Origin: an uncultured Chloroflexia bacterium
GTDB lineage: Bacteria > Chloroflexota > Anaerolineae > Anaerolineales > UBA4823
Direction of reading: 5' to 3'
DNA: 64,000 nt
NCBI GenBank assembly: GCA_963743215.1
Contig: CAVUOY010000009.1
Span: forward strand, 29,709-93,708
The notes under the pieces were generated by a model. The model was given only the letters and a program-made list of their open reading frames with translations. It did not search any database and had not been told where the DNA came from. The translations under genes were made by a program, and so were the position numbers. Positions 1 through 64,000 of this stretch are shown here, one piece after another (the stretch's first letter is position 1; every line of letters begins with the position of its first letter).

Positions 1-1164
1 GGCGCACTTTGGCTGGCATATGACACTCCGCACCAGTTCGGATCGGATGAGGTCCGTTTCTTGACAACCATTGCCGGGCAGGCTGCCTTGGCTTCCGCCA
101 ATTCCCAGCTTTTCGCCAATGCCGAGATCGGTCGCCAGCGCATGGCAGCATTCCTCAATTCGACCCCCGATCCGGTGTTGGTCACCGATTATCAAGGACA
201 CTTGCTGCTTGCCAACCCGGCAGCCTGGCAGGTGCTGGGGCTGCCTGGTGAAACAGTCAATGGGAAATCGATCGATTCGATCATTCAACAGCCCGCCTTA
301 GTAGACTTGCTCCGCCTCGTTTCGGAAGAAAAACAATCGGCTGAGGTTGAGCTGGCGGATGGAAAGATTTATCTAGCCACCGCTTCATCGGTCATCGTTG
401 AGAATCAACCGGTAGGTCGCATCTGTATCCTGCGCGACGTCACCCGCTTCAAGGAGCTGGACACGCTTAAATCGGAATTCGTGGCAACGGTAAGTCATGA
501 TTTGCGTTACCCGCTGACTACCATGCGTGGCTATGCCACGATGCTGGAAATGGTCGGTGAGCTGAATGAGCAGCAAACCGGTTATGTACGCAAGATCCTA
601 TCCAGCGTGGACGGGATGAACCAGCTTGTGACCAGTCTGCTTGATATTGGTAGGATCGATGCCGGTGTAGACCTGCAACTGGAGATGGTGCCCGTGCAGG
701 AAGTGGTGGAACGCGTGGTGGGCGCATTGCAGTTGCAGGCCTCTCAAAAGCAGGTGGTTATCTCCAGTGATATCTCGCAACACGCCATTCCGCTCATCGA
801 AGCAGATTATGCCTTGCTACAGCAAGCCGTGCACAACCTGGTTGAAAATGCCGTCATCTACACTGAGCCCAGGGGCAAGGTGGCGGTGCGCGTCGAGCCT
901 GATAAAGATCAGATGGTCTTCACCATTGTTGATACCGGGATTGGGATTGCCCCCGTCGACCTCCCCCGCATATTCGAAAAGTTCTACCGCGGGGGTCAAA
1001 AAGAAGCTAAGAAACGCCAGGGCACTGGTTTGGGCTTGGCGATCGTTAAATCGATTGCAGACCGCCACAAAGGCAGGGTGTGGGTCGAAAGCCAGCTGGG
1101 CAAGGGTAGTGCCTTCCATCTGGCAATTCCTTTCCGGCAGCAAAAAGGGGGAAAACAGGAATAA
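1..1164 (+). CDS. GAF/PAS sensor histidine kinase (5'-partial)
   Basis: The frame is open from base 1. PAS (STPDPVLVTD...LLANPAA), H-box FVATVSHDLRYP, N-box NLVENA, DTGIGI and GTGLGL. Confidence 0.93.
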   Translation, partial: GALWLAYDTPHQFGSDEVRFLTTIAGQAALASANSQLFANAEIGRQRMAAFLNSTPDPVLVTDYQGHLLLANPAAWQVLGLPGETVNGKSIDSIIQQPALVDLLRLVSEEKQSAEVELADGKIYLATASSVIVENQPVGRICILRDVTRFKELDTLKSEFVATVSHDLRYPLTTMRGYATMLEMVGELNEQQTGYVRKILSSVDGMNQLVTSLLDIGRIDAGVDLQLEMVPVQEVVERVVGALQLQASQKQVVISSDISQHAIPLIEADYALLQQAVHNLVENAVIYTEPRGKVAVRVEPDKDQMVFTIVDTGIGIAPVDLPRIFEKFYRGGQKEAKKRQGTGLGLAIVKSIADRHKGRVWVESQLGKGSAFHLAIPFRQQKGGKQE

Positions 1165-1202
1165 CGGGTCGAAAACCCTAATCATCCTCTTATAATTGCC
1201 TC

Positions 1203-1232
1203 TTGACCAAATCCTACCGATTTTGGTATAAT
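1203..1232 (+). promoter_or_regulatory. sigma70-type promoter upstream of rpoC
   Basis: TTGACC (1203-1208), 18-nt spacer, TGnTATAAT (extended -10; TATAAT at 1227-1232). Confidence 0.7.
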
Positions 1233-1268
1233 CCAAGTTTGCATGAATTCAATGTATGACTTTTAACC

Positions 1269-1310
1269 GCCTGGCGCTTGAGATGTTTATCTCAAGCGCG
1301 GGCTTTTCTT
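1269..1310 (+). terminator. terminator-like hairpin in the rpoC leader (candidate attenuator)
   Basis: GCGCTTGAGAT-gttt-ATCTCAAGCGC stem, extendable by GCCT/GGGC, followed by TTTTCTT. It lies between the promoter and the AGGAGG RBS. Confidence 0.65.
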
Positions 1311-1334
1311 GTTCTATTTACCAGGAGGCACTGA

Positions 1335-4300
1335 GTGGAAACAAAAGGACTGACTGCACTTCGTATCAGCCTGGCATCCCCAGAAACCATCCGCAGCTGG
1401 TCTTACGGTGAAGTACTTAAACCTGAGACTATCAACTACCGGCGATTACGCCCGGAAAAGGATGGACTGTTCTGCGAGGCCATTTTTGGACCGACCCGCG
1501 ACTGGCAATGTTATTGCGGTAAGTATAAGAACATCCGTTATAAAGGCATCATATGCGATAAATGCGGTGTGGAGGTTACTCGCTCATCGGTTCGCCGTGA
1601 GCGTATGGGGCATATTGAGCTCTCTGCACCCGTAGCCCACGTTTGGTATACCCGGCGAATTCCATCCTACCTGGGTCTGCTGCTGGATATTTCCCGCCGC
1701 AACCTGGATCGTGTGCTCTATTTTGCCCAGTATGTAGTCACCTATGTGGATGAAGACGCTCGCCAGAAGGCACTCAAGCGGTTAGATGATAATGAGCTCG
1801 CTACTGAACGCGAGAATGCCGCCCAGATCAATTCAAAGATCGCAGAAACTAAAGCAGGCCGCGACCGGGCTCTGGCGGAACAGGAAGGTCTGCGCCAGCA
1901 GATCAACAAGCGTTACGATGAATCCATTGAGCTTGACCCAATTATTAAAGAAGGTCAACACCTGGAAGGTCAGATCACCGATAAGCAAGGGAAAGTCACC
2001 AAAACTGCCATCAAGTTCCAAACCGATACGGTGGTGGTCGAGGCTGGTGAGAAAGTTAGCAACCAGCATTTGGTTCGCCTTCAGAAGGTGGTTAAAGAGC
2101 AGCTGGAAGAGTTGGAACATCAGCTGAAAGACCAGAAAGAGCGCGAGCTTGAGCATCTGAAGATGGATGTCGAGCGAATCCACGCTGAAGCTGAGATGAC
2201 AATGGAAGGTTTGCGCAACCAGCTGGAAGAACAATCTGGCACCGTGCGCGATGAAAACGACAACTTGCGCGATGAGCTGGTCGACCTTCGTCCACTCACC
2301 TTTATGGGTGAGACTCGCTTCCGCGAGCTAAAAACCCGTTGGGGTCAGGTGTTTCGCGCCGATATGGGTGCCGAAGCTTTCTATGACATCCTACGCCGCC
2401 TAGACTTGAACAAGTTGGCAGAGGAATTGTGGAAAGAAGTTCGCACCTCCAAGAGCAAGCAAAAGCGCAAGAAAGCCACCAAGCGTCTGAAGGTCGTCGA
2501 AGCCTTCCGCCGTAGCGGCAACCGTCCGGAATGGATGGTCCTCACCGTCCTACCGGTGATTCCACCCGATCTGCGTCCGATGGTCCAGCTTGATGGTGGT
2601 CGCTTTGCGACTTCCGATTTGAATGACCTGTATCGCCGGGTGATCAACCGCAATAACCGTCTTAAGCGTCTGCTTGAGCTCGGCGCACCCGATGTTATTG
2701 TGCGCAATGAGAAACGCATGCTTCAGGAAGCGGTTGACTCGTTGATTGATAATTCCCAGCGTGGTAAAGCCCTTTCACGCCGCGGTCGTCGTGAGCTTAA
2801 ATCTTTGAGCGATATGCTCAAGGGAAAGAAGGGTCGTTTCCGCCGCAACCTGTTAGGCAAGCGTGTGGATTATTCCGGCCGTTCCGTAATCGTCGTCGGA
2901 CCGCAGCTAAAACTCTACCAATGTGGTTTACCGAAAGGCATGGCACTGGAGTTATACCGACCATTCGTTATTTCACGTCTGGTATCTCATAATTATGCCG
3001 CCAATGTCAAAGGCGCCAAGCGCTTCATCGAACGCAATCGCCCTGAGGTGTGGGAAGTCCTCGAGGAAGTCATCAAGGAACGACCTGTCATGCTCAACCG
3101 TGCGCCTACGCTGCACCGTCTGGGTATCCAGGCCTTTGAGCCCATCCTGATCGAAGGTTCAGCCATTCAGCTGCACCCACTCGTAACAACAGCTTTCAAT
3201 GCTGACTTCGATGGTGACCAGATGGCAGTCCACGTGCCCCTGTCTCAAAAGGCAGTCACTGAAGCCCGCGAGCTTATGCTTTCCTCGCGCAATTTGCTCA
3301 AGCCCGCCGATGGTGAGCCTATCATCAGCCCCTCCAAGGACATGGTGCTGGGTGTCTATTACCTCACCACCTCAGATGACTCGCGCAAGCACAAGGGTCA
3401 GGGGCGGAACTTCGCAGATATTGACGAAGTGGAGCTGGCTTATAACCTGGGTCAGGTTGATATTCACTCACCGATCAACGTATTGGTAAATACCTGGTAT
3501 GCTGAAAATGGTGACCGTCTACAGAAGCCTGAAGAGCGTTTGCTTGCAACTACGGTTGGGCGGGTTATTTTCAACCGCATTCTGCCTCCCGAGATCCAAT
3601 TTATCAACTGGAAATTGGACAAGGGCGAGCTGAAAGACCTGATCGCCGAGCTCTATGAGGTCGGTGGAGAAGACCAGACCCCCGAAGTGGCAGACCGCAT
3701 CAAGGAAATTGGTTTTACCTATGCCACTCGCTCAGGGTACAGCATCGCGGTTTCTGATATCGCAGTTCCTCCTGAAAAACAGGAGATCATCAACCAATCG
3801 TTGAAAGAAGTGGAGCTGGTTCAGCGCGACTTCCGTCGTGGTCTGCTCACCGATCAGGAACAGAACGAAAAAGTAATTAACATCTGGCAAAAGACCACCA
3901 ATGATGTTGCTGAAGCCGTCAAACGCTATATGGACCCGCATGGTAACCTGGCAACTATGGCTAACTCTGGAGCCACCAAAGGTGGTTTCGGACCGATCTC
4001 TCAGCTGGCTGGTATGCGTGGTCTGATGGCTGACCCATCCGGTCGCATCATCTCCCACCCCATCCGGTCTAACTTCCGCGAGGGTCTGAACGCACTTGAG
4101 TACTTCATCTCTACCCATGGTGCCCGCAAGGGTTTGGCTGATACCGCCCTGCGTACTGCTGATGCTGGTTACCTCACCCGCCGCTTGGTGGATGTAGCCC
4201 AGGATGTAATCATCAACGAGCTGGATTGCAACACCCAGGATGGCATCCCCATCCGCAAGTCTGATAACGTCGCAGACCAGGCTATGGGTACGCGCTTGTT

Positions 4301-5639
4301 CGGGCGTGTGGTTGCCCAGAATGTGATCGACCCACAGACCGGTGAAGTGTTGGCAGAACGTGGCGACCGGTTAGATCGTGATAAGGTCCGTCGCCTCACC
4401 ACTGCTAACGTGTCTGAAGTTCTCGTGCGCTCACCACTTACCTGTGAATTGGACCATGGGATCTGTGCCCAGTGTTATGGCATGGACCTGGGCCGCGGCA
4501 AGATGGTCGAAATGGGTTCAGCTGTTGGTATCGTCGCCGCTCAATCCATTGGTGAGCCAGGCACGCAGCTTACCTTGCGTACCTTCCATACCGGTGGTGT
4601 GGCGGCTGGTGGTGATATCACCACCGGTCTCCCACGTGTGGAAGAGCTTTTTGAAGCTCGCCGTATGCCCAAAGGTGAAGCTAAAGTGGCAGAGATCGCC
4701 GGCACAGCGCGCATCATGCAGTCGGATCGCTATTCCGAGCTGCGTCTGGTGCGTATCGAACACTCCGAGATGGTGGGCGATGAATACAGCATCCCCGATA
4801 GCTGGACTGTAGCCGTCGAAGATGCTACAGAAGTAGCCCAGGGAGATGTAGTGGCTTTTCTGGATACTGCTACCATTGTTTCCCAGCATACCGGGCGTGC
4901 TCGCCTTGAAAAGGGCGAGGATGGCACCAAGGTCATCGTCTCCTATGAAGTACATCAGGAAGCGGAACATGAGCTTCCCACCAATGCCCGTTTGCTGATC
5001 AAAGATGGCGACCATGTGGAACCGGGTCAACCCATTACTGAAGGTTCTTTGAACCCCCACCGCATCCTGCGCATCCAGGGACGCTATATTGCCCAGATGT
5101 ATCTGCTGACCGAAGTTCAGAAAGTTTACCGCTCGCAAGGCCAGAACATCAACGATAAGCATTTCGAAGTGATCATCCGCAAGATGACCTCCAAAGTGCA
5201 GGTAACCCGCCCGGGTGATACCAACTATCTCCCCGGTGACCTGGTGGACCTGCTCGAGCTCAAGCGGGTGAATGAGGAGCTGCTCTCACAGGGCAAACGC
5301 CCTGCGCGCTTCCTGGAGACCCTGCTTGGGATCACCAAGGCCTCCCTGAGCACTGATTCCTTCTTGTCAGCCTCGTCCTTCCAGCACACTATCAAGGTAC
5401 TGGCGGGTGCTGCCATTGCCGCTTCGGAAGATCCATTGTATGGCTTGAAGGAAAACGTGATCATTGGCAAGCTCATCCCCGCGGGGACGGGTTTCGTCCA
5501 CGGTCGTTTTGTCGAGCAGGTAGCCGGTGAAGGCAGTGCGCATGACCGTACCGATGGCGAATTCGAGGATGACTACGCCTCCGAAGACTTCGCCCTAGCC
5601 GATGACATCGCTGCTGATGACAACTTTTCGGTCGATTAA
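1335..5639 (+). CDS. rpoC: DNA-directed RNA polymerase subunit beta'
   Basis: NADFDGD catalytic motif, Zn-finger CYCGK...[31 protein letters not shown] start with AGGAGG RBS. Confidence 0.99.
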
Positions 5640-5722
5640 TCAACTTTTGTAGAGATGCCTCGCTAGGGCGAAGCCCTAGCCGATGACATCGCTGCTGATG
5701 ACAACTTTTCGGTCGATTAATC
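5592..5722. repeat. 50-bp direct duplication of the rpoC 3' end around a half-REP
   Basis: 5592-5641 is identical to 5673-5722. The spacer contains TTTTGTAGAGATGCC and a 12-nt inverted copy (5662-5673) of 5588-5599. Confidence 0.9.
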
Positions 5723-5736
5723 CAGATTTCTAACCC

Positions 5737-5771
5737 AACGGGGCTGGTTTTGCCAGCCCCGTTTTAATTTT
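5737..5771 (+). terminator. rho-independent terminator of rpoC
   Basis: AACGGGGCTGG-ttttg-CCAGCCCCGTT followed by a T-rich tract. Confidence 0.85.
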
Positions 5772-5789
5772 ATCATTGCGGATGATAAT

Positions 5790-5930
5790 AAAGGGGACAC
5801 GGTAGGCCGATTGTCATTAGGTCCTCGAGACCGTTCCGCAGTGCGACCACCGTGTCTGCCGTCTAAAGTAAGCCCGAACAGTTGAGTGGTCCAAAGAGGC
5901 CGTATCCTTGCTAGTGTGGGCTTACCTCGC
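5790..5930 (+). ncRNA. putative IS110 bridge RNA (target- and donor-binding loops)
   Basis: Stem GACACGGT(5796)/ACCGTGTC(5856) with inner GGTC/GACC hairpin, and stem GTAAGCCC(5868)/GGGCTTAC(5925). Loop segments match the element's flanks and right end. Confidence 0.75.
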
Positions 5931-5951
5931 AAATAAGGAGAATTCGTACCA

Positions 5952-6906
5952 ATGACAACACAAAACGAAGTGTATGTTGGGATCGATGTAGGCAAGACCT
6001 GGCTGGATGTGGCCCTGTGGGGCGAAGATGAGGTGTGGAGGGTTTCCAACGATGATGCTGGAGTAGCCGAAGTCATGGAGCGAGTGACAGGGTTGGAGCC
6101 GCGACTGATCGCAATCGAAGCCACTGGTGGATATGAACAATTGGCAGTCCAGACGATGCTCCTGAATAGTCTGCCAGTAGCAGTTATCAATCCCACCCGA
6201 GTGCGTGCTTTATCCAAAGCAACCGGCAAACTGGCCAAAACGGATGTGATCGATGCGCGCTTGATCGCCGAGTATGCCTGCAAAATCCAGCCTAAAGCTC
6301 TAGCGCCCAAGGAAGCCAATGAAATCCGCCTGAGAGCATTGGTTACCCGTCGCGAACAGCTGGTTGAAATGCGGGCTGGCGAGCAAAATCGCCTGGGAAC
6401 TGCCCAGAACTGCATGAAAGCCGATATTCGCGAGCATATCGACTGGATCAGCATGCGGATCAAGGAGCTCGAAGTGCAGATTTCCGAGTTGGTAGATAGT
6501 CTACCGGAATGGAAAGCGCAAGCCGATCGTCTTGACAGCATCCCAGGTGTAGGGATGATCACGGCAGTTACTGTACTCGCTGATATGCCTGAACTAGGCC
6601 AATTGAACCGCCAGAAGATTGCTGCTTTGGCTGGCCTGGCCCCGTTCAACCGGGATAGCGGCCGTAAAAGCGGTAAGCGACGGATATTTGGCGGTCGCAA
6701 AGGCATCCGTCGAGTATTGTACATGGCCTGTATGTCAGCAAAAAAATACAATCCACTCATTCGCTCTATGTACTCCCGCTTGACCTTGAAAGGTAAAATC
6801 TTTGAAAGTTGCTATCACTGCTTGCATGCGAAAAATGCTCACCATTATGAATGCCATGACCCGCGATATGGTCAATTGGAGGCGTCCTGATCCTATTTCA
6901 GATTAA
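5952..6906 (+). CDS. IS110 family recombinase/transposase (frameshift near 6797)
   Basis: DEDD RuvC-like motifs VGIDVGK, IEATGGY, KTDVIDA, plus SIPGVG and LAPFNRDSG. The family-typical C-terminus KVAITACMRKMLTIMNAM continues in another frame to TAA at 6906. Confidence 0.93.
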
Positions 6907-7249
6907 ATATACCCTTTTCAAATAACACAGTTACTGCGGAATCCCCCCAGAATCAGGGGGGACCTGCCCCCGCTGGTATTCGGGGAAACCCGGCGATCCT
7001 GCAGCGTCTTCATGTTCTCGCTGCGTTGCTGGATGAATCAATCTGCTCTTATAATAAAATACTTAGTAGCAAGCACCTCCCTTCCATTCCTTTATCTGGT
7101 CAGCTTCGTAGCTAGTCCAATCGTAAAGGTAACGCAGCGGATCAGTATTAATTCACCATTAATTCGATTCTATATTCAGACGCATGTATAATCCAAATAG
7201 AGTGTCTTATTTCTCATCTCAAATAAAATCGTCAATGGAGGAGTAAAAA

Positions 7250-7885
7250 ATGGCAGAACCACTTGATGCAATAATGGCAATCCACAATGCTTTCCGACGC
7301 GATATGAGTGGGATCGATACGGCTGCACTTGCTTCTGCACGTGGTAAACCTGGACTTGCGCCCGCAATTGAGCGTTTCCGATTTTTCAACGAAGTGTTGG
7401 TTTGGCACGCCCATGGTGAAGAAATTGCCATCTTCCCCGCATTGGAAGCCGTCGCGCCCTTGGTCGCTGAGGCATATTTGAGAGATCACCACGGTCTGGA
7501 TGCTGCCTTCGAGGCAATGGACAGGGCATATACTGCCGGTGATGTATTGGAGACTGCACGCACCTCTGCTGCGTTCAAGTTTCATTTAGACATTCATCTT
7601 GCCAAGGAAGATGCGCACCTGTATCGCCTTGTTAGGGAGCGCGTTCCCAAGGATGAGCTGGCAAAGGCAGCCGGTATCATGTCGAGCGTTATCCCCCAGG
7701 ACCGTTTTCCGGAACTGATCGCATGGGAATACCCTCTGATTGGTCTTGACGACCGCGAGAATATGACCCGCATCTTGCAAATGGTGATGCCGCCACCCGT
7801 GTTTGCCAACGTCAAGCAGGTCATCCAAAAGGCGATTGGTGATGACTGGTCAGAACTGATACAGCGAATCCCTTCGCTTACATAG
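7250..7885 (+). CDS. hemerythrin/HHE cation-binding domain protein
   Basis: HNAFRRD, HAHGEE..IFP, DHH and HLAKED motifs. GGAGGAG RBS. Confidence 0.85.
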   Translation: MAEPLDAIMAIHNAFRRDMSGIDTAALASARGKPGLAPAIERFRFFNEVLVWHAHGEEIAIFPALEAVAPLVAEAYLRDHHGLDAAFEAMDRAYTAGDVLETARTSAAFKFHLDIHLAKEDAHLYRLVRERVPKDELAKAAGIMSSVIPQDRFPELIAWEYPLIGLDDRENMTRILQMVMPPPVFANVKQVIQKAIGDDWSELIQRIPSLT

Positions 7886-8214
7886 GCCTCAATCAGATAA
7901 ACTGTAATAGCTCTAATCGTGACGGCGCGTATGCGCTGTGGCATATACATCGGTTTTGGTCTCCCGATGTTTGTTCTCATTGACACTATTTAATCTTTAC
8001 AATCACGATAAAATAGAGTTAAATAATCATAATATATATGGTCACCAATACCAGACTTGTGGAAAATACCGCTCATGAGAATATCGCTTCCTCACCCAGC
8101 TAACCTCAAGCCTGGTGTTTTGGAAAAGTATGAGCGCAACTTAACGCAAGGCGACACTTGCTTATATAGCGCTATCTTCGATGGTAAATTTTTTCGAACC
8201 GATATAAGGGAGGA

Positions 8215-8649
8215 ATGATGAGTAAATCAAGACGACCAGTCAAAGGATTAGGTGAAGTCTCAATTCGTGTCAAGAACCTGGACGTCATGTACAGGTTTTA
8301 CGCAGATGTGATTGGACTTGAAGTACTGGACCGTGGCGAAAGCCAGGTGTTCTTCAAAATCGCAGATGGGTATGGCGGGCATACCCAGAATCTAGCCCTA
8401 TTTGACGCCTCCAACCGCATGTTTCTGGTAAACAAATCTCTGCAACTAAGCCCCGACCAATCGACTTTGCACCACATTGCGCTCAATGTTGCTCTTGAAG
8501 ATTTCGAATCCGAGAAAAAACGCCTCGAGGGTTTAGGGCTGAAGGTGAATGTAACCGTTCATCAGTGGTTACATGTTCACTCCATGTACTTTTCGGACCC
8601 GGAAGGGAATCTGCTGGAGTTTGTGAGTTATGATCCGAATGTGAAATAG
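8215..8649 (+). CDS. VOC/glyoxalase family protein
   Basis: LGEVSIRV...FYADVIGL, HHIALNV, MYFSDPEGNLLEF. Confidence 0.9.
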   Translation: MMSKSRRPVKGLGEVSIRVKNLDVMYRFYADVIGLEVLDRGESQVFFKIADGYGGHTQNLALFDASNRMFLVNKSLQLSPDQSTLHHIALNVALEDFESEKKRLEGLGLKVNVTVHQWLHVHSMYFSDPEGNLLEFVSYDPNVK

Positions 8650-8680
8650 GTGTATCGGGCGGTCAGGCGGAAAGTGCAGC

Positions 8681-8900
8681 ATGTCGAATTCTGTTTTTAT
8701 GGGTCGCGAAACCGAATTACAGACGCTAAAAGTGTTTTTGGATACAGCAGCCCATGGGAAGACACAGGTCGTCTTTATTGCCGGGGAGGCAGGAGCGGAG
8801 AAATCGTCCCTGGTCACTGAATTTATCCACCGCCAGGAATAAGCCGATCCCAAACTGATCGCCTTCGCCGGGTGCGTGCAACGCCCAGACTGGCGGAGTC
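8681..8900 (+). pseudogene. N-terminal remnant of an AAA/STAND-type ATPase
   Basis: Reads MSNSVFMGRETELQTL...VVFIAGEAGAEKSSLV (decayed Walker A). Stop at 8840-8842, then a shifted GACNAQTG motif. Confidence 0.65.
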
Positions 8901-8937
8901 GTTCCTGCGATCCGCTGCTTACAGATGAATACTTCCT

Positions 8938-9696
8938 CTAATGCTCCAGGATCTGCGACAGGAACAGCTTGGTGCGCGCTTCCTGGGGGTTTTTGAAGAT
9001 CTGGTCGGGCGTGCCACTTTCTACGATCAAGCCTTCATCGAAGAAATACATGCGGTCGGCAACCGCCCGAGCAAAGCCCATCTCGTGGGTCACCACTAGC
9101 ATGGTCATGCCTGTCTTCGCCAGCCTCACCATCACATCCAATACTTCTTTGATCATTTCCGGATCAAGGGCAGATGTCGGCTCGTCGAACAACATGATTT
9201 TTGGCTGCATTACCAATGCCCGCGCAATAGCCACACGCTGTTGCTGACCACCTGAGAGCTGCCCTGGGAATTTATCCGCCTGCTCTGGAATGCCCACCTT
9301 CACCAGGAGATCCCTCGCCTTTTCTTCAGCTTTTTCTTTAGACCACTTACGCACCCAGATCGGCGCCAGGGTGATGTTCTGCAACACCGTAAGGTGTGGG
9401 AACAGGTTAAACTGCTGGAACACCATCCCAATCTCACTCCGCACCTTCTCGATGTTGCGCACATCATGCGAGAGCTCGATGCCATCTATGATGATTGTGC
9501 CTCTTTGGTGCTCTTCCAAACGGTTGAGTGTGCGGATGAAGGTCGATTTCCCTGAGCCTGAAGGTCCGAAGATTACGACCACCTCGCCGGGCGTCACTTC
9601 CATGTTGATGCCTTTCAAGGCCTGGAAGTTATCGAACCACTTTTGAACATCCCGGGCGATGATAATCGGCTGTTCGTCCTTGACCTGTTCGCTCAT
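8938..9696 (-). CDS. aapP: amino acid ABC transporter ATP-binding protein
   Basis: [30 protein letters not shown]. Last gene of a four-gene operon. Confidence 0.92.
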
Positions 9697-9709
9697 AGCT
9701 GCCTCACTT

Positions 9710-10924
9710 CTAGCGTTCACCCACGCCCAATGCTTTCTCTAACTGTAAGCTGGCGTATGACATAAAATAGCTGAATACCCAAAAGATAATTGCGATAAAT
9801 AGATAGACTTCCATTTGCAACCGCCCAAACTCAGGTTCTAACTTTAACACCGCATTACCCATCCCGAGTAAATCGTTAATTCCTACGATATACACCAGCG
9901 TGGTATCCTTGAATAGTGAGATGAATTGCCCCACGATTGTTGGGATTACCAAACGTAACGCCTGCGGGAGAACAATCAATGACGTGATATGTAAGTTTTT
10001 CAAACCCACGGCTTTGGCAGCTTCCAATTGCCCTGGTGGAATGGCTTGCAGTCCACCGCGCACATTCTCGGCGGTGTAAGCCGCACTGAAGACCACAATC
10101 CCCATCAGAGCGCGAATTACGCGGTCGATCCTCGATTCGGTGGGCAGAAAGAGCGCCAGGATGATCGAAAACATAAATAATATTGTCACCAGCGGTACAC
10201 CACGCACAACTTCAATGAATAAAATCGAAAACAATTTGACTACCGGCAGGGATGAACGTCTCCCCAGCGCCAGCAGCACCCCGAAGGGGAATGAGAGCAA
10301 AATTCCACCTACTGAGAGCAGCAGCGTGATCAGCAGCCCGCCCCACGCGGTTGTCGGGACTTTTGGCAGCAGGCTGGAGTTGGTAAATCCTGGAAGGATC
10401 ACCAGAGGGATCAAAAGAAGAGCGATCAGCCACGCTGTCGCCACATACCGCCCAAGGACCGATCCGAGTCGACCAATCCGGTACCCCAGGTAGATTAGGA
10501 ATGGATTGATGAGCATGAATACCCGGATTGGGAGTGTTATTGTGGGTGTGGCTAATGGGAAGACAGCCAAAAGGCCCATTAGAATGCCCAGGAAAATAGC
10601 GAATGGCCTGATGTAGCGCTTCCACACCCCCCAGCTCATGCCAACCAGAAATGTGATCATCAGCACGCTGATGCCTACACGCCACAGTTCCTCGCGCGGG
10701 TATTGACCAACCATAAACAGGAGTGGAGCCACAGTCACCGGACGCCAGTCTGCAGATTTAAACATCCAGGTGATGACGTAAACCAAAGAAAAGTACACCC
10801 CCGTCGCACCTAGGATGGTTAGCAAGCTGTTGAACCAGTTGCTGAACAGATTCTTTCGGATCCATTTGGCTGCACTTGGTGGTAAAGGAGGGGTTGATTC
10901 CAGATGGGCGGCTTTCATCTTCAT
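9710..10924 (-). CDS. aapM: amino acid ABC transporter permease
   Basis: [32 protein letters not shown] and [10 protein letters not shown], typical of AapM/BztC. Confidence 0.9.
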
Positions 10925-12102
10925 CGCTCAATAAATTGCACGCGCTTGTTGTAAATGTTCATCACGACTGCAGTCAGCAGGCTGATGGCGAGATAAGTCG
11001 CCATGATCAAAATGAACACTGGCACAGCTCGACCGGCCTGGTTAATGGTGACCTTGCCGATAGCAAACAGCTCCTGGTAACCAATTACTAGAGCCAAACT
11101 CGAGTTCTTGGTCAAATTCAAGTACTGGCTGATTAGAGGCGGGATGATGACCCGCATGGCTTGTGGGATGATGATTAATGACAAAATCTGAGAGTAACGC
11201 AGCCCCACAGCTCTGGCTGCTTCGATTTGTCCCTTCTGCACAGCCTGGATGCCTGACCGGAATACCTCCGCGATAAATGCGGCCGTATACATGGCTAGGC
11301 CGATCAGCAACGCCGTGAACTCAGTTGTCAAACGCAGACCACCCTGAAAGTTGAATCCCTTCAATACGGGGACGTCGAATTGTAGAGGTTTCCCACCTGA
11401 AACAAACCAGCCAATCAACGGAACTAGTACCAGTATCGCCAGACTTATCCTACCAAAATACGTCTCCTTGCCTTTCACCTCCCGAATACGGCGCAGCACC
11501 ACCCAGGTGATGATCGCCAGGATGATACCGGCTATCAAAAATGCTACGAATACAGTCCCCCCATCCCCTAAGTGTGGCCAGGTAAGGTAAAAGCCCCTTT
11601 GGTTGATGTATAGGAGTCCCGGCAGCATAATACTCTCTTTCACCGGCGGGAGCTGGGTAAAGACACCAAAGTACCACAGAAATAGTAAAACCAGCAGAGG
11701 AATGTTGCGATGAAATTCAATGAAAGCCAACCCGATGTGACTGATCATCCAGTTGGTGGAAAGCCGCATCAGACCGATGATAAAGCCCAGCACCGTGGCG
11801 AACAGGATGCCTGCTGCCGACACCACCAGGGTGTTGATCAGACCAACCAGGACGGCTCTTCCGAAGGACATGGTTGAGTCATAAGGGATGAATGATTCCT
11901 TAATTGGAAAACCCGCCGCTTCTTTCAAGAAGCCGTAATTCAACGCCATCCCTCTTTGCTGAGTGATCTCCAGGAAGTTGCCGATCATCCAATATAGGAA
12001 ACCAAAGACGATGAGTGAAGAGATGATTTGCGCGCCAATTTTGAGCACACGCTCATCTCTCCAGATGGAGATCTTTTTTGGACTATACTCGCTCGTTGCC
12101 AT
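10921..12102 (-). CDS. aapQ: amino acid ABC transporter permease
   Basis: GLINTL, RNIPLL, GFNFQGG, EAARAVGL and YLNLTKNSSL, typical of AapQ/BztB. Confidence 0.9.
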   Translation of the reverse strand: MATSEYSPKKISIWRDERVLKIGAQIISSLIVFGFLYWMIGNFLEITQQRGMALNYGFLKEAAGFPIKESFIPYDSTMSFGRAVLVGLINTLVVSAAGILFATVLGFIIGLMRLSTNWMISHIGLAFIEFHRNIPLLVLLFLWYFGVFTQLPPVKESIMLPGLLYINQRGFYLTWPHLGDGGTVFVAFLIAGIILAIITWVVLRRIREVKGKETYFGRISLAILVLVPLIGWFVSGGKPLQFDVPVLKGFNFQGGLRLTTEFTALLIGLAMYTAAFIAEVFRSGIQAVQKGQIEAARAVGLRYSQILSLIIIPQAMRVIIPPLISQYLNLTKNSSLALVIGYQELFAIGKVTINQAGRAVPVFILIMATYLAISLLTAVVMNIYNKRVQFIER

Positions 12103-12125
12103 CAATTGTTATTTTGATTACAGCA

Positions 12126-12165
12126 TTGGGTGTGCAATCGTTGTATGGATGGACTGCACACCCAA
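12126..12165 (-). promoter_or_regulatory. intercistronic stem-loop after the binding-protein gene
   Basis: TTGGGTGTGCA...TGCACACCCAA 11-bp inverted repeat, at the typical position for an mRNA-stabilising or attenuating hairpin. Confidence 0.6.
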
Positions 12166-12184
12166 AGTGATGTGCTTATCGTGA

Positions 12185-13357
12185 TTACTTGATCGGTGGC
12201 GCGTACATCAAGCCACCATTGGTCCATAGATTGTTCAAACCGCGGTCCAGCTGGAAGGCTATGCCATCCGCGCCGAAGTAACGGTCGTAGATCTCACCGT
12301 AGTTCCCTACTGCTGCAATCGCCTTGGCAATTGCATCAGGTGAGAGGCCAAGAGTTGTATAACCCCAGTCCGCTTCTCCTTCCACACCGAGAAGGGCGCG
12401 TATGTCTGAATTCTCGCTGGATTTCATTTGATCCACGTTATCTGAGGTGATCCCATACTCTTCACCATTGATCAATCCCCAGATCACCGTCTTGACGATA
12501 TCAAACCACTGATCATCGCCGGACGGCACAGCTGGTGTGAGCGGTTCCTTGGAGATGGTGATGGGCAGGATGACGTGGTCAGCCGGAGTTGTGAAACCAG
12601 CCCGGGCGGCTGCCAGCTGTGATTTATCGCTGGTGGCCACATCGCAGCGCCCTTCTACATAAGCGCTGTACACAGATGGGGTATCTTCAAACGGGACCGC
12701 CTCGTATTTCAGCCCCGCATCGCCGAAAGCTGTTGCCAGGTTTTTCTCTGTAGTTGTGCCAGTAGTCACACATACGGTAGCCCCGTCCATGTCTTGCAGG
12801 GTGGTGATCCCACTATCGGCACGCACCAGGAACCCTTGACCATCATAGAACGTGATCCAGGTGAAGTTGCCCCATTCTGCATCCCGCTTGGAAGTCCAGG
12901 TCATGTTGCGCGTCACCATATCGACCTCACCGGTCTGCAGCACTGGGCCACGGTCGGCTGCTGTGATCGGGACAGCCTCAATGGCATTCGGGTCACCCAA
13001 TACTGCCGCAGCCACAGCTCGGCAGAAGTCAATATCAAAGCCAACGTTGCGACCATCCGCGTCCAGGTATCCAAAGCCGAGCAATGAGGTGTGCACGCCG
13101 CACACCACTTTACCCCGTGCCTGTACAGCTTTCAACCTGTCTCCATAGCCAGCCTGTGTAATGATTTCTGGAGGTAGGGCGGTGCTTTGCACAGGCACTT
13201 CAACGATGACCGTCTGTTTGACTTCAATCGTTTCTGCAGGGGCGACTACACCACCACTGGTAGGAGCCGGTGCTTCAGTCGCTTTAGCTCCACAGGCGGT
13301 AGCCAGCAGGCTGATGGCGATTAAGATTCCCAATACAAAAAATAGTTTACGCGACAT
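12185..13357 (-). CDS. aapJ: amino acid ABC transporter substrate-binding lipoprotein
   Basis: Lipobox LATAC. GFDIDFCRAVAAA, FYDGQGF, ISKEPL, VGNYGEIY and GLMYAPP are typical of AapJ/BztA. Confidence 0.92.
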   Translation of the reverse strand: MSRKLFFVLGILIAISLLATACGAKATEAPAPTSGGVVAPAETIEVKQTVIVEVPVQSTALPPEIITQAGYGDRLKAVQARGKVVCGVHTSLLGFGYLDADGRNVGFDIDFCRAVAAAVLGDPNAIEAVPITAADRGPVLQTGEVDMVTRNMTWTSKRDAEWGNFTWITFYDGQGFLVRADSGITTLQDMDGATVCVTTGTTTEKNLATAFGDAGLKYEAVPFEDTPSVYSAYVEGRCDVATSDKSQLAAARAGFTTPADHVILPITISKEPLTPAVPSGDDQWFDIVKTVIWGLINGEEYGITSDNVDQMKSSENSDIRALLGVEGEADWGYTTLGLSPDAIAKAIAAVGNYGEIYDRYFGADGIAFQLDRGLNNLWTNGGLMYAPPIK

Positions 13358-13720
13358 GTATCTCTCCTCTTGTGTGTAATTAAATTTTTGCGAGCATGAA
13401 TCTTTCTCAGGGGTCGTGATTGGGATTGGTGCTGCACCTCCTCTCGGAACTTGCTATGATTGTTTATTCCGATGTTAGTTTTCTACGGCGCAAATGGATC
13501 CAACCAGGCTGATAATTTCTGACGACAAGGTTTTTTAGGACACACCCAGGGCTTACCCGGTACAGCAGTATTGGGGTGTATGGGAGTACGGACTGTACCA
13601 AGGGTAATTATAGAGAATATCCGCAGAATATACAAGGCTGGATTTAGTTTGCCGGTAAGTGTCGCCATGCTCCACCGGGGAGACTACCATGCTTCATCTC
13701 ATCCCGCTTATAATATCCCC

Positions 13721-14455
13721 ATGCTCATCAAAGAAATCCAGTCCAAGACCATCCTATCCACCTCCAAAGTCTACCCTTACGTCATAAACCCCTACGTTGG
13801 TTGCCAGCATAACTGCTCCTACTGTTATGCGCATTTTATGAAAAGGTTCACCGGTCATAAAGAACCCTGGGGTCAATTTGTGGATGTTAAGTTGAACGCC
13901 CCTGATCTATTAAAACGGGAAGTTACCCGCAAGAAAATCGACCGGGTCTGGATCAGTGGTGTATGTGACCCATACCAGCCGCTTGAGGGAAAATATAAGC
14001 TCACCCGCCAATGCCTTGAAATCCTGGCAGCGAATGGCTGGCCCGTGACCGTTCAAACCCGTTCACCATTAGTCCTGCGCGACCTGGAACTATTACGCAC
14101 AGGCAAGGATTTCGAGGTCGGCTTCAGCATTACCACCGTTGATGACGGCATCCGTAAATTATTCGAACCCAGCGCACCCCCCATCCGTGAAAGGCTTAGA
14201 GCCCTCGACGAATTGCATCAGGCCGGGATTCGCACGTATGCCATGATTGCGCCCATCCTCCCAGGGGCTGAGAGCCTCGCCGAAGCCCTGGCAGGCAAAG
14301 TAGACCATGTGCTGCTTGACCGGATGAACTATCACTATGCGGATTGGGTCTACCGGAAATACGGCCTCGAAGATAAGCTGACCGATGATTATTTTTCCAG
14401 CACAGAGCAGATTCTTACCTCCGCCTTTGCCAGGCTGGGGATAAGCTATCAATAA
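13721..14455 (+). CDS. radical SAM protein (SplB/Rv2578c-like)
   Basis: INPYVGCQHNCSYCYA (CxxxCxxC), DPYQPLE. ATG at 13721 lies 6 nt after TATAAT. Confidence 0.88.
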   Translation: MLIKEIQSKTILSTSKVYPYVINPYVGCQHNCSYCYAHFMKRFTGHKEPWGQFVDVKLNAPDLLKREVTRKKIDRVWISGVCDPYQPLEGKYKLTRQCLEILAANGWPVTVQTRSPLVLRDLELLRTGKDFEVGFSITTVDDGIRKLFEPSAPPIRERLRALDELHQAGIRTYAMIAPILPGAESLAEALAGKVDHVLLDRMNYHYADWVYRKYGLEDKLTDDYFSSTEQILTSAFARLGISYQ

Positions 14456-14538
14456 ATGTAAAAACAACCATGATAAAATGGTCACAGGGGAATATATTCG
14501 GGGGAGTTTAAACCATTCAGATTGGAGGACATTTACCT

Positions 14539-14919
14539 ATGGCGAAAGCACTCGGCGTAGGCGGAATCTTTTTCAAATCACCCGATCCTGACAAGCTCTG
14601 CCAGTGGTATTCACACTGGCTCGGTCTCTCGGTTGAATCGGAGTCTGGCTCATTTGTTTTGTTTTTCCCACGCAGCATGCCTCAAAATGGTTACACAGTT
14701 TGGAGCCCTTTTACGTCCACTACCACCTACTTTTCACCCTCCGATAACCAGTTTATGTTCAATTTGGTCGTGGATAACCTTCAGGAAGCTCTCAATCAGG
14801 TCGAGTCAGGCGGTGCCCAGCTGGTCGGCGATATCGAGAAGACCGCTTATGGCCAGTTTGGGTGGTTCATGGATCCCGACGGAAACAAGGTGGAATTGTG
14901 GCAGCCGCCTGATACTTAA
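14539..14919 (+). CDS. VOC/glyoxalase family protein
   Basis: GVGGIFFKS, YGQFGWFMDPDGNKVELWQP. GGAGG RBS. Confidence 0.9.
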   Translation: MAKALGVGGIFFKSPDPDKLCQWYSHWLGLSVESESGSFVLFFPRSMPQNGYTVWSPFTSTTTYFSPSDNQFMFNLVVDNLQEALNQVESGGAQLVGDIEKTAYGQFGWFMDPDGNKVELWQPPDT

Positions 14920-15136
14920 CGAGCAGTCAACCCTATAATTTCATCAAGAAGTATGAGGCACACTAAATATAAGCTGTATCATGGTCCCAATTAAACGATA
15001 TCCAGAGTGAGGCTAGTTGAGTCGGGCATGTTCAGCGGCTCAGCTCTGTCTGATGGGCGGTCTGCATTCAACATCCACTCCCAGCCATGGAATGCAGCTG
15101 ACAAAAAGTCATATTCTTACTCACAAGGAGGTAGCT

Positions 15137-16490
15137 ATGAGAAAGCTACTTGAAAACGCTGCACAACGTGCAATTTTATATCTCGAAAACCTGCAATCTA
15201 GAGCTGTTGCGCCTTCACCAGAATCCATTCTAAAGCTTTCCGTACTTGACGAGCCATTGCCGCAGGCGCCCCGCGCCTGAAATGGTATTAAATCAGCTAG
15301 ACAAGATCTGTTCCGCTGCCACGATGGCCATGGCAGGACCTCGTTTCTTCGGTTTTGTGATTGGCGGGTCACTGCCTGTCACTCTGGCTGCCAATTGGCT
15401 GGCAGGTGCATGGGATCAGAATACCGCTTATTACAACGCCACACCTGCCACGGCATACCTGGAACAAGTCACCCTGGGTTGGATCCTTGATCTTTTTCAT
15501 CTCCCACCCTCATGTGGGGCTGCGTTTGTCACCGGCGCAACCATGGCGAACTTCAGCGCTTTAGCCACTGCCCGTCATGCGGTCCTCAAAAACGCCGGTT
15601 GGAACGTTGAGGCTGATGGGTTATTTGGTGCCCCGCCTATTACGGTGATCGTTGGAGCAGAAGCCCATCCTTCACTGATAAAATCCCTGGGATTGTTGGG
15701 TCTTGGTCGAAACAGGGTCATCAAGGTGCCGACCGACTCACAGGGGCGATTGCGAGCTGATGCTCTGCCCCCCATTTCAGGTCCCACCATTGTTTGTACC
15801 CAGGCTGGCAATGTCAATACCGGAGCCTTTGATCCGATATCCGCTATTTGTGATCTTGCCCATCGCTCTGGCGCCTGGGTGCACGTGGATGGAGCCTTCG
15901 GCCTTTGGGCAATGGCTGTCCCATCCATGAACCCCATCACTACCGGGATAGATCAGGCCAATTCATGGGCGACAGATTTCCATAAATGGCTGAACGTCCC
16001 GTACGACAGTGGATTGGCATTAGTTTGTGATCCCGATGCGCTCCGTGCAGCCATGTCGGTCACTGCGGAATATCTTCCAACCTCCAGCCCTTTCCGCAAC
16101 CCCTCAGACTTTGCCCCTGAATTATCCCGCCGCGCACGAGGGGTAGAAGTGTGGGCTGCTCTACAATCCCTTGGAAGTATTGGGGTCGCGGAGCTGGTTG
16201 AGCGTAACTGCCGCCAGGCCAGGCGCTTTGCCGAAGGATTGCAATCGGCCGGGTATGAAGTACTTAACGAGGTAGTTCTCAACCAGGTGCTGGTGGCGTT
16301 CGGGGATGCCGATACAACCAACCGTGTCATTTCTGGGATCCAGTCAGACGGTACCTGTTGGTGTGGAGGCACGGTTTGGCATGGGCGCACAGCCATGCGC
16401 ATCAGCGTATCCTCTTGGGCTACCACCGACGATGATGTTGAGCAGTCCTTGGAAGCCATATTGCGAATTGCCAAACAGTATATTCATTAA
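15137..16490 (+). CDS. group II PLP-dependent decarboxylase (frameshift near 15270)
   Basis: AAGGAGG RBS before ATG at 15137. WVHVDGAFG, SWATDFHKWLNVPY (PLP lysine), ELSRRAR. The N-terminus is in a different frame. Confidence 0.88.
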
Positions 16491-16603
16491 TGGAGATGTT
16501 CGCCCGCGTTGCTTTCCACTGGCAAGATAGCTTCCATTTGGCTATAATTGACCCTGTGGGTCTCACCTGAAACATCAACCATACCTGACCCAAGGAGGAC
16601 CGG

Positions 16604-17086
16604 ATGAGTAACACCAATATAATGGATGCAATCAAAGTAGTCAAAGAGAACGAACGGATCGCCTCAGATACCTACGCGGCTGCCGCCCAAAAAATCAGCA
16701 ACCCCATGGGTAAACAGCTATTCACTCAGCTTAGTGCGTTTGAGCAATATCATTTCACCCTGGTCAGTGCCCTGGAAAAGTCATTGCTCGAAAAGGGCAG
16801 TTATATCACCTACGCGGGCAAAGACTTTCCCCTCCCACCGGTATTCGAGATAAAAGCTGCCCAGGAAGTTAATCGAAAAAGCGTCATGAACATTATTTCT
16901 GATGCCATTAACCTCGAGAAACAGGCCGAAAAGACCTATGCCGACCTGGCTGTCGAGGTATCTGACCCCGAAGGTCATGCCATGTTCGGCCGGCTCTCGG
17001 AGGAAGAGCACAACCATTATCGCATTCTCAACGAGGCCTACTGGACCCTGACCAACCTGGGTGTTTGGAAGTGGTCTCCGCCATGA
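16604..17086 (+). CDS. ferritin-like/rubrerythrin family protein
   Basis: Two E...ExxH repeats (FEQYH, EEHNH). Confidence 0.82.
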   Translation: MSNTNIMDAIKVVKENERIASDTYAAAAQKISNPMGKQLFTQLSAFEQYHFTLVSALEKSLLEKGSYITYAGKDFPLPPVFEIKAAQEVNRKSVMNIISDAINLEKQAEKTYADLAVEVSDPEGHAMFGRLSEEEHNHYRILNEAYWTLTNLGVWKWSPP

Positions 17087-17160
17087 TCGATTAAGCTGCT
17101 GGCTCTCAGCTGCTATGCTGGAGCAGTCGCACCTCGCATGAGAAAGAGGATGCTCTCCTT

Positions 17161-17544
17161 ATGAGCCCAATCCGCATGGAACGTGTGGAATCAGGCGTGC
17201 GCGTGGTCATCGCCTTTAACGACGCCTTCAACCGGCATGACGTCGCCGGGATGATGCAGCTGGTAAGCAATGACTGCGTCTTCGAAGAACCTCAGCCCCC
17301 TCCCGATGGCACCGTCTTCTCCGGAAAAAATGCCATCTCACAGTACTGGCAGTCGTTCTTCGCCCGAAGCCCCCAGGCGCACATCAAGATTGAGGAGACC
17401 TTTGGTTATGGCCTGCGCTGTGTCATGCGCTGGAGGTACGACTGGGTGGATGAATCCGGAAACTCCGGGCACGTGCGGGGTGTAGATCTCTTCCGGGTGC
17501 AGAACGGACTCATTATTGAAAAGCTTTCCTACATGAAAGGATAA
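17161..17544 (+). CDS. SnoaL-like/NTF2 family protein
   Basis: FNDAFNRHDV, VRGVDLFRV..GLIIEKLSY. Confidence 0.88.
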   Translation: MSPIRMERVESGVRVVIAFNDAFNRHDVAGMMQLVSNDCVFEEPQPPPDGTVFSGKNAISQYWQSFFARSPQAHIKIEETFGYGLRCVMRWRYDWVDESGNSGHVRGVDLFRVQNGLIIEKLSYMKG

Positions 17545-17551
17545 TTTTATT

Positions 17552-17812
17552 GTAGAGACGCCACAGTGTGGCGTCTTCCCCATTGGGACGTCTGGTGTGG
17601 TATGGATTTCTTTTGTAGAGACGCCATACCATGGCGTCTAAAAAGGTGTTAATTCTTTTGTAGAGACGCCCCGGTGGGCGTCTCCCTCGCTGGGGCGTCT
17701 GATGTGGTATGGATTTCTTTTGTAGAGACGCCATACCATGGCGTCTAAAAAGGTGGTAATTCTTTTGTGAGACGCCCCGGTGGGGCGTCTCCCTCGCTGG
17801 GGCGTCTCTACA
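17552..17812 (+). repeat. GTAG-type REP mosaic, cluster 1
   Basis: GTAGAGACGCC..GGCGTCT palindromes at 17552, 17615, 17660, 17722 and 17767. A and B units alternate with a 107-108-bp period. Confidence 0.9.
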
Positions 17813-17915
17813 ACTGCCTGAACTGGCGGTTGGTCGATGGTAGGGGGAAATCCCGCCGAATAATTGGCATAGTAACTGCATCTTTATAGAAAACCTTCAA
17901 AAAAGGGCACATTTA

Positions 17916-17959
17916 TTAATCTTTAACAGACTGGTTAGAGGACAGGCTCATGTTACTAT
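17916..17959 (+). promoter_or_regulatory. duplicated promoter-like element, copy 1
   Basis: TTAATCTTTAACAGACTG-n-TTAGAGGA-N11-TACTAT, with the same spacing at 18463-18506. Confidence 0.6.
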
Positions 17960-17965
17960 CACACT

Positions 17966-18126
17966 ACGCAGATAGCTCTATTGAGCCAGCAAGTTTTTTA
18001 CAGGTAAGTTCACCCAGTCCGACACGTACGCTAGCTGGGCCTAGCTGCTAGCGGGGACGTGGGATTGATGGTGGTCAGTTTGAGCATGCCCCGCCGAGAT
18101 GTCCCCTCCGGCGGGGCGGGTTTTTT
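17966..18126 (+). ncRNA. candidate ~160-nt structured small RNA
   Basis: Lies between a TACTAT -10 box and a terminator (GCCCCGCCG/CGGCGGGGC + T6). Contains a long four-helix hairpin at 18011-18073. Confidence 0.45.
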
Positions 18127-18352
18127 GTAGAGACGCCCCTCTGTGGCATCTCCCCCGCTGGGACGTCTGGTGTGGTATGGATTTTCTTTTGTAGAGACGC
18201 CATACCATGGCGTCTAAAAAGACAGTTTTCTTTTGTAGAGACGCCATACCATGGCGTCTAAAAAGATGGTTATTCTTTTGTAGAGACGTCCCATTGGTAC
18301 GTCTATCGCCGTCGGGTGTTTTTTTGTAGAGACGCTCCGTTGGGGCATCTCC
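18127..18352 (+). repeat. GTAG-type REP mosaic, cluster 2
   Basis: GTAGAGACG units at 18127, 18191, 18235, 18280 and 18326. Confidence 0.9.
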
Positions 18353-18462
18353 CCTGGTTCTGGGGGAAGGAGGGGGCTTCCCTATTGCCTTCTACCCTGC
18401 CTCTGCCATTAATTCTATGATTGTGGATATTCGCAGCAAAAACCCAAAAAACAGCAAGCTTT

Positions 18463-18506
18463 TTAATCTTTAACAGACTGTTTAGAGGAATGGTGCACGC
18501 TACTAT
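18463..18506 (+). promoter_or_regulatory. duplicated promoter-like element, copy 2
   Basis: 26 of 27 nt identical to 17916-17942, with TACTAT at the same distance. Confidence 0.6.
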
Positions 18507-18820
18507 GATAAAAGGGAAGGCATTTGAACTGAGACAAAAACAGCCTAAAGAATTGCCCTCATAAAAGCATCGCTCTCTGCACAAACATCATAGCCCAGCA
18601 GCTTTTTCGGGTATCTTCTGTTCTTAATCGGAAATTTGTTGAGTAGCACCGCCGAGTCACACCAGCCCAGATTCTTTTACAAATTGATGCAATTCGTGAA
18701 AACTCATCATCAACGCTCGCGCATTCTGCGGTTGCAGTTGGGAAGGGAGGCATATTTCCTATGGTCTTTCGATCAGTATCTCGGTGACAGGCAAAACCAC
18801 ATAGGGAAGGGGTAAAAAAC

Positions 18821-19498
18821 ATGAAATATAAAATAGTCACAATATTTATCTTTCTTGCAATTTTTATGATGATTCCGAAATTAGCTCTTGCTCAAGCGGT
18901 TGAACAACCCGAATCCACAAAGATAGAGATAGCTAACCTGTTCACCTGGTTATTCACCACCCCAACCGATTGGGGTCGTGGCGCGCTGATTGCTGGTATA
19001 GGCCTCGTCGGAGCCTTAGTCACGACCTTTTTCCTGGTCGGCGGCACCATTCCTGGAACTGCCGGACAAGTTCAGATCGACGCTGAGGCCGAAAGGCTTG
19101 ATCAATTCTATAAACGCATCGATGAGCTGACCAAAATAAATTCATTTGACCCTAAGACTGTCGGTGTGCTTTCGGATATGGTGGACAAGATGCGGGATGA
19201 CTTGCGCGGGGAGAGATGGCGCCAATTTTGGTTGGCAGCCGTTCTGTATGCTTTGCTCGGAGCATTTTTTGCCGCTATGCTGGCCCAGGATATCCTGCAG
19301 GCATTGGTCATCGGGGCCGGCTGGACGGGCTTTGTTGGCAATTTAGGTCTGAAGTCAGATTATAAAAAGCGATCATCAGAGAAGGATTCAGCCTTGGATA
19401 ATTTGCAGGCCATCGTGACAAGCCAGGCAAATGCTGGAGATATTGTGAATGGGGCGAGTGAAGCCCTGGAGCAGGCCAGTTATGCCAGAAAGTTGTAG
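18821..19498 (+). CDS. hypothetical membrane protein with signal peptide
   Basis: N-terminal hydrophobic signal ending ALA-Q and about three further hydrophobic segments. No family recognised. Confidence 0.75.
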   Translation: MKYKIVTIFIFLAIFMMIPKLALAQAVEQPESTKIEIANLFTWLFTTPTDWGRGALIAGIGLVGALVTTFFLVGGTIPGTAGQVQIDAEAERLDQFYKRIDELTKINSFDPKTVGVLSDMVDKMRDDLRGERWRQFWLAAVLYALLGAFFAAMLAQDILQALVIGAGWTGFVGNLGLKSDYKKRSSEKDSALDNLQAIVTSQANAGDIVNGASEALEQASYARKL

Positions 19499-19706
19499 CG
19501 TATACGCGTATATACAGGATCAAATCCCTCAATTCTTCAAGGTCCTACAAAGAGGAGCCATAACACGATGAGGATAAGACCAATAAGTGGCTGGACGTGA
19601 AAGAAAGGCAGGTGAGGACCATTGCGATATTTAGAGCGTAAAGGAACAAGAAAATATCACATTTGATAACAACTAAATCACCAAAGTTTTGCCAAGGGAG
19701 AGAACT

Positions 19707-20855
19707 ATGTTTACCAAAGATTTTAGTGCCAATGTGCCTTTGTACGGGCAGGAGCTATGTGTTTATTGTGGGGCGGCTAGCGGGCAGATGATCCGCAACG
19801 GCTATCCAAACCCAGCCGACCGCCTGTTCTTCACGCAGACGTACATCTGGAATACAATCCAGGTGAACAACAGCACACTGCCTGCCGACTCGGGGTGGGC
19901 CACTGACCCCCATGGTTTGAGGGCCTGCCTTCAGTCGCTCAGCAATCCCCCCGGAGTTCACTGGGCTGAGTTTGCAGGGACGAGCCGGGATGCGGTTCTA
20001 TTCGATTTGCTGTATTGGATGAATCGCCTCGAATATCCCGTTGCGGTGCTGATCAACCACGGCGGTCACTGGGTGGTGGTCGTGGGTTTCACCACTGATG
20101 TCGAGCCTGTATCAGGGAGCACTCCCACGCTTCAAAGCATCATCATTCATGACCCTGAACCGCATAACGTGGGCACTGACTCGACGATGACCGGCGCGCA
20201 GTGGTTTTCAGGTCCGTGGAATGGAGCCATCAGTTATGCTGGATCCTGGCTCAACAAATATGTGGCCATCGTGGAACCGCCAGTTGAGAAAGGGGTGGTG
20301 AAAGTGAAAAGAGTAAGGAGGACCGGTGAGCAGCTGCTTTCACCCGCCCAGGCGGTGGAGCACGCCAAACGATGGATCGCCGAGCTAAATCTTGCCGAGC
20401 AGAGCAAGTATAAGCTGCTGGGGCGTGACGATGTGCACAACTTGAAACCGCTGCTCGTGCGCGAGGAGATGCCCGGCGAGCAGGATAAGATTGTGCCTCA
20501 TTATTACATCGTGCCGTTCGGGATCAAGAGCGAGTATGGTGTACGTGAGGTGCGCATGGCACGCGTGTGCGTGCTGGTGAATGCGTTCACGGGTAATTTT
20601 GAGGAAGTGACCGCGTTTGGCAAGCCGATGCGCTACCTGGTGGAAGAAGAGGTGCTGGAGATCGTGGCAGAGGCAATGCACACGGAGCGGGAGAAACTGC
20701 GCGACGCCAGTCTCACGCTGATGTTCCAGCCTTCAGACATCACGCATGTACGCACATGGCCTTTCTGGCAGGTGAAAATCGGCGAGCGCACCATCTACGT
20801 AGACCAGCTGGGCAAGCTGTACGGCAAACTGCTGCCGAGCATTCCGGGAGATTAA
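19707..20855 (+). CDS. C39-like/papain-fold cysteine peptidase domain protein
   Basis: Q..(VY)CGAAS, GHWVVVVG and IHDP give a Cys-His-Asp triad order. GGGAGAG RBS. Confidence 0.7.
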   Translation: MFTKDFSANVPLYGQELCVYCGAASGQMIRNGYPNPADRLFFTQTYIWNTIQVNNSTLPADSGWATDPHGLRACLQSLSNPPGVHWAEFAGTSRDAVLFDLLYWMNRLEYPVAVLINHGGHWVVVVGFTTDVEPVSGSTPTLQSIIIHDPEPHNVGTDSTMTGAQWFSGPWNGAISYAGSWLNKYVAIVEPPVEKGVVKVKRVRRTGEQLLSPAQAVEHAKRWIAELNLAEQSKYKLLGRDDVHNLKPLLVREEMPGEQDKIVPHYYIVPFGIKSEYGVREVRMARVCVLVNAFTGNFEEVTAFGKPMRYLVEEEVLEIVAEAMHTEREKLRDASLTLMFQPSDITHVRTWPFWQVKIGERTIYVDQLGKLYGKLLPSIPGD

Positions 20856-20959
20856 TTCACAACCAGGCTGACGGTTGGTGCTGATAACAACCATTAAACG
20901 CAGGGTGGCGGCAACCCGCACCCTGCGTTCAGCCCTCGAACACCCCGTCGCTGTTTTTT

Positions 20960-21278
20960 GCAGAGACGCCCCAGTGGGGCGTCTGGTATGGTATGGATTT
21001 CTTTTGTAGAGACGCCATACCATGGCGTCTGTCTTTGTCGCCGGGATCGTTGATCCCGGTCTTCTTCCTCACCGGGGGTTAAACCCCCGGCTCCAAAGAG
21101 CACCAAACCCGCACAGCGGGTTTCTATCGGTGAACCCGCATTGTCCAGGATTTCTTTTGTAGAGACGCCATATCATGGCGTCTAAAAAGATGGTTTTCTT
21201 TTGTAGAGACGTCCCAATGGGACGTCTAATCAATTTGCCTTTGGTTTTTGCAGAGACCCCCACCGTGTCGTCTCAACA
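20960..21278 (+). repeat. REP mosaic, cluster 3 (GTAGAGACG units plus a second palindrome class)
   Basis: Units at 20960, 21006, 21159, 21203 and 21250. An inserted CCGGGGGTTAAACCCCCGG and AAACCCGCacaGCGGGTTT occupy ~21071-21123. Confidence 0.85.
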
Positions 21279-21391
21279 AAAGGTCAATGGCGGTCCCGTA
21301 GGGGCGACCCACCAAACATCCTTGATCACTTTTATCGCCTGGTCATGAACATTCTTGATTTCCTGCGTCTACAGACGGGTCGCCCCTGCAC
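21262..21391. repeat. ~130-bp REPIN-like direct repeat, copy 1
   Basis: GTAGGGGCGACCC...GGGTCGCCCCTGC inverted pair with spacer. Highly similar to 22663-22793. Confidence 0.85.
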
Positions 21392-21550
21392 AACAAATCA
21401 AAAGGGAAGGGCTTACCCTGTCCCTACATGTTGGGTTTCGGGCAGAAATGCGTTCTCCTCTACCCAACCCCCGCGCTAATCGTGCTGAAGTTATAATTAG
21501 GACTAAAGATAGATATTTTCCAGCCATCCATAACACGGAGCTGCGTATCT

Positions 21551-22616
21551 ATGATGAAAAAATTTCTTCTCTTTTCCTTGCTTGCACTCCTCACCCTGCT
21601 GCCGACAACGAACGCCATTGCCAATTCTGCGCCACCACCCTCGGTGGTGTGGTTTACCCTGGTGTTCGAAACACAGCCAACACCAAGGCTGATGGGCATG
21701 CAATTGATCGGCTGCCCCACCGACCAGTGCACCCAGCCGGTATTATTTCAGCAATATGGGCGGTGTGATGCGCCAGGTTGTTTTTTTTCACCGGTCACGT
21801 TATCCGGGTTCGAAACCTCATTTGGTTGCGCCGCTAACCAATGCCGCCTCACATCTTACAATGCCTACGGTGGGATGGACTTCAAGCTGGTGGCGCAATT
21901 CTCCGACCAGGTGCGCAGCAGCCCGGTGACCAGCAAGTTGCCTTCAGGATTTGGGGAAGTTGCTGCGTGGAACGTTATCGTGGGAGCATCAGATTTATCC
22001 ATCACACCCGCTGCCACCATTCCAGCCATAAACGTGCCCTATCAGCTGTTTCGGCAAGACCTGGCCGTGATTGGGTTATCCATCCTGGTGGAATTGGTGG
22101 CTGCTGGGGCAGGTTTTTATCTCTGGGCACGCACAGATTGGCGCCAATGGCTGAAAAGGTTATTGGTTGTTTTCCTGGTAAACCTGGCCACGCTTCCAGC
22201 CGTGTGGTTGTTCTTTCCGGCTTTTGGGCAGTTTCAATCAGCCGGCAGCCGTAATCTCGGTCTTATCGCTATAATCGTTTCAGCATTCTATGTGGCTTTT
22301 CTAATCGTTATTTATCGGTCGCCGCGAAAAGTTCGCCTCTGGGCTATCCCCGTGATTGCTGGTGACAGGCCTGGTGACCGGTTTAGTAAGTCTCTTTCTG
22401 TTAATGATGGCTTATTATGGAGGACAGACGGTATATGCCCTGGGTCTACCTCCTACGCTGGTGATACTGATATCAGAGCTGTTTGCTGTGATAACTGAGG
22501 CGCTTCTGATTTCCATCCTGTGTAAACTGCCTCTCAAGACGAGATGGATTTGGATCACCAGCCTCGCCATGAATGCCGCCAGTTTCATCGTGGGTCAATT
22601 ATTGATCGGCAGATAA
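21551..22616 (+). CDS. hypothetical membrane protein with signal peptide (frameshift near 22360)
   Basis: Signal peptide then ANSAPPP, a Cys-rich external domain, and TM segments (VNLATLP..W). ELFAVITEA...MNAASF continues in the second frame. Confidence 0.75.
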
Positions 22617-22662
22617 GCAGAAATTTGCACCCAAAATATTGGGTAAAAACGTACAAACGCCC

Positions 22663-22793
22663 GCCGTGTCGTCTCTACAAAGGGTCAATGTCGGTCCCGT
22701 TGGGGCGACCCATCAAAACATCCTTGATCTCTTTTATCGCCTGGTCATGAACATCCATGATTTCCTGTGTCTACAGACGGGTCGCCCCTGCAC
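22663..22793. repeat. ~130-bp REPIN-like direct repeat, copy 2
   Basis: Near-copy of 21262-21391. Confidence 0.85.
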
Positions 22794-22799
22794 TACGAT

Positions 22800-23325
22800 C
22801 CTCTCGTCATCCGATAATCCGCTATGCTATCCGTTACCAGTTCCTCCACCTCCAGCGCCTGCACGGAGACGCCCCGCCGGGGCGTCTCTACAAAAGACTT
22901 ATCAACCCTTTGTGTACTTCGCGACCTTTGTGTTTTTCTTTTCCCCTCTCCAGGAATCAAAAAGGGACGGCCTTGCGACTGTCCCTGTATCTACATTATG
23001 TTGGGTTTCGGGCGGAAATGCGTTGCCCTCAACACCAACCTACGTGCTTCTCTCGTCATCCGATAATCCGCTATGCTATCCGTTTACCAGTTTTCTCCAC
23101 CCCCGGCGTCTGCACGGAGACGCCCCACCGGGGCGTCTCTACGAAACAAAATGATTAATTTAACCCTTTGTGTCCCTTGTGTCCGTTGTGGTTATCTTAT
23201 TTCTTGTATTATCGCCCAAATGCAAAACCAGCCAGGAATCAAAAAGGGACGGCCTTGCGACCGTCCCTGTGTCTACATCATGTTGGGTTTCGGACAGAAA
23301 AATATTGCCCTCAACACCAACCTAC
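22800..23325. repeat. tandem duplication of a REP-containing block and the groEL terminator region
   Basis: 22801-22893 resembles 23050-23144 (each ends in a minus-strand REP). 22950-23043 resembles 23232-23325. A degenerate third copy lies at ~21396-21469. Confidence 0.85.
23238..23268 (-). terminator. groEL terminator
   Basis: AGGGACGG...CCGTCCCT hairpin with an adjacent A5 (T5 on the minus strand). Confidence 0.75.
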
Positions 23326-23333
23326 ATATTGGT

Positions 23334-24977
23334 TTAATAATCCATCCCACCACCACCAGGCGGCATCATGGGTGCCTTGTCCTTCTCAGGCACGTCGGTG
23401 ACGAGCGCTTCGGTGGTCAGGATCATGGCGGCGATGGAAGCCGCGTTCTCGAGCGCACCACGTGTGACCTTGGCGGGGTCGATGACACCGTCTTTGATCA
23501 TGTCCACGTATTCCTCGCTGATCACGTTGAAGCCAATGTTCTTGTTCTTCTTTTCCTTCTGGGTGCGGCGGACGGTATCCAAAATGACGGAGCCATCCTT
23601 GCCGGCGTTCTCGGAGATCTTGCGCAGTGGCACTTCAAGCGCCTTGCGCACGATGCTCACACCGATCTGGGCGTCCTCATTGTCCATCTTCAGGCCATCC
23701 AGGGCTTTCATGGCGTTGATCAGGGCAACTCCACCACCCGGCACGATACCGTCTTCGACGGCGGCGCGGGTTGCAGACAGGGCGTCTTCCACGCGGTGCT
23801 TCTTCTCTTTCAGCTCGGTCTCAGTTGCGGCACCCACACGGATGATCGCAACGCCACCGGAGAGCTTGGCGAGACGTTCCTGCAGTTTTTCCTTGTCATA
23901 ATCGCTGGTGCTCTTGTCGATTTCCACACGGATCTGGTCGATGCGTCCTTTGATCAAGGCAGCATCGCCCTTGCCACCCACGATGGTGGTATCGTCTTTG
24001 GTGATGACGACCTTCTCAGCACGACCGAGGTCGGCGATGGTGGTCCCATCCAGCTTACGACCGGTCTCTTCGGAGATCACCTGACCATTGGTCAGAACGG
24101 CGATATCCTGCATCATAGCCTTGCGGCGGTCACCAAAGCCAGGGGCTTTGACGGCCACAGCGTTCAGCATGCCGCGGATCTTGTTGAGTACCAGGGTTGC
24201 CAGGGCTTCACCATCCACGTCTTCGGCGATGATGACCAGGTCGCGCTTGCCAATCTGGACCAATTTCTCGAGCAGCGGGACAATATCAGCCGCGGCGGAG
24301 ATCTTCTTGTCATAGATCAAAATATAGGCATCTTCAATGGAGGCTTCCATGTGTTCGGGGTCGGTGATGAAATAAGGGGAGACGTAGCCACGGTCGAACT
24401 GCATACCTTCGACGTACTCGGTCTCGAATTCCAGACCCTTGGATTCTTCCACGGTGATAACGCCATCTTTACCCACCTTGTCCATCACATCCGCGATCAG
24501 CTCACCGATGACACGGTCTTGGGCAGAAATGGAGGCTACATTGCCGATCTCGGCTTTGGTGGTAACTTCGATGGCATCCTCGCCAATCTTCTTGACTACG
24601 GCTTTGGTGGCGGCCTCGATCCCGTGCTTGAGCAGCATGGGGTTGAAGCCGGCGGCGAGGTTCTTCATACCTTCGGCGACGATGGCATGTGCCAGCACGG
24701 TGGAGGTGGTGGTACCGTCACCAGCAATATCGTTGGTTTTGGTAGCGGCTTCTTTGAGCAGCTGGGCGCCCATATTTTCAAAGGGGTCTTCCAGCTCAAT
24801 TTCCTTGGCGACGGTGACGCCGTCATGGGTAATGGTGGGGGAACCGAACTTGCGGTCTAAAGCCACATTGCGCCCCTTGGGGCCAAGTGTGGTTGCGACT
24901 GCGTTTGCGAGGACGTCCATGCCTTTGCTCAGCTTGCGACGAGCTTCTTCAGAAAATTGCAGTTGTTTTGCTGCCAT
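23334..24977 (-). CDS. groEL: chaperonin GroEL
   Basis: [26 protein letters not shown]-terminal GGGGMDY. Confidence 0.99.
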
Positions 24978-25007
24978 AGTTTTTAATACTCCTTTATCAG
25001 ACTTTGA

Positions 25008-25307
25008 TTATTTGCCTACAACAATTGCTAACAGATCACTTTCGCGCAGGATGAGCAGTTTCTTGCCATCCACCTTGATTTCGGTGCCGGAATACTTGGC
25101 GAACAGGACCACATCACCTTTTTTGACATCCATGGCGATACGCTTGCCTTCGTCATCACGGTCACCAGGGCCGACGGCCAGGACGGTGCCTTTTTGGGGT
25201 TTTTCTTTCGCTGTTTCGGGGAGAACGATGCCACTGGGGGTGATTTCATCTTGCTCGATGGGTTCAACCACCACGCGGCTGCCTAAGGGTTTGAAATTGA
25301 TGGACAT
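25008..25307 (-). CDS. groES: co-chaperonin GroES
   Basis: [40 protein letters not shown] before ATG at 25307. Confidence 0.99.
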
Positions 25308-25363
25308 AGCCACCTCCTATAATGGAATGATTTGGATTGATTATCCGATTAACTAGACGTGGT

Positions 25364-25390
25364 TTAGCACTCGCGCGAATAGAGTGCTAA
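25364..25390. promoter_or_regulatory. CIRCE element (HrcA operator)
   Basis: Perfect TTAGCACTC-N9-GAGTGCTAA upstream of groES. Confidence 0.97.
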
Positions 25391-25400
25391 ACCATGGTGA

Positions 25401-25429
25401 ATGATAACCAAATGTAGAATAAAAGTCAA
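25401..25429 (-). promoter_or_regulatory. groESL sigma70 promoter
   Basis: Minus strand TTGACT-N17-TATCAT, just upstream of the CIRCE. Confidence 0.85.
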
Positions 25430-25479
25430 GGGAGAGCGGCTGATTCGAAATGATTCTAACGAAATTCTGATATTAATTT

Positions 25480-25605
25480 GTAGCCGTGATCGGTGATCGC
25501 GTACAGAGGAAGGGAGGCACGTATCTTTTGTAGCCGTGATCGGTGATCACGGCCAACAAAGCGTGCCGCTATCAACGATAGCGGCTACAAGACCTGCGGC
25601 TACAA
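25480..25605. repeat. GTAG-type REP cluster, class GTAGCCGTGATCGGTGATC
   Basis: Two direct copies of TTTGTAGCCGTGATCGGTGATC (~25477 and ~25527) and two inverted GCGGCTACA ends. Confidence 0.7.
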
Positions 25606-25644
25606 CTTCAATGGCACAAAACAGACACGATTTTTTTGGTTGTT

Positions 25645-27015
25645 TCAGGGCGAGGGAGTACCCATCAAATCGCGGCAGGTGGCTTCGTTATCTTCCACAT
25701 TTTTCATCAAGACGGGGTCGTCGGGGTAGGTCAGGCGCAGCTGGGTCATCAGCTCGAGCGAGTGCGAGCAGTAGCCGTTATCGGGGGTGCTCAAGTAGGC
25801 CAGCACACTGCCGTAGCGCACGTAATAGTAGGCTATGTTCAGGTTGGTGAGCGGCAACGGCTGCACAGAGGTGCTTTCGGTGAGGATGCCATTTTCGACG
25901 AAGAGCTTGGCGGTGTCATTTTCGTTCGCGCTGCAGCCGTCTACAGCGCAGCGCAAGGTGGGCAGGGCAGTCTCGTAGTTGCGCGCCTGCACGTAGATCA
26001 TGCCCAGCTGACCGTAAGTATCGGCATTGGCAGGGTCAAAGGAGAGGGCTTTCTCACCGTTGCGGGCGGCAATGAAGAACTCACCCTGTTGGGCGTAGGT
26101 CTTGGCGATGGCGATGTACGGCAGGGGGTCCTTGATCCCCAGCGTCTGGTTGATGGTGGCAGCCTTCTCGAAGTACTCCAGGGCGGTGGGAAAGACCTGC
26201 AGCTGGCGGTAGCCGATACCAATGCGCAGGTAGAGGAAGGTGAGGTTGGGTGTGATCTTGGAGGCCTTGATAAATTCATCGATGGCATCGCGGTAATAGC
26301 CCCAGGCTTCCAAGACGGTGCCCATGACGCGGTGGGTATCCATCGAATCAGGCGCCAGCGTAACCGCCTGCGTGGCGTACTCCTTGGCCTGGTCCCACTT
26401 ATCCTGGTCGAGCAGCACCTCAGCATAATAGGCCAGGGCGGTGGCATTTTCGGGGTCGAGCAGATAAGCCCGGTTGGCCTGAGTTTCGGCTTGCGCCAGG
26501 TAAGCCTCCCTCTCGTCCGCACTGATCAGGTTGCTGGAGGCATTCCAGTCCAGCACAAAGGCGTAGATGGCAGCGACGGTTGAGTCATCCGGAGCCAGTT
26601 CGACTCCCTTTTCAATCGAGTCAAGCGCTTCCTGCAGCCGGTCGAGGCGCAGCTGGTCGGTGCTGAGTGTGCTGTAGGAATAGATCTGAATGCGGGCAAG
26701 CTCAGCCCAGATGGTGGCGTTGCTGGGATCGATCGCCAGGGCTTGCTGGTAGGCACCAATGGCATCCTGATCGGAGGCCGGGTCGTCCAGCTTACCGGCC
26801 GCAAAATAGGTTTGTGCCGCCATGATGTAGGATTGAGGGCTGCGGGTGGGCGTGGGTGTGGGGTCGAATGGAGATTTGACCTCCCCGCGCTGAAACTGCA
26901 GCAGCAGCCAGATGCTGCCCAGGATCAGCAAAGCCAGGAACAGGATGCGATACGGGTTGGACTTGCTCCTGACCGGATGGAGGTTAAAGGTCTTGCCGGA
27001 CTGGATCTGGCTCAT
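25645..27015 (-). CDS. membrane-anchored TPR protein
   Basis: N-terminal TM, PTPTPTRS linker, repeated A..lDP.na.a TPR units. Confidence 0.9.
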   Translation of the reverse strand: MSQIQSGKTFNLHPVRSKSNPYRILFLALLILGSIWLLLQFQRGEVKSPFDPTPTPTRSPQSYIMAAQTYFAAGKLDDPASDQDAIGAYQQALAIDPSNATIWAELARIQIYSYSTLSTDQLRLDRLQEALDSIEKGVELAPDDSTVAAIYAFVLDWNASSNLISADEREAYLAQAETQANRAYLLDPENATALAYYAEVLLDQDKWDQAKEYATQAVTLAPDSMDTHRVMGTVLEAWGYYRDAIDEFIKASKITPNLTFLYLRIGIGYRQLQVFPTALEYFEKAATINQTLGIKDPLPYIAIAKTYAQQGEFFIAARNGEKALSFDPANADTYGQLGMIYVQARNYETALPTLRCAVDGCSANENDTAKLFVENGILTESTSVQPLPLTNLNIAYYYVRYGSVLAYLSTPDNGYCSHSLELMTQLRLTYPDDPVLMKNVEDNEATCRDLMGTPSP

Positions 27016-27016
27016 A

Positions 27017-28255
27017 TCAAGGTGTAGGCGTCACAGTTGCTGCAGCAGGTGTACCGGAGACGGTGCGGCAGTAGTCCATCCCCTGGGTGGCATTGTAATA
27101 TGCCACCTGGTCATCTGCGATTTGGGTTAGGATGAGCTGCATGATCGGGATGGCCTCGGAACAGTGGTCAGTCTGGGTGAGCGATAGTGCATAGATCGAA
27201 TAGTAATCATCGGCGATCCGCCCGGGTGCCAGTGGAAGTCCCTCGACCACCACGCCATCTGCAGTGGTGCCCCCGTGCACCACCAGGGTTAGCTCTTCAG
27301 CTGCATGGGCATATTCATCATTCTTATACAGCATCACGCCCAGATTGCCATGCAGGCGGGCACTGGCTGGATCGAGTTTCACCGCCTGGTCGGCGTACTG
27401 GATCGCCTTGCCGTACTGTCCTTCGGTGGCATACGTGCGGGATATTTCAACCAGGATATCCGGGTTGGTGGGGTTGAGCGCCACAGCGGTAAGCATTTCC
27501 TGGTACGCCAGGTTATACTCACCCTGCAGCTTATACACCGCCCCAAGCGAGTAATGCAGGTCCCATAGCTTGTCGTTCAGGGAGATGGCAGCCTTGTACT
27601 CCGAGATAGCCTCGGTGAAGTTACCGGTGTTGAAGAGCACATAGCCGCGTGCCCGGTGCGTCTCAAGCGCGCTAGGAGCCAGCGCCTGGGCTTTCTGAGA
27701 CATGTCGATGGCGGTCTGGATATCTTCATAGTTACCCTGGTCAAGCAATATCTCCGTGTAGTAGGCATAGGCAGCGGCGTTATTCGGGTCAAGTTCGATG
27801 GCTTTCGTGACCGCAATCGTGGCATCGTCATACTCACCCACAAAATCCAGGGCGGAAGCCTTGATGGCATAGGCCATGGAGTTGTTTGGGTTGAGCAGCA
27901 GGGCATTCTCAGCATTGGTGACTGCATCTTGGTACAACCCGGCGAATATTTGGATGCGGGCAAGGTCAATGAAAGTGGCTGGGTTGCGTGGGTCAGCCAG
28001 GACGGCTTGCTTGTAAAAGTCGATGGCCTGGGAGAGCTTTCCATCGGTGAAGTAGGCCTGGGCTTCATTGAGCAGGGATTCCTGGCTGCGGGTGGGTGTA
28101 GGGGAGGGCATGAAGAGGGTGGGCATATCCGGCACCACCACCTGGTTAAAATAAATCAACGCACCGATCGCCACGACTAAAAAGGCGATCAGTAGCGGGT
28201 TTGAAGGGCGACGGGTGCGCTTCTTCATGTTCAATTTGCCACCACGCAAGTACAT
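27017..28255 (-). CDS. membrane-anchored TPR protein (paralog of the adjacent gene)
   Basis: TM, PSPTPTRS linker, multiple TPRs, C-terminal Cys pair. Confidence 0.9.
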   Translation of the reverse strand: MYLRGGKLNMKKRTRRPSNPLLIAFLVVAIGALIYFNQVVVPDMPTLFMPSPTPTRSQESLLNEAQAYFTDGKLSQAIDFYKQAVLADPRNPATFIDLARIQIFAGLYQDAVTNAENALLLNPNNSMAYAIKASALDFVGEYDDATIAVTKAIELDPNNAAAYAYYTEILLDQGNYEDIQTAIDMSQKAQALAPSALETHRARGYVLFNTGNFTEAISEYKAAISLNDKLWDLHYSLGAVYKLQGEYNLAYQEMLTAVALNPTNPDILVEISRTYATEGQYGKAIQYADQAVKLDPASARLHGNLGVMLYKNDEYAHAAEELTLVVHGGTTADGVVVEGLPLAPGRIADDYYSIYALSLTQTDHCSEAIPIMQLILTQIADDQVAYYNATQGMDYCRTVSGTPAAATVTPTP

Positions 28256-28374
28256 GGTTTCATATTACCACCGCCTGGAGGGAGAATCAAGAGAGATATA
28301 ATGTAGATTAAGATTCTCTCGTTTGAGGCACTGCTTGATTCTTTAACAATTGTGGTAAAATCATTTTCGCAAAC

Positions 28375-28448
28375 GTCCCTGTAGCTCAGCGGATTAGAGC
28401 ATTTGCTTGCGGAGCAAAGGGTCGGGCGTTCGAATCGCCCCAGGGACG
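28375..28448 (+). tRNA. tRNA-Arg(GCG)
   Basis: Acceptor GTCCCTG/CAGGGAC, D arm GCTC/GAGC, anticodon stem TTTGC/GCAAA with loop TT-GCG-GA, T loop TTCGAAT. CCA is not fully encoded. Confidence 0.95.
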
Positions 28449-28460
28449 CCTTATAGCCTC

Positions 28461-28521
28461 GCTCGCAAAGGACGTTCGCCATGCTTTGTCGCAGAAGAGT
28501 CCTTGAGCGAGCCGTTTTTTT
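28461..28521 (+). terminator. hairpin with T-tract downstream of tRNA-Arg
   Basis: GCTCGC-AAAGGAC...GTCCTT-GAGCGAGC followed by T7. Confidence 0.5.
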
Positions 28522-28546
28522 AAATTTCTAATGAGGGTGTGATCTG

Positions 28547-29356
28547 ATGGACAAACCATTCCAAATCCTGCTGACAAATGATGATGGCATCCAGTCCCCA
28601 GGGCTGTGGGCTGCCGCGGGGGCGCTTTCAGAACTCGGATACGTGCACGTGGTGGCGCCGCGCGACCAGTTCTCAGGCGCGGGGCGCAGCCTACCATCCA
28701 CTTCAGACGGGATCATCACCCCGCAGCAGATGCAGGTGAATGGCAAACTGTGGACGGTGTACAGCGTGGGTGGCACCCCGGCGCAGGCCATCCTGCATGC
28801 TATTTGCGAGATCCTGCCCGAGCCGCCTCATCTGGTGGTCTCGGGGATCAATTATGGCGAAAACCTGGGTGTAGGTGTGACCGTCTCGGGGACGGTGGGA
28901 GCGGCTATGGAAGGGGCGGGCAATGGCATTCCGGCACTGGCGGTTTCGTTGGAGACGGATGCCTCGGAGCACCTGTCTTATTCCACCAAGATCGATTTTT
29001 CAAGCGCGGCATACTTCACCACCCTGTTCGGGCGGATGATCCTGGAACGCAAGCTGCCTCAGGATGTGGACCTGCTCAATGTGAATGTGCCCTGTGAGGG
29101 TACTGCAGACACCCCGTGGGAGGTCACACGCCTATCACACCAGGCGTACTTTGTGCCCGTCACTCCAAAACGGGTACAATGGGACCAACCAGAGACGGTG
29201 GGTTACCGTCGGATTGAAGAGCTCAGCGGTAGCGCTGCCGATACGGATGTGCACGCCCTGCGGGTGAAACGGGTGGTCTCGGTGACGCCGCTTAGCCTGG
29301 ATATGACCTCCAGGGTGAGCTTGCAAGAATTCGAAAAGCTGCTGCGAAACAAATGA
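28547..29356 (+). CDS. surE: 5'/3'-nucleotidase SurE
   Basis: ILLTNDDGI, VVSGINYGENLG, SGTVGAA, VSVTPL. Confidence 0.96.
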   Translation: MDKPFQILLTNDDGIQSPGLWAAAGALSELGYVHVVAPRDQFSGAGRSLPSTSDGIITPQQMQVNGKLWTVYSVGGTPAQAILHAICEILPEPPHLVVSGINYGENLGVGVTVSGTVGAAMEGAGNGIPALAVSLETDASEHLSYSTKIDFSSAAYFTTLFGRMILERKLPQDVDLLNVNVPCEGTADTPWEVTRLSHQAYFVPVTPKRVQWDQPETVGYRRIEELSGSAADTDVHALRVKRVVSVTPLSLDMTSRVSLQEFEKLLRNK

Positions 29357-29451
29357 GGTTGATATTAAGCGAATAAACAGAGGTTAGCAGGATAAGGGCG
29401 GATAAGATACTTAAATTAACACTCTGTACATAACGCGAAAGGGGCTGGAAT

Positions 29452-30222
29452 TCACGCCAGCTCACGCAGCAAGAGCGAATGGAGTTGAGGGTTAGCGGTC
29501 AACACAGACTGAGGCGCGGTCATGAAGTCTGGCTCGCCAGCCATGTTGGTGACCACCGCCCCGGATTCCAGAGCGATCAATGCACCAGCAGCCACATCCC
29601 AGGCTTTCAAGCTTAATTCCCAAAAACCATCGAAACGCCCGCAAGCGACATAACACAGGTCCAAGGCCGCCGACCCCAGGCGCCGCACTCCCTGCGTCTT
29701 CAGGGCCAGGTGGGCATAATGGTCCAGGTTGTTCTCCTGGGTGGTGCGGATGTCATAAGGGAAACCGGTGACGAGCAGCGTATGATCGAGGTCGGAGGTG
29801 GATGAGGGGTGGATGGGATCATCATTGAGCCAGGCACCTGAACCGGCTTCAGCGCTGAAACACTCATCCCGCATCGGGTCATAGACCACTCCCAGACGTA
29901 GTACTCCGGCTTCGGCATAGGCAATCGAAACCGAGTAGATCGGAATCCCATGCACGTAGTTGACTGTGCCGTCCAAAGGGTCGACGTACCAGGAATGGTC
30001 AGAGGTACCAGAGTGCTCGCCGCTCTCCTCAGCCACGATACGGTCAGCTGGAAAATGTTGGCGGATGTAGCTGAGCAGGAAAGCCTCTGATTGGCGGTCG
30101 GCTTCGCTGACCAGGTCGATCACTCCTTTTTGGTCAACATGCAGGAGCTGTCCGAAGCTAGTGCGCAGGATCTCGCCAGCCTGGCGAGCGAGGGTGATGA
30201 GTTCTTCTAGGGTGGGGGGCAT
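29452..30222 (-). CDS. suhB: inositol monophosphatase family protein
   Basis: WYVDPLDGTVNY, RRLGSAALDL, WDVAAG. Confidence 0.93.
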   Translation of the reverse strand: MPPTLEELITLARQAGEILRTSFGQLLHVDQKGVIDLVSEADRQSEAFLLSYIRQHFPADRIVAEESGEHSGTSDHSWYVDPLDGTVNYVHGIPIYSVSIAYAEAGVLRLGVVYDPMRDECFSAEAGSGAWLNDDPIHPSSTSDLDHTLLVTGFPYDIRTTQENNLDHYAHLALKTQGVRRLGSAALDLCYVACGRFDGFWELSLKAWDVAAGALIALESGAVVTNMAGEPDFMTAPQSVLTANPQLHSLLLRELA

Positions 30223-30454
30223 AATGCGGGTATTTTAGCCGGGATGTGGACGGAAGGCAAGGATTATGATTGCTTGAGAGGAAAAAAAAGACACTAAGGA
30301 AACAACGGACGCAAAGGTATCTTAATGATAAAAAAAACTGTGTACAAATTGGGAAGCTTCGAACACTTCATGAACACAAGAAGTATTGCTTCTTCTGCTA
30401 ATTACCGGTTCTTTATCCTTGCTTATCCGCCCTTATCCCTGTAATAAAAACTCA

Positions 30455-31738
30455 TCAAAGCTCCACTGACAATAACGGCACGATCATCTCTTCGGCGGAG
30501 AGACCCCCATGGCGACCGACGAGTGGGTTTTCCTTATCTGCCCACCATAGGTAAGCCTCTTTGCGGGCTGCTACGATCAGGTCTCCCAGGCGGTCTGTCA
30601 GGCGGGGATGAGGCTTGCCAGGTCCGAATAATCCCCTGGTGACGGCTTCAGAGGGATCGATGAAGGTGAACTGGTCAGGCCAGGTCTGGTCAAAGTAGCT
30701 GCGAACATTGTCAGTCTGTCCGGGGCGGATGAACAGGTACATCAGGCGGTTTTCACCGGTGGGCAGGATGTGCAGCAGGCGGGTGAGCTCCGGGTGGTTG
30801 CGCAGGTCATAAGTGGCAGATTTTTCGGTGGCGATCATGCCATGGTCAGCCGTCAGCAAGACCAGGGTGCCCTTCCGCAGGGTAGGCGATAGCTTGGTGA
30901 GAAAGTGATGCTCAAATTCGCGGCTGAACTCTTCAAATTCGGCTGCGGTACGCTCATCATCCGGGTGGTAGTGGTGCGAGAAATGGTCGATCTGACCGGT
31001 GTATACCCAAAAATACTGGCGCATGTTGGGGTTAGCTTCCACCAGATGACGCAAATTGACCCACAGCTCGCCTGGGGTGAAGAACCCGTGCACGTTTACA
31101 TCCTTGAAAAACATCTGGGAGAGACCCGAGTGCATGATGCTGCGGTGCTGTAGGGCGTAGCTCCGTACACCGTACGACGCCAGGTGCGTGCCCAGGGTTG
31201 GCAGGTTCAGGAACTGCTCAGGTATAAAACCGGCCTTGGTCAGGCTGCCGGCATCATTTCCAAAGCTGATGGGCGAATGCAGGATCATGTTGCTGACTAC
31301 CCCATACTCCTTCAGCCAGAGCTCATAACCGACGATACCGTGCTCAGCCGGGCTGCGCCCCGTCCAAAGTGAGGTGAGGGCTGCGGTGGTGGTGGAAGGG
31401 GTGATGGAAGTAAGGGCTGCTAGCTTGCCCTGTTCTGCCAGGCGAGACCAGACCGGAGCGGTGCCATCAGACATCCAACGCTGCAGGCGGTGGAGAGAGA
31501 GGGCATCCACCAAAACCAGGATGACCCGGCGGATATCCGTGGAGGTGGCGACGGTCAGCTCGGAACGCAAGGGGACAGTCGCAAGCGGTTCACCACCCAG
31601 GGCGCGGCAAATGGTGGAGGGAAGATTCAATATCGAGCCGCCGGCGTAATCGGGATGGATAAACTCAGGGCTAAGCTGTAGACCAGGAAGTTTGTTACTT
31701 TCTATGCCTGGTAGGATTTCGGAGGTGACGTCGCTCAT
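30455..31738 (-). CDS. alkaline phosphatase superfamily (nucleotide pyrophosphatase/phosphodiesterase) protein
   Basis: LVLVDAL, PSTTTAALTS..TG, IDHFSH, TADHG, GRHGGL. Confidence 0.9.
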   Translation of the reverse strand: MSDVTSEILPGIESNKLPGLQLSPEFIHPDYAGGSILNLPSTICRALGGEPLATVPLRSELTVATSTDIRRVILVLVDALSLHRLQRWMSDGTAPVWSRLAEQGKLAALTSITPSTTTAALTSLWTGRSPAEHGIVGYELWLKEYGVVSNMILHSPISFGNDAGSLTKAGFIPEQFLNLPTLGTHLASYGVRSYALQHRSIMHSGLSQMFFKDVNVHGFFTPGELWVNLRHLVEANPNMRQYFWVYTGQIDHFSHHYHPDDERTAAEFEEFSREFEHHFLTKLSPTLRKGTLVLLTADHGMIATEKSATYDLRNHPELTRLLHILPTGENRLMYLFIRPGQTDNVRSYFDQTWPDQFTFIDPSEAVTRGLFGPGKPHPRLTDRLGDLIVAARKEAYLWWADKENPLVGRHGGLSAEEMIVPLLSVEL

Positions 31739-31799
31739 AGGTGGCTGTGGAGGAGCTGCTCAGTGTTCTTTTGATATAATGACGAGACTGGAGAAATAA

Positions 31800-33333
31800 T
31801 TGCAAATTTTTGCAGGTTCCAATCAGGTTTTGAAGCGATATCTTACCCTATTTTATGGCTTTGCTCTAGGGCTGGCGTTGATTCTGGGAATCCTTGCCAT
31901 TATCCAGCCAGGGAGCGAGACACCGGATGCACCTGCGATCACCCAGGTGAGCTCATTAACTCAGATTGCATCTTCCACTCAGGACGGCACCCCGGTGCAC
32001 AGCTCCAGCATTCCTACCGCATTTCCAGACATCCCACCCACACCGAATATTGAGACGCCCTCGACCCTGGGCGTGACTGCATCAGATCTGAACGGAGTAG
32101 AGGTGAGCCTTTGGTACCCATGGACAGGCTCAATGGGTGCTGCCTTTCAGACCATGCTGGATGAGTTTAGCCATACCAACCAGTGGGGAATCACGGTGCA
32201 GGCAGGTGCATTCGAGGGTTTTGGCAGCCTGGATGATGCGGTAGAAGCAAGCCTAGCTTCAAAGACCTTTCCGGATGTCCTGGTGGATTACGGCTACCAG
32301 CTGCGGCATTGGGATGGAAGCGGCGTGGTGACAGACCTGACCCCGTATGTCAATGACCCGGTTTGGGGGCTGGCGAGGTATCGAACAGGACGATTTTTAC
32401 TCGGGATTCTGGGCGGAAGACCTGGTGAGTGCCGACTTGTCAAGCCAGACCAAACGGGTAGGGATTCCATTTTACCGTTCAGCCTACATGCTGTTTTACA
32501 ACCAGAGCTGGGCGTGGGAGCTCGGTTACCTCACTCTGCCTACCACTCCCCAGGATTTCAAAACGCAGGCCTGTGCGGCTGCCCAAGCAATCAGAGAACC
32601 GGGTGAACTATCAGCCCCACGCAGAGGCGGTTGGCTGGTCACTCCTCAACCAGGAACTTTCGTGGGCTGGATTTACGCCTTTGGTGGGGAGATCATCAAA
32701 CCGGACTTGTCTGGGTATTTATTCAATACAGCGGAGGCAAGGCAAGCCTTTGAATACCTGAAGGGATTGCAGATTAGTGGTTGTGTATGGTCTGAGACAG
32801 ATGTGAGCCCGCAGGATGAGTTCGCCAACCGGCAGGCATTATTTGTGGTGGGCAGCCTGTTTGACATTACAGCTCAGCAGGCGGCCTTTGTCCAGGCAGG
32901 GAATACGGATAATTGGATGGTGATCCCATTCCCTTCGAGCGACCTCCCCGTTGTGGATACATATGGCCCATCTTTGATGATCACCCAGTCCACCCCAGCT
33001 CAGCAGCTGGCAGCCTGGCTGGTGGTTAAATGGCTGGTTTACCCGCCCAACCTGACTGAATGGATAAAGTCGATTGAAACATATCCGGTACGACAGAGCA
33101 TAATGAGCTACCTGAGCGAGACTTCGAATGAAAGCTCACAATGGTCGCAGGCACTGAGCCTGCTGCCGTATGCGCACAGCGAGCCTTCTCTTGCTTCCTG
33201 GAGTATGGTACGCTGGGCACTTAATGACGCCATGGCTGAGTTAATCGATCCTCAGTTTACTCGGGATCAAATCCCGGCATTGCTTGAGAATCTGGACAAC
33301 GTGGCTGGAGAAATTTTCTCCCAGGTGCACTGA
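31800..33333 (+). CDS. extracellular solute-binding protein, sugar/glycerol-3-phosphate type (frameshift near 32375)
   Basis: N-terminal TM with P/T linker, DLTPYVNDPVWGL, then in the next frame GIPFYRS..LFYN and AAWLVVKWL. Confidence 0.85.
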
Positions 33334-33773
33334 TGGCAGACCTTTCGCGTGTAACAATCTACACTGATGGAGCTTGCGAGCCAAACCCAGGGCCAGGTGG
33401 ATGGGCAGCTTTATTATTGTTTGGCAAGCATGAGAAAGAATTGAGCGGCGCCGAGCCGCACACCACCAATAACCGCATGGAGCTGACTGCAGCGGTGCAG
33501 GCATTGAATGCGCTTGCCCAGCCATGCCGGGTGGATTTCTATACCGATTCCGAGTACTTGCGCCGAGGCATTACAGAGTGGTTGCCAGATTGGCGGCGGC
33601 GTGGCTGGAAGAGAAAAAGCGGAAAACTGGCGAATATTGACTTGTGGCAGGCTCTCGAAAGCAGCCTGAGAGAACACGATATCGGCTGGCATTGGGTGCG
33701 TGGGCATGCGGGGAACTTGCATAATCAACGTGTGGATAGTCTGGCCCGTAAAGCCATGCGGAATTCTACTTGA
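33333..33773 (+). CDS. rnhA: ribonuclease HI
   Basis: IYTDGAC.PNPGPGGW, TNNRMEL, TDSEY, WVRGHAG. Confidence 0.97.
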   Translation: MADLSRVTIYTDGACEPNPGPGGWAALLLFGKHEKELSGAEPHTTNNRMELTAAVQALNALAQPCRVDFYTDSEYLRRGITEWLPDWRRRGWKRKSGKLANIDLWQALESSLREHDIGWHWVRGHAGNLHNQRVDSLARKAMRNST

Positions 33774-33798
33774 CCGCCTTGAGGGTATAAAGTATACT
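33770..33798 (+). promoter_or_regulatory. tRNA-Pro promoter
   Basis: TTGACC-N17-TATACT ending 9 nt before the tRNA. Confidence 0.8.
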
Positions 33799-33807
33799 CA
33801 CCCGCGC

Positions 33808-33881
33808 CGGGGTGTAGCGCAGTTCGGCAGCGCACCGCGTTTGGGACGCGGGGGTCGGCGGTTCGAGTCCGCCCGCCCCGA
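33808..33881 (+). tRNA. tRNA-Pro(TGG)
   Basis: Acceptor CGGGGTG/CGCCCCG, anticodon stem CCGCG/CGCGG with loop TT-TGG-GA, T loop TTCGAGT. Confidence 0.95.
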
Positions 33882-33884
33882 CTT

Positions 33885-34196
33885 ATGGCGAAATTCAATT
33901 ATGATGGTGTAGTTGAAGCTGCCCATTTCAAGCCGGATGGACAATTGGATTGGGTGCGGGTTTACGAGCGCCGGTCCGTAGTCTTTTCAGACCGGATCAT
34001 ATTACGGCGTGAGGAGTTCATTAAGCAGCTCAAAGCAGGTAAGCGTTATGTGCTTGGTGAACGCATCCCTACTATGGGGGGCACATTCAATGTTACTCAG
34101 CCGGTTCATCTTCTCGAGAAAGGCGGCAAACAGGTGGTCATCATCGGTGATGCCCTTACAACCACCGACGAGATGATGGGCGTGCCAATTATATAA
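33885..34196 (+). CDS. hypothetical protein
   Basis: 103-aa ORF with globular composition that fills the gap between the tRNA and a terminator. Confidence 0.75.
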   Translation: MAKFNYDGVVEAAHFKPDGQLDWVRVYERRSVVFSDRIILRREEFIKQLKAGKRYVLGERIPTMGGTFNVTQPVHLLEKGGKQVVIIGDALTTTDEMMGVPII

Positions 34197-34227
34197 AATA
34201 GTCTAAATATATTGGTGAAAGTACGAT

Positions 34228-34256
34228 AAAGCGGCTTCGCATGCCGCTTTTTTTGT
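34228..34256 (+). terminator. rho-independent terminator
   Basis: AAAGCGGC-ttcgcat-GCCGCTTT followed by a T-run. Confidence 0.85.
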
Positions 34257-34295
34257 TCTTTATGAACAGTGACCACAGACTGGTATAATTTTTAG

Positions 34296-35105
34296 ATGCC
34301 CACCCCCTTCTATCACCTGAGCTTGGCGCAGGAACTATTAACTCAGCCTTCTTTGCCGGAACCAATCAACCAGTTTCTGCGAATGAGGCGTTGCGAGTTC
34401 ATGTTTGGTAATACCGCACCCGATGTACAGGTGATTTCTGGTCAAGCACGGCAGGAGACACACTTTTTCAACCTGCCCATTCTGGCAGGAGACCGGCCTG
34501 CATGGGAACGGATTTTCGTGGAATTTCCTCAACTAGTTGTATTTGATGAGCTCCCAACCGCCCAGGTGGCGTTTCTGGCAGGCTATGTGTGTCATTTACA
34601 AGCCGATTGGCATTGGGTAAATGATATCTTTGCTCCTTTTTTTGGCCCGCGCTGCTCCTGGGCGACCTTCCGCCAACGGCTGTATTACCATAACGTGTTA
34701 CGTGCGTATCTCGATACGCACATCCTGTCAGAGTTACCGAATGGTATGGATGCCTGCCTGAGTCAGGTTGTGCCTAAGAGTTGGTTGCCATTTGTGGTGG
34801 ATCATCATTTGGCGGAGTGGCGTGACCTGCTTTCCCTGCAGCTCCAACCTGGTGCCAACATTCAAACTGTGGAGGTGTTCTCCTCGCGCCAGGGAATATC
34901 GCCACCCGAATATTATGCTTTGCTGGCCTCTGAAACCCGCATGCAACAGGAAATCTTTGACCATTTTCCACTCGAGCTGGTTAATCGTTACCGGCAGAAT
35001 GTACTGGATGAAAATATACACTTGTTATCGGATATCATGGCATTCACCTTGCATCCAACAGATGCACCTACCAAGGGAAAAATATTCCAGGGAGTTCAGC
35101 CTTGA
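34296..35105 (+). CDS. zinc-dependent phospholipase C family protein
   Basis: MP...H start, FGNTAPD, TH, GYVCHLQAD..W, HN. Confidence 0.8.
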   Translation: MPTPFYHLSLAQELLTQPSLPEPINQFLRMRRCEFMFGNTAPDVQVISGQARQETHFFNLPILAGDRPAWERIFVEFPQLVVFDELPTAQVAFLAGYVCHLQADWHWVNDIFAPFFGPRCSWATFRQRLYYHNVLRAYLDTHILSELPNGMDACLSQVVPKSWLPFVVDHHLAEWRDLLSLQLQPGANIQTVEVFSSRQGISPPEYYALLASETRMQQEIFDHFPLELVNRYRQNVLDENIHLLSDIMAFTLHPTDAPTKGKIFQGVQP

Positions 35106-35933
35106 AACTAATCGAGCCAAACCGAAGACCTGTTGAAAAAGATCGCATCCAAATGCTGGTTGACCAAGCTGGTAAATTGCTTAAATTGGGCAGCACGGAT
35201 GAGCATTCTGAAGATGCTTTAATCGCACGTTTTATGAGAGGCCTGGATAATCGATTTGTCATGCTGCGCAACCTGCAGCTTGAGGGCACAGGTGAAGTGT
35301 TCCCACCTATCCTGGTTGGACCTGCAGGGCTGGTTGTATTGAACGTGAGTCGGGCAAAAGGATTTTTTAAAGCGAAAGAGGAACTCATGGTGGGAGATGA
35401 ACAAAAGCTCGCATAAATTTGGACCAGCTCGCCCCAATTTACTCCGCCAGAGCAAGGAATATGCCCAGAAACTGGCGCAAATACTGGATGGGCATGGGAA
35501 GTCTCACCCGGAAATCATACCCATATTGGTCTTCGCCAACCCAGGTGTGAATATTGAGAGTAGCAACCCGATCATCCGGATCGTGTTGATGGATGGCGTT
35601 GAAAGCTTGATCGACAGTTTTCTGAACAGTGAGGAAGTGCTTCAGACAACAGAGATCGACTTTCTATCCGATACACTCGAGATCATGTCTAACCCTGAAA
35701 AGGCTGTCCCAATGGGCGAGGGTGAAGACTTTTTCGGACGAGACCTGCTATTGACTGAGAAGAAGCCACCGCGAAAACTTCCCGAAATTTCAATTCCCAC
35801 CAATCTATCCCTTCCACCAGTAGGTGAGAAGCTGAAATTTACCCGAACGCAGGTACTGATCCTGGAAGTGCTATTAGGATTAACCATTGTGGTACTATTA
35901 GGGGCAATTATCTTTGTGTTAAAGTTCCTCTGA
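35102..35933 (+). CDS. NERD/nuclease-related domain protein with C-terminal TM (frameshift near 35385)
   Basis: ILVGPAGLVVL..KG.F pattern, then PNLLRQ...PILVFANP in the next frame. The usual acidic catalytic residues are not evident. Confidence 0.6.
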
Positions 35934-35938
35934 CCTGT

Positions 35939-36697
35939 GTGAACAAAGGAAAGCAATTGCCCACACCATTTCTTTCACTGATTATCCCGGCATATAACGA
36001 AGAGACACGCCTGCCTGAAACCCTCAGGCAGGTGTTTGAGTTTGCTGCCAAACAATCCTACGCTATGGAAGTGTTGGTAGTTGAGAATGGGAGCCAGGAT
36101 AAGACTCTCCAAATTGCACAAGATTTTGCTACCCAATACCCCCAGCTGAAGGTGTTACAGAACCCGGAGAATGGTAAGGGAGGCGCGGTACGGCAGGGAA
36201 TGTTGGCTGCCCAAGGCGAATATCGGTTCATGTGTGATGTCGACTTTTCCATGCCAATCGATGAGATCAATCGCTTCCTGCCGCCGGCACTGAAGGATTA
36301 TGATATCGCCATCGCCTCGCGTGAAGCGCCAGGGGCTGTTAGGCATGGAGAACCTTATTACCGTCATTTTGTAGGCCGTATCTACAACGGATTGATCCGC
36401 CGTCTGGCATTACCGAACCTGCAAGACACTCAATGTGGATTTAAATGTTTCAGGGGGGAGGTGGCTGAAGACGTGTTTCCGCGCCAAACCCTGCATGGAT
36501 GGTCGTTTGATGTAGAAATCCTGTTCATCGCCCGTCTTCTTCACTACAGGATTGTCGAGATACCTATTCACTGGTACTACAACCCGCACAGCAAGATCAA
36601 AGTCGCGAGCGATTCCTTTCGCATGGGGGCAGATATCGTTAAAATCCGAGTGAATGCCCGGCGTGGAGTTTACGCCCCTATTGATGTCCGCGTTTGA
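35939..36697 (+). CDS. GT2 polyprenol-phosphate glycosyltransferase (DPG/DPM synthase-like)
   Basis: SLIIPAYNEE, GKGGAV, MCDVD, DTQCGFK, WSFDVE. Confidence 0.92.
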   Translation: MNKGKQLPTPFLSLIIPAYNEETRLPETLRQVFEFAAKQSYAMEVLVVENGSQDKTLQIAQDFATQYPQLKVLQNPENGKGGAVRQGMLAAQGEYRFMCDVDFSMPIDEINRFLPPALKDYDIAIASREAPGAVRHGEPYYRHFVGRIYNGLIRRLALPNLQDTQCGFKCFRGEVAEDVFPRQTLHGWSFDVEILFIARLLHYRIVEIPIHWYYNPHSKIKVASDSFRMGADIVKIRVNARRGVYAPIDVRV

Positions 36698-37349
36698 TCG
36701 CTCACTCATACCCCCCGAACCCGACCTTTCATTCGAGCAGGTATTATGGCAAGCCGGGCTCACATCCGTGGCTGGTATCGATGAAGCCGGGCGTGGGGCC
36801 TTAGCTGGACCTGTGGCTGCGGCGGTAGTCATCCTGCCACCTGAGCAGAAAATACGCCTGCGGCTGAAGGGGGTGCGTGATTCCAAGCAATTGACACCCT
36901 GGCAAAGAGAAACATTGCGGGAAAGGATCCTGCAATATGCAGCTGCATGGGGGGTAGGTTTTGCATCGTCTGCGGAGATTGACCAGCTAGGCATCCTGCC
37001 TGCCACGCGCTTGGCAGCCTGTCGGGCGCTGGAAGCCTTGATCTTGCTTCCATCCCATTTACTGTTGGACTATATATTATTGCCAGACGTCGTCACCCCG
37101 CAGACTGCTTTGGTCAAGGGCGATTGCCGTTCACTAAGCATCGCTGCGGCTTCCATCCTGGCGAAAACTTCTAGGGATGCAGTCATGCGAGATCTCGATC
37201 TGGTATATCCTGGGTATGGTTTTGCCAGGCATAAGGGTTATGGCACCATCGCTCACCGGCAGGCGATACGCCAGCTGGGGTTGAGCCCGCTGCACCGGGT
37301 CAGCTTTGAGCTCCTCGGAGATTCAGACAACTTGATGGATGAAGCATAG
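36684..37349 (+). CDS. rnhB: ribonuclease HII
   Basis: AGIDEAGRGALAGPV, DSKQL, SIAAASILAK, HKGYGT. Confidence 0.97.
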   Translation: MSAFDRSLIPPEPDLSFEQVLWQAGLTSVAGIDEAGRGALAGPVAAAVVILPPEQKIRLRLKGVRDSKQLTPWQRETLRERILQYAAAWGVGFASSAEIDQLGILPATRLAACRALEALILLPSHLLLDYILLPDVVTPQTALVKGDCRSLSIAAASILAKTSRDAVMRDLDLVYPGYGFARHKGYGTIAHRQAIRQLGLSPLHRVSFELLGDSDNLMDEA

Positions 37350-37691
37350 TAGAAATATCAATCACTCGCCAAGTTGGCAATTAAATTACATAAGCGTTCA
37401 GTCAGTCGTAGCAAGAGCTTGATACAGGATGTAAGCGTCCGAATTTTATGGTGGTAAATCAGTTATTAAGTCTAAAAAAATGGCGTTGGTCACACAAAAT
37501 TTCCTTTTTCAATTGATGGTTACAATAGATTCGGCAAAGAGAATAACACTAATTGTCAAAAGCTAATTACACGGCTCATTTGCAGTATATTCAACCATGG
37601 AAGAGCAGGAATACGGCATTATTACCACAAATCAAAAGTCAGTAAAATTAATAGTTATGTGGCTTGTATGTGAACTTCAGGAGTATTAAGT

Positions 37692-38159
37692 GTGGCAACT
37701 CTTCATTTGATGGTTGGACTTCCTTGTTCAGGAAAAACAACGCTTGCTCAAAGGCTTGAGAGTGAGAAAGCAGCGCTTCGATTGACGCCCGATGAATGGC
37801 AAGTGCGTCTCTTTGGTCAAGATGCAGAAGAATCGGAACATAACGCCAGACATGAGTTAATCGAGGCCATGCTGTGGAACATAGCAAGTAGAGCACTTGT
37901 ATTGGGAACGAATGTGATCCTCGATTTTGGCTTCTGGGCACGAGAGGAACGCGAAGATTTCAGGTTGCGAGCAAAGCAGCTTGGAGCTAGTAGTGAAGTA
38001 CACTTCCTCGATGTGTCGGAAGATGAACTGATGCGTCGGCTTGCGCTAAGAAATTCGCAGCTTTCGCAGGAAAGTTTTCACATTTCCGAAGATATGATGA
38101 AGCCATGGATTGCGTTTTTCCAGAAACCTACACTCGATGAACTTGAGCGCAGGGAATAG
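37692..38159 (+). CDS. P-loop kinase (AAA_33-like), putative integron cassette gene
   Basis: GLPCSGKTT, VILDFGFW..R. Followed by an attC site. Confidence 0.88.
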   Translation: MATLHLMVGLPCSGKTTLAQRLESEKAALRLTPDEWQVRLFGQDAEESEHNARHELIEAMLWNIASRALVLGTNVILDFGFWAREEREDFRLRAKQLGASSEVHFLDVSEDELMRRLALRNSQLSQESFHISEDMMKPWIAFFQKPTLDELERRE

Positions 38160-38216
38160 ATGAGTTTGGAGAAAACCTTCCCACTCGCTAAAGCACGTGG
38201 AAATTGCAGCAACGTC

Positions 38217-38344
38217 ACCTAACACCGGCTCCAGTCAGACAGCGGTTCCGCCGCTTGAAATGGCGTCGGCTTGCTAGAAATGGTGCATAATTGAGAAAGA
38301 GTTCTCGCCAGTCCCGCCGCTGCCGCTGAGCCAAACCGTTAGGC
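38217..38344 (+). mobile_element. integron attC site
   Basis: R'' ACCTAAC ... R' GTTAGGC. L''/L' GGCTC(C)AG / CTGAGCC with an extrahelical base, and inner CAGCGG/CCGCTG pairing. Length 128 bp. Confidence 0.8.
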
Positions 38345-38381
38345 CTCACTCAAAATAAACAACCTAAAGAATGATAAGAAT

Positions 38382-38716
38382 ATGGACATTACCCAAGCGC
38401 TAAAAGACACAGAAAATTCTCTTCGAGACATCATTTCAGTCATACTTCGTGCGAAGCTTGGTGAATCTTGGCTTCCAAACTCTGGTATCTCTCCAGAAAG
38501 ATTACACAGATGGGAAGATCGGAAGGAATCGGAGCAACAACGACAAGATACAGGAGTTGTGGAGCAACGATTGATATATTTTGCCGATTTCTAAGACCTT
38601 CGTACTATCATGAAAATAATTGGGCAGGCGAATTTTCAAATGCCCTTGGTGATTGGAAGACAATAGAAGCGCGGCTAACCGAATTGGAGAAACTTCGTGG
38701 CCTTGATGGTCATTGA
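38382..38716 (+). pseudogene. Swt1/HEPN-like protein remnant (second cassette)
   Basis: ENSLRDII...W...YFADF then stop. Continues frameshifted as NW..FS.ALG...LTELEKLRGLDGH (Rx4H). Confidence 0.55.
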
Positions 38717-38733
38717 CGTGAACTTCTACTAAA

Positions 38734-39405
38734 TTACCAAATCCCCCAAATATTTTCCTTCCAACCGTGCTGGCCGCGTAGGGGCACGAATGCCACCGGG
38801 GTAATATGCTCTTGTTCGAATTCATCGCCATGCTTCCACCAGCGATTCAGCACCTGGCCACCTGCCCCTCCCTCAGGTAGCACCAGACAACCACCCTCAT
38901 CCAGCTGGCTGAACAATGGCTGTGGAACGCGCGGGGCAGCCGCAGTGACCATAATTGCCTGAAACGGTGCATAGATGGACAACCCTAGGCTGCCATCACC
39001 CACATGCACGGTTACATTGGTTAATCCCAGTCGCTTCAGCACCTTGTTTGCATTTTCAGCCAGGGTTGAATGCCTTTCTATGCTGTGGACCTGCCTGGCC
39101 AATGAGGCCAGCAATGCCGCCTGGTAACCCGAGCCTGTACCCACTTCCAATACATTTTCATCCCCATGCAATTGCAGGAGCTCGGTCATTAACGCCACAA
39201 TATACGGCTGAGAGATGGTTTGCCCGCGCCCAATGGGGAGCGGACCATCTGAGTAGGCAATTTGAGCGTATTCCACAGGCACGAACCAATGGCGCGGCAC
39301 GCGCCGCAATGCATCCAGCACTCGCTCATCGTGGATGCCGCGGGCGATGATCTGATCATCGACCATATGGTTGCGTAGGTTGGCAAAATACGATTCGTCT
39401 TCCAT
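38734..39405 (-). CDS. pcm: protein-L-isoaspartate O-methyltransferase
   Basis: QTISQPYIVA, VLEVGTGSGYQAA, VTAAAP, VAFVPL. Confidence 0.96.
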   Translation of the reverse strand: MEDESYFANLRNHMVDDQIIARGIHDERVLDALRRVPRHWFVPVEYAQIAYSDGPLPIGRGQTISQPYIVALMTELLQLHGDENVLEVGTGSGYQAALLASLARQVHSIERHSTLAENANKVLKRLGLTNVTVHVGDGSLGLSIYAPFQAIMVTAAAPRVPQPLFSQLDEGGCLVLPEGGAGGQVLNRWWKHGDEFEQEHITPVAFVPLRGQHGWKENIWGIW

Positions 39406-39416
39406 CTCAAGAATAA

Positions 39417-40412
39417 TTATACGCTCTGCACCAGATGTTTCCAAAAATCATCACGTTCGCCCGGGATGAACGGAATATACAGCCCCAAACGATCAACCAG
39501 TCCATGGTAGCGCTCCAGGAGTGCGGCGGGTAAATCAGCCGCAGGAGCTATGACCGCAAATTCGTGCAGGATATCATCACCGATCAAGCCTGCCATATCC
39601 GCCCACTGCGAATGCGAAGCCAGAATAGAAAGCTGCCTGGCAATTTCATCCCACCCATGCAGCTCCATCACTGGTCTATAGGAAGGGGTGGAGGCATAAA
39701 AAGCGATCTGGGAACGGACAAAATACTCTTCTTCAGGCGATGTAACCACGAATGCGGAGGTGGAAACTTTGATCTCACCGCGAGCTCGACCGGATTTGAC
39801 AGCACCTTGTTCAATCGCCGGCAGGATCATCTCGCGAAGATAACGCGGGGTGTGGAAGGGATGAGCATGAAAACCTTGAGCCGTCTCACCTGCCAGCCTG
39901 GCCAGCCCTTGATTTACCCCGGCAATGTAGATGGGGATATCCGGATGCTGGATAGGACCCGGGTTGAAGAAGGGCGACATCAGGGTCAGCTTGTAATGCT
40001 CACTGTGGTAATTGAGAGGCTGGTTGTTTTGCCAGGTATTCCAAAAGGCACGTACAGCCCCGATTTGCTCGCTTAGCTTGCCCACCACTGAGTCAGGCCA
40101 GGGCATGCCGAAACGGCGCTCGATATGCGCTTTTACCTGCGTGCCCAGTCCAAGGATGAAACGCCCCGATGACGCTTGTGATAGGTCCCAAGCAGTGTAA
40201 GCCAGGTTTGCTGGACTGCGGGCAAAGGCGATGGCTACTGCAGTACCGAATGCCAGCTTTTGGGTGTGTTCAGCAATCAGTGCACCGGGAAGAAATGGAT
40301 CATGCATTGTTTCGGTCGACCAGAGGGCAGTAAAGCCCATATCTTCTGCGGCACGCGCGATGGAAGGGACTCGAGAAAGTGAAACGGGAGGGAGGGTGGC
40401 GTCGATAATCAT
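39417..40412 (-). CDS. F420-dependent LLM-class oxidoreductase
   Basis: ETMHDPF, AFARSP, GRFILGLGTQVKAHIERRFG, FYASTPSY. Confidence 0.9.
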   Translation of the reverse strand: MIIDATLPPVSLSRVPSIARAAEDMGFTALWSTETMHDPFLPGALIAEHTQKLAFGTAVAIAFARSPANLAYTAWDLSQASSGRFILGLGTQVKAHIERRFGMPWPDSVVGKLSEQIGAVRAFWNTWQNNQPLNYHSEHYKLTLMSPFFNPGPIQHPDIPIYIAGVNQGLARLAGETAQGFHAHPFHTPRYLREMILPAIEQGAVKSGRARGEIKVSTSAFVVTSPEEEYFVRSQIAFYASTPSYRPVMELHGWDEIARQLSILASHSQWADMAGLIGDDILHEFAVIAPAADLPAALLERYHGLVDRLGLYIPFIPGERDDFWKHLVQSV

Positions 40413-40417
40413 GTTCC

Positions 40418-41464
40418 TTACCTCATCAAATATGCGCACACCCATTGTGTGGTTGCCAGCAAGGCCTCCAGGTGGGTGCGTTCGTAATTATGCGAAGCAT
40501 CCACGCCTGGACCGATCAGGGCAACCGCTACATCCCCACCTGCCCGCCAGAAAGCTTCGCCATCCGATCCGTAGTAAGGATAGATATCCACCATGTAGGG
40601 GATACCGTGCTCATCGGCCAGCTGGCGCAGCTTTTGACTCAACCCATGATGATAGGGTCCGCCAGAATCCTTGACGCACAGGGTGGCATGGAATTCGTCC
40701 GAAGTTTGCCCTTCGCCCACGGCAGCCATGTCCACGCTGAGCAGCTCGGTGGCATCGGCAGGGATACCGGCTGCAGCCCCATGACCCACTTCTTCATAAT
40801 TACTGATGTGCAAATAGGCGGTTTGGGCTGGTTTTAGCCCGGCATCATGAAGCGCTTTGACGGCTGCCACCAGGCAGGCGACGCAGGCTTTATCATCCAG
40901 ATGGCGTGAGCGCACAAACCCATGGGTGATCTCCACGCGTGGGTCAAAAGCGATGAAATCACCCACCCGGATGCCCAGCGCCTCAGTTTCCTCCTGAGAG
41001 GCAGTGCGTGCGTCCAGTCGAACTTCCATGGTGTCGTCTTCGCGCTTGGTCTCGCTCAACTTAGTGCCATATACGTGCCCCGATGCCATTTCTAGCAAGA
41101 TCGATCCTCGAACTGGCTCACCCTGGCTTGCTAGCACTATACAACCCTCCCCTTCGACCGTATTCCAGGCAAAACCACCAATCTTCGTCATCCTCAAGCG
41201 GCCATTAGACTTGATCTGCTTGACCATCGCCCCCAACGTATCAGCGTGGGCGGTGAGAGCACGTGGAGCATCAGACTTATCACCCGGCCAGGTGGCAACC
41301 AGGGCACCTTTGCGGGTACGCTTGAGGCTGAGTTCAGGAAAGGCTGTGAATGCCTGCTCAGTGAAAGCAATCGCCGGTTCAGCCAGTCCGGTCGGGCTGG
41401 GCGTGTTCAACAGTCCGGAAAGAAAGGTTAACAAGAAATCAGCATCGATCGTTGGAAGTGGCAT
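40418..41464 (-). CDS. M42 family metallo-aminopeptidase
   Basis: TAHADTLG, SRHLDDK, EEVGHG, DM, SHNYER. Confidence 0.92.
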   Translation of the reverse strand: MPLPTIDADFLLTFLSGLLNTPSPTGLAEPAIAFTEQAFTAFPELSLKRTRKGALVATWPGDKSDAPRALTAHADTLGAMVKQIKSNGRLRMTKIGGFAWNTVEGEGCIVLASQGEPVRGSILLEMASGHVYGTKLSETKREDDTMEVRLDARTASQEETEALGIRVGDFIAFDPRVEITHGFVRSRHLDDKACVACLVAAVKALHDAGLKPAQTAYLHISNYEEVGHGAAAGIPADATELLSVDMAAVGEGQTSDEFHATLCVKDSGGPYHHGLSQKLRQLADEHGIPYMVDIYPYYGSDGEAFWRAGGDVAVALIGPGVDASHNYERTHLEALLATTQWVCAYLMR

Positions 41465-41566
41465 GCATCTGCTCCGTGAGCTAAATTATCGTCCATAAAA
41501 GGAGATTATAAGCTACCCCTCATTACTCCAGGTTTGTTCGCTTGAGGAGAAAGAAACCGGCCAGGA

Positions 41567-41989
41567 TTATCCTACCTGCCCCTCAAATAGCAGGATTGCC
41601 TTACGCCAGTCCTCAGGAATGGGCACGGATCGCTTGTTTTGGTAATCATATGCCACCAAGACACTTGACCCACTGGCAAATTCACTCCCATCACTTGTAT
41701 CTTCAATGCGATATTCTGAAGTCATGCTTTTATTACCGATGCGGGAGATACACACACCAACCCGGATGGGATCGCCAAATTGGATGGCTTTGCGAAAGGT
41801 GATCTGGACATCTGCCAGGATGATACCCAGGTTCAGAAAAGATCCGCCTTCCCACAGTTTAAGCTGCTTAAGGTAAAAAACACGCGCCTGCTCCATGTAA
41901 GACAGGAACTTGGCGTTGTTGACGTGACCCTGTGGGTCGAGGTCGCCATAACGAACTTCGATCAAGTGGTAGAAGTGAAAGTCGGGCAT
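41567..41989 (-). CDS. acyl-CoA thioesterase (4HBT/YbgC family)
   Basis: VRYGDLDPQGHVNNAKFLSYME. Confidence 0.92.
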   Translation of the reverse strand: MPDFHFYHLIEVRYGDLDPQGHVNNAKFLSYMEQARVFYLKQLKLWEGGSFLNLGIILADVQITFRKAIQFGDPIRVGVCISRIGNKSMTSEYRIEDTSDGSEFASGSSVLVAYDYQNKRSVPIPEDWRKAILLFEGQVG

Positions 41990-42121
41990 TCCTAAAATTA
42001 TACCCTTATCCTGTGGAAACCAAGGCCTCTTGGGGAGGATTAACGAGTTTTTTATGCCTGATAGGTCTATCCTGAGTGTATTTCCGAGTAAGAATTCTTC
42101 CCTGAAGTTATAATTACCCTG

Positions 42122-43618
42122 ATGATGCGTTTAAATCCATTTAGAAGATTCAGGACATTCCGCGGTGTGGAATACCTGCTTGCCGTCCTGGTGACGGTGA
42201 TTTTTACCCTGATCTTCCTGCCCTTCCGTAGTGCTGGTGGACAGGATCACACGGTTTTGTCCCTTCTATACCTGCTACCGGTCGTGCTGAGCTCGTTATT
42301 ATGGGGGCTAGGTCCAGGGGCGCTGGTGGCGTTGGCTTCATTTCTGGCATTAAACTATTTTTTCGTGGCGCCGTACTACACCTTGCTGGTACATCGCACC
42401 CAAGATTTAGTGGTGTTGATTGTCTTTTTAGGAGTTTCAATCACCATCGGGCAATTAGTCGGCAGGGTGAGTAAAAGCTTGAATGAATCCACCGCCCGAG
42501 AACATGAAGCCATTCACTTGTATGAGTTGATCATGCATCTGGCAGGCTTACAGGATGAGCAGGAAATCGTATCCACTTTGGCTGAGCAAACCCTGATTGC
42601 ATTGCATGCCGACCGGATCGACGTTTTAGTTGAAGCCCAAGGCAGCCTGCCTGCCCGTCACGTCAGGATGGCCGATCGCTCAAAAACGGGTTTTCTCCTG
42701 GAAGATTCTCCCACTTATATTACCCCTTTGCAGTCGGCGCGTGGTTTTCTCGGAGAGATCAAGGTATGGCGCGAGGTAGCCTCGCTTACCCATGCGGAGG
42801 AACGCCTGCTGCAAACTTTTGCCAGCCAGGGGGTACAGGCGTTGGAGAGAGTTCGCCTCTCGCAGGCAGCTTCGCGGGCGCGTCTGCTGGAGGAAAGTGA
42901 CCGGTTTAAGTCCTCCCTGTTATCGTCAGTTTCCCATGAGCTGCGCACTCCTCTGGCAACGATTAAAGCCGCTGTCACCAGCTTGCGTAGTGGCACGGTT
43001 GAATGGGATACAGAGGCGCGTGCAGATTTATTGGCAGCCGTGGAAGAGGAAACCGATCACCTGAACCAGCTGGTGGGCAACTTGCTGAACATGTCGCGCA
43101 TCGAAGCCGGTGCATTAAAACCGGAACGGAGCTGGAATTCACTGGCTGAGATCATTCAAAGTGCCCTCGAGCGGATGAGGACCCAAATCGAGAAGCACAA
43201 AATCGAAGTGGACGTCTCGGCTGACCTACCGCTAGTACCGGTGGATTATTTTCAAATTGAGCAAGTATTTATTAACCTAATCAGTAATAGCACCAAATAC
43301 TCCCCAGCAGGCACGACAATTGCTATTCATGCTGAAGCGGTGATCTCAGAGCATTTATTGATATCGGTAAAGAATCAGGGTCCACACGTGGCTGAAGAAC
43401 ATCTGGATCGTATTTTCGACAAATTCTTCCGGGTTACGGCTGCGGACCGGGTTACTGGGGCAGGGTTGGGGTTAAGTATTTGCAAGGGGATTATTGATGC
43501 CCATGGAGGGCGCATATGGGCGGAAAACCTGGACAGGGGTTTCGGCTTCAACTTTACATTGCCCCTTACCTGGGAAGGTTTTGCCCTGGGAACTCAGCAG
43601 GAGATAATTGACGAATGA
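42122..43618 (+). CDS. kdpD: KdpD-like sensor kinase (4-TM DUF4118, GAF and kinase; no N-terminal cytoplasmic KdpD/Usp domains)
   Basis: LYLLPVV, LNYFFVAPYYTL, SSVSHELRTPL, NLLNMSRIEAG, GLGLSICKGII. Confidence 0.85.
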   Translation: MMRLNPFRRFRTFRGVEYLLAVLVTVIFTLIFLPFRSAGGQDHTVLSLLYLLPVVLSSLLWGLGPGALVALASFLALNYFFVAPYYTLLVHRTQDLVVLIVFLGVSITIGQLVGRVSKSLNESTAREHEAIHLYELIMHLAGLQDEQEIVSTLAEQTLIALHADRIDVLVEAQGSLPARHVRMADRSKTGFLLEDSPTYITPLQSARGFLGEIKVWREVASLTHAEERLLQTFASQGVQALERVRLSQAASRARLLEESDRFKSSLLSSVSHELRTPLATIKAAVTSLRSGTVEWDTEARADLLAAVEEETDHLNQLVGNLLNMSRIEAGALKPERSWNSLAEIIQSALERMRTQIEKHKIEVDVSADLPLVPVDYFQIEQVFINLISNSTKYSPAGTTIAIHAEAVISEHLLISVKNQGPHVAEEHLDRIFDKFFRVTAADRVTGAGLGLSICKGIIDAHGGRIWAENLDRGFGFNFTLPLTWEGFALGTQQEIIDE

Positions 43619-44313
43619 CCTCTCAGCCGCACATCTTAGTCATCGATGATGAAGCACAAATCCTGCGGGCGCTACGCACTATCCTGACTGCCAAGCAATT
43701 CAAAGTGAGTGTTGCCAGCCGGGGTGAAGAAGGGCTGACCATGGCAGCGGCCCAGCCGCCCGATTTGATCATCCTGGACCTAAGCCTGCCAGATATGGAT
43801 GGTGTGGAGGTTTGTGCCCGCTTGCGTGAGTGGACCCAGGTACCCATCATCATCCTTTCAGTACGCGAAAGTGAGCGCGATAAGGTCATTGCCCTGGATA
43901 AAGGTGCTGATGATTACCTGACCAAGCCATTCGGAATTGAGGAGCTTCTGGCGCGCATCCGGGTGGCATTGCGCCATTCTGCCCAGACCCTTGGCAGCCA
44001 AAAAAGCCAGATCATCACGGTCGGATCCGTCGTGATTGATCTGGCGCTACATACCGTTACCCGCGCTGGGGAGGAAGTCAAGCTGACCGCTAAAGAATTC
44101 AAGCTGCTGGCTTACCTGGCCGCTAATGCAGGTCGGGTTTTAACCAACCAATCGATCCTTACCCATGTATGGGAGCCAGCGGATGCAGACCGGGTGGAAT
44201 ATCTGCGCGTATATATCCGGCAGCTGCGAAAAAAATTAGAAGACGACCCAGACAACCCGTGCGTTATACGCAACGAGCCAGGCATTGGGTATCGTTTCCT
44301 GATGGATGAGTAA
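43615..44313 (+). CDS. kdpE: KdpE-type response regulator (OmpR family)
   Basis: ILDLSLPDMDG, VPIIILS, GADDYLTKPF, YLRVYIRQLRKKLE.DP, EPGIGYR. Confidence 0.88.
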   Translation: MTSQPHILVIDDEAQILRALRTILTAKQFKVSVASRGEEGLTMAAAQPPDLIILDLSLPDMDGVEVCARLREWTQVPIIILSVRESERDKVIALDKGADDYLTKPFGIEELLARIRVALRHSAQTLGSQKSQIITVGSVVIDLALHTVTRAGEEVKLTAKEFKLLAYLAANAGRVLTNQSILTHVWEPADADRVEYLRVYIRQLRKKLEDDPDNPCVIRNEPGIGYRFLMDE

Positions 44314-44381
44314 CTTTTTGTGGATTTGGAGATATGCTTGGAATATAGAGTAGAGTACAATTAGCAAGTTTGGGAGATGAA

Positions 44382-45518
44382 ATGGCCAAAAAAACTCAAT
44401 CCAAGAAATTAATCGACCCATATCCTGGGTTAGAGGATAGTGCAGTCAGCCAGCTGCGCCAGGAGTTGCTTAGCTATCAGGAACTACTCCAAGCGCAGCC
44501 TCCACTCGTGCAGCGATTTTTGGAGACACAGGCCTCCTCGCTGGCAGAGGCGGTCGTTCAAGGTTTACCCCAGGCGCGTTTCACGTTGCCTGATCGGGTT
44601 GTGCTTCAAAAGGAGGCGGAGGCGAAACCAGCAATTGTGCCAAAGGAAGCGCGCGAGCAGATGACGGGTGGACTGATGGACCGCCTGACGCGCACCGACT
44701 TGCGCACTGCCCTACGCTTGCGCCTGGGAGAGCTGGAACAATCCTCGAACCGTTCGGTCGCGGTTAGCGCAGGGCTCTTACGCCATGCAGTGGTCAGGCA
44801 TATGATACGCAATATGCTGCCAGCTGGTCGAACGGTACGGTACATAGTGAGTGAAGGCGAAGAAATTCCCAGCGTCCCGAAGAAGAGCGACTGGGAGCCA
44901 GAGTCGGCCATCACTGCCTCGACGGATGCCATCGCCGCAGAAGATGAGCGAGAAGAGGCAGGCAGAGGTGAGCTGTTGGTGCCCTATGTGGAAGCGGCAC
45001 GGCGATTTTACTTGCCCCAATGGGTTGCATTTGATGATGAAGGACGTCTCCTGGTGGGAAGCGTGAATGAGGCTGAGGCGGATATCGGCTCCATGCAGCG
45101 TTATATATCGGTTTTGCATGCTGCGGTGGGGCTGGCACCCTACATGGTAGCGGATGAGGAATACCAGCGCAAGCGTTATGGAATATTAGGCCAGCTGGTG
45201 AATCAGGGAAGAGCTTTGGCGCACTACCAGGTGGAAGAAATCATTCAGACCATCCATCGTAGAGCTTCCTCACATGACTTAAACAGGGGATTGAGTCTGA
45301 GCCTGCCGTACTTTAATGACCAAACGCTGGCGATGGAGAACTATAGTTTCGAAGTAATTCCAGCCGGGCGGATCATGTTTGTGCCGGCTTTCGTAGTGCG
45401 GGCGGCGCGCGAGCAAGAAGCGAAAATTGCCCAGGATACACGCCTGAGCCAATCCACACGCAAGCACTTGCTCGTAGAGCTCCGTAATCTTGATCAAGCA
45501 TTTTCTCAATTAGAATGA
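44382..45518 (+). CDS. hypothetical soluble protein, copy 1
   Basis: Long ORF with GGAG RBS and no TM segment. Clear paralog at 47527-48654. Confidence 0.88.
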   Translation: MAKKTQSKKLIDPYPGLEDSAVSQLRQELLSYQELLQAQPPLVQRFLETQASSLAEAVVQGLPQARFTLPDRVVLQKEAEAKPAIVPKEAREQMTGGLMDRLTRTDLRTALRLRLGELEQSSNRSVAVSAGLLRHAVVRHMIRNMLPAGRTVRYIVSEGEEIPSVPKKSDWEPESAITASTDAIAAEDEREEAGRGELLVPYVEAARRFYLPQWVAFDDEGRLLVGSVNEAEADIGSMQRYISVLHAAVGLAPYMVADEEYQRKRYGILGQLVNQGRALAHYQVEEIIQTIHRRASSHDLNRGLSLSLPYFNDQTLAMENYSFEVIPAGRIMFVPAFVVRAAREQEAKIAQDTRLSQSTRKHLLVELRNLDQAFSQLE

Positions 45519-45540
45519 TTAACAGTGATCGGTATTCGAT

Positions 45541-47370
45541 ATGATATTTTCGATTGGTCTTCTGATCGTTATAGCTTACTTAGCCTACCGAGCCTCGCCT
45601 CGTGAGCGACAGGAGGACGCGCACGTACATGGCGCCGGGCAGATAGGTTTATTGGCCGCGATTGCACTCTTTGGGGTGGATTATTTCACTTCGTTCTTCT
45701 ATGCAACGGGCGAGATGATGAGCTCATTGCACCCATACGGATTACAGAAATACGGATATATCGCTGTAGCCTTCATTGCTTTCGCGAATGCAGTCTTCGG
45801 ATTTTTATACATGTATTCGTTGGGCATCTTCAACGAGGGTGGCGGATCCTATACTGCCTCCATGCGTTACCTTACGCCGGCCCTGAGCCTGATCGTGGCA
45901 GTTGTGCTTATTCAGGATTATATTTTTACAATTGTTGTATCCACTCTCTCCGGAGTAGATCAAGCGCTGTCCCTGCGCAATGCCACCGGGATACCGTGGT
46001 TTTGGCATTTTCTAATAGCGGCGATTTTGGTTTCAATAAACTACTTCCTGACGATCCGTGGGAGGGGCGAATCGGCACGGGTGGTTTTCATTATGCTGTT
46101 CGTCTTTGTTTTGCTCACGGTGACAATGGCTTTTGGGTTATTTCGAGCCAGCGCAGTGGGTGTGCCAGCTTTACCCATGCTTGAACAACCAACAACTGTT
46201 CCTATCGGCAAGGCCTTATACCACATGTTAACTGCCTCGATGAAAGGACTGGTCGCCCTGAGTGGTTTGGAAGCCATGTCGAATGGCATCCAATTCGTCA
46301 AGAACGAGGATGCCGGGATTGTCAAGTGGGGTAAACGCCGGCTTCCACGTCTCAAAGGGCTGTGGGCATTCTATAGTGGGAAATCGGGCATCGGGCGGAT
46401 AGTCCAGACCTCATTTTTGTTCTATGGTGGGATCAGCACTTTACTTCTGGCTGAATTTGCCATTCGTTTCGATGCCTTTGATGGTACGATGGGGCGTACC
46501 CTCGTCGGGAACCTGGCATTCATCGGATTCGGTCAGATCCAGGGCGGAGTTATATTGTTCTGGGCATACCAGATACTGGCAGTCGGGCTTTTAACTGCCG
46601 CCTCGATGACTGCATTCCAAGATCTGCAAGCGACCGCCTGGCGGGATGTTGCCATTGGTGAAATCCCCGAAGTTGTTGTGTACCGCAATCCAGCTGGGAC
46701 GTTCACACGCTCGGTGACCGCAGGATTTATCATTTCATTGGTGATTATGTTGATTTTGCGCGCTAAACAGTCAGCCGCTGTCCCCTATTATGGCATCGGT
46801 GTGTTCATGCCTATCATGGTCATGGGGTTGGCGATTCGTAAACATATATTGGCAAAATTTTCCGGCAGGGTGCGTAAATGGGGCAGCACGGGGGCATTGT
46901 TCGCTGCAATTTTAGCCGGGCTTGTTTTTATCGGTCAGATCGTAGGTAAATGGACTGAAGGTGGTTGGGTGGTGCTCATTTCATTCAGTGTGCTTGTACT
47001 GACTGCGAATGGATTGCTCATTTCTCCCATCGGTTATCGCGACGTTAAGCAAATTCACCGTATTGTGCGCGAGAAAGCCCGCGTTCAGGGTTCGATGGGT
47101 TCTATTGTCGAGTGGCAATCCTTAAAGATGCAGGAGTATCGATATGCGTTGCTGATATTCATCACCCGTTTTTTCGAGGTTTTGGGTGTGCGTAGACCTT
47201 TACGCTTCGAACCTCCTATCGAAGCCGGGACATATGATGAAGCCGTACACTCCGATCACCCTGAAGCGCCTTCACTTTTAGCTCAATACCTTGAGAAAGA
47301 AGAAAAACCCAAGGTGGGTGGCAAACCAAAGGAAACTGCCCCCGGAGACGACCCCTCAAAATTGCCATAA
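45541..47370 (+). CDS. APC-superfamily transporter, KimA/YdaO-like, copy 1
   Basis: About 12-13 TMs. GVDYFTSFFY, GGGSY, QDYIFTIVVS and ALSGLEAMSNG parallel recalled KimA motifs. Confidence 0.75.
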   Translation: MIFSIGLLIVIAYLAYRASPRERQEDAHVHGAGQIGLLAAIALFGVDYFTSFFYATGEMMSSLHPYGLQKYGYIAVAFIAFANAVFGFLYMYSLGIFNEGGGSYTASMRYLTPALSLIVAVVLIQDYIFTIVVSTLSGVDQALSLRNATGIPWFWHFLIAAILVSINYFLTIRGRGESARVVFIMLFVFVLLTVTMAFGLFRASAVGVPALPMLEQPTTVPIGKALYHMLTASMKGLVALSGLEAMSNGIQFVKNEDAGIVKWGKRRLPRLKGLWAFYSGKSGIGRIVQTSFLFYGGISTLLLAEFAIRFDAFDGTMGRTLVGNLAFIGFGQIQGGVILFWAYQILAVGLLTAASMTAFQDLQATAWRDVAIGEIPEVVVYRNPAGTFTRSVTAGFIISLVIMLILRAKQSAAVPYYGIGVFMPIMVMGLAIRKHILAKFSGRVRKWGSTGALFAAILAGLVFIGQIVGKWTEGGWVVLISFSVLVLTANGLLISPIGYRDVKQIHRIVREKARVQGSMGSIVEWQSLKMQEYRYALLIFITRFFEVLGVRRPLRFEPPIEAGTYDEAVHSDHPEAPSLLAQYLEKEEKPKVGGKPKETAPGDDPSKLP

Positions 47371-47391
47371 AAACCTCACAAAGTACGTCTC

Positions 47392-47430
47392 AAAGACCTC
47401 CCAGTACTTGGGAGGTCTTTATTCTTTTTT
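47392..47430 (+). terminator. rho-independent terminator between the duplicated cassettes
   Basis: AAAGACCTCCCA-gtact-TGGGAGGTCTTT followed by a T-rich tail. Confidence 0.85.
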
Positions 47431-47526
47431 AATGCCTTTGCCTAAATTATTTGTCTCCATTTTATTCTGACTCGATAGAATATTACTGAAAATCAAGAGG
47501 GCTCAGATCAAGACCCAGAGGATTTT

Positions 47527-48654
47527 ATGGAAGATCATGCGCAACTAATTACCCAAATCACTCTAAGCATTCCCACCGGAGTTGTGAGTCAATTTCGGCA
47601 TGAATATCTTAGTCACCAGGCGCAATTGCAGGATCAAGCGCCGCTGGTGCAACGGTATCTCGAGATTAATGCCGCCTCGCTGGCTGAAGCTGTTGTGCAG
47701 GGGTTAATGCAAGTCCGATTTTCCCTGCCCGACCAAGTGGCCATACGCGATCATGATTCGGATGTAAATACTCTACCCGTGCCTGCTGAATCTCGGGAAC
47801 AGATGATCGGTGGATTAATGGATCGCTTGATTCGCACTGACCTGCGTACAGCCTTACGAACTCGTTTTTTGGAATTGGAAGCTTCCATGAACCAGGCATT
47901 ATCTATGAGTGCCATTCTATTGCGGCATGCCGTGGTGCTGCACTTGGTGCACAACATGCTGCCATCCGGGAATACCGTCCAATATGAGTTAGAAGAAGGG
48001 GAAGAAATCCCGACCATACCTGTATCGATTAAGGCGATGTCGGGATCGGCTATCACAGAAATGTCTTATGGGGGCACGAAAGGGGATGCTCATGCTGAGA
48101 CCAGGCGGGGTGAGCTGTCAGTGCCTTATGTTGAGGCAGCGCGACGATTTTACCTGCCACAATGGGTGGCATTTGACAATGATTTAAGTTTATTGGTGGG
48201 GAGTATAAGCGAAGCCGAGGCAGTTATTGCCTCGATGCAGCGTTATTTGTCGGTATTGCATGCTGCGGTGGGATTAACACCCTACATGGTGGCGGACAAG
48301 GAATATCAGCAAAAGCGTTATGGGATCCTGGGTCAGTTGGTGAACCAGGGACGAGCCCTGGCACACTATCAGGTGATGGAGATCGTTCAGACGATTCAAC
48401 GCCGGGCAGCATCGCATGACCTAGACCGTGGTTTGAGTTTGAGTCTGCCGTATTTTAATGATCAAACGCTGAAGAAGGAAGAATATAACTTCGATGTGAT
48501 CCCGGCAGGGAGGGTGATGTTTGTACCGGCGTTTGTCGTTTTAGCTGTCCGAGCGCAAGGAGCGAAAGTTGCTCAAGACACGCGCATGAGCCAGTCAACA
48601 CGCAGGCATCTGCTGGCAGAGTTGGGGTTGCTGGAGCAAATATTTTCGAGGTAA
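47527..48654 (+). CDS. hypothetical soluble protein, copy 2
   Basis: Shares PYVEAARRFYLPQWVAFD, KRYGILGQLVNQGRALAHYQV and RGLSLSLPYFNDQTL with copy 1. Confidence 0.88.
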   Translation: MEDHAQLITQITLSIPTGVVSQFRHEYLSHQAQLQDQAPLVQRYLEINAASLAEAVVQGLMQVRFSLPDQVAIRDHDSDVNTLPVPAESREQMIGGLMDRLIRTDLRTALRTRFLELEASMNQALSMSAILLRHAVVLHLVHNMLPSGNTVQYELEEGEEIPTIPVSIKAMSGSAITEMSYGGTKGDAHAETRRGELSVPYVEAARRFYLPQWVAFDNDLSLLVGSISEAEAVIASMQRYLSVLHAAVGLTPYMVADKEYQQKRYGILGQLVNQGRALAHYQVMEIVQTIQRRAASHDLDRGLSLSLPYFNDQTLKKEEYNFDVIPAGRVMFVPAFVVLAVRAQGAKVAQDTRMSQSTRRHLLAELGLLEQIFSR

Positions 48655-48657
48655 AAA

Positions 48658-50484
48658 ATGTTTTTTTCGATTGGTTTATTGATTGTCATTACTTATTTGA
48701 TGTACCGTATCTCGCCACGCGAGCGGGCCGAGGATGCACATGTACACGGTGCAGGGCAGATTGGTTTGCTTGCTGCCGTGGCACTTTTTGGAGTGGATTA
48801 CTTCACTTCGTTCTATTATGCTACAGGCGAGATGATGAGTGCACTGCACCCATATGGGCTGCAGAAATGGGGATTCGTTGCGGTAGCAGTGATTGCCATA
48901 GCAAACGCAGTTTTTGGTATTCTGTACATGTACTCGCTGGGGATATTTAACGAAGGTGGTGGATCTTATACTGCCTCGATGCGCTACTTGTCCGCCGGGA
49001 TCAGTCTTATCGTGGCGGTCGTTCTGATCCAGGACTATATTTTCACCATCGTCGTATCCACCCTGTCAGGAGTGGACCAGGCACTATCACTGCGCGGTGC
49101 CACAGGAATACCCTGGATATGGCATTTTCTCATCGGCGCAGCTCTGGTAACCATTAATTGGTTCCTGACCATCCGTGGAAGAGGAGAATCCGGAAGGGTG
49201 GTATTCACCTTATTGGGTGTCTTTATCCTGATGACTGTTACCATGGCAGTTGGTTTATTTATGGCTCATTTTGGTGGTGTTGCCGCTGTACCAATATCAG
49301 CATCGCCTCAATCGGTAACCATAGGCCGAGCGCTATATCACTTTCTCACTGCCTCTATGAAGGGATTGGTTGCGCTTACGGGTTTGGAAGCCATGTCGAA
49401 TGGAATCCAGTTTGTCAAGAATGAGGATGCCGGAATTATCGCCTGGGGCAAGAAGCGCCTGCCGCGCTGGAAGAAAATTTGGGAATTCTATAGCGGAAAA
49501 TCGGGCATTGGACGGATTGTTCAGACTTCATTCCTGTTCTATGGTGGGGTTACTACATTAATGTTATCCGCGTTTTCCATCCGTTTTGATGTATTTGATG
49601 GCACCTTGGGGCGTACATTGGTTGGCAACCTGGCATTTATCGGTTTTTCACAAATCCCCGGTGGCACGGTTCTTTTCTGGGCATATCAAATCTTAGCGGT
49701 GTTGTTGTTGACTGCAGCTTCCATGACCGCTTTTCAGGACCTCCAAGCAACGGAGTGGCGCGATGTTTCCATTGGTGAAATACCTGAGATCATTGTCTAT
49801 CGTGACCCACGGGGTACTTTTACCCGTTCTGTAACTATTAGCTACGTATTAACCATGATCATTATGTTTATCGTCAAAGGTAATACTTCAGCGGCAATCC
49901 CATATTATGGTGTAGGTGTATTCATGCCTATCATGGTCATGGGTTTCTCGATCCGTAAGCATATACTCCAGAATTTTACTGGACGCGTTCGTAAATGGGG
50001 CAGCCTGGGGGCTGGATTTGCCGCTATTCTTTCAGCAATCGTATTCCTTGGCCAAATTGTAGGAAAGTGGCAAGAAGGCGGTTGGGTTGTGTTAATATCA
50101 TTCAGTGTGTTGATTCTGGCTGCCAATGCCCTGCTCATTTCACCGATTGGCATTCGTACACCGAAGCAGATCCATCGCATTGTGCGTGAAAAAGCTCGTG
50201 TGCAAGGCTCGATGGCTTCCATTGTGGAATGGCAATCCTTGAAGATGCAGGAATATCGTTATGCTGTACTTATGGCAATCACCCATTTCTTTGAATTGCT
50301 TGGCGTGCATCGACCTGTGCGATACGACCCACCCATCCCGGCGGGTGATTATGACCATGCCTTACATAGCGATCATCCGGAAGCCCCTTCTTTCCTGGCG
50401 CAATATCTGGACAAGAAAGAACCGCCTCGTCTGGGGGGAAAACCCAAGGAGACTGCTCCAGTGCATGAAGGTCACACGCCCTGA
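48658..50484 (+). CDS. APC-superfamily transporter, KimA/YdaO-like, copy 2
   Basis: Colinear paralog of 45541-47370. ALTGLEAMSNG. Confidence 0.75.
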   Translation: MFFSIGLLIVITYLMYRISPRERAEDAHVHGAGQIGLLAAVALFGVDYFTSFYYATGEMMSALHPYGLQKWGFVAVAVIAIANAVFGILYMYSLGIFNEGGGSYTASMRYLSAGISLIVAVVLIQDYIFTIVVSTLSGVDQALSLRGATGIPWIWHFLIGAALVTINWFLTIRGRGESGRVVFTLLGVFILMTVTMAVGLFMAHFGGVAAVPISASPQSVTIGRALYHFLTASMKGLVALTGLEAMSNGIQFVKNEDAGIIAWGKKRLPRWKKIWEFYSGKSGIGRIVQTSFLFYGGVTTLMLSAFSIRFDVFDGTLGRTLVGNLAFIGFSQIPGGTVLFWAYQILAVLLLTAASMTAFQDLQATEWRDVSIGEIPEIIVYRDPRGTFTRSVTISYVLTMIIMFIVKGNTSAAIPYYGVGVFMPIMVMGFSIRKHILQNFTGRVRKWGSLGAGFAAILSAIVFLGQIVGKWQEGGWVVLISFSVLILAANALLISPIGIRTPKQIHRIVREKARVQGSMASIVEWQSLKMQEYRYAVLMAITHFFELLGVHRPVRYDPPIPAGDYDHALHSDHPEAPSFLAQYLDKKEPPRLGGKPKETAPVHEGHTP

Positions 50485-50561
50485 TAGCAGGTAAACCAGT
50501 AAATTAACGACCACAGTCGATATGATAAAATCCCTTTGCACGAAATTGCAAAGGGATTTTT

Positions 50562-53406
50562 ATGGTCTCTGACCCAATCTACGTCCTGCCTGTATCGGAT
50601 GTGTTTCCTTCCTTGGAGACTTCGCCCCATGGTCTATCCATCAGTGAGGTCGAAGCACGCCGCTCATTGTATGGCAGGAACCAGCTTACCGAGCCGCCCA
50701 GCGAGCCTGCCTGGAGAAAACTATTTGGATTTATCACTCATCCCATGGCACTCCTACTGTGGGCTGCGGGTGGGATTGCTTTATGGCTGCGTGAACCCAC
50801 CCTGGGGGTGATCATCTGGATTGTAGTGCTGGTGAATGCCGCTTTTTCCTACTGGCGGGAATACCGGGCGGAACAAGCGACGGCCGCATTGCAGCACCTA
50901 TTACCAAGTTATGCCCGGGTGATCCGCGACGGTGTGGAAGTCAAAGTGTCTGCGGGTGACCTGGTGCCGGGGGATGTCCTCGTCCTGGCAGAGGGGGATA
51001 ACATCCCGGCGGATGCACGTGTGGTTGAAGAATATGGCTTGCGCGCCAACAATGCGGTGCTCACGGGTGAGGCTGTGCCGGCGCGCAAGACCGCCGATGC
51101 CTCGCTGCAAGAGGGGATCAGTGAGGTGGAACGCCCCAACCTGATCTTCACCGGCACTTCAGTGGTCTCGGGGACAGGCCGGGCGGTGGTATATGCTACG
51201 GGCATGCTCACCCAGTTTGGGCGCATTGTCCGACTTACCCAGGCAGTGCATGAAGAACCCAGCCGGTTACAGCAGGAAATGTCTCGGCTGACACGTACCA
51301 TATCCTTTTTTGCCCTGGGATTGGGGGTGATCGTTTTTGCGGTGGGCATTGTGGACGTCAAGATGGGGATCAACGAGGCGTTCATCCTGGCATTAGGCAT
51401 CATTGTAGCAACCATCCCTGAAGGCCTTCCAGCCACGGTCACCCTGTCCTTGGCTGTTGCGGTACAGCGGTTGGCCCAGAAAGGCGTGCTGGTCAAGAAG
51501 CTGTCCATCCTGGAAACGCTGGAGCACGTATCGGTTATCTGCACTGATAAAAGTGGCACCCTGACCCAAAACCAGATGACGGTCCGCCAGGTGTGGGTCA
51601 GTGGAAAGCCATTGGTGGTCACTGGAACAGGTTATGAGCCGGTAGGCGAGTTTGTGCCTAATCTGGGCAGCGAGGCAGCCGAGAGAGATCTACAAGCCCT
51701 GCTCACCGCAGCCATGTTATGCAATAACTCACGCTTGAACCCACCCTCCCCAGACTTCCCCCATTGGACAGTGCTCGGTGACCAAACAGAAGCCGCGTTA
51801 CGCGTGCTGGCGTTAAAAAATGGGCTGACGGAAGAGGCATTTAATAAAACCCTTCCCCGCATCCATGAAATCCCCTTTGATGCCCGGCGGAAACGGATGA
51901 GCACTATTCATCAAGTAAATCGACCAGAGTTTGCTTTCTCCGCATATTCCCGTCGGGCAGCAGGTAGCCTTTATCAAAGGCGCCCCGCGTGAAGTTTTGC
52001 AGCTTTGTACTCACCTGCGCATGCATGGTGAAGTGATCCCGCTGGATGACAGCCATCGGGCGAGGATTTTATCTGCCAATGACGATTATGCCCGCAATGC
52101 TTTGCGGGTGTTGGCACTCGCATATCATGAATTACCTCCTCGCGTGGGTAGTTATACCGCCGAGAGGGTTGAAGTGAACTTGATATTCCTGGGTCTGACC
52201 GCCATGATGGACCCCCCACGCCCGGAAGTGACGGAAGCAGTCAGCACATGCCGTAAAGCCGGCGTGCGTATGGTGATGATCACTGGCGACTACGGTCTGA
52301 CTGCAGAATTGTTGGCCAGGCGCATCGGCATGCTTACGACAATGAGCCCGTTGATCCTGACCGGCGCAGAATTGGAAAGGCTCAACGATATTGAGCTGGA
52401 AGGAATTCTTGACAAGGAAGTAATATTTGCCCGCATGGCACCAGAGCATAAATTGCGCCTGGTGGCAGCCTACCAAGCACGCGGGGATGTGGTTGCAGTG
52501 ACTGGTGATGGAGTCAACGATGCACCTGCCCTGCGTAAAGCAGATGTAGGCGTGGCAATGGGCCTGGTTGGGACTGATGTTGCCAAGGAAGCTGCGGACG
52601 TCATCCTGACCAATGATAACTTTTCTACCATCGCTCGCGCCATCGAAGAGGGGCGCACGGTGTATGACAACCTGCGCAAGTTCACCACCTATATCTTCTC
52701 GAGCAATGTGCCTGAGATTTTACCTTTCATCCTCACCGCATTGCTCAACCCGCAGGTAATGCCGCTCGCCTTGGGGGTCAAGCAGATCCTGGCCATAGAC
52801 CTGGGAACCGACCTGTTCCCTGCCCTGGCACTGGGAAGCGAGAACCCGGAGCGGGACGTGATGCAGCGCCCACCACGGAGCAAGTCTCAACCTCTCGTGG
52901 ATGGCCGTTTGCTGCGGCGGGCGTTTTTATGGTTGGGATTGATTGAGGCAGGCTTATGTTTTGGAGCATTCTTCTTCATCAATAACGGGCTGGATATCCC
53001 ATTCTTTCAATCCCTGCATGCCAGGATATTCTCCGTCGTTCCACACGAAGAGCAACACAACCTGGCAATCACGGTCTATTATGCCGGGGTGGTCATGGCA
53101 CAGATCGGGAATGCTTTCGCATGCCGCACTGAACGCAACCGTGGCCGCTTCCTCGGGTGGTTCAGTAATCCCACCCTGTTGCGTGGGATTATTATTGAGC
53201 TGGCGATCCTGCTTGGGTTAATTTATCTAAAGCCGTTGGCTGATCTATTTGGTCATATAGCCATACCGCCGGTATTATGGATTGGGCTGATCTTCTTTCC
53301 GCTGATCATCTACAGCCTGGATTGGATCCGCAAGATGCTCATCCGCTTGCGGGAACATCTGGTACAGCAAGTGATTAATAGTTCTGTGAGCAAGGAGGAA
53401 ACATGA
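50562..53406 (+). CDS. P2-type cation-transporting ATPase, P2C (Na+/K+, H+/K+)-like (frameshift near 51945)
   Basis: LTGEA, IPEGL, DKSGTLTQNQM, KGAP, TGD, GDGVND, SSNVPEI, ILAIDLGTD. Confidence 0.9.
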
Positions 53407-54062
53407 AGGTAATCATTATTGGATGTGGTCGGGTCGGAGAGCAGCTGGCGCGTTTGCTCGTCGACGAAGGTCACCAGGTGTCGGTGATCGATTACGATGC
53501 CAATGCCCTGGCACGCCTGGGACCAAATTTTAAAGGCAAAACGATGATTGGGGTGGGATTTGATCGTGATTTATTGATCAAAGCCGGGATTGAGCAAGCG
53601 GATGCTTTTGCCGCTGCTAGCTCATCCGACAATGCCAACATCGTTGCGGCTCGTATCGCCCACAACATCTTCCACGCGCCCCGCGTGGTAGCCCGCCTTT
53701 TTGACCCACAAAGGGCTGAGATTTATCGCCGCCTGGGTATGTTGACCATCTCATCGACCACCTGGGGGGCAGAACGCCTGCGTGAGATGCTCACTTCTGC
53801 GGAGATGGATCCAATCATCAGCTTTGGCAGTGGCGAAGTGAGCCTGGTTAATATCGAAATCCCATCTCACCTTGCAGGGCGCATCGTGAAGAACCTGTCG
53901 GTCCCGGCTGAAACGGTGGTAGTAGCCATTACCCGCCAGGGGGCAGCCTTCATTCCCACCTTGGGGAGTGAGCTCAAGGAAGGTGATGTGGTCCATTTAG
54001 CACTCCTGGCTTCAGCCCTGGAACGTTTCAAAACCCTGATCGGACTCGTGGAAGGAGGGTGA
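53403..54062 (+). CDS. trkA: TrkA/KtrA family RCK protein
   Basis: IIGCGRVG Rossmann motif, AGIEQAD, C-terminal RCK_C domain. Confidence 0.92.
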   Translation: MKVIIIGCGRVGEQLARLLVDEGHQVSVIDYDANALARLGPNFKGKTMIGVGFDRDLLIKAGIEQADAFAAASSSDNANIVAARIAHNIFHAPRVVARLFDPQRAEIYRRLGMLTISSTTWGAERLREMLTSAEMDPIISFGSGEVSLVNIEIPSHLAGRIVKNLSVPAETVVVAITRQGAAFIPTLGSELKEGDVVHLALLASALERFKTLIGLVEGG

Positions 54063-54063
54063 C

Positions 54064-54733
54064 ATGTTTGTCATCATAGTCGGTGGTGGTAAGACTGGTT
54101 CGCAGCTCGCCACACAATTGCTCAGTGGTGGACATCAAGTTAAATTAATCGAAGATCGCCCGGCAGTATTAGAAAAGCTTCGGCAAGAACTTCCCGTAGA
54201 TATTGTTGTGGCTGGAGATGGCAGCTCGCCCAGTGTGCTCGAAAGCGCAGGGATTGAACACGCCAATGTGTTAGCAGCCGTCACCGGTGAAGACGAAGAT
54301 AACCTGGTGATCACCACATTGGGACGGTTTGAATTTGGGGTGCCGCGCATCATTGCCCGCGTGAATAATCCTAAAAACGTGTGGCTGTTCACCCCGGAGA
54401 TGGGTGTGGATGTGGCTCTAAGCCAATCAGACATCCTGGCCAAGCTGATTGCAGAGGAAATGTCGCTCGGCGATATGATGACCCTGCTTAAACTACGCAA
54501 GGGCGAGTTTTCCATCGTCGAAGAGAAAGTGGATCCAAGGGCAGTGGTGGTGGGTAAAATGCTGCGCGATATTAATCTGACCTCCCCAATGCGTTTTTGC
54601 GGCAATCATCCGCAAGGGTCAGCTCATCGTACCGAATGGAAACACCGAGCTGGCGCCAGTGGATGAGGTGATCGCATTGGTGCATGCCTCTCAGGTGACT
54701 AAATTAGCCGAGCTTTTGGGTCGTCCAACCTAG
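54064..54733 (+). CDS. trkA: second TrkA/KtrA family RCK protein (frameshift near 54580)
   Basis: IVGGGKTG, VTGEDEDNL, IIARVNNPKN. The RCK_C end AIIRKGQLIVPNGNTEL...DEV is in a shifted frame ending at TAG 54733. Confidence 0.9.
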
Positions 54734-54811
54734 GATACTCACCTTTCGAGAGACTGCCTGGAACTTTCACCCCATCCAAGGCGTCATTTTCACTGAGGTA
54801 TAATTGGCGGA

Positions 54812-55981
54812 ATGCAAACAACCAACCAAGAATCTGGGCTTGAAGAAACCCAACCCATGCCCGACAGGTCAATAGCAGAATCGCCGGACAGCAATATGGG
54901 CGAACAATCTCTTGGCGATACGCAACCATCCAGGCTCAACGATGAAGGTATCGTAATCCCGCCTGAAATTCCTGAGCTGCAACCGCAGGAACCCAAAGGC
55001 AGGCACTTGTGGATTTTATGGGCTTTCCTGGCGGTTCTGGCCCTGGCATTGATCGCCGGGGGGAGTGCATTGGCCGGGTATAACTCAGCCATTGATCAAC
55101 GCACACATGCCCAGTCAACCCAGGTGGCGGGTGATGCCGCCAACCAATATGTATTAGCGCAGCAGGATATTGCCCTGGGTAATTATGATCTTGCCCGTCA
55201 GCGTCTCGAATTCATCATCAAGATTGACCCCAATTATCCCAACGTTTCCGACCAGCTGGCATTCGTCCTCACCCAGCAACGCATCACTGCCACCCCCACC
55301 TTCGCGCCTTCACCCACACTGACCCCCACACCTGACTACCGTGGCAGAGATGACCTGTTCACCCAGGCTCAGAATCTGCTCGTCGGGCACGATTGGACGG
55401 GTACAATCGATACCCTGCTGTTGTTGCGCAAGAATTATCCCGATTACATGCCAGTAAAAGTGGACGGTATGCTGTTCGTGGCCTTGCGAAACCGGGGTAT
55501 TGATAAGATTGCCCAAAACCATGATCTGGAAGGCGGAAACTACGATCTGACCCTGGCAGAACGATTCGGACCTCTGGATGCTGAAGCCCGTAATTGGCGC
55601 GACTGGGCAGATTTATACATACGCGGTGCCAGCTTCTGGGATGTGGACTGGGCACAGGCGGTCTATTATTTTTCGCAATTAGCGAACGCTGCCCCGAACC
55701 TGAGTGATGTCTCAGGCTGGACTGCTTCAAATCGATATATGGATGCCTTGCTCGGGTATGGTGATTGGTTCGCAGCCAAAGAACAATGGTGCGATGCCCA
55801 GGCACAATATGATACCTATATGAGCATGATCGCCAGCCCACAAGTTGAGCCAACGGCTGTCTATGCGGCGGATAAATGTACACAAGCTTCAAATCCACAG
55901 CCAGTACCACCAACGCCGGGGTCGGAGACTCCCACACCTACCGCAACACTGCCTGCAGAAACCCCCTATCCACCACCTTAA
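54812..55981 (+). CDS. hypothetical single-TM protein with TPR-like helices and P/T-rich linkers
   Basis: Acidic N-terminus with ETQP/DTQP repeats, one TM, TATPT...PTP linkers. Confidence 0.8.
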   Translation: MQTTNQESGLEETQPMPDRSIAESPDSNMGEQSLGDTQPSRLNDEGIVIPPEIPELQPQEPKGRHLWILWAFLAVLALALIAGGSALAGYNSAIDQRTHAQSTQVAGDAANQYVLAQQDIALGNYDLARQRLEFIIKIDPNYPNVSDQLAFVLTQQRITATPTFAPSPTLTPTPDYRGRDDLFTQAQNLLVGHDWTGTIDTLLLLRKNYPDYMPVKVDGMLFVALRNRGIDKIAQNHDLEGGNYDLTLAERFGPLDAEARNWRDWADLYIRGASFWDVDWAQAVYYFSQLANAAPNLSDVSGWTASNRYMDALLGYGDWFAAKEQWCDAQAQYDTYMSMIASPQVEPTAVYAADKCTQASNPQPVPPTPGSETPTPTATLPAETPYPPP

Positions 55982-57564
55982 GGTGTAACCTGAGGTTCTA
56001 TATAAAGCTGAAACGGCTGCCCGGGATAGTAATGATACACCATGCGGTCTGGGAAGTCGTTTGCCAGCGAGGCATCGGTGGAAGTGTTAATGCTCCAGGC
56101 GAAGATGAAGGGAGTGGTGAGCTCAGGATCCTCGAGATCCAACAAGGCACCATATTCCATCCAGCGCGGTATGTGGACGATGATCAGGGCTGGAGCGACA
56201 GATTTAGCTGCAGCGGTTAAAAACGGTTCCTGATCGGCCAGCTCAATATCGTATAAGGCGATCATACTCTCAAGGCGAACGGGTAGATAACTTAGCAGGT
56301 TGATCCCTACCAGAGCACCCAGTATCAGGGTGACGAGCAGCGGGCGTATTTTACGCCAATCTGTGTACCCCACGAAGGAAACCCCGTGCTTAACGGGCCA
56401 GCCTGCCAACCATGCGATGCCAGCCGCACTGAGTACTGTCAGGCTGAACAGGCCTTCATAATAATATCGTGGTCCAAAAAGCATGGCGCCGATCCAATAG
56501 GTCATATAGATCAGCACCAGGCTTACGACTACACTGCCGAGAAGTAAAGCTTTGGGATTTCGGCGGGAGGCCCACAACCCTAATGGCAGGAAGATCCAGG
56601 AGTAGCTCCCCCAACCGAACAGGTCAGACATGCCTTCGCTAAGACTGTTGCGGGTATTGATCCACGCCAGGTACAACGAATGACCACCAGGCATCCGACC
56701 ATATCCGGGACCAAACCCCACCTTGTCGTAAGGCCACCACAAGGTGTACGGATTGAGTAAGGCATCACCAGTCAGGGAATACTGCCACCATAGATATAAT
56801 CCGGTGAATAGGATCGCCACACCTCCGATGACCAGTAGGCGCAGGCGTGCCTGGCGATCACCGCGGAATAATAAATATAGCCCGTGAACAGTAAACGGTG
56901 CTGCCACCGCCAGGGCTGTCATCGGGCGAGTGATCATTAATCCTCCCAACGCCAGGGCTGATAGAAGCGTATAAACCCATGTTTTTTTCGCTCGATATAG
57001 CCCTTCGATGTCCCTTTCATTCTTGGCCGCCCAGAAAGATTCCAGCCAACCCAGAGCGAATGATGAACTCAAAACCAGCCCAAACGGGTGGGAGAGTAAT
57101 GAGCCTGAGTTCATCAGGAAGAAAGGTGAGGCGACGGTTAATCCGGCTGCCAGAAGCCCCACGATATCATTGAAAATCCGTTTCCCCAGCAGGTAGGTTA
57201 ACCACACTCCTAGACCAGCCAATAAGGGGTTGATCCATGTTCGCAAATCTAACCGGATGGCTATGGATAATAACACGGGCCAACCCGGGGGATATTTTCC
57301 GAACCGTTCTCCCTGATAATCCACAACAAATGGCACCATATAGCTGTTGTGATGGGGCGGTGAGGAAATTGTCAGATGACCTTCGGTAAGTGCCCTGGCT
57401 TGCCAGACATACGCGATTTCATCTTCAATGTGGGGAATACCTTCAAATATACGCTGGGTGACCACTGCGGATGCTACAAAGCCTGCGATAGCAAGCAGGA
57501 GGGCGAGTATATCAGCGCGATGGGTGCTGATTTGCTGTGAAAAAGACGGATGCAGGCGATTCAA
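55978..57564 (-). CDS. GT-C glycosyltransferase (ArnT/PMT_2, family 39-like)
   Basis: DEIAY after TM1, KYPPGWP, GPRYYY, multiple TMs. Confidence 0.82.
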   Translation of the reverse strand: MNRLHPSFSQQISTHRADILALLLAIAGFVASAVVTQRIFEGIPHIEDEIAYVWQARALTEGHLTISSPPHHNSYMVPFVVDYQGERFGKYPPGWPVLLSIAIRLDLRTWINPLLAGLGVWLTYLLGKRIFNDIVGLLAAGLTVASPFFLMNSGSLLSHPFGLVLSSSFALGWLESFWAAKNERDIEGLYRAKKTWVYTLLSALALGGLMITRPMTALAVAAPFTVHGLYLLFRGDRQARLRLLVIGGVAILFTGLYLWWQYSLTGDALLNPYTLWWPYDKVGFGPGYGRMPGGHSLYLAWINTRNSLSEGMSDLFGWGSYSWIFLPLGLWASRRNPKALLLGSVVVSLVLIYMTYWIGAMLFGPRYYYEGLFSLTVLSAAGIAWLAGWPVKHGVSFVGYTDWRKIRPLLVTLILGALVGINLLSYLPVRLESMIALYDIELADQEPFLTAAAKSVAPALIIVHIPRWMEYGALLDLEDPELTTPFIFAWSINTSTDASLANDFPDRMVYHYYPGQPFQLYIEPQVTP

Positions 57565-57610
57565 GGTTACTTTGGATGTTTTGTGGCTTCAATCATCAGG
57601 GAATTTCAAT

Positions 57611-60064
57611 TCAAGGCATGGCAGCATAATAGACGTTATTGGCAATCGCAAGGAAAGCGGTCCGGTTCGGGCTGATTGCAAAGGCGGTCGCCTTACCCTC
57701 CGCCAACGGCGATTTCGGCTGATACTGCCATTGCAAGGTTAAAAGCACACTGAAGTAGTATACCGCCTGGTTTTTAGGATCTAGCATATAGATCGATCTT
57801 TCCGGGAATGATGAGAAGTAGATCTGGTTGAAAATAGAATCTTCAACCACGGGTCCGTGCGCTCGCCCTGGGCGGTTATCCGAATAAGGATAGGGGTCAT
57901 CACAGCGGGTGGGTGATTTAGCCATCCCACTGTAAGTGCATTTGGTGGTATGCCCGTCAGCGTGCAGTAAGAATAGGTCATCGTTATACACTGCCAGATC
58001 AATTACATCCTGCATCGGCGGGATTGTATCACCAAAGAACAGGCGAGGCGGCTGGCTGACTTCCATATTACGATAGATCCACACCGCATTCACCTTTGGG
58101 TCCAACACATAAAGGTCTCCGCGGTCCAGACTGATGGCATTTGGCTCGCCTAATCCGGTGTTGGGAGAAGCTAAGCTTTGGCTGAGGGGCTGCGAACCCA
58201 CCACGCAGTAAAGCAAATTGCCGTTACCATCCATGCCCAGCAAACTGGCATTTTCGTATGATCCCGAGGGTAGCTCAGCGATATCTATCAAAGGTCCAAC
58301 ATTGATAGGCCCATCCGTCGGTCCACACGTGAAGCTGGTGTCTACCTCATACCCACGTGCGGTCATAATGGCATGCAACACAGAACCATCCGCTCCATTG
58401 AGAAGGTATAAATCAGTGGTAGTGGCAATGATGCGGGTCACGTTGACGCTGCCATCCAGGCCGTTAACGATGGCTTGTTGGTAGTCCAATCGTTTGACTG
58501 CATCGATGCTATCCAGGCTGGCAGTCACCTGGGTACGAAGCTCCTGTGATTGGCTGGTGGAAACATAGCTTTCAGCTTTATCCAGGTCTCCGATGGCGGT
58601 GATCCAGGCTAATCGCTGCTCCAATGGATTGGAGAGCGTGGCTGCATATGCAGCTTGTTCCACCGCTTGTTGGTAATAAATTTGATGTTGTTGGGCACGC
58701 CCACGTTGAAGAAAAACCATGCCACCGATCACAGCTAAGATCACCGGGATGGCAATGGCGACGAATACCATCATCGAGGGAGGTAGACGCAGCACGTCTG
58801 CATCGGGTAAAAGGTTTTTCAGCAGGCGCAGCAGAGCAGAGCCAATCGTCCCCATCGCGCTGCTAAAGGCGCGTAGTAGGGCTGCCCCGATAGGTTTCAA
58901 GGCTGCTTGAAAAGAGGCAAAATATCTCTGCCAGGGGCGTGGTGCCGAGGCGGTTCTGGCTTTAACTGGGGGAACGGGTTCCGAGACCGGCCTGGAAATG
59001 GATGGGACTGGTTGGATTACCGCTGTGGAAGGAATCTCAGCCTGGGGCATTTCTACTTCTACTGCCGAGGGTTGTTGGCTGATTGCTGGAGTGGACACGG
59101 GCGTGGATTGAGACTGTTCTCCGCGGGATGTCACTTTCTCATCCATTTCAGATGAGTCAGTAATAGGTGCGATGGAAGGAATCCCCAACCTTTTATCCTC
59201 AGCGGGTTCTTCGATGCTTTCAAGCTCAGGCTCTGGGCTGGTTGGGAGGCCTAACCTCCTGTCTTCAGTTGGTTCTGCGGCTACCACTTCTGTTGGTGGG
59301 GTCAGCCGGCTCACCGCATCGCCTGGTTGGTCAACCGAGACGGGATGAACTGCGCTGGTTGATTCGGGCTTTCTTCGCATAATCCTCAACTTGCCCGTGC
59401 CCGCTTGGGCCTGGATAATGACCGCATTATATTCCTGGCTGGCCTTCTCTAAAAGCTGGATGCGCAGGGCTTCAATACCTTGTCGATCGGGATGTGTCAG
59501 AGTGGCCTCTGACCAACCTGCCGAAGAGATGGTTGCAAGTACCAGGTAATCATCAGGGGCCATTTTTATCTGCAGGAAGCGTACGGGCATTGAACGGCTG
59601 AGACCCAGCCCTCGCCCGGAGCTTTGCGGATCATACAAATGCTGCGTTTCGTTGCGCGTGACCAAAAATGCATGCACCGCACCACATTGGACCAGATACA
59701 ACGTATCTTGGCGCAACGCCACCAGGAGCAGCTGACCAATTCCCTGGCGACCTGCACTGGTGCTACGGAGATTGCGGTCGAGTAGGTATAAATTGAGTGC
59801 CTCTGCCACTGTACGCAGGGCAGCTGTCAGGCTGCCGGTGGTTTTATAAAATTTATTAGCCAGCTGTTCCAACAACTGTTTGTGGGCTTCAGTGGTAAGG
59901 GGCGAATTTCCACTCATGCTGAGATATATGATCAGGTTATCCGCTTCACGCCCGCGGGCAGTCCTGCGCGGAGGTGTCACTGCATATAAATCAGGCAAAT
60001 CAGATGTAACCAGATCGCCTTGCTGTGCCAGTAATAGTAGATTGAGATCGAGGGAAGAATTCAT
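57611..60064 (-). CDS. hypothetical membrane protein (PP2C-like N-domain, low-complexity linker, TM, beta-propeller-like C-domain)
   Basis: LYLVQCG, GLG, DYLVLAT at the N-terminus. P/E/S-rich linker, TM, then repeated LYxLD strands. Confidence 0.7.
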   Translation of the reverse strand: MNSSLDLNLLLLAQQGDLVTSDLPDLYAVTPPRRTARGREADNLIIYLSMSGNSPLTTEAHKQLLEQLANKFYKTTGSLTAALRTVAEALNLYLLDRNLRSTSAGRQGIGQLLLVALRQDTLYLVQCGAVHAFLVTRNETQHLYDPQSSGRGLGLSRSMPVRFLQIKMAPDDYLVLATISSAGWSEATLTHPDRQGIEALRIQLLEKASQEYNAVIIQAQAGTGKLRIMRRKPESTSAVHPVSVDQPGDAVSRLTPPTEVVAAEPTEDRRLGLPTSPEPELESIEEPAEDKRLGIPSIAPITDSSEMDEKVTSRGEQSQSTPVSTPAISQQPSAVEVEMPQAEIPSTAVIQPVPSISRPVSEPVPPVKARTASAPRPWQRYFASFQAALKPIGAALLRAFSSAMGTIGSALLRLLKNLLPDADVLRLPPSMMVFVAIAIPVILAVIGGMVFLQRGRAQQHQIYYQQAVEQAAYAATLSNPLEQRLAWITAIGDLDKAESYVSTSQSQELRTQVTASLDSIDAVKRLDYQQAIVNGLDGSVNVTRIIATTTDLYLLNGADGSVLHAIMTARGYEVDTSFTCGPTDGPINVGPLIDIAELPSGSYENASLLGMDGNGNLLYCVVGSQPLSQSLASPNTGLGEPNAISLDRGDLYVLDPKVNAVWIYRNMEVSQPPRLFFGDTIPPMQDVIDLAVYNDDLFLLHADGHTTKCTYSGMAKSPTRCDDPYPYSDNRPGRAHGPVVEDSIFNQIYFSSFPERSIYMLDPKNQAVYYFSVLLTLQWQYQPKSPLAEGKATAFAISPNRTAFLAIANNVYYAAMP

Positions 60065-60118
60065 ACCGAATGATTATACTGGTAAAATCTAACTTGGATT
60101 ATACCGCCAGGAGATAAT

Positions 60119-61141
60119 ATGCACATTACCACCGTCCGTACTCTGCCAGAATTGATCAGCCTTGAAAAAGAATGGAATGACTTGCTCACTATGAGTGCAA
60201 GTCATGTGCCGTTTTTACGGCATGAATACATCACAGCCTGGTGGCAGGGGTTGGGTGGTGGAGAATGGGCCAAGGGTGAATTATATGTCGTCACTGCTCG
60301 CCAGGATGGGGGTGATCTGATCGGCATCGCCCCCCTGTTCCTGACTAACAACCGGGATGGTGAGCCTGCCCTGATGTTGATCGGGAGTATTGAGATATCC
60401 GATTACCTGGATGTCATCACCCGCCCGGAAGATGTACCTGCCTTCATGGAAGCACTTCTCGAATACCTGGCGAGTGAAGATATGCCCGGCCTTCACTTGC
60501 TGGACTGGTATAACCTGCTGGATAGCAGCCCTACCCTGCTTGCCTTGCAGGCTGCAGCAGATAAGCTGGGTTGGAGTTATTCGCTACAGCCTCTACAACA
60601 CTGCCCATATATTACACTGCCTGGAGATTGGGAGAAGTACATTTGCAGTATCGATAAAAAGCAGCGGCACGAGATCCGCCGCAAGATGCGCCGCTCTGAA
60701 GAGTATTACCTGCCTGTGCGCTGGTATATCACGCAGGCTGGAGAGAATTTAGAGCAGGAGATGGAAGATTTTATGCGCTTGATGGCGAATGAACCTGACA
60801 AAGCTAAATTCCTCACCCCTGCCATGCGCACGCAGATGCATGCCATTGTGCAGGCGGCTAACAAAGCTGGATGGCTGCAGCTGGCTTTCATCGAAGTGAA
60901 TGGGGAGAAAGCCGCCGGCTACCTGAACTTCGATTACATGAACCATATCTGGGTGTACAACTCGGGCTTGGATTTTCGCTTCCGTGAGCTTTCACCCGGT
61001 TGGGTGCTGCTGGGCAACCTGCTGGAGTGGGCAAATGAGCACCAGCGTAAGTATTTTGACTTTATGCGCGGGGACGAAGATTATAAGTACCGTTTTGGGG
61101 CGCTTGATCGGCGCGTGATGCGCCTCATAGTACGAAAATAA
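60119..61141 (+). CDS. GNAT family acetyltransferase (CelD/BcsL-like)
   Basis: LIGIAPL, SDYLD, SPGWVLL, FDFMRGDEDYKYRFG. Confidence 0.9.
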   Translation: MHITTVRTLPELISLEKEWNDLLTMSASHVPFLRHEYITAWWQGLGGGEWAKGELYVVTARQDGGDLIGIAPLFLTNNRDGEPALMLIGSIEISDYLDVITRPEDVPAFMEALLEYLASEDMPGLHLLDWYNLLDSSPTLLALQAAADKLGWSYSLQPLQHCPYITLPGDWEKYICSIDKKQRHEIRRKMRRSEEYYLPVRWYITQAGENLEQEMEDFMRLMANEPDKAKFLTPAMRTQMHAIVQAANKAGWLQLAFIEVNGEKAAGYLNFDYMNHIWVYNSGLDFRFRELSPGWVLLGNLLEWANEHQRKYFDFMRGDEDYKYRFGALDRRVMRLIVRK

Positions 61142-61175
61142 TCATCTCCCTTTGCATGCGTATCCAGAACAAACC

Positions 61176-62291
61176 TTAATCAAATAGCCTGGGCATTCCC
61201 CAACCCCCAAGCCGAACCGAGTCGGGGTTCTCCGTCCAAATACCGGGTATTTTTGTGCCACACTTTGGGCAGGCTCCCTTTTCTGTGAGGTGGTACTGGT
61301 GGATGACGTATCCCGTGCGTTCCACCAACAACGTCTGGCACTTGGGGCAACAGGTATTTTCATATTCCCGCAAGCTGCCAGGCAGGTTGCCTGCGTACAC
61401 GAATTTCAGGCCCGCTTCCTGACCGATCTCAGCCGCGCGTTGAAGCGTCTTCACCGGGGTTGGATGGGGCTCAGTCATTTTATAGTCAGGATGAAAAGCG
61501 GTCACATGCCAGGGGATGTCGGGTGAGACCGAGGTAATGAAGCGCCCGGCCTCCAACAGCTCCTCGGTGCTGTCATTGAAGCCCGGGATGACCAGCGTCA
61601 CCACTTCAACCCATAGACCGAGCTCGTGGGCTTTTCGGATGGTATCCAGCACATTCTTCAACACGCCGCCCAGCTGGCGGTATTGCTTATCCCGCATCGT
61701 TTTCAGGTCGATCTTATAACCGCTCAGATATGGTCGCAGGTAATCCAGCACCTGAGTGGTGGCATTGCCATTGGAGACGTATACACACTTGATCCCCTGC
61801 TGTACAGCCAGCTTGAAGATACCCACCGCCCATTCAGAGGTGATCAGCGGTTCGTTGTAGGACGATGCGATCACGCTTGCGTTAGCTCGTTTCGCCGCCA
61901 GCACCATCTGCTCTGGAGAGATGCGACGTGTATAGTTGATTGATTCATCAGCCGCCGGGTCGCGCAGCATCTGTGAGCTCACCCAGTTCTGGCAGTTGGC
62001 ACAGTGGAAGTCACACCCCAACATGCCGAAGGTAAGCGCCTCACTGCCGGGCAGCACGTGGAAAAAGGGCTTCTTTTCAATCGGGTCGGCTTGCAAGCCT
62101 GCCACGTAGCCCCACGGCACGCGTAGTTTGCCAGCCTGGTTGAAGCGCACCTGGCAAATCCCGCGCTTGCCCTCACGGATCAGGCAGCGGTGAGCACAGG
62201 CGAAACAGCGCAGGGCATTATCCGGCAGGGCTTCTGCCAGCTCCATGTTTTCTACCGTCATATCATCCAGGATTGCCGCCATGGTTTTCAT
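61176..62291 (-). CDS. amrS: AmmeMemoRadiSam system radical SAM enzyme
   Basis: CFACAHRC, DPIEKKPFFH, GCDFHCANCQNW, YNEP, WHVTAFHPDY, YAGN. Confidence 0.93.
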   Translation of the reverse strand: MKTMAAILDDMTVENMELAEALPDNALRCFACAHRCLIREGKRGICQVRFNQAGKLRVPWGYVAGLQADPIEKKPFFHVLPGSEALTFGMLGCDFHCANCQNWVSSQMLRDPAADESINYTRRISPEQMVLAAKRANASVIASSYNEPLITSEWAVGIFKLAVQQGIKCVYVSNGNATTQVLDYLRPYLSGYKIDLKTMRDKQYRQLGGVLKNVLDTIRKAHELGLWVEVVTLVIPGFNDSTEELLEAGRFITSVSPDIPWHVTAFHPDYKMTEPHPTPVKTLQRAAEIGQEAGLKFVYAGNLPGSLREYENTCCPKCQTLLVERTGYVIHQYHLTEKGACPKCGTKIPGIWTENPDSVRLGGWGMPRLFD

Positions 62292-62386
62292 AGAATACTT
62301 CTCCTTAGCGTTAAACCCATTATAATCATGTTTGGTTGCAGGATGGATTCAATGAATATCAGGCTGAAACTATGTAGGAACCGTGG

Positions 62387-63004
62387 ATGCTGACCCTGGC
62401 GATCCAGGCGGGGGGCGAATCCCGCCGCATGGGCAGTGATAAAGCCTTGCTGCTTTTCCTGGGGCAGCCGATGATCCTGCGCCTGCTAAATCGCCTGGCG
62501 AGCATCGCGGATGAGGTGCTGATCACCTCGAACCAACCTGAAAATTATCGTTTTTTAGGTCTTTCTCCCATCCCTGATTTATTGCCCGGTTTTGGTGCCC
62601 TGGGCGGGCTTTTTACCGCCCTTAGTGCAGCGGGGCATCCATATGTAGCCGTCGTTGCTTGTGATATGCCTTTCGCCAGCCCTGAGCTGTTCGCGGTCGA
62701 GCTGGCGATCCTGCGCGAAACCGGTGCGGATGCGGTTATTCCTCGCTCGGAAGCCGGCACGGAACCCTTCCATGCCGTTTACCGGCGTGATACCTGCTTG
62801 CCACATATTCAAACTGCACTGGACGCCGGCAAACGGCGAGTGGATGCCTGGTTCTCCCAGGTGAATATCCGTTATCTGGCACCCCATGAATACCTCCCCT
62901 ACGATCCCGATCAGCGGGCCTTCCTGAATATCAATACGCTTGACGAGCTGAAGGAAACAGAGCGGATAGCGAGACAGGAGGATGCTCCTGCTCACTCGAA
63001 ATAA
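62387..63004 (+). CDS. mobA: molybdenum cofactor guanylyltransferase
   Basis: AGGESRRMGSDKA, ACDMPF, EPFHAVY, NINT. Confidence 0.92.
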   Translation: MLTLAIQAGGESRRMGSDKALLLFLGQPMILRLLNRLASIADEVLITSNQPENYRFLGLSPIPDLLPGFGALGGLFTALSAAGHPYVAVVACDMPFASPELFAVELAILRETGADAVIPRSEAGTEPFHAVYRRDTCLPHIQTALDAGKRRVDAWFSQVNIRYLAPHEYLPYDPDQRAFLNINTLDELKETERIARQEDAPAHSK

Positions 63005-63131
63005 GCCCAGAAAATATTGACAGCTAGTCTGGGTTAAGTTAGTGCGATTTTTCCTTTCAAACGTTATATAATTGAATCATCATGAGCATAACTCCATTGA
63101 AGGGAAAGGTTTCCCTCTAGGGGAATAGAAC

Positions 63132-64000
63132 GTGGAGCAACCCACAGCTCGCACAATTTTCCCAGACCTCAAAACCGACTTACCGGTATTGTTGATCCAT
63201 AACCTCGACCGTTCTTGGCCGCAGGCTGATATTGACATGTGCGTTGAGCTCGGGGATTTAATGTTTGATTCCCTGCAGTCTGCCGGGCATCCAGTGATCC
63301 GCGTTCGCGTGGAAGACAATAATCTCTCCACCTTACTGAGCTGCTATGATCCATCTCGGCTGATCGTGTTCAACTGGTGTGAGGAAATCCCCGGCATCCC
63401 CCGCAGTAGCTGGATGGTGGCGCAGGAATTGGAACGTCAGGGTTTCACCTATACCGGAGCCGACTACCCTGCCCTGGTATTCAGCCAGGATAAACGCCAG
63501 GTTCAACAAAAGCTAAAAGATGCTGGTGTGCCCACACCTGAGTGGAAGGTATACTCAACCGCCAGTTCACTTGATTGGGATCTGTACCCGGCTATCGTTA
63601 AGCCGGCATTTGAGCATTACAGCCTGGGGATTTCGCGCGAATCGGTGGTCGAAACAGCAGCAGAACTCTCCCAGCGGGTCAGTTATGTTATCGATCAGCA
63701 CCAGCAGCCCGTTTTGGTCGAGGAGTTCATCGATGGACGTGAATTCCACGTAGGTGTGGTTGGCAATGATAATTTGTATATGCTGCCACCCGCTGAGATC
63801 GATTTCTCTGTATTTGATGATATCCACGACCGGTTATGCACTTATGAGGCTAACTTCGTCCCAACATCTATGGCATACCAGAATTCTTTTGCCAAATTGC
63901 CAATTGAATTCACAGCAGAAGAGCTGGGCTGTTTGGAAAGTGTGGTTTTGGGAGCGTACCGTGCCACGGGCTGCCGCGATTATGCCCGCATGGATGTACG
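63132..64000 (+). CDS. D-Ala-D-Ala ligase-like ATP-grasp protein (3'-partial; absent from the ORF track)
   Basis: Manual translation from GTG 63132 gives VFNWCE, YTGAD, DK, GVPTP, IVKPAFEHYSLGI, LVEEFIDGREF and YARMD. The frame is open to the window end. Confidence 0.88.
   Translation, partial: MEQPTARTIFPDLKTDLPVLLIHNLDRSWPQADIDMCVELGDLMFDSLQSAGHPVIRVRVEDNNLSTLLSCYDPSRLIVFNWCEEIPGIPRSSWMVAQELERQGFTYTGADYPALVFSQDKRQVQQKLKDAGVPTPEWKVYSTASSLDWDLYPAIVKPAFEHYSLGISRESVVETAAELSQRVSYVIDQHQQPVLVEEFIDGREFHVGVVGNDNLYMLPPAEIDFSVFDDIHDRLCTYEANFVPTSMAYQNSFAKLPIEFTAEELGCLESVVLGAYRATGCRDYARMDV

Follow-up and report, generated by a model that had tools for sequence, protein, structure and literature searches.

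Our analysis points to a K+-type transport module that this genome carries beside kdpFABC. In the reading to which we give somewhat better than even chances, judging from sequence, its transporter (T) is likely a K+/H+ importer and a protein of no known family (X) is likely the cytosolic partner of T; a P-type pump would exchange Na+ or H+ for K+, and control by a pair of RCK proteins is likely. The module was found in a window of 64,000 nucleotides, this being the whole stretch of DNA that was analysed. Nine co-oriented genes occupy 42122..54733 of its + strand in the order kdpD-like, kdpE, X1, T1, X2, T2, P-type ATPase, trkA and trkA; the order and location given in a preliminary description were borne out, and the terminator that it had placed after T1 was also found. 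The features are as follows.

42104..42114 (+): extended -10-like element just 5' of the kinase start, conserved in close relatives
42122..43618 (+): short KdpD-type histidine kinase, 498 aa, with DUF4118 (four TM), HisKA and HATPase_c (domain search)
43615..44313 (+): KdpE-like response regulator, 232 aa (best NCBIfam and PDB matches)
44353..44361 (+): -10-like element 5' of X1, without a KdpE-type repeat (putative function)
44382..45518 (+): X1, soluble, no known family (no Pfam or NCBIfam match), 378 aa, acidic loop at approximately 44904-44945
45541..47370 (+): T1, KimA-derived APC-fold transporter without a cytosolic domain, 609 aa (sequence, fold and alignment)
47392..47420 (+): intrinsic-terminator-like hairpin of 13 pairs with a T run after it, conserved in close relatives
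47428..47481 (+): predicted KdpE-type operator with a -10 element at 47476-47481 (repeat comparison)
47527..48654 (+): X2, paralogue of X1 (68% identical), 375 aa, degenerate acidic loop (sequence comparison)
48658..50484 (+): T2, paralogue of T1 (79% identical), 608 aa (sequence comparison)
50562..53406 (+): P-type ATPase, ion sites Na,K-ATPase-like, frame break near 51940; in relatives intact, at 947 aa
53403..54062 (+): RCK1, 219 aa, TrkA_N and TrkA_C (domain search)
54064..54733 (+): RCK2, TrkA-type, frame break near 54580; in relatives intact, at 222 aa

Successive genes are separated by -4, 71 (to codon 2 of X1), 22, 156, 3, 77, -4 and 1 nt. The core conserved across relatives is X–T–pump–RCK–RCK, a cluster common to many soil and sediment Chloroflexota. 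A survey of the neighbourhoods of X loci confirmed that the gene combination is kept in relatives: T directly followed X in 78 of 81 X copies (the other three being two contig ends and one exception) and the pump came next in 55 of the 58 loci having enough flank, so that the arrangement is beyond chance. The full X-T-X-T duplication, in contrast to this core, is lineage-specific, as it was seen in 13 of 67 loci, every one a close relative. No riboswitch, ydaO included, was detected in the window or in three further loci. A description of X or of this module was not found in the literature, as judged by titles and the beginnings of abstracts, subscription papers being mostly outside the material covered.

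Among PDB sequences KimA was the sole significant match of T (E 1.5e-15; 4.4e-24 by profile), and it was also on top in the fold search (E 6.9e-13), with an identity of approximately 20% in the structural alignment. The equivalents of KimA residues D36, Y43, D117, Y118, T121, E233 and Y377 were invariant in all 65 T sequences; the T230 position is occupied by Ser in 36 and by Thr in 29 of them, and the N237 position by Asn in 57 and Asp in 8. In PMC6994465 and PMC10284832, D36, Y43, T230 and Y377 are assigned to the K+ site of KimA and E233 to proton coupling; with these residues, T likely imports K+ together with H+. T was alignable to canonical KimA-like proteins over residues 34-489 only, whereas a canonical relative used for comparison aligned to KimA across 26-650, and the C-terminus of the T model was helical, without beta-sheet. 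T lacks the C-terminal PPAT-like, protomer-swapping c-di-AMP-binding domain of KimA. At the position of R337, a c-di-AMP contact in KimA, Glu was present in 65/65 T sequences as opposed to Arg or Lys in 11/11 canonical proteins. In addition, T is predicted to have one more helix at its N-terminus, and it carries a basic insert on the cytosolic side. A quick tree built from 11 canonical KimA-like proteins and 23 of the 65 T sequences separated T from the canonical proteins by a long branch, supported at 100%.

For X, no family was found in Pfam, NCBIfam or the PDB sequences, and its homologues number at least 3590. The AF2 model of X1 had a pLDDT of 85.7; three fold searches with X, which barely probed the N-terminal half, gave no clear match, with no Foldseek hit at E<=0.001, the best fold score (Z 7.1, rmsd 2.6, 69 aligned) falling on the C-terminal helices. 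The ESM Atlas yielded no usable match for whole X, and a SecA_DEAD assignment of residues 225-377 was rejected, as the ESM Atlas rows of 0.80 or less are at chance level. X showed neither similarity to the cytosolic domain of KimA nor an internal repeat; a search of 7992 candidates for a longer or fused X gave none, although this counts as weak evidence. Four mini-X genes (134-157 aa, in two genomes) match only profile positions 275-378, and each of them precedes T; the minimal form of X is a C-terminal unit of approximately 105 residues. The acidic loop was seen in 53/54 pump-bearing loci, the sole miss (L039) being a variant, vs. 1/3 pump-less loci, and was missing in 5/5 additional pump-less cassettes (L110-L114); L061 kept the loop without a neighbouring pump. 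Of 96 distant representatives of X with a length of at least 300 aa, only 9 fitted the loop pattern. At phylum level X is rare (2/201 genomes, its own genome counted), and the organism names, known for 2 of 20 X representatives, were both Anaerolineae.

Of 151 order-level genomes, 33 had both X and T and the remaining 118 had neither. The earlier designation of X as an obligate partner holds per genome (33/33) but not per gene, as an X gene was not immediately in front of T for 10 of the 88 T hits, some of these hits being fragments or a canonical KimA. At L109, T is located inside a kdp operon without an X in front, and at L038 X is present without T. A complex prediction for T1 and X1 scored 0.29 against a mark of 0.32. 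On sequence grounds, X is likely a separately encoded partner of T.

The top PDB match of the pump was the Na,K-ATPase alpha-1 subunit (3e-145), with the Ca2+ pump LMCA1 tying at 4e-145. In 42 full-length homologues the M5 Y-x3-S-N-x2-E, M6 I-D-x-G-T-D and M8 Gln motifs were nearly invariant; the key residues of M4 PEGL, M5 S-N-x-P-E, M6 D-x-G-T-D and the M8 Gln were found in 41-42 of the 42, and the M5 Pro in 38. The position of the Na,K-ATPase M8 Asp, which we take to be part of the third Na+ site, is Asn in 42/42, and DKSGT, not DKTGT, is likewise present in 42/42. None of the P2 subfamily cut-offs in NCBIfam was reached, and the PMR1-type model scored higher (565) than the Na,K model TIGR01106 (545.7 bits, cut-off 946.1). 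The former label of P2 ATPase is better replaced by Na,K-type (P2C-like), on account of the ion-site motifs and the PDB match; its predicted activity is the exchange of Na+ or H+ for K+.

The pump clade was detected in 28 of the 33 X-bearing genomes (it is frameshifted in a 29th, G294) and the RCK1 clade in 32, vs. 0/118 other genomes for either. An RCK gene lay downstream of the pump in 45/46 evaluable pump loci and was missing in 8/8 pump-less X-T cassettes (just 1.6 kb of flank at L114), while pump-RCK-RCK was kept in three T-less loci (L038, L117 and L118), in the last two without an X match. The RCK pair comes after the pump in this clade; elsewhere in the order it comes after canonical KimA. 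Besides TrkA_N and TrkA_C, the GxGxxG motif was present in 84/85 RCK proteins, and the c-di-AMP-binding RCK_C signature (as in PMC10117811), which may miss some binders, in 0/85. Neither the window nor the rest of this genome, which is 80% complete, yielded a TrkH/KtrB pore gene; TrkH was present elsewhere in 6 of the 33 X-bearing genomes.

The pump ORF is split near 51940 into two frames (476 + 491 aa) and the RCK2 gene shifts frame near 54580, each gene having a net one extra base in comparison to 10/10 close relatives. When contigs of four public runs, none covering the whole stretch, were compared, the base at 51942 was absent in those of one run and the base at 54579/80 in those of three. 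No RNA data set was present among the runs. Other frameshifts are present in the same assembly, in kdpD on contig C12 and in a gene at 35102-35852 of the window. In view of the relatives, the public-run contigs and these other frameshifts, the single-base frameshifts in the pump and RCK2 are probably, if not provenly, assembly errors; if both were real, pump and RCK2 would be broken in this strain.

Missing from the short kinase are the Usp domain and the KdpD (serine kinase) domain that the full-length form has at its N-terminus. Its GAF region had no Pfam match, yet lies inside a continuous KdpD-profile match. A short, split TM/GAF/DHpCA form of KdpD has already been noted in Chloroflexota (PMC11018627), and the kinase fits this described form rather than a new one. 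For the regulator, the best NCBIfam match was KdpE (241.5 bits, under the cut-off of 325) and the best PDB match E. coli KdpE (E 5e-63; next family, E 8e-46). A kinase of 1100 aa upstream of some loci, considered as KdpD-like, turned out to be an unrelated Cache/PAS kinase and was left out of the count, and an accessory protein of approximately 240 aa gave probabilities of 2.1 and 0.1 for a Usp-like and a KimA domain, respectively. The element at 42104..42114 is likely a leaderless promoter of the kinase gene.

The predicted operator consists of T-rich hexamers starting at 47428, 47450 and 47461, in an 11-bp phase just upstream of X2; the E. coli KdpE repeat, for comparison, is TTTATA-N5-TTTACA (PMC3264566). 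With a matrix trained on 12 divergent loci the window site ranked first of 7.79 million positions (43.2 vs. 18.8 bits), a result that is partly circular because the window's own site had served as seed for the initial matrix by which the 12 training sites were chosen. Scores above 15 bits were obtained in 15/19 regulator-adjacent loci vs. 0/21 loci without a regulator, all 15 being close relatives of the window and hence kin, not independent cases. The operators of six held-out loci (L107, L108, L111, L116, L124 and L125) scored 25-46 bits, and 12 control loci 13.7 or less. The repeat was missed or weak at L025, L035, L061, L071, L110 and L112-L115, and was present without a co-oriented regulator directly upstream at training loci L029, L037 and L063; the site upstream of kdpF scored 11.5 bits (rank 50 of 7.79 million). 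A two-component pair was located upstream in 27 of 67 loci, was absent in 24 and not evaluable in 16. The pair is optional to the module, which, as the predicted operator suggests, is probably under KdpE-type control.

The preliminary description had reported KdpDE without KdpFABC, which is correct for the window but not for the genome: kdpA, kdpB, kdpC, kdpD and kdpE are all present at 299597-308292 of contig C12, as kdpFABC-kdpDE. The window indeed contains no kdpA, trkH or kup, KdpA being matched solely on C12; TrkH and K_trans had no match anywhere in the genome. KdpA was found in all six sampled genomes of the genus (this one and five congeners), and in 14 of the 33 X-bearing genomes vs. 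11 of the 118 others, kin among these not being independent. At L071, L109 and L125 the module or T adjoins, or is located within, a kdp operon. With a kdp operon on C12 and KdpA commoner where X is present, the earlier claim that APC transporters, partner and ATPase replace Kdp does not stand, and a role of the module as the KdpDE-controlled K+ system of the lineage in place of KdpFABC is highly improbable; the congeners and the kdp-adjoining loci speak against it as well. What agrees with such a role is the KdpE-type repeat preceding the unit and the failure to find KdpA in 19/33 and TrkH in 27/33 X-bearing genomes; since those genomes have no KdpA or TrkH match, the module may be a main K+ system there. 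Of the earlier interpretation, the conserved K+-type module, the KimA-like transporter and its linked partner are retained, and the Kdp replacement is not.

In the mechanism we propose, X would dock on the cytosolic face of T via its C-terminal unit of approximately 105 residues, standing in for the gate-controlling, dimer-forming domain of KimA that T has lost, and its acidic loop may contact the pump or the RCK pair. When K+ is scarce, the KdpE-like regulator would receive a phosphoryl group from the short KdpD and would then act at the 47428-47481 repeat to activate X2-T2-pump-RCK-RCK; expression of X1-T1 would depend either on a separate promoter that has no box or on read-through. The RCK proteins would control the pump. 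A bolder version, tentative and rather doubtful, is that X is a new-fold adaptor, its C-terminal unit replacing the c-di-AMP domain of KimA and its acidic loop coupling the symporter to an RCK-gated Na,K-type pump, with one nucleotide-sensing RCK assembly coordinating both. If true, such joint control was found described for neither transporter class.

One other explanation, which we consider unlikely, is that T imports K+ alone and is not bound by X, which would be a soluble factor under shared regulation, whether an enzyme, a chaperone or a regulator. Some copies of T have no X before them, L038 has X without T, and no X-T fusion was present among proteins of 749-2135 aa (weak evidence). Nevertheless, X and T match exactly by genome, duplication has affected X together with T, as many as three times and also in the mini-X form, and the domain missing from T is exactly the one that controls KimA. 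An additional scenario, less probable still, is that T is a K+ sensor or a carrier of another cation or of amino acids, the pump doing the transport. The very long branch between T and canonical KimA and their low identity are consistent with this, and the APC fold carries amino acids too; the K+-site and proton-coupling residues, however, are conserved in 65/65, at least eight cassettes have T but no pump, and T is also found within a kdp operon. The fixed order X-T-pump-RCK-RCK and the co-occurrence of all parts at clade level could also indicate one obligate KdpFABC-like machine, in which T would be the ATPase subunit that selects K+; this is very unlikely, given that the pump keeps its own ion sites, T is seen without the pump, and pump and RCK are seen without T.

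KimA of Bacillus subtilis (KUP; PDB 6s3k, 8b70, 8b71) shares with T the APC/LeuT-fold membrane domain and the ion-site residues, whereas T is without the PPAT-like domain, has Glu at R337, an extra helix and an insert, and is linked to X. The module thereby suggests a KUP/KimA-type transporter whose control lies with another protein and not with a built-in c-di-AMP domain. In Anaerolineales, at the Streptomyces venezuelae tags Vnz_27465/Vnz_27460 and presumably at mycobacterial ceoBC, canonical KimA-like genes with TrkA/TrkA after them likewise place a KimA-type transporter beside two single-RCK genes and no TrkH: at least 27 of the 47 weaker RCK1 matches in the order adjoin a canonical KimA-like gene, as confirmed by 10 fetched loci. 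In the module, by comparison, T is truncated, X is added, and the pump is positioned between T and the RCK genes. The RCK pair is presumably orthologous to mycobacterial CeoB/CeoC, where, as we take it, Rv2690c adjoins ceoBC. CeoB/CeoC are named a 'Trk' system in PMC13163235, and PMC10117811 gives both Streptomyces tags and lists no TrkH/KtrB. RCK proteins with TrkA_N, TrkA_C and GxGxxG are shared with TrkAH/KtrAB, of which the operon here has no pore subunit; the module bears on the targets of stand-alone TrkA pairs without TrkH.

The kinase and regulator resemble KdpDE/KdpFABC in the 4-TM kinase, the KdpE-like regulator and the T-rich repeats in 11-bp phase upstream of the -10 element; they differ in that the kinase is without serine-kinase and Usp domains and the predicted target is X2-T2-pump-RCK. 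The kdpFABC operon on C12 has its own kdpDE, with a recognition helix different from that of the locus regulator. With Na+,K+-ATPase (P2C), its top PDB match, the pump shares the M4 PEGL, M5, M6 and M8-Gln motifs, and is set apart by the M8 Asn, by DKSGT, by the lack of a beta-subunit-like gene in the operon and by the RCK genes that follow. Uncharacterised P2C-like pumps occur in methanogens, and the function of the prokaryotic P2C-like pumps is given as open (PMC10654040); the locus presents a bacterial Na,K-ATPase-like pump in a gene context that suggests both its ion and its regulator.

The window comes from a 3.9 Mb genome (80% complete) whose closest relatives are Anaerolineales of the Chloroflexota. 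Nine co-oriented genes had been listed in the preliminary description, and their order was confirmed. In the list below, T denotes a KimA-derived transporter, X the protein encoded before each T, and RCK a TrkA-type gene.

42122-54733, + strand: kinase, regulator, X1, T1, X2, T2, P-type ATPase (the pump), RCK1 and RCK2, in this order
47392-47420: terminator-like hairpin between T1 and X2
47428, 47450 and 47461: T-rich hexamers in 11-bp phase, downstream of the terminator
47476: -10 element, after the hexamers

X residues are numbered from 44385, one codon past the ATG at 44382. The pump gene is broken in frame near 51940 and RCK2 near 54580, each by a net one extra base compared to all ten close relatives examined, which carry an intact pump (947 aa) and RCK2 (222 aa); contigs from public runs are one base shorter at these sites. 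An assembly error is likely for both breaks, because other genes of the same assembly are also frameshifted (window 35102-35852, and a kdpD in three frames at C12:304944-307582, on another contig). Two tRNA genes also lie in the window, at 28375-28448 and 33808-33881.

The conservation of this arrangement was surveyed in 67 loci retrieved using X1. T directly follows X in 78 of 81 X copies (two lie at contig ends and one is an exception), and X precedes 78 of the 88 T matches. The pump comes next in 55/58 evaluable loci, with RCK genes downstream of it in 45/46. A kinase-regulator pair is found upstream in 27 loci, is absent from 24 and could not be evaluated in 16; the full X-T cassette is duplicated in 13 loci, every one from a close relative. 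Among 151 order-level genomes, X and the T clade share an identical set of 33, and the pump and RCK1 clades are present in 28 and 32 of these, respectively, vs none of the other 118. In 60 further genomes only weak T-profile matches were obtained, and all ten loci fetched from these proved to be canonical KimA-like genes. At the phylum level, X was detected in 2/201 genomes. The module is real and conserved.

The preliminary description had proposed that the module replaces Kdp, and a search of the genome for kdpABC did not bear this out. A KdpA match (C12:299627-301384) shares its operon with kdpB, kdpC, kdpE and a kdpD split across three frames; profile matches to TrkH and K_trans were absent from the 80% complete genome. 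Counted by genome, with kin that are not independent, KdpA occurs in 14/33 genomes with X vs 11/118 without it, and TrkH in 6/33 vs 10/118, a distribution opposite to that expected of replacement. In loci L071 and L125 a kdp operon is directly upstream of the module. In this genome the module supplements Kdp, and it probably handles K+. Several other arrangements were seen around kdp: in L109 (5480-7300, - strand) kdpC and kdpD are separated by a T gene plus an additional response regulator, and a 254-aa protein resembling the KdpD membrane and following region, without a kinase domain, is encoded between kdpB and kdpC at C12:303566-304330, with a counterpart at L109:9140-9889. Two more TrkA_N domains and a single diadenylate cyclase domain are encoded elsewhere in the genome, at C26:1407-1676, C8:591729-591941 and C14:85155-85520.

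The window's kinase fits the short KdpD architecture (TM/GAF/kinase) that PMC11018627 reports in Chloroflexota, and the regulator is nearest to KdpE. The hexamer repeat resembles the E. coli KdpE site TTTATA-N5-TTTACA (PMC3264566). With a matrix built from 12 divergent loci the window's repeat ranks first genome-wide; it exceeds 15 bits in 15/19 regulator-adjacent loci vs 0/21 without a regulator, although the training is partly circular and the 15 loci are related to each other. Six loci kept out of the training reached 25-46 bits and none of 12 controls exceeded 13.7; the repeat is weak or missed at nine loci, and three training loci have no adjacent regulator. The kdpF promoter of the same genome scored 11.5 bits (rank 50), and the KdpE of the C12 operon has a different recognition helix. 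No KdpE-type repeat was found upstream of X1-T1. In ten loci (L016, L020, L027, L032, L035, L037, L039, L040, L116 and L124) such a repeat is followed by the gene of a ~240-aa protein, placed after the regulator and before X or T. This protein has no Pfam match; its N-terminal part is predicted to be alpha/beta, two hydrophobic helices lie at the C-terminus, and comparison with a Usp-like fold gave no clear match.

KimA is the sole significant PDB sequence match of T and also its top fold match. An alignment of 65 T proteins was made from T1, T2 and 63 of the 71 full-length copies in the loci. The residues assigned in KimA to K+ binding, the gate and proton coupling (PMC6994465 and PMC10284832) are kept in all of them, with Ser/Thr at T230 and Asn/Asp at N237. 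Homology ends after the membrane domain, the modelled tail contains no beta-sheet, and the Arg contacting c-di-AMP in KimA is an invariant Glu. From the conserved residues we infer that T would work like KimA, but it lacks two KimA features, the cytosolic domain and the c-di-AMP-contacting Arg.

X is predicted to be soluble, and its homologues number at least 3590 when clustered at 90% (411 clusters at 50%). Searches of Pfam, NCBIfam and PDB sequences returned no family, and fold searches with its confident model (pLDDT 85.7) gave no clear match. Natural variants split the protein into parts. Four short mini-X genes match only positions 275-378, and since T directly follows each, this unit, in which ten Arg/Lys positions are conserved in at least 59/65, is marked as the putative T-linked part. 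An acidic loop (~174-186), conserved yet of low confidence in the model, is present in 53/54 pump-bearing vs 1/3 pump-less loci. Five other cassettes without a pump lack this loop, and second copies such as X2 have it in degenerate form; L061 is an exception to this pattern. These variant patterns, which are correlations among kin, suggest that X may be an adaptor.

In the PDB, Na,K-ATPase alpha-1 heads the matches to a relative's intact pump, in a tie with the Ca2+ pump LMCA1, and no P2 subfamily cut-off was reached. Across 42 homologues, M5, M6 and M8 carry motifs of the Na,K type, with Asn in M8 where Na,K-ATPase has Asp; four other P2 pumps encoded in this genome depart from that pattern in M5. 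In the pump clade the RCK genes go with the pump and not with T: all eight pump-less X-T cassettes lack them, and pump-RCK-RCK is kept in three loci without T. Two of these three encode P2C-like pumps that share 45-47% identity with the clade and have a Lys immediately before the PEGL motif in M4; at L117:5574-8441 (-) and L118:3577-6528 (+) the pump is followed by two RCK genes, without X or T. Uncharacterised P2C-like pumps are mentioned for methanogens in PMC10654040.

Among more distant RCK1 matches of the order-level sample, at least 27 of 47 adjoin a canonical KimA-like gene (a lower bound, among the transporter matches listed), and one of these proteins aligns along its whole length with B. 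subtilis KimA (E 3.8e-136); pairings of a KimA-like gene with TrkA-type neighbours are therefore common. The TrkA-type pair is a putative orthologue of CeoB/CeoC, which Rv2690c presumably adjoins. A KimA-like gene with TrkA-type neighbours is also visible in published Streptomyces locus tags (PMC10117811), and CeoB/CeoC are named a 'Trk' system in PMC13163235. One locus (L066:5414-7405) holds a canonical KimA-like gene between pump and RCK pair, with both transporter types in one operon. The reading that fits best is that the window's module derives from the KimA-like plus TrkA-type arrangement. Already known are this form of the kinase, the regulator, and the occurrence of KimA beside RCK genes. 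A literature search by title and abstract found no description of the truncated KimA clade with its partner X or of the Na,K-like pump linked to RCK genes.

Follow-up and report, generated by a model that had tools for sequence, protein, structure and literature searches.

The window, a stretch of 64,000 nucleotides from a contig of an uncultured Chloroflexia bacterium, carries on its + strand an operon with two copies of a gene pair that we call X-T. Leading this operon are the elements of a KdpD/KdpE system, namely a short KdpD-like sensor kinase (42122..43618; DUF4118, HisKA and HATPase domains, covering positions 403-883 of the 895 in the KdpD model, below the cut-off) and a KdpE-like response regulator (43615..44313; best match KdpE, E 7e-72, below the cut-off). 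The pair precedes X-T here and not kdpFABC, and kdpA is found on another contig; its place at the operon head may point to control by K+ limitation. Then follow X1 (44382..45518), T1 (45541..47370), X2 (47527..48654) and T2 (48658..50484), where X encodes a soluble protein without family assignment and T a transporter. An intrinsic-terminator-like hairpin of 13 pairs with a T run (47392..47430) lies between T1 and X2, and this hairpin and a promoter-like stretch downstream of it are kept in 9/9 relatives aligned. At the end of the operon are a type II P-type ATPase (50562..53406), split in this assembly by one extra base near 51939 and present as a single 947-aa frame in the closest relative, and two TrkA/RCK proteins (53403..54062 and 54064..54733); in the second of these, the assembly has a surplus base near 54580 that breaks the reading frame.

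X1 is 378 aa long when counted from its ATG (a TTG is in frame at 44370), and X2 is a 375-aa paralogue with 241/356 identical positions (68%, BLASTP E 8e-174). All four long blocks quoted as common to the two proteins in an earlier, sequence-only reading of this DNA were found. An alignment of 374 X codons has 103 identical pairs, 138 with silent differences and 133 that specify another residue, and T1 and T2 are 79% identical at the protein level, which bears out the proposal that X and T were duplicated as a unit with many silent differences. At the DNA level the two X copies are 65% and the two T copies 70% identical, which makes the X-T duplication an old one. The distances from X stop to T start were confirmed as 22 nt (X1-T1) and 3 nt (X2-T2), and the genome holds only these two copies of each gene. 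Neither X protein has a transmembrane segment, in agreement with the same reading: 19-residue Kyte-Doolittle windows of X1 do not exceed 1.37, and the one window of X2 at 1.83 (residue 323) is modelled as a strand and a helix of a soluble fold. Both pairs have been kept in the sense that the genes are intact, with the qualification that X2 is the faster-evolving X copy. In 4/4 comparisons with relatives, residues 15-200 gave a dN of 0.22-0.39 for X2 and 0.04-0.13 for X1, and residues 270-378 a dN of 0.08-0.11 for X2 and 0.03-0.09 for X1. Judged by these rates, X1 is the more constrained copy, and the N-terminal half of X2 is under relaxed selection while its C-terminal domain is kept.

The X family comprises at least 3,661 sequences, and the records found are nearly all from uncultured Chloroflexota. 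X had been described as lacking a recognisable motif, and indeed neither X1 nor X2 gave a match above the cut-off in Pfam or NCBIfam. Searches of mainly open-access literature listed no paper on the family. The structure of X is predicted with confidence (pLDDT 91) as mostly helical with one beta hairpin, and a comparison of the model with known folds gave no clear structural match, including none to an enzyme or nucleotide-binding fold. The sequence did not match enzyme families either, so X was not found to be a known enzyme; the earlier suggestion that it is possibly ligand-sensing gained no support from anything tested. Two parts of X1 recur below. The first is the C-terminal domain (residues 271-376; 45192..45509), predicted as a helix, a beta hairpin and two helices, and the second is a conserved loop (residues 175-201, SAIT..TDAI..E...RG.L.VP; 44904..44984), which is modelled with low confidence and degraded in X2. 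Longer or fused forms of X were absent among 7,993 candidates, a count that is weak evidence, and an internal repeat within X was unsupported (hhalign <2%). X is not an RCK/TrkA subunit by sequence, as TrkA_N and TrkA_C had no match in X1, X2 or 97 homologues and do match the adjoining TrkA genes.

The T proteins are KimA-like (KUP, LeuT fold). T matches KimA (YdaO of Bacillus subtilis; PDB 6S3K, 8B70, 8B71) in the membrane domain, over residues 31-487 (E 1.5e-15), and KimA is also the best match of its predicted fold (E 2.5e-12). With residues mapped by pairwise T-KimA sequence alignment, the positions equivalent to KimA D36, Y43, D117, Y118, S125, E233 and Y377 are invariant in 70/70 T sequences, and the T230 position is S or T; the roles of these ion-site residues are taken from passages of PMC6994465 and PMC10284832. 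By this alignment T belongs with the KimA-type transporters, with the K+/H+ site residues retained, and it is likely a potassium importer. T differs from KimA at the position of R337, a c-di-AMP contact in KimA, which is E in 70/70 T sequences; PMC10284832 describes Arg337 as inessential for c-di-AMP inhibition. T also lacks the C-terminal c-di-AMP-binding, PPAT-like domain of KimA. The match stops at T residue 487, no beta-sheet domain follows the membrane part in the model, and the search that missed the domain in T does detect it in a fused relative. T carries, in place of this domain, a further two helices and a distal tail (T1 residues 552-584; 47194..47292) that is conserved but modelled with low confidence. 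In characterised KimA the regulatory, dimer-forming domain is on the same chain (PMC6994465, PMC10284832), and the main contact within the dimer is made by the cytosolic domains, which are swapped (PMC6994465). T instead has a separate upstream gene, X, for which no relation to the KimA domain could be detected. The idea that X is that domain split off found no support at the sequence level, with hhalign probabilities below 1% (0.5-0.9% for whole X, the N-half and the C-domain) against a shallow profile of 8 sequences, and KimA, with its five-stranded parallel, PPAT-like sheet, is absent from the fold matches listed for the X model.

Co-occurrence of X and T had been proposed as a check, and the genetic link proved strong. 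For 220 distinct X genes, both copies of this genome among them and most loci retrieved by querying with X, the next gene was T in 207 cases, the ATPase in 8 and another gene in 1, and the contig ended in 4. In an order-level sample of 401 genomes, 78 had X, 86 had T and 77 had both, so that X stood alone in 1 (G561, an orphan X) and T alone in 9; a sparse phylum-level sample had X in 3/401 and T in 4/401 genomes. As a counter-observation, 9/96 complete non-fused T genes had no X directly upstream. A KimA-type cytosolic domain (E 4e-16 against KimA 468-604) was found on T in 8/9 T-only genomes of the order, in one of the 8 split across two contig pieces. None of the complete fusions (0/7) has X upstream, and the conserved distal tail, present in 26/26 non-fused T genes displayed, is replaced in the fusions. 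The T-only genome G717 (74% complete) retains the tail, and no X was found in it. The fusions are confined to one clade, corresponding to one or two events in a quick tree of unsure root, and the fusion genomes also lack the ATPase; T is therefore not singled out by them as the partner of X.

The C-terminal ~105 residues of X also occur alone, as what we call mini-X, in 8 intact genes from 5 genomes and 2 families. Each precedes a T gene, and pN was lower than pS in 28/28 pairs. Mini-X genes stand before extra T copies, and the C-terminal domain of X is therefore the likely T-binding unit. On sequences and models together, we give an even chance to X being a cytoplasmic subunit, encoded separately, of a K+/H+ importer of the KimA type, one that replaces, as its own chain, the cytosolic domain missing from T. 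The C-terminal domain of X would dock on the cytoplasmic tail of T, with the distal tail as the putative docking site, and would stabilise or gate a transporter that presumably brings in K+ with protons, one X C-domain perhaps serving each T. The N-terminal half with loop 175-201 may be a regulatory input needed once per cell, possibly fed by the co-encoded P-type ATPase/TrkA module; if it is needed only once, extra X copies would decay from the N-terminal side to mini-X.

The claim that X is dedicated to T goes too far. The relaxed selection on X2 speaks against a strict pair. Operon-type ATPase (identity 56% or more) is tied to X in its occurrence no less closely than T is, being present in 68/71 X-bearing genomes searched, 0/9 T-only and 0/80 X-negative genomes. 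X1-type genes stand before T2-type transporters in two relatives, and in 24 operons outside the genus of the window the X-T distances were uncorrelated (Spearman 0.0; 162/300 permutations as high), whereas X followed the ATPase (0.48) and TrkA1 (0.59), with 0/300 permutations as high. Mutual information between X and T (144 pairs, effective 94) peaked at z 9.2, close to the 8.0-8.4 that two shuffled sets reached, and the peak fell on variable sites. A rival reading would be that X is chiefly a partner or regulator of the ATPase and the two TrkA/RCK proteins and sits beside T through the shared operon only. It would also account for the 8 X genes that run straight into the ATPase; T is, however, elsewhere in the locus in three of these (L113, L191, L215) and a deleted T remnant fills the gap at L037, with no T seen at the other four. 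Loop 175-201 is intact in 67/67 sole X genes of ATPase operons, a circular count since the loop positions were picked from that set, versus 6/20 at ATPase-less loci, and a degraded loop is seen in each of the three genomes that have X but no ATPase. Loop loss sits on generally long branches, though, and a test of independent pairs had 3 pairs, 1 concordant and 2 uninformative (p 1). Moreover, where an operon has two full copies of X (18 operons), the duplication took in T and never the ATPase, mini-X goes with extra T copies, and 20 X-T loci lack the ATPase, which was not found in two genomes with X and T (G571 and G651, each 89% complete). We consider this reading unlikely. Slightly less doubtful, but still on the unlikely side, is a two-ended adaptor of new fold, in which the C-domain grips T while the N-half and loop grip the Na/K-pump-like ATPase or the TrkA pair, so that importer and pump would form a single regulated potassium machine whose importer escapes direct control by c-di-AMP.

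That X works on its own, as an enzyme or a sensor of small molecules with a new fold that acts on K+ balance without touching the transporter, is quite improbable. The confident helical fold would suit this, the near-invariant charged residues R302, D313, R330 and R360 could line a pocket, and the genome encodes a diadenylate cyclase; neither sequence nor fold searches, nevertheless, found a match of X to an enzyme or nucleotide-binding fold, and if the activity were diffusible, there would be no need for a copy in front of every T or for a mini form of 105 residues. Very improbable, too, is a transient assembly factor for T, aiding folding or dimer formation. The swapped domains forming the main dimer interface of KimA (PMC6994465) are absent from T, and the loose X-T pairing suits a generic helper, but this would leave unexplained why each operon keeps one copy of the near-invariant loop. 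A last reading takes X as an input domain supplied to the short KdpD on its own chain. This KdpD starts at the membrane domain and lacks about 400 N-terminal model positions, the long cytoplasmic region of a full KdpD, and its kdpE partner ends 68 nt before X1 with no terminator-like site between. The reading is hardly credible, because X shows no KdpD-family similarity, the fusion operons retain the short KdpD and KdpE although X is missing, kdpDE does not adjoin many of the X-T operons, and X copies rise with T and not with KdpD.

KtrAB, TrkAH and KhtTU are transporters with a separate soluble regulatory subunit. The proposed mode of X-T resembles them in pairing a membrane transporter gene with a gene for a soluble partner, but their partners are RCK-domain proteins, whereas X has no RCK match and the two true TrkA genes stand separately at the operon end. 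According to PMC10284832, KtrAB and KhtTU are regulated by c-di-AMP. The reach of an X-type subunit looks narrow, given the near confinement of its records to uncultured Chloroflexota, and X is at the same time a large, well-modelled family without a structural match. If X is indeed a subunit of T, control in the KimA family would be modular, with the cytosolic domain dropped, a separate protein of unmatched fold gained and the domain swapped back in one lineage. Full X, mini-X and the fused domain would then be natural variants of one control unit.

All genes of the operon lie on the plus strand, in the order kdpD-like, kdpE-like, X1 (44382..45518, 378 aa), T1 (45541..47370), X2 (47527..48654, 375 aa), T2 (48658..50484), a type II P-type ATPase (50562..53406), trkA and trkA. 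X1 shares 68% identity with X2, including the identical blocks that the sequence-only reading had quoted, and T1 and T2 are 79% identical. The placement of each X gene immediately upstream of its transporter was confirmed by measurement (gaps of 22 nt for X1-T1 and 3 nt for X2-T2), and the many silent differences claimed for the duplicate copies were seen in a codon comparison. The window's genome (80% complete) has these two pairs as its only copies of X and T. A terminator-like hairpin between T1 and X2 is kept in 9/9 aligned relatives, and the X2-T2 unit may therefore have its own promoter. Another hairpin, ATCCCTTTGC...GCAAAGGGAT with a T run, is located at 50524-50551, directly 5' of the ATPase gene, where it may reduce transcription running on into that gene.

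Compared with sequences of solved structure at E 0.001, T had KimA as its sole match (E 1.5e-15, residues 31-487), and KimA was also the best structural match of the T model (pLDDT 79.5). The K+-binding and proton-coupling residues of KimA, as assigned in PMC6994465, are invariant in 70/70 T sequences. From its sequence, T is probably a K+/H+ symporter of KimA-like function, although it departs from KimA in two features: the C-terminal cytosolic domain of KimA is missing from T, and Arg337 of KimA is replaced by Glu at the equivalent position. Beyond the membrane part, T has two helices and then a conserved tail (residues 552-584) of low model confidence. Some T proteins carry Pro/Glu/Ala-rich C-terminal extensions of 55-115 residues (L017, L021, L033, L063, L065, L066). 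With or without X, T is also found at loci that hold kdpE, a full-length kdpD and an ATPase gene of KdpB size (L084, L085, L155, L206, L259), which supports a potassium role.

The X family is large, with at least 3,661 matches among 7,997 candidates scored, and 361 clusters were obtained at 50% identity. Those relatives that carry a name belong to Anaerolineales or elsewhere in Chloroflexota, except for one 1.5-kb contig labelled Thiobacillus. X was modelled well from a 99-sequence alignment (pLDDT 90.9, pTM 0.87), and its conservation is highest in the C-terminal domain (L300-N-R-G, P309-Y-F-D-D, I326-P-x-G-R, T359-R). Family and fold searches returned no family and no clear fold match, the wide fold search barely covering the N-terminal half, and X had no detectable relationship to the KimA domain. 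X is a member of no family tested, and literature searches found no description of it. We regard the X-T system as genuine: a transporter of a known kind in a variant form not described so far, with a partner protein lacking a match.

Among 220 distinct X genes from all fetched loci, the next gene is T in 207, the ATPase in 8, an unrelated gene in 1 and a contig end in 4. The proposed linkage of X to its transporter therefore holds, but not as a strict, dedicated pair. In an even set of 401 genomes of the order, where kin are not independent, X occurs in 78 and T in 86 (both 77, X only 1, T only 9). In 8/9 T-only genomes, T has a KimA-type domain at its C-terminal end, which in such fusions takes the place of the conserved tail. 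In a quick tree, the 7 complete fusions and two X-type T genes form one branch with 99% support, so the fusions seem to be a derived state that arose once or twice. The order at L065 is X-T-ATPase-canonical KimA-TrkA-TrkA, and a deletion in such an arrangement could give a fusion.

Eight genes of ~135-180 codons, termed mini-X, match X1 residues ~271-376 only. They precede T genes in five genomes from two families and are intact (mutual identity 38-67%), with pN < pS in 28/28 pairs. In the window's genus, X2 evolves faster than X1, with dN/dS of 0.05-0.15 vs 0.04-0.07 (10 genome pairs, dS mostly saturated; X2 higher in 9/10). This drift lies mostly within the N-terminal half; between T1 and T2, constraint is equal. 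Mini-X and the N-terminal drift of X2 both suggest that what each T needs is the C-terminal domain. We propose that this domain would bind the cytoplasmic tail of T and would act in trans as the KimA domain does in cis, in dimer support or gating, and that the N-terminal half would pass on a signal, which may come from the ATPase/TrkA module. What the data show is the layout of the genes, the absence of the domain from T, the existence of mini-X and the pattern of selection; the whole mechanism, with its binding, transport and regulation, is the likeliest reading, and we put its chances at even.

X could instead be a partner of the ATPase/TrkA module. An ATPase of the operon type (at least 56% identity) is present in 68/71 X-bearing genomes searched (7 further ones of the window's genus, its own genome included, were outside this search), in 0/9 T-only genomes and in 0/80 searched of 314 genomes with neither X nor T, at a cut-off that would miss short fragments; among genomes searched, this type is confined to X-bearing ones. 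Further results speak against a strict pairing of X with T. Across 24 operons outside the window's genus, X-T distances show no correlation, and X-ATPase and X-TrkA1 distances do correlate. T distances correlate weakly with all neighbours, which suggests exchange of T alleles; at L006 and L007, an X1-type gene precedes a T2-type transporter. No T was seen at four X-ATPase loci, a T remnant with an internal deletion lies between X and ATPase at L037:11080-11461, one genome (G561) has an orphan X, and 9/96 complete non-fused T genes have no upstream X. Residues 175-201 of X1 form a loop for which the monomer model is poor; this loop is nearly invariant among the sole X genes of ATPase operons (67/67, a circular count since the positions were chosen from that set) and intact in 6/20 X genes at ATPase-less loci. 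In 17/18 operons with a pair of full-length X genes, one copy preserves the loop better than the other; 16 of the 18 operons are close kin. A generally relaxed constraint on spare copies accounts for the loop pattern just as well, and an independent-pairs test of loop against ATPase had 3 pairs only (p 1). We consider the ATPase/TrkA partnership unlikely. A free enzyme or sensor is more doubtful still, and slightly behind it comes an assembly factor for T. That X is an input domain of KdpD, whose relative opens the operon, is very improbable.

The window's ATPase contains PEGLPAT, SSNVPEI and LAIDLGTD, which we take to resemble Na/K-ATPase ion-site motifs, and it scored below the cut-offs of the Ca model and of the Na,H/K model. 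Compared with the closest relative, this gene and the second trkA (54064-54733) each contain a single additional base (near 51939 and near 54580, respectively), and the canonical KimA of the genome is also split into several frames; the frame breaks are therefore likely assembly indel errors. The same genome (80% complete) has two TrkA genes, KdpA on contig C12 and diadenylate cyclase on C14, and TrkH/KtrB was not found in it. A gene of ~230 aa, with no match in Pfam or NCBIfam, often lies between kdpE and T or X (L082:13455-14150, minus strand; also L031, L034, L146, L149, L150, L153, L160, L247, L248). By eye, its product has an alpha/beta domain and two C-terminal hydrophobic helices, the latter sometimes absent, and the gene is also found upstream of most T::KimA-domain fusions.
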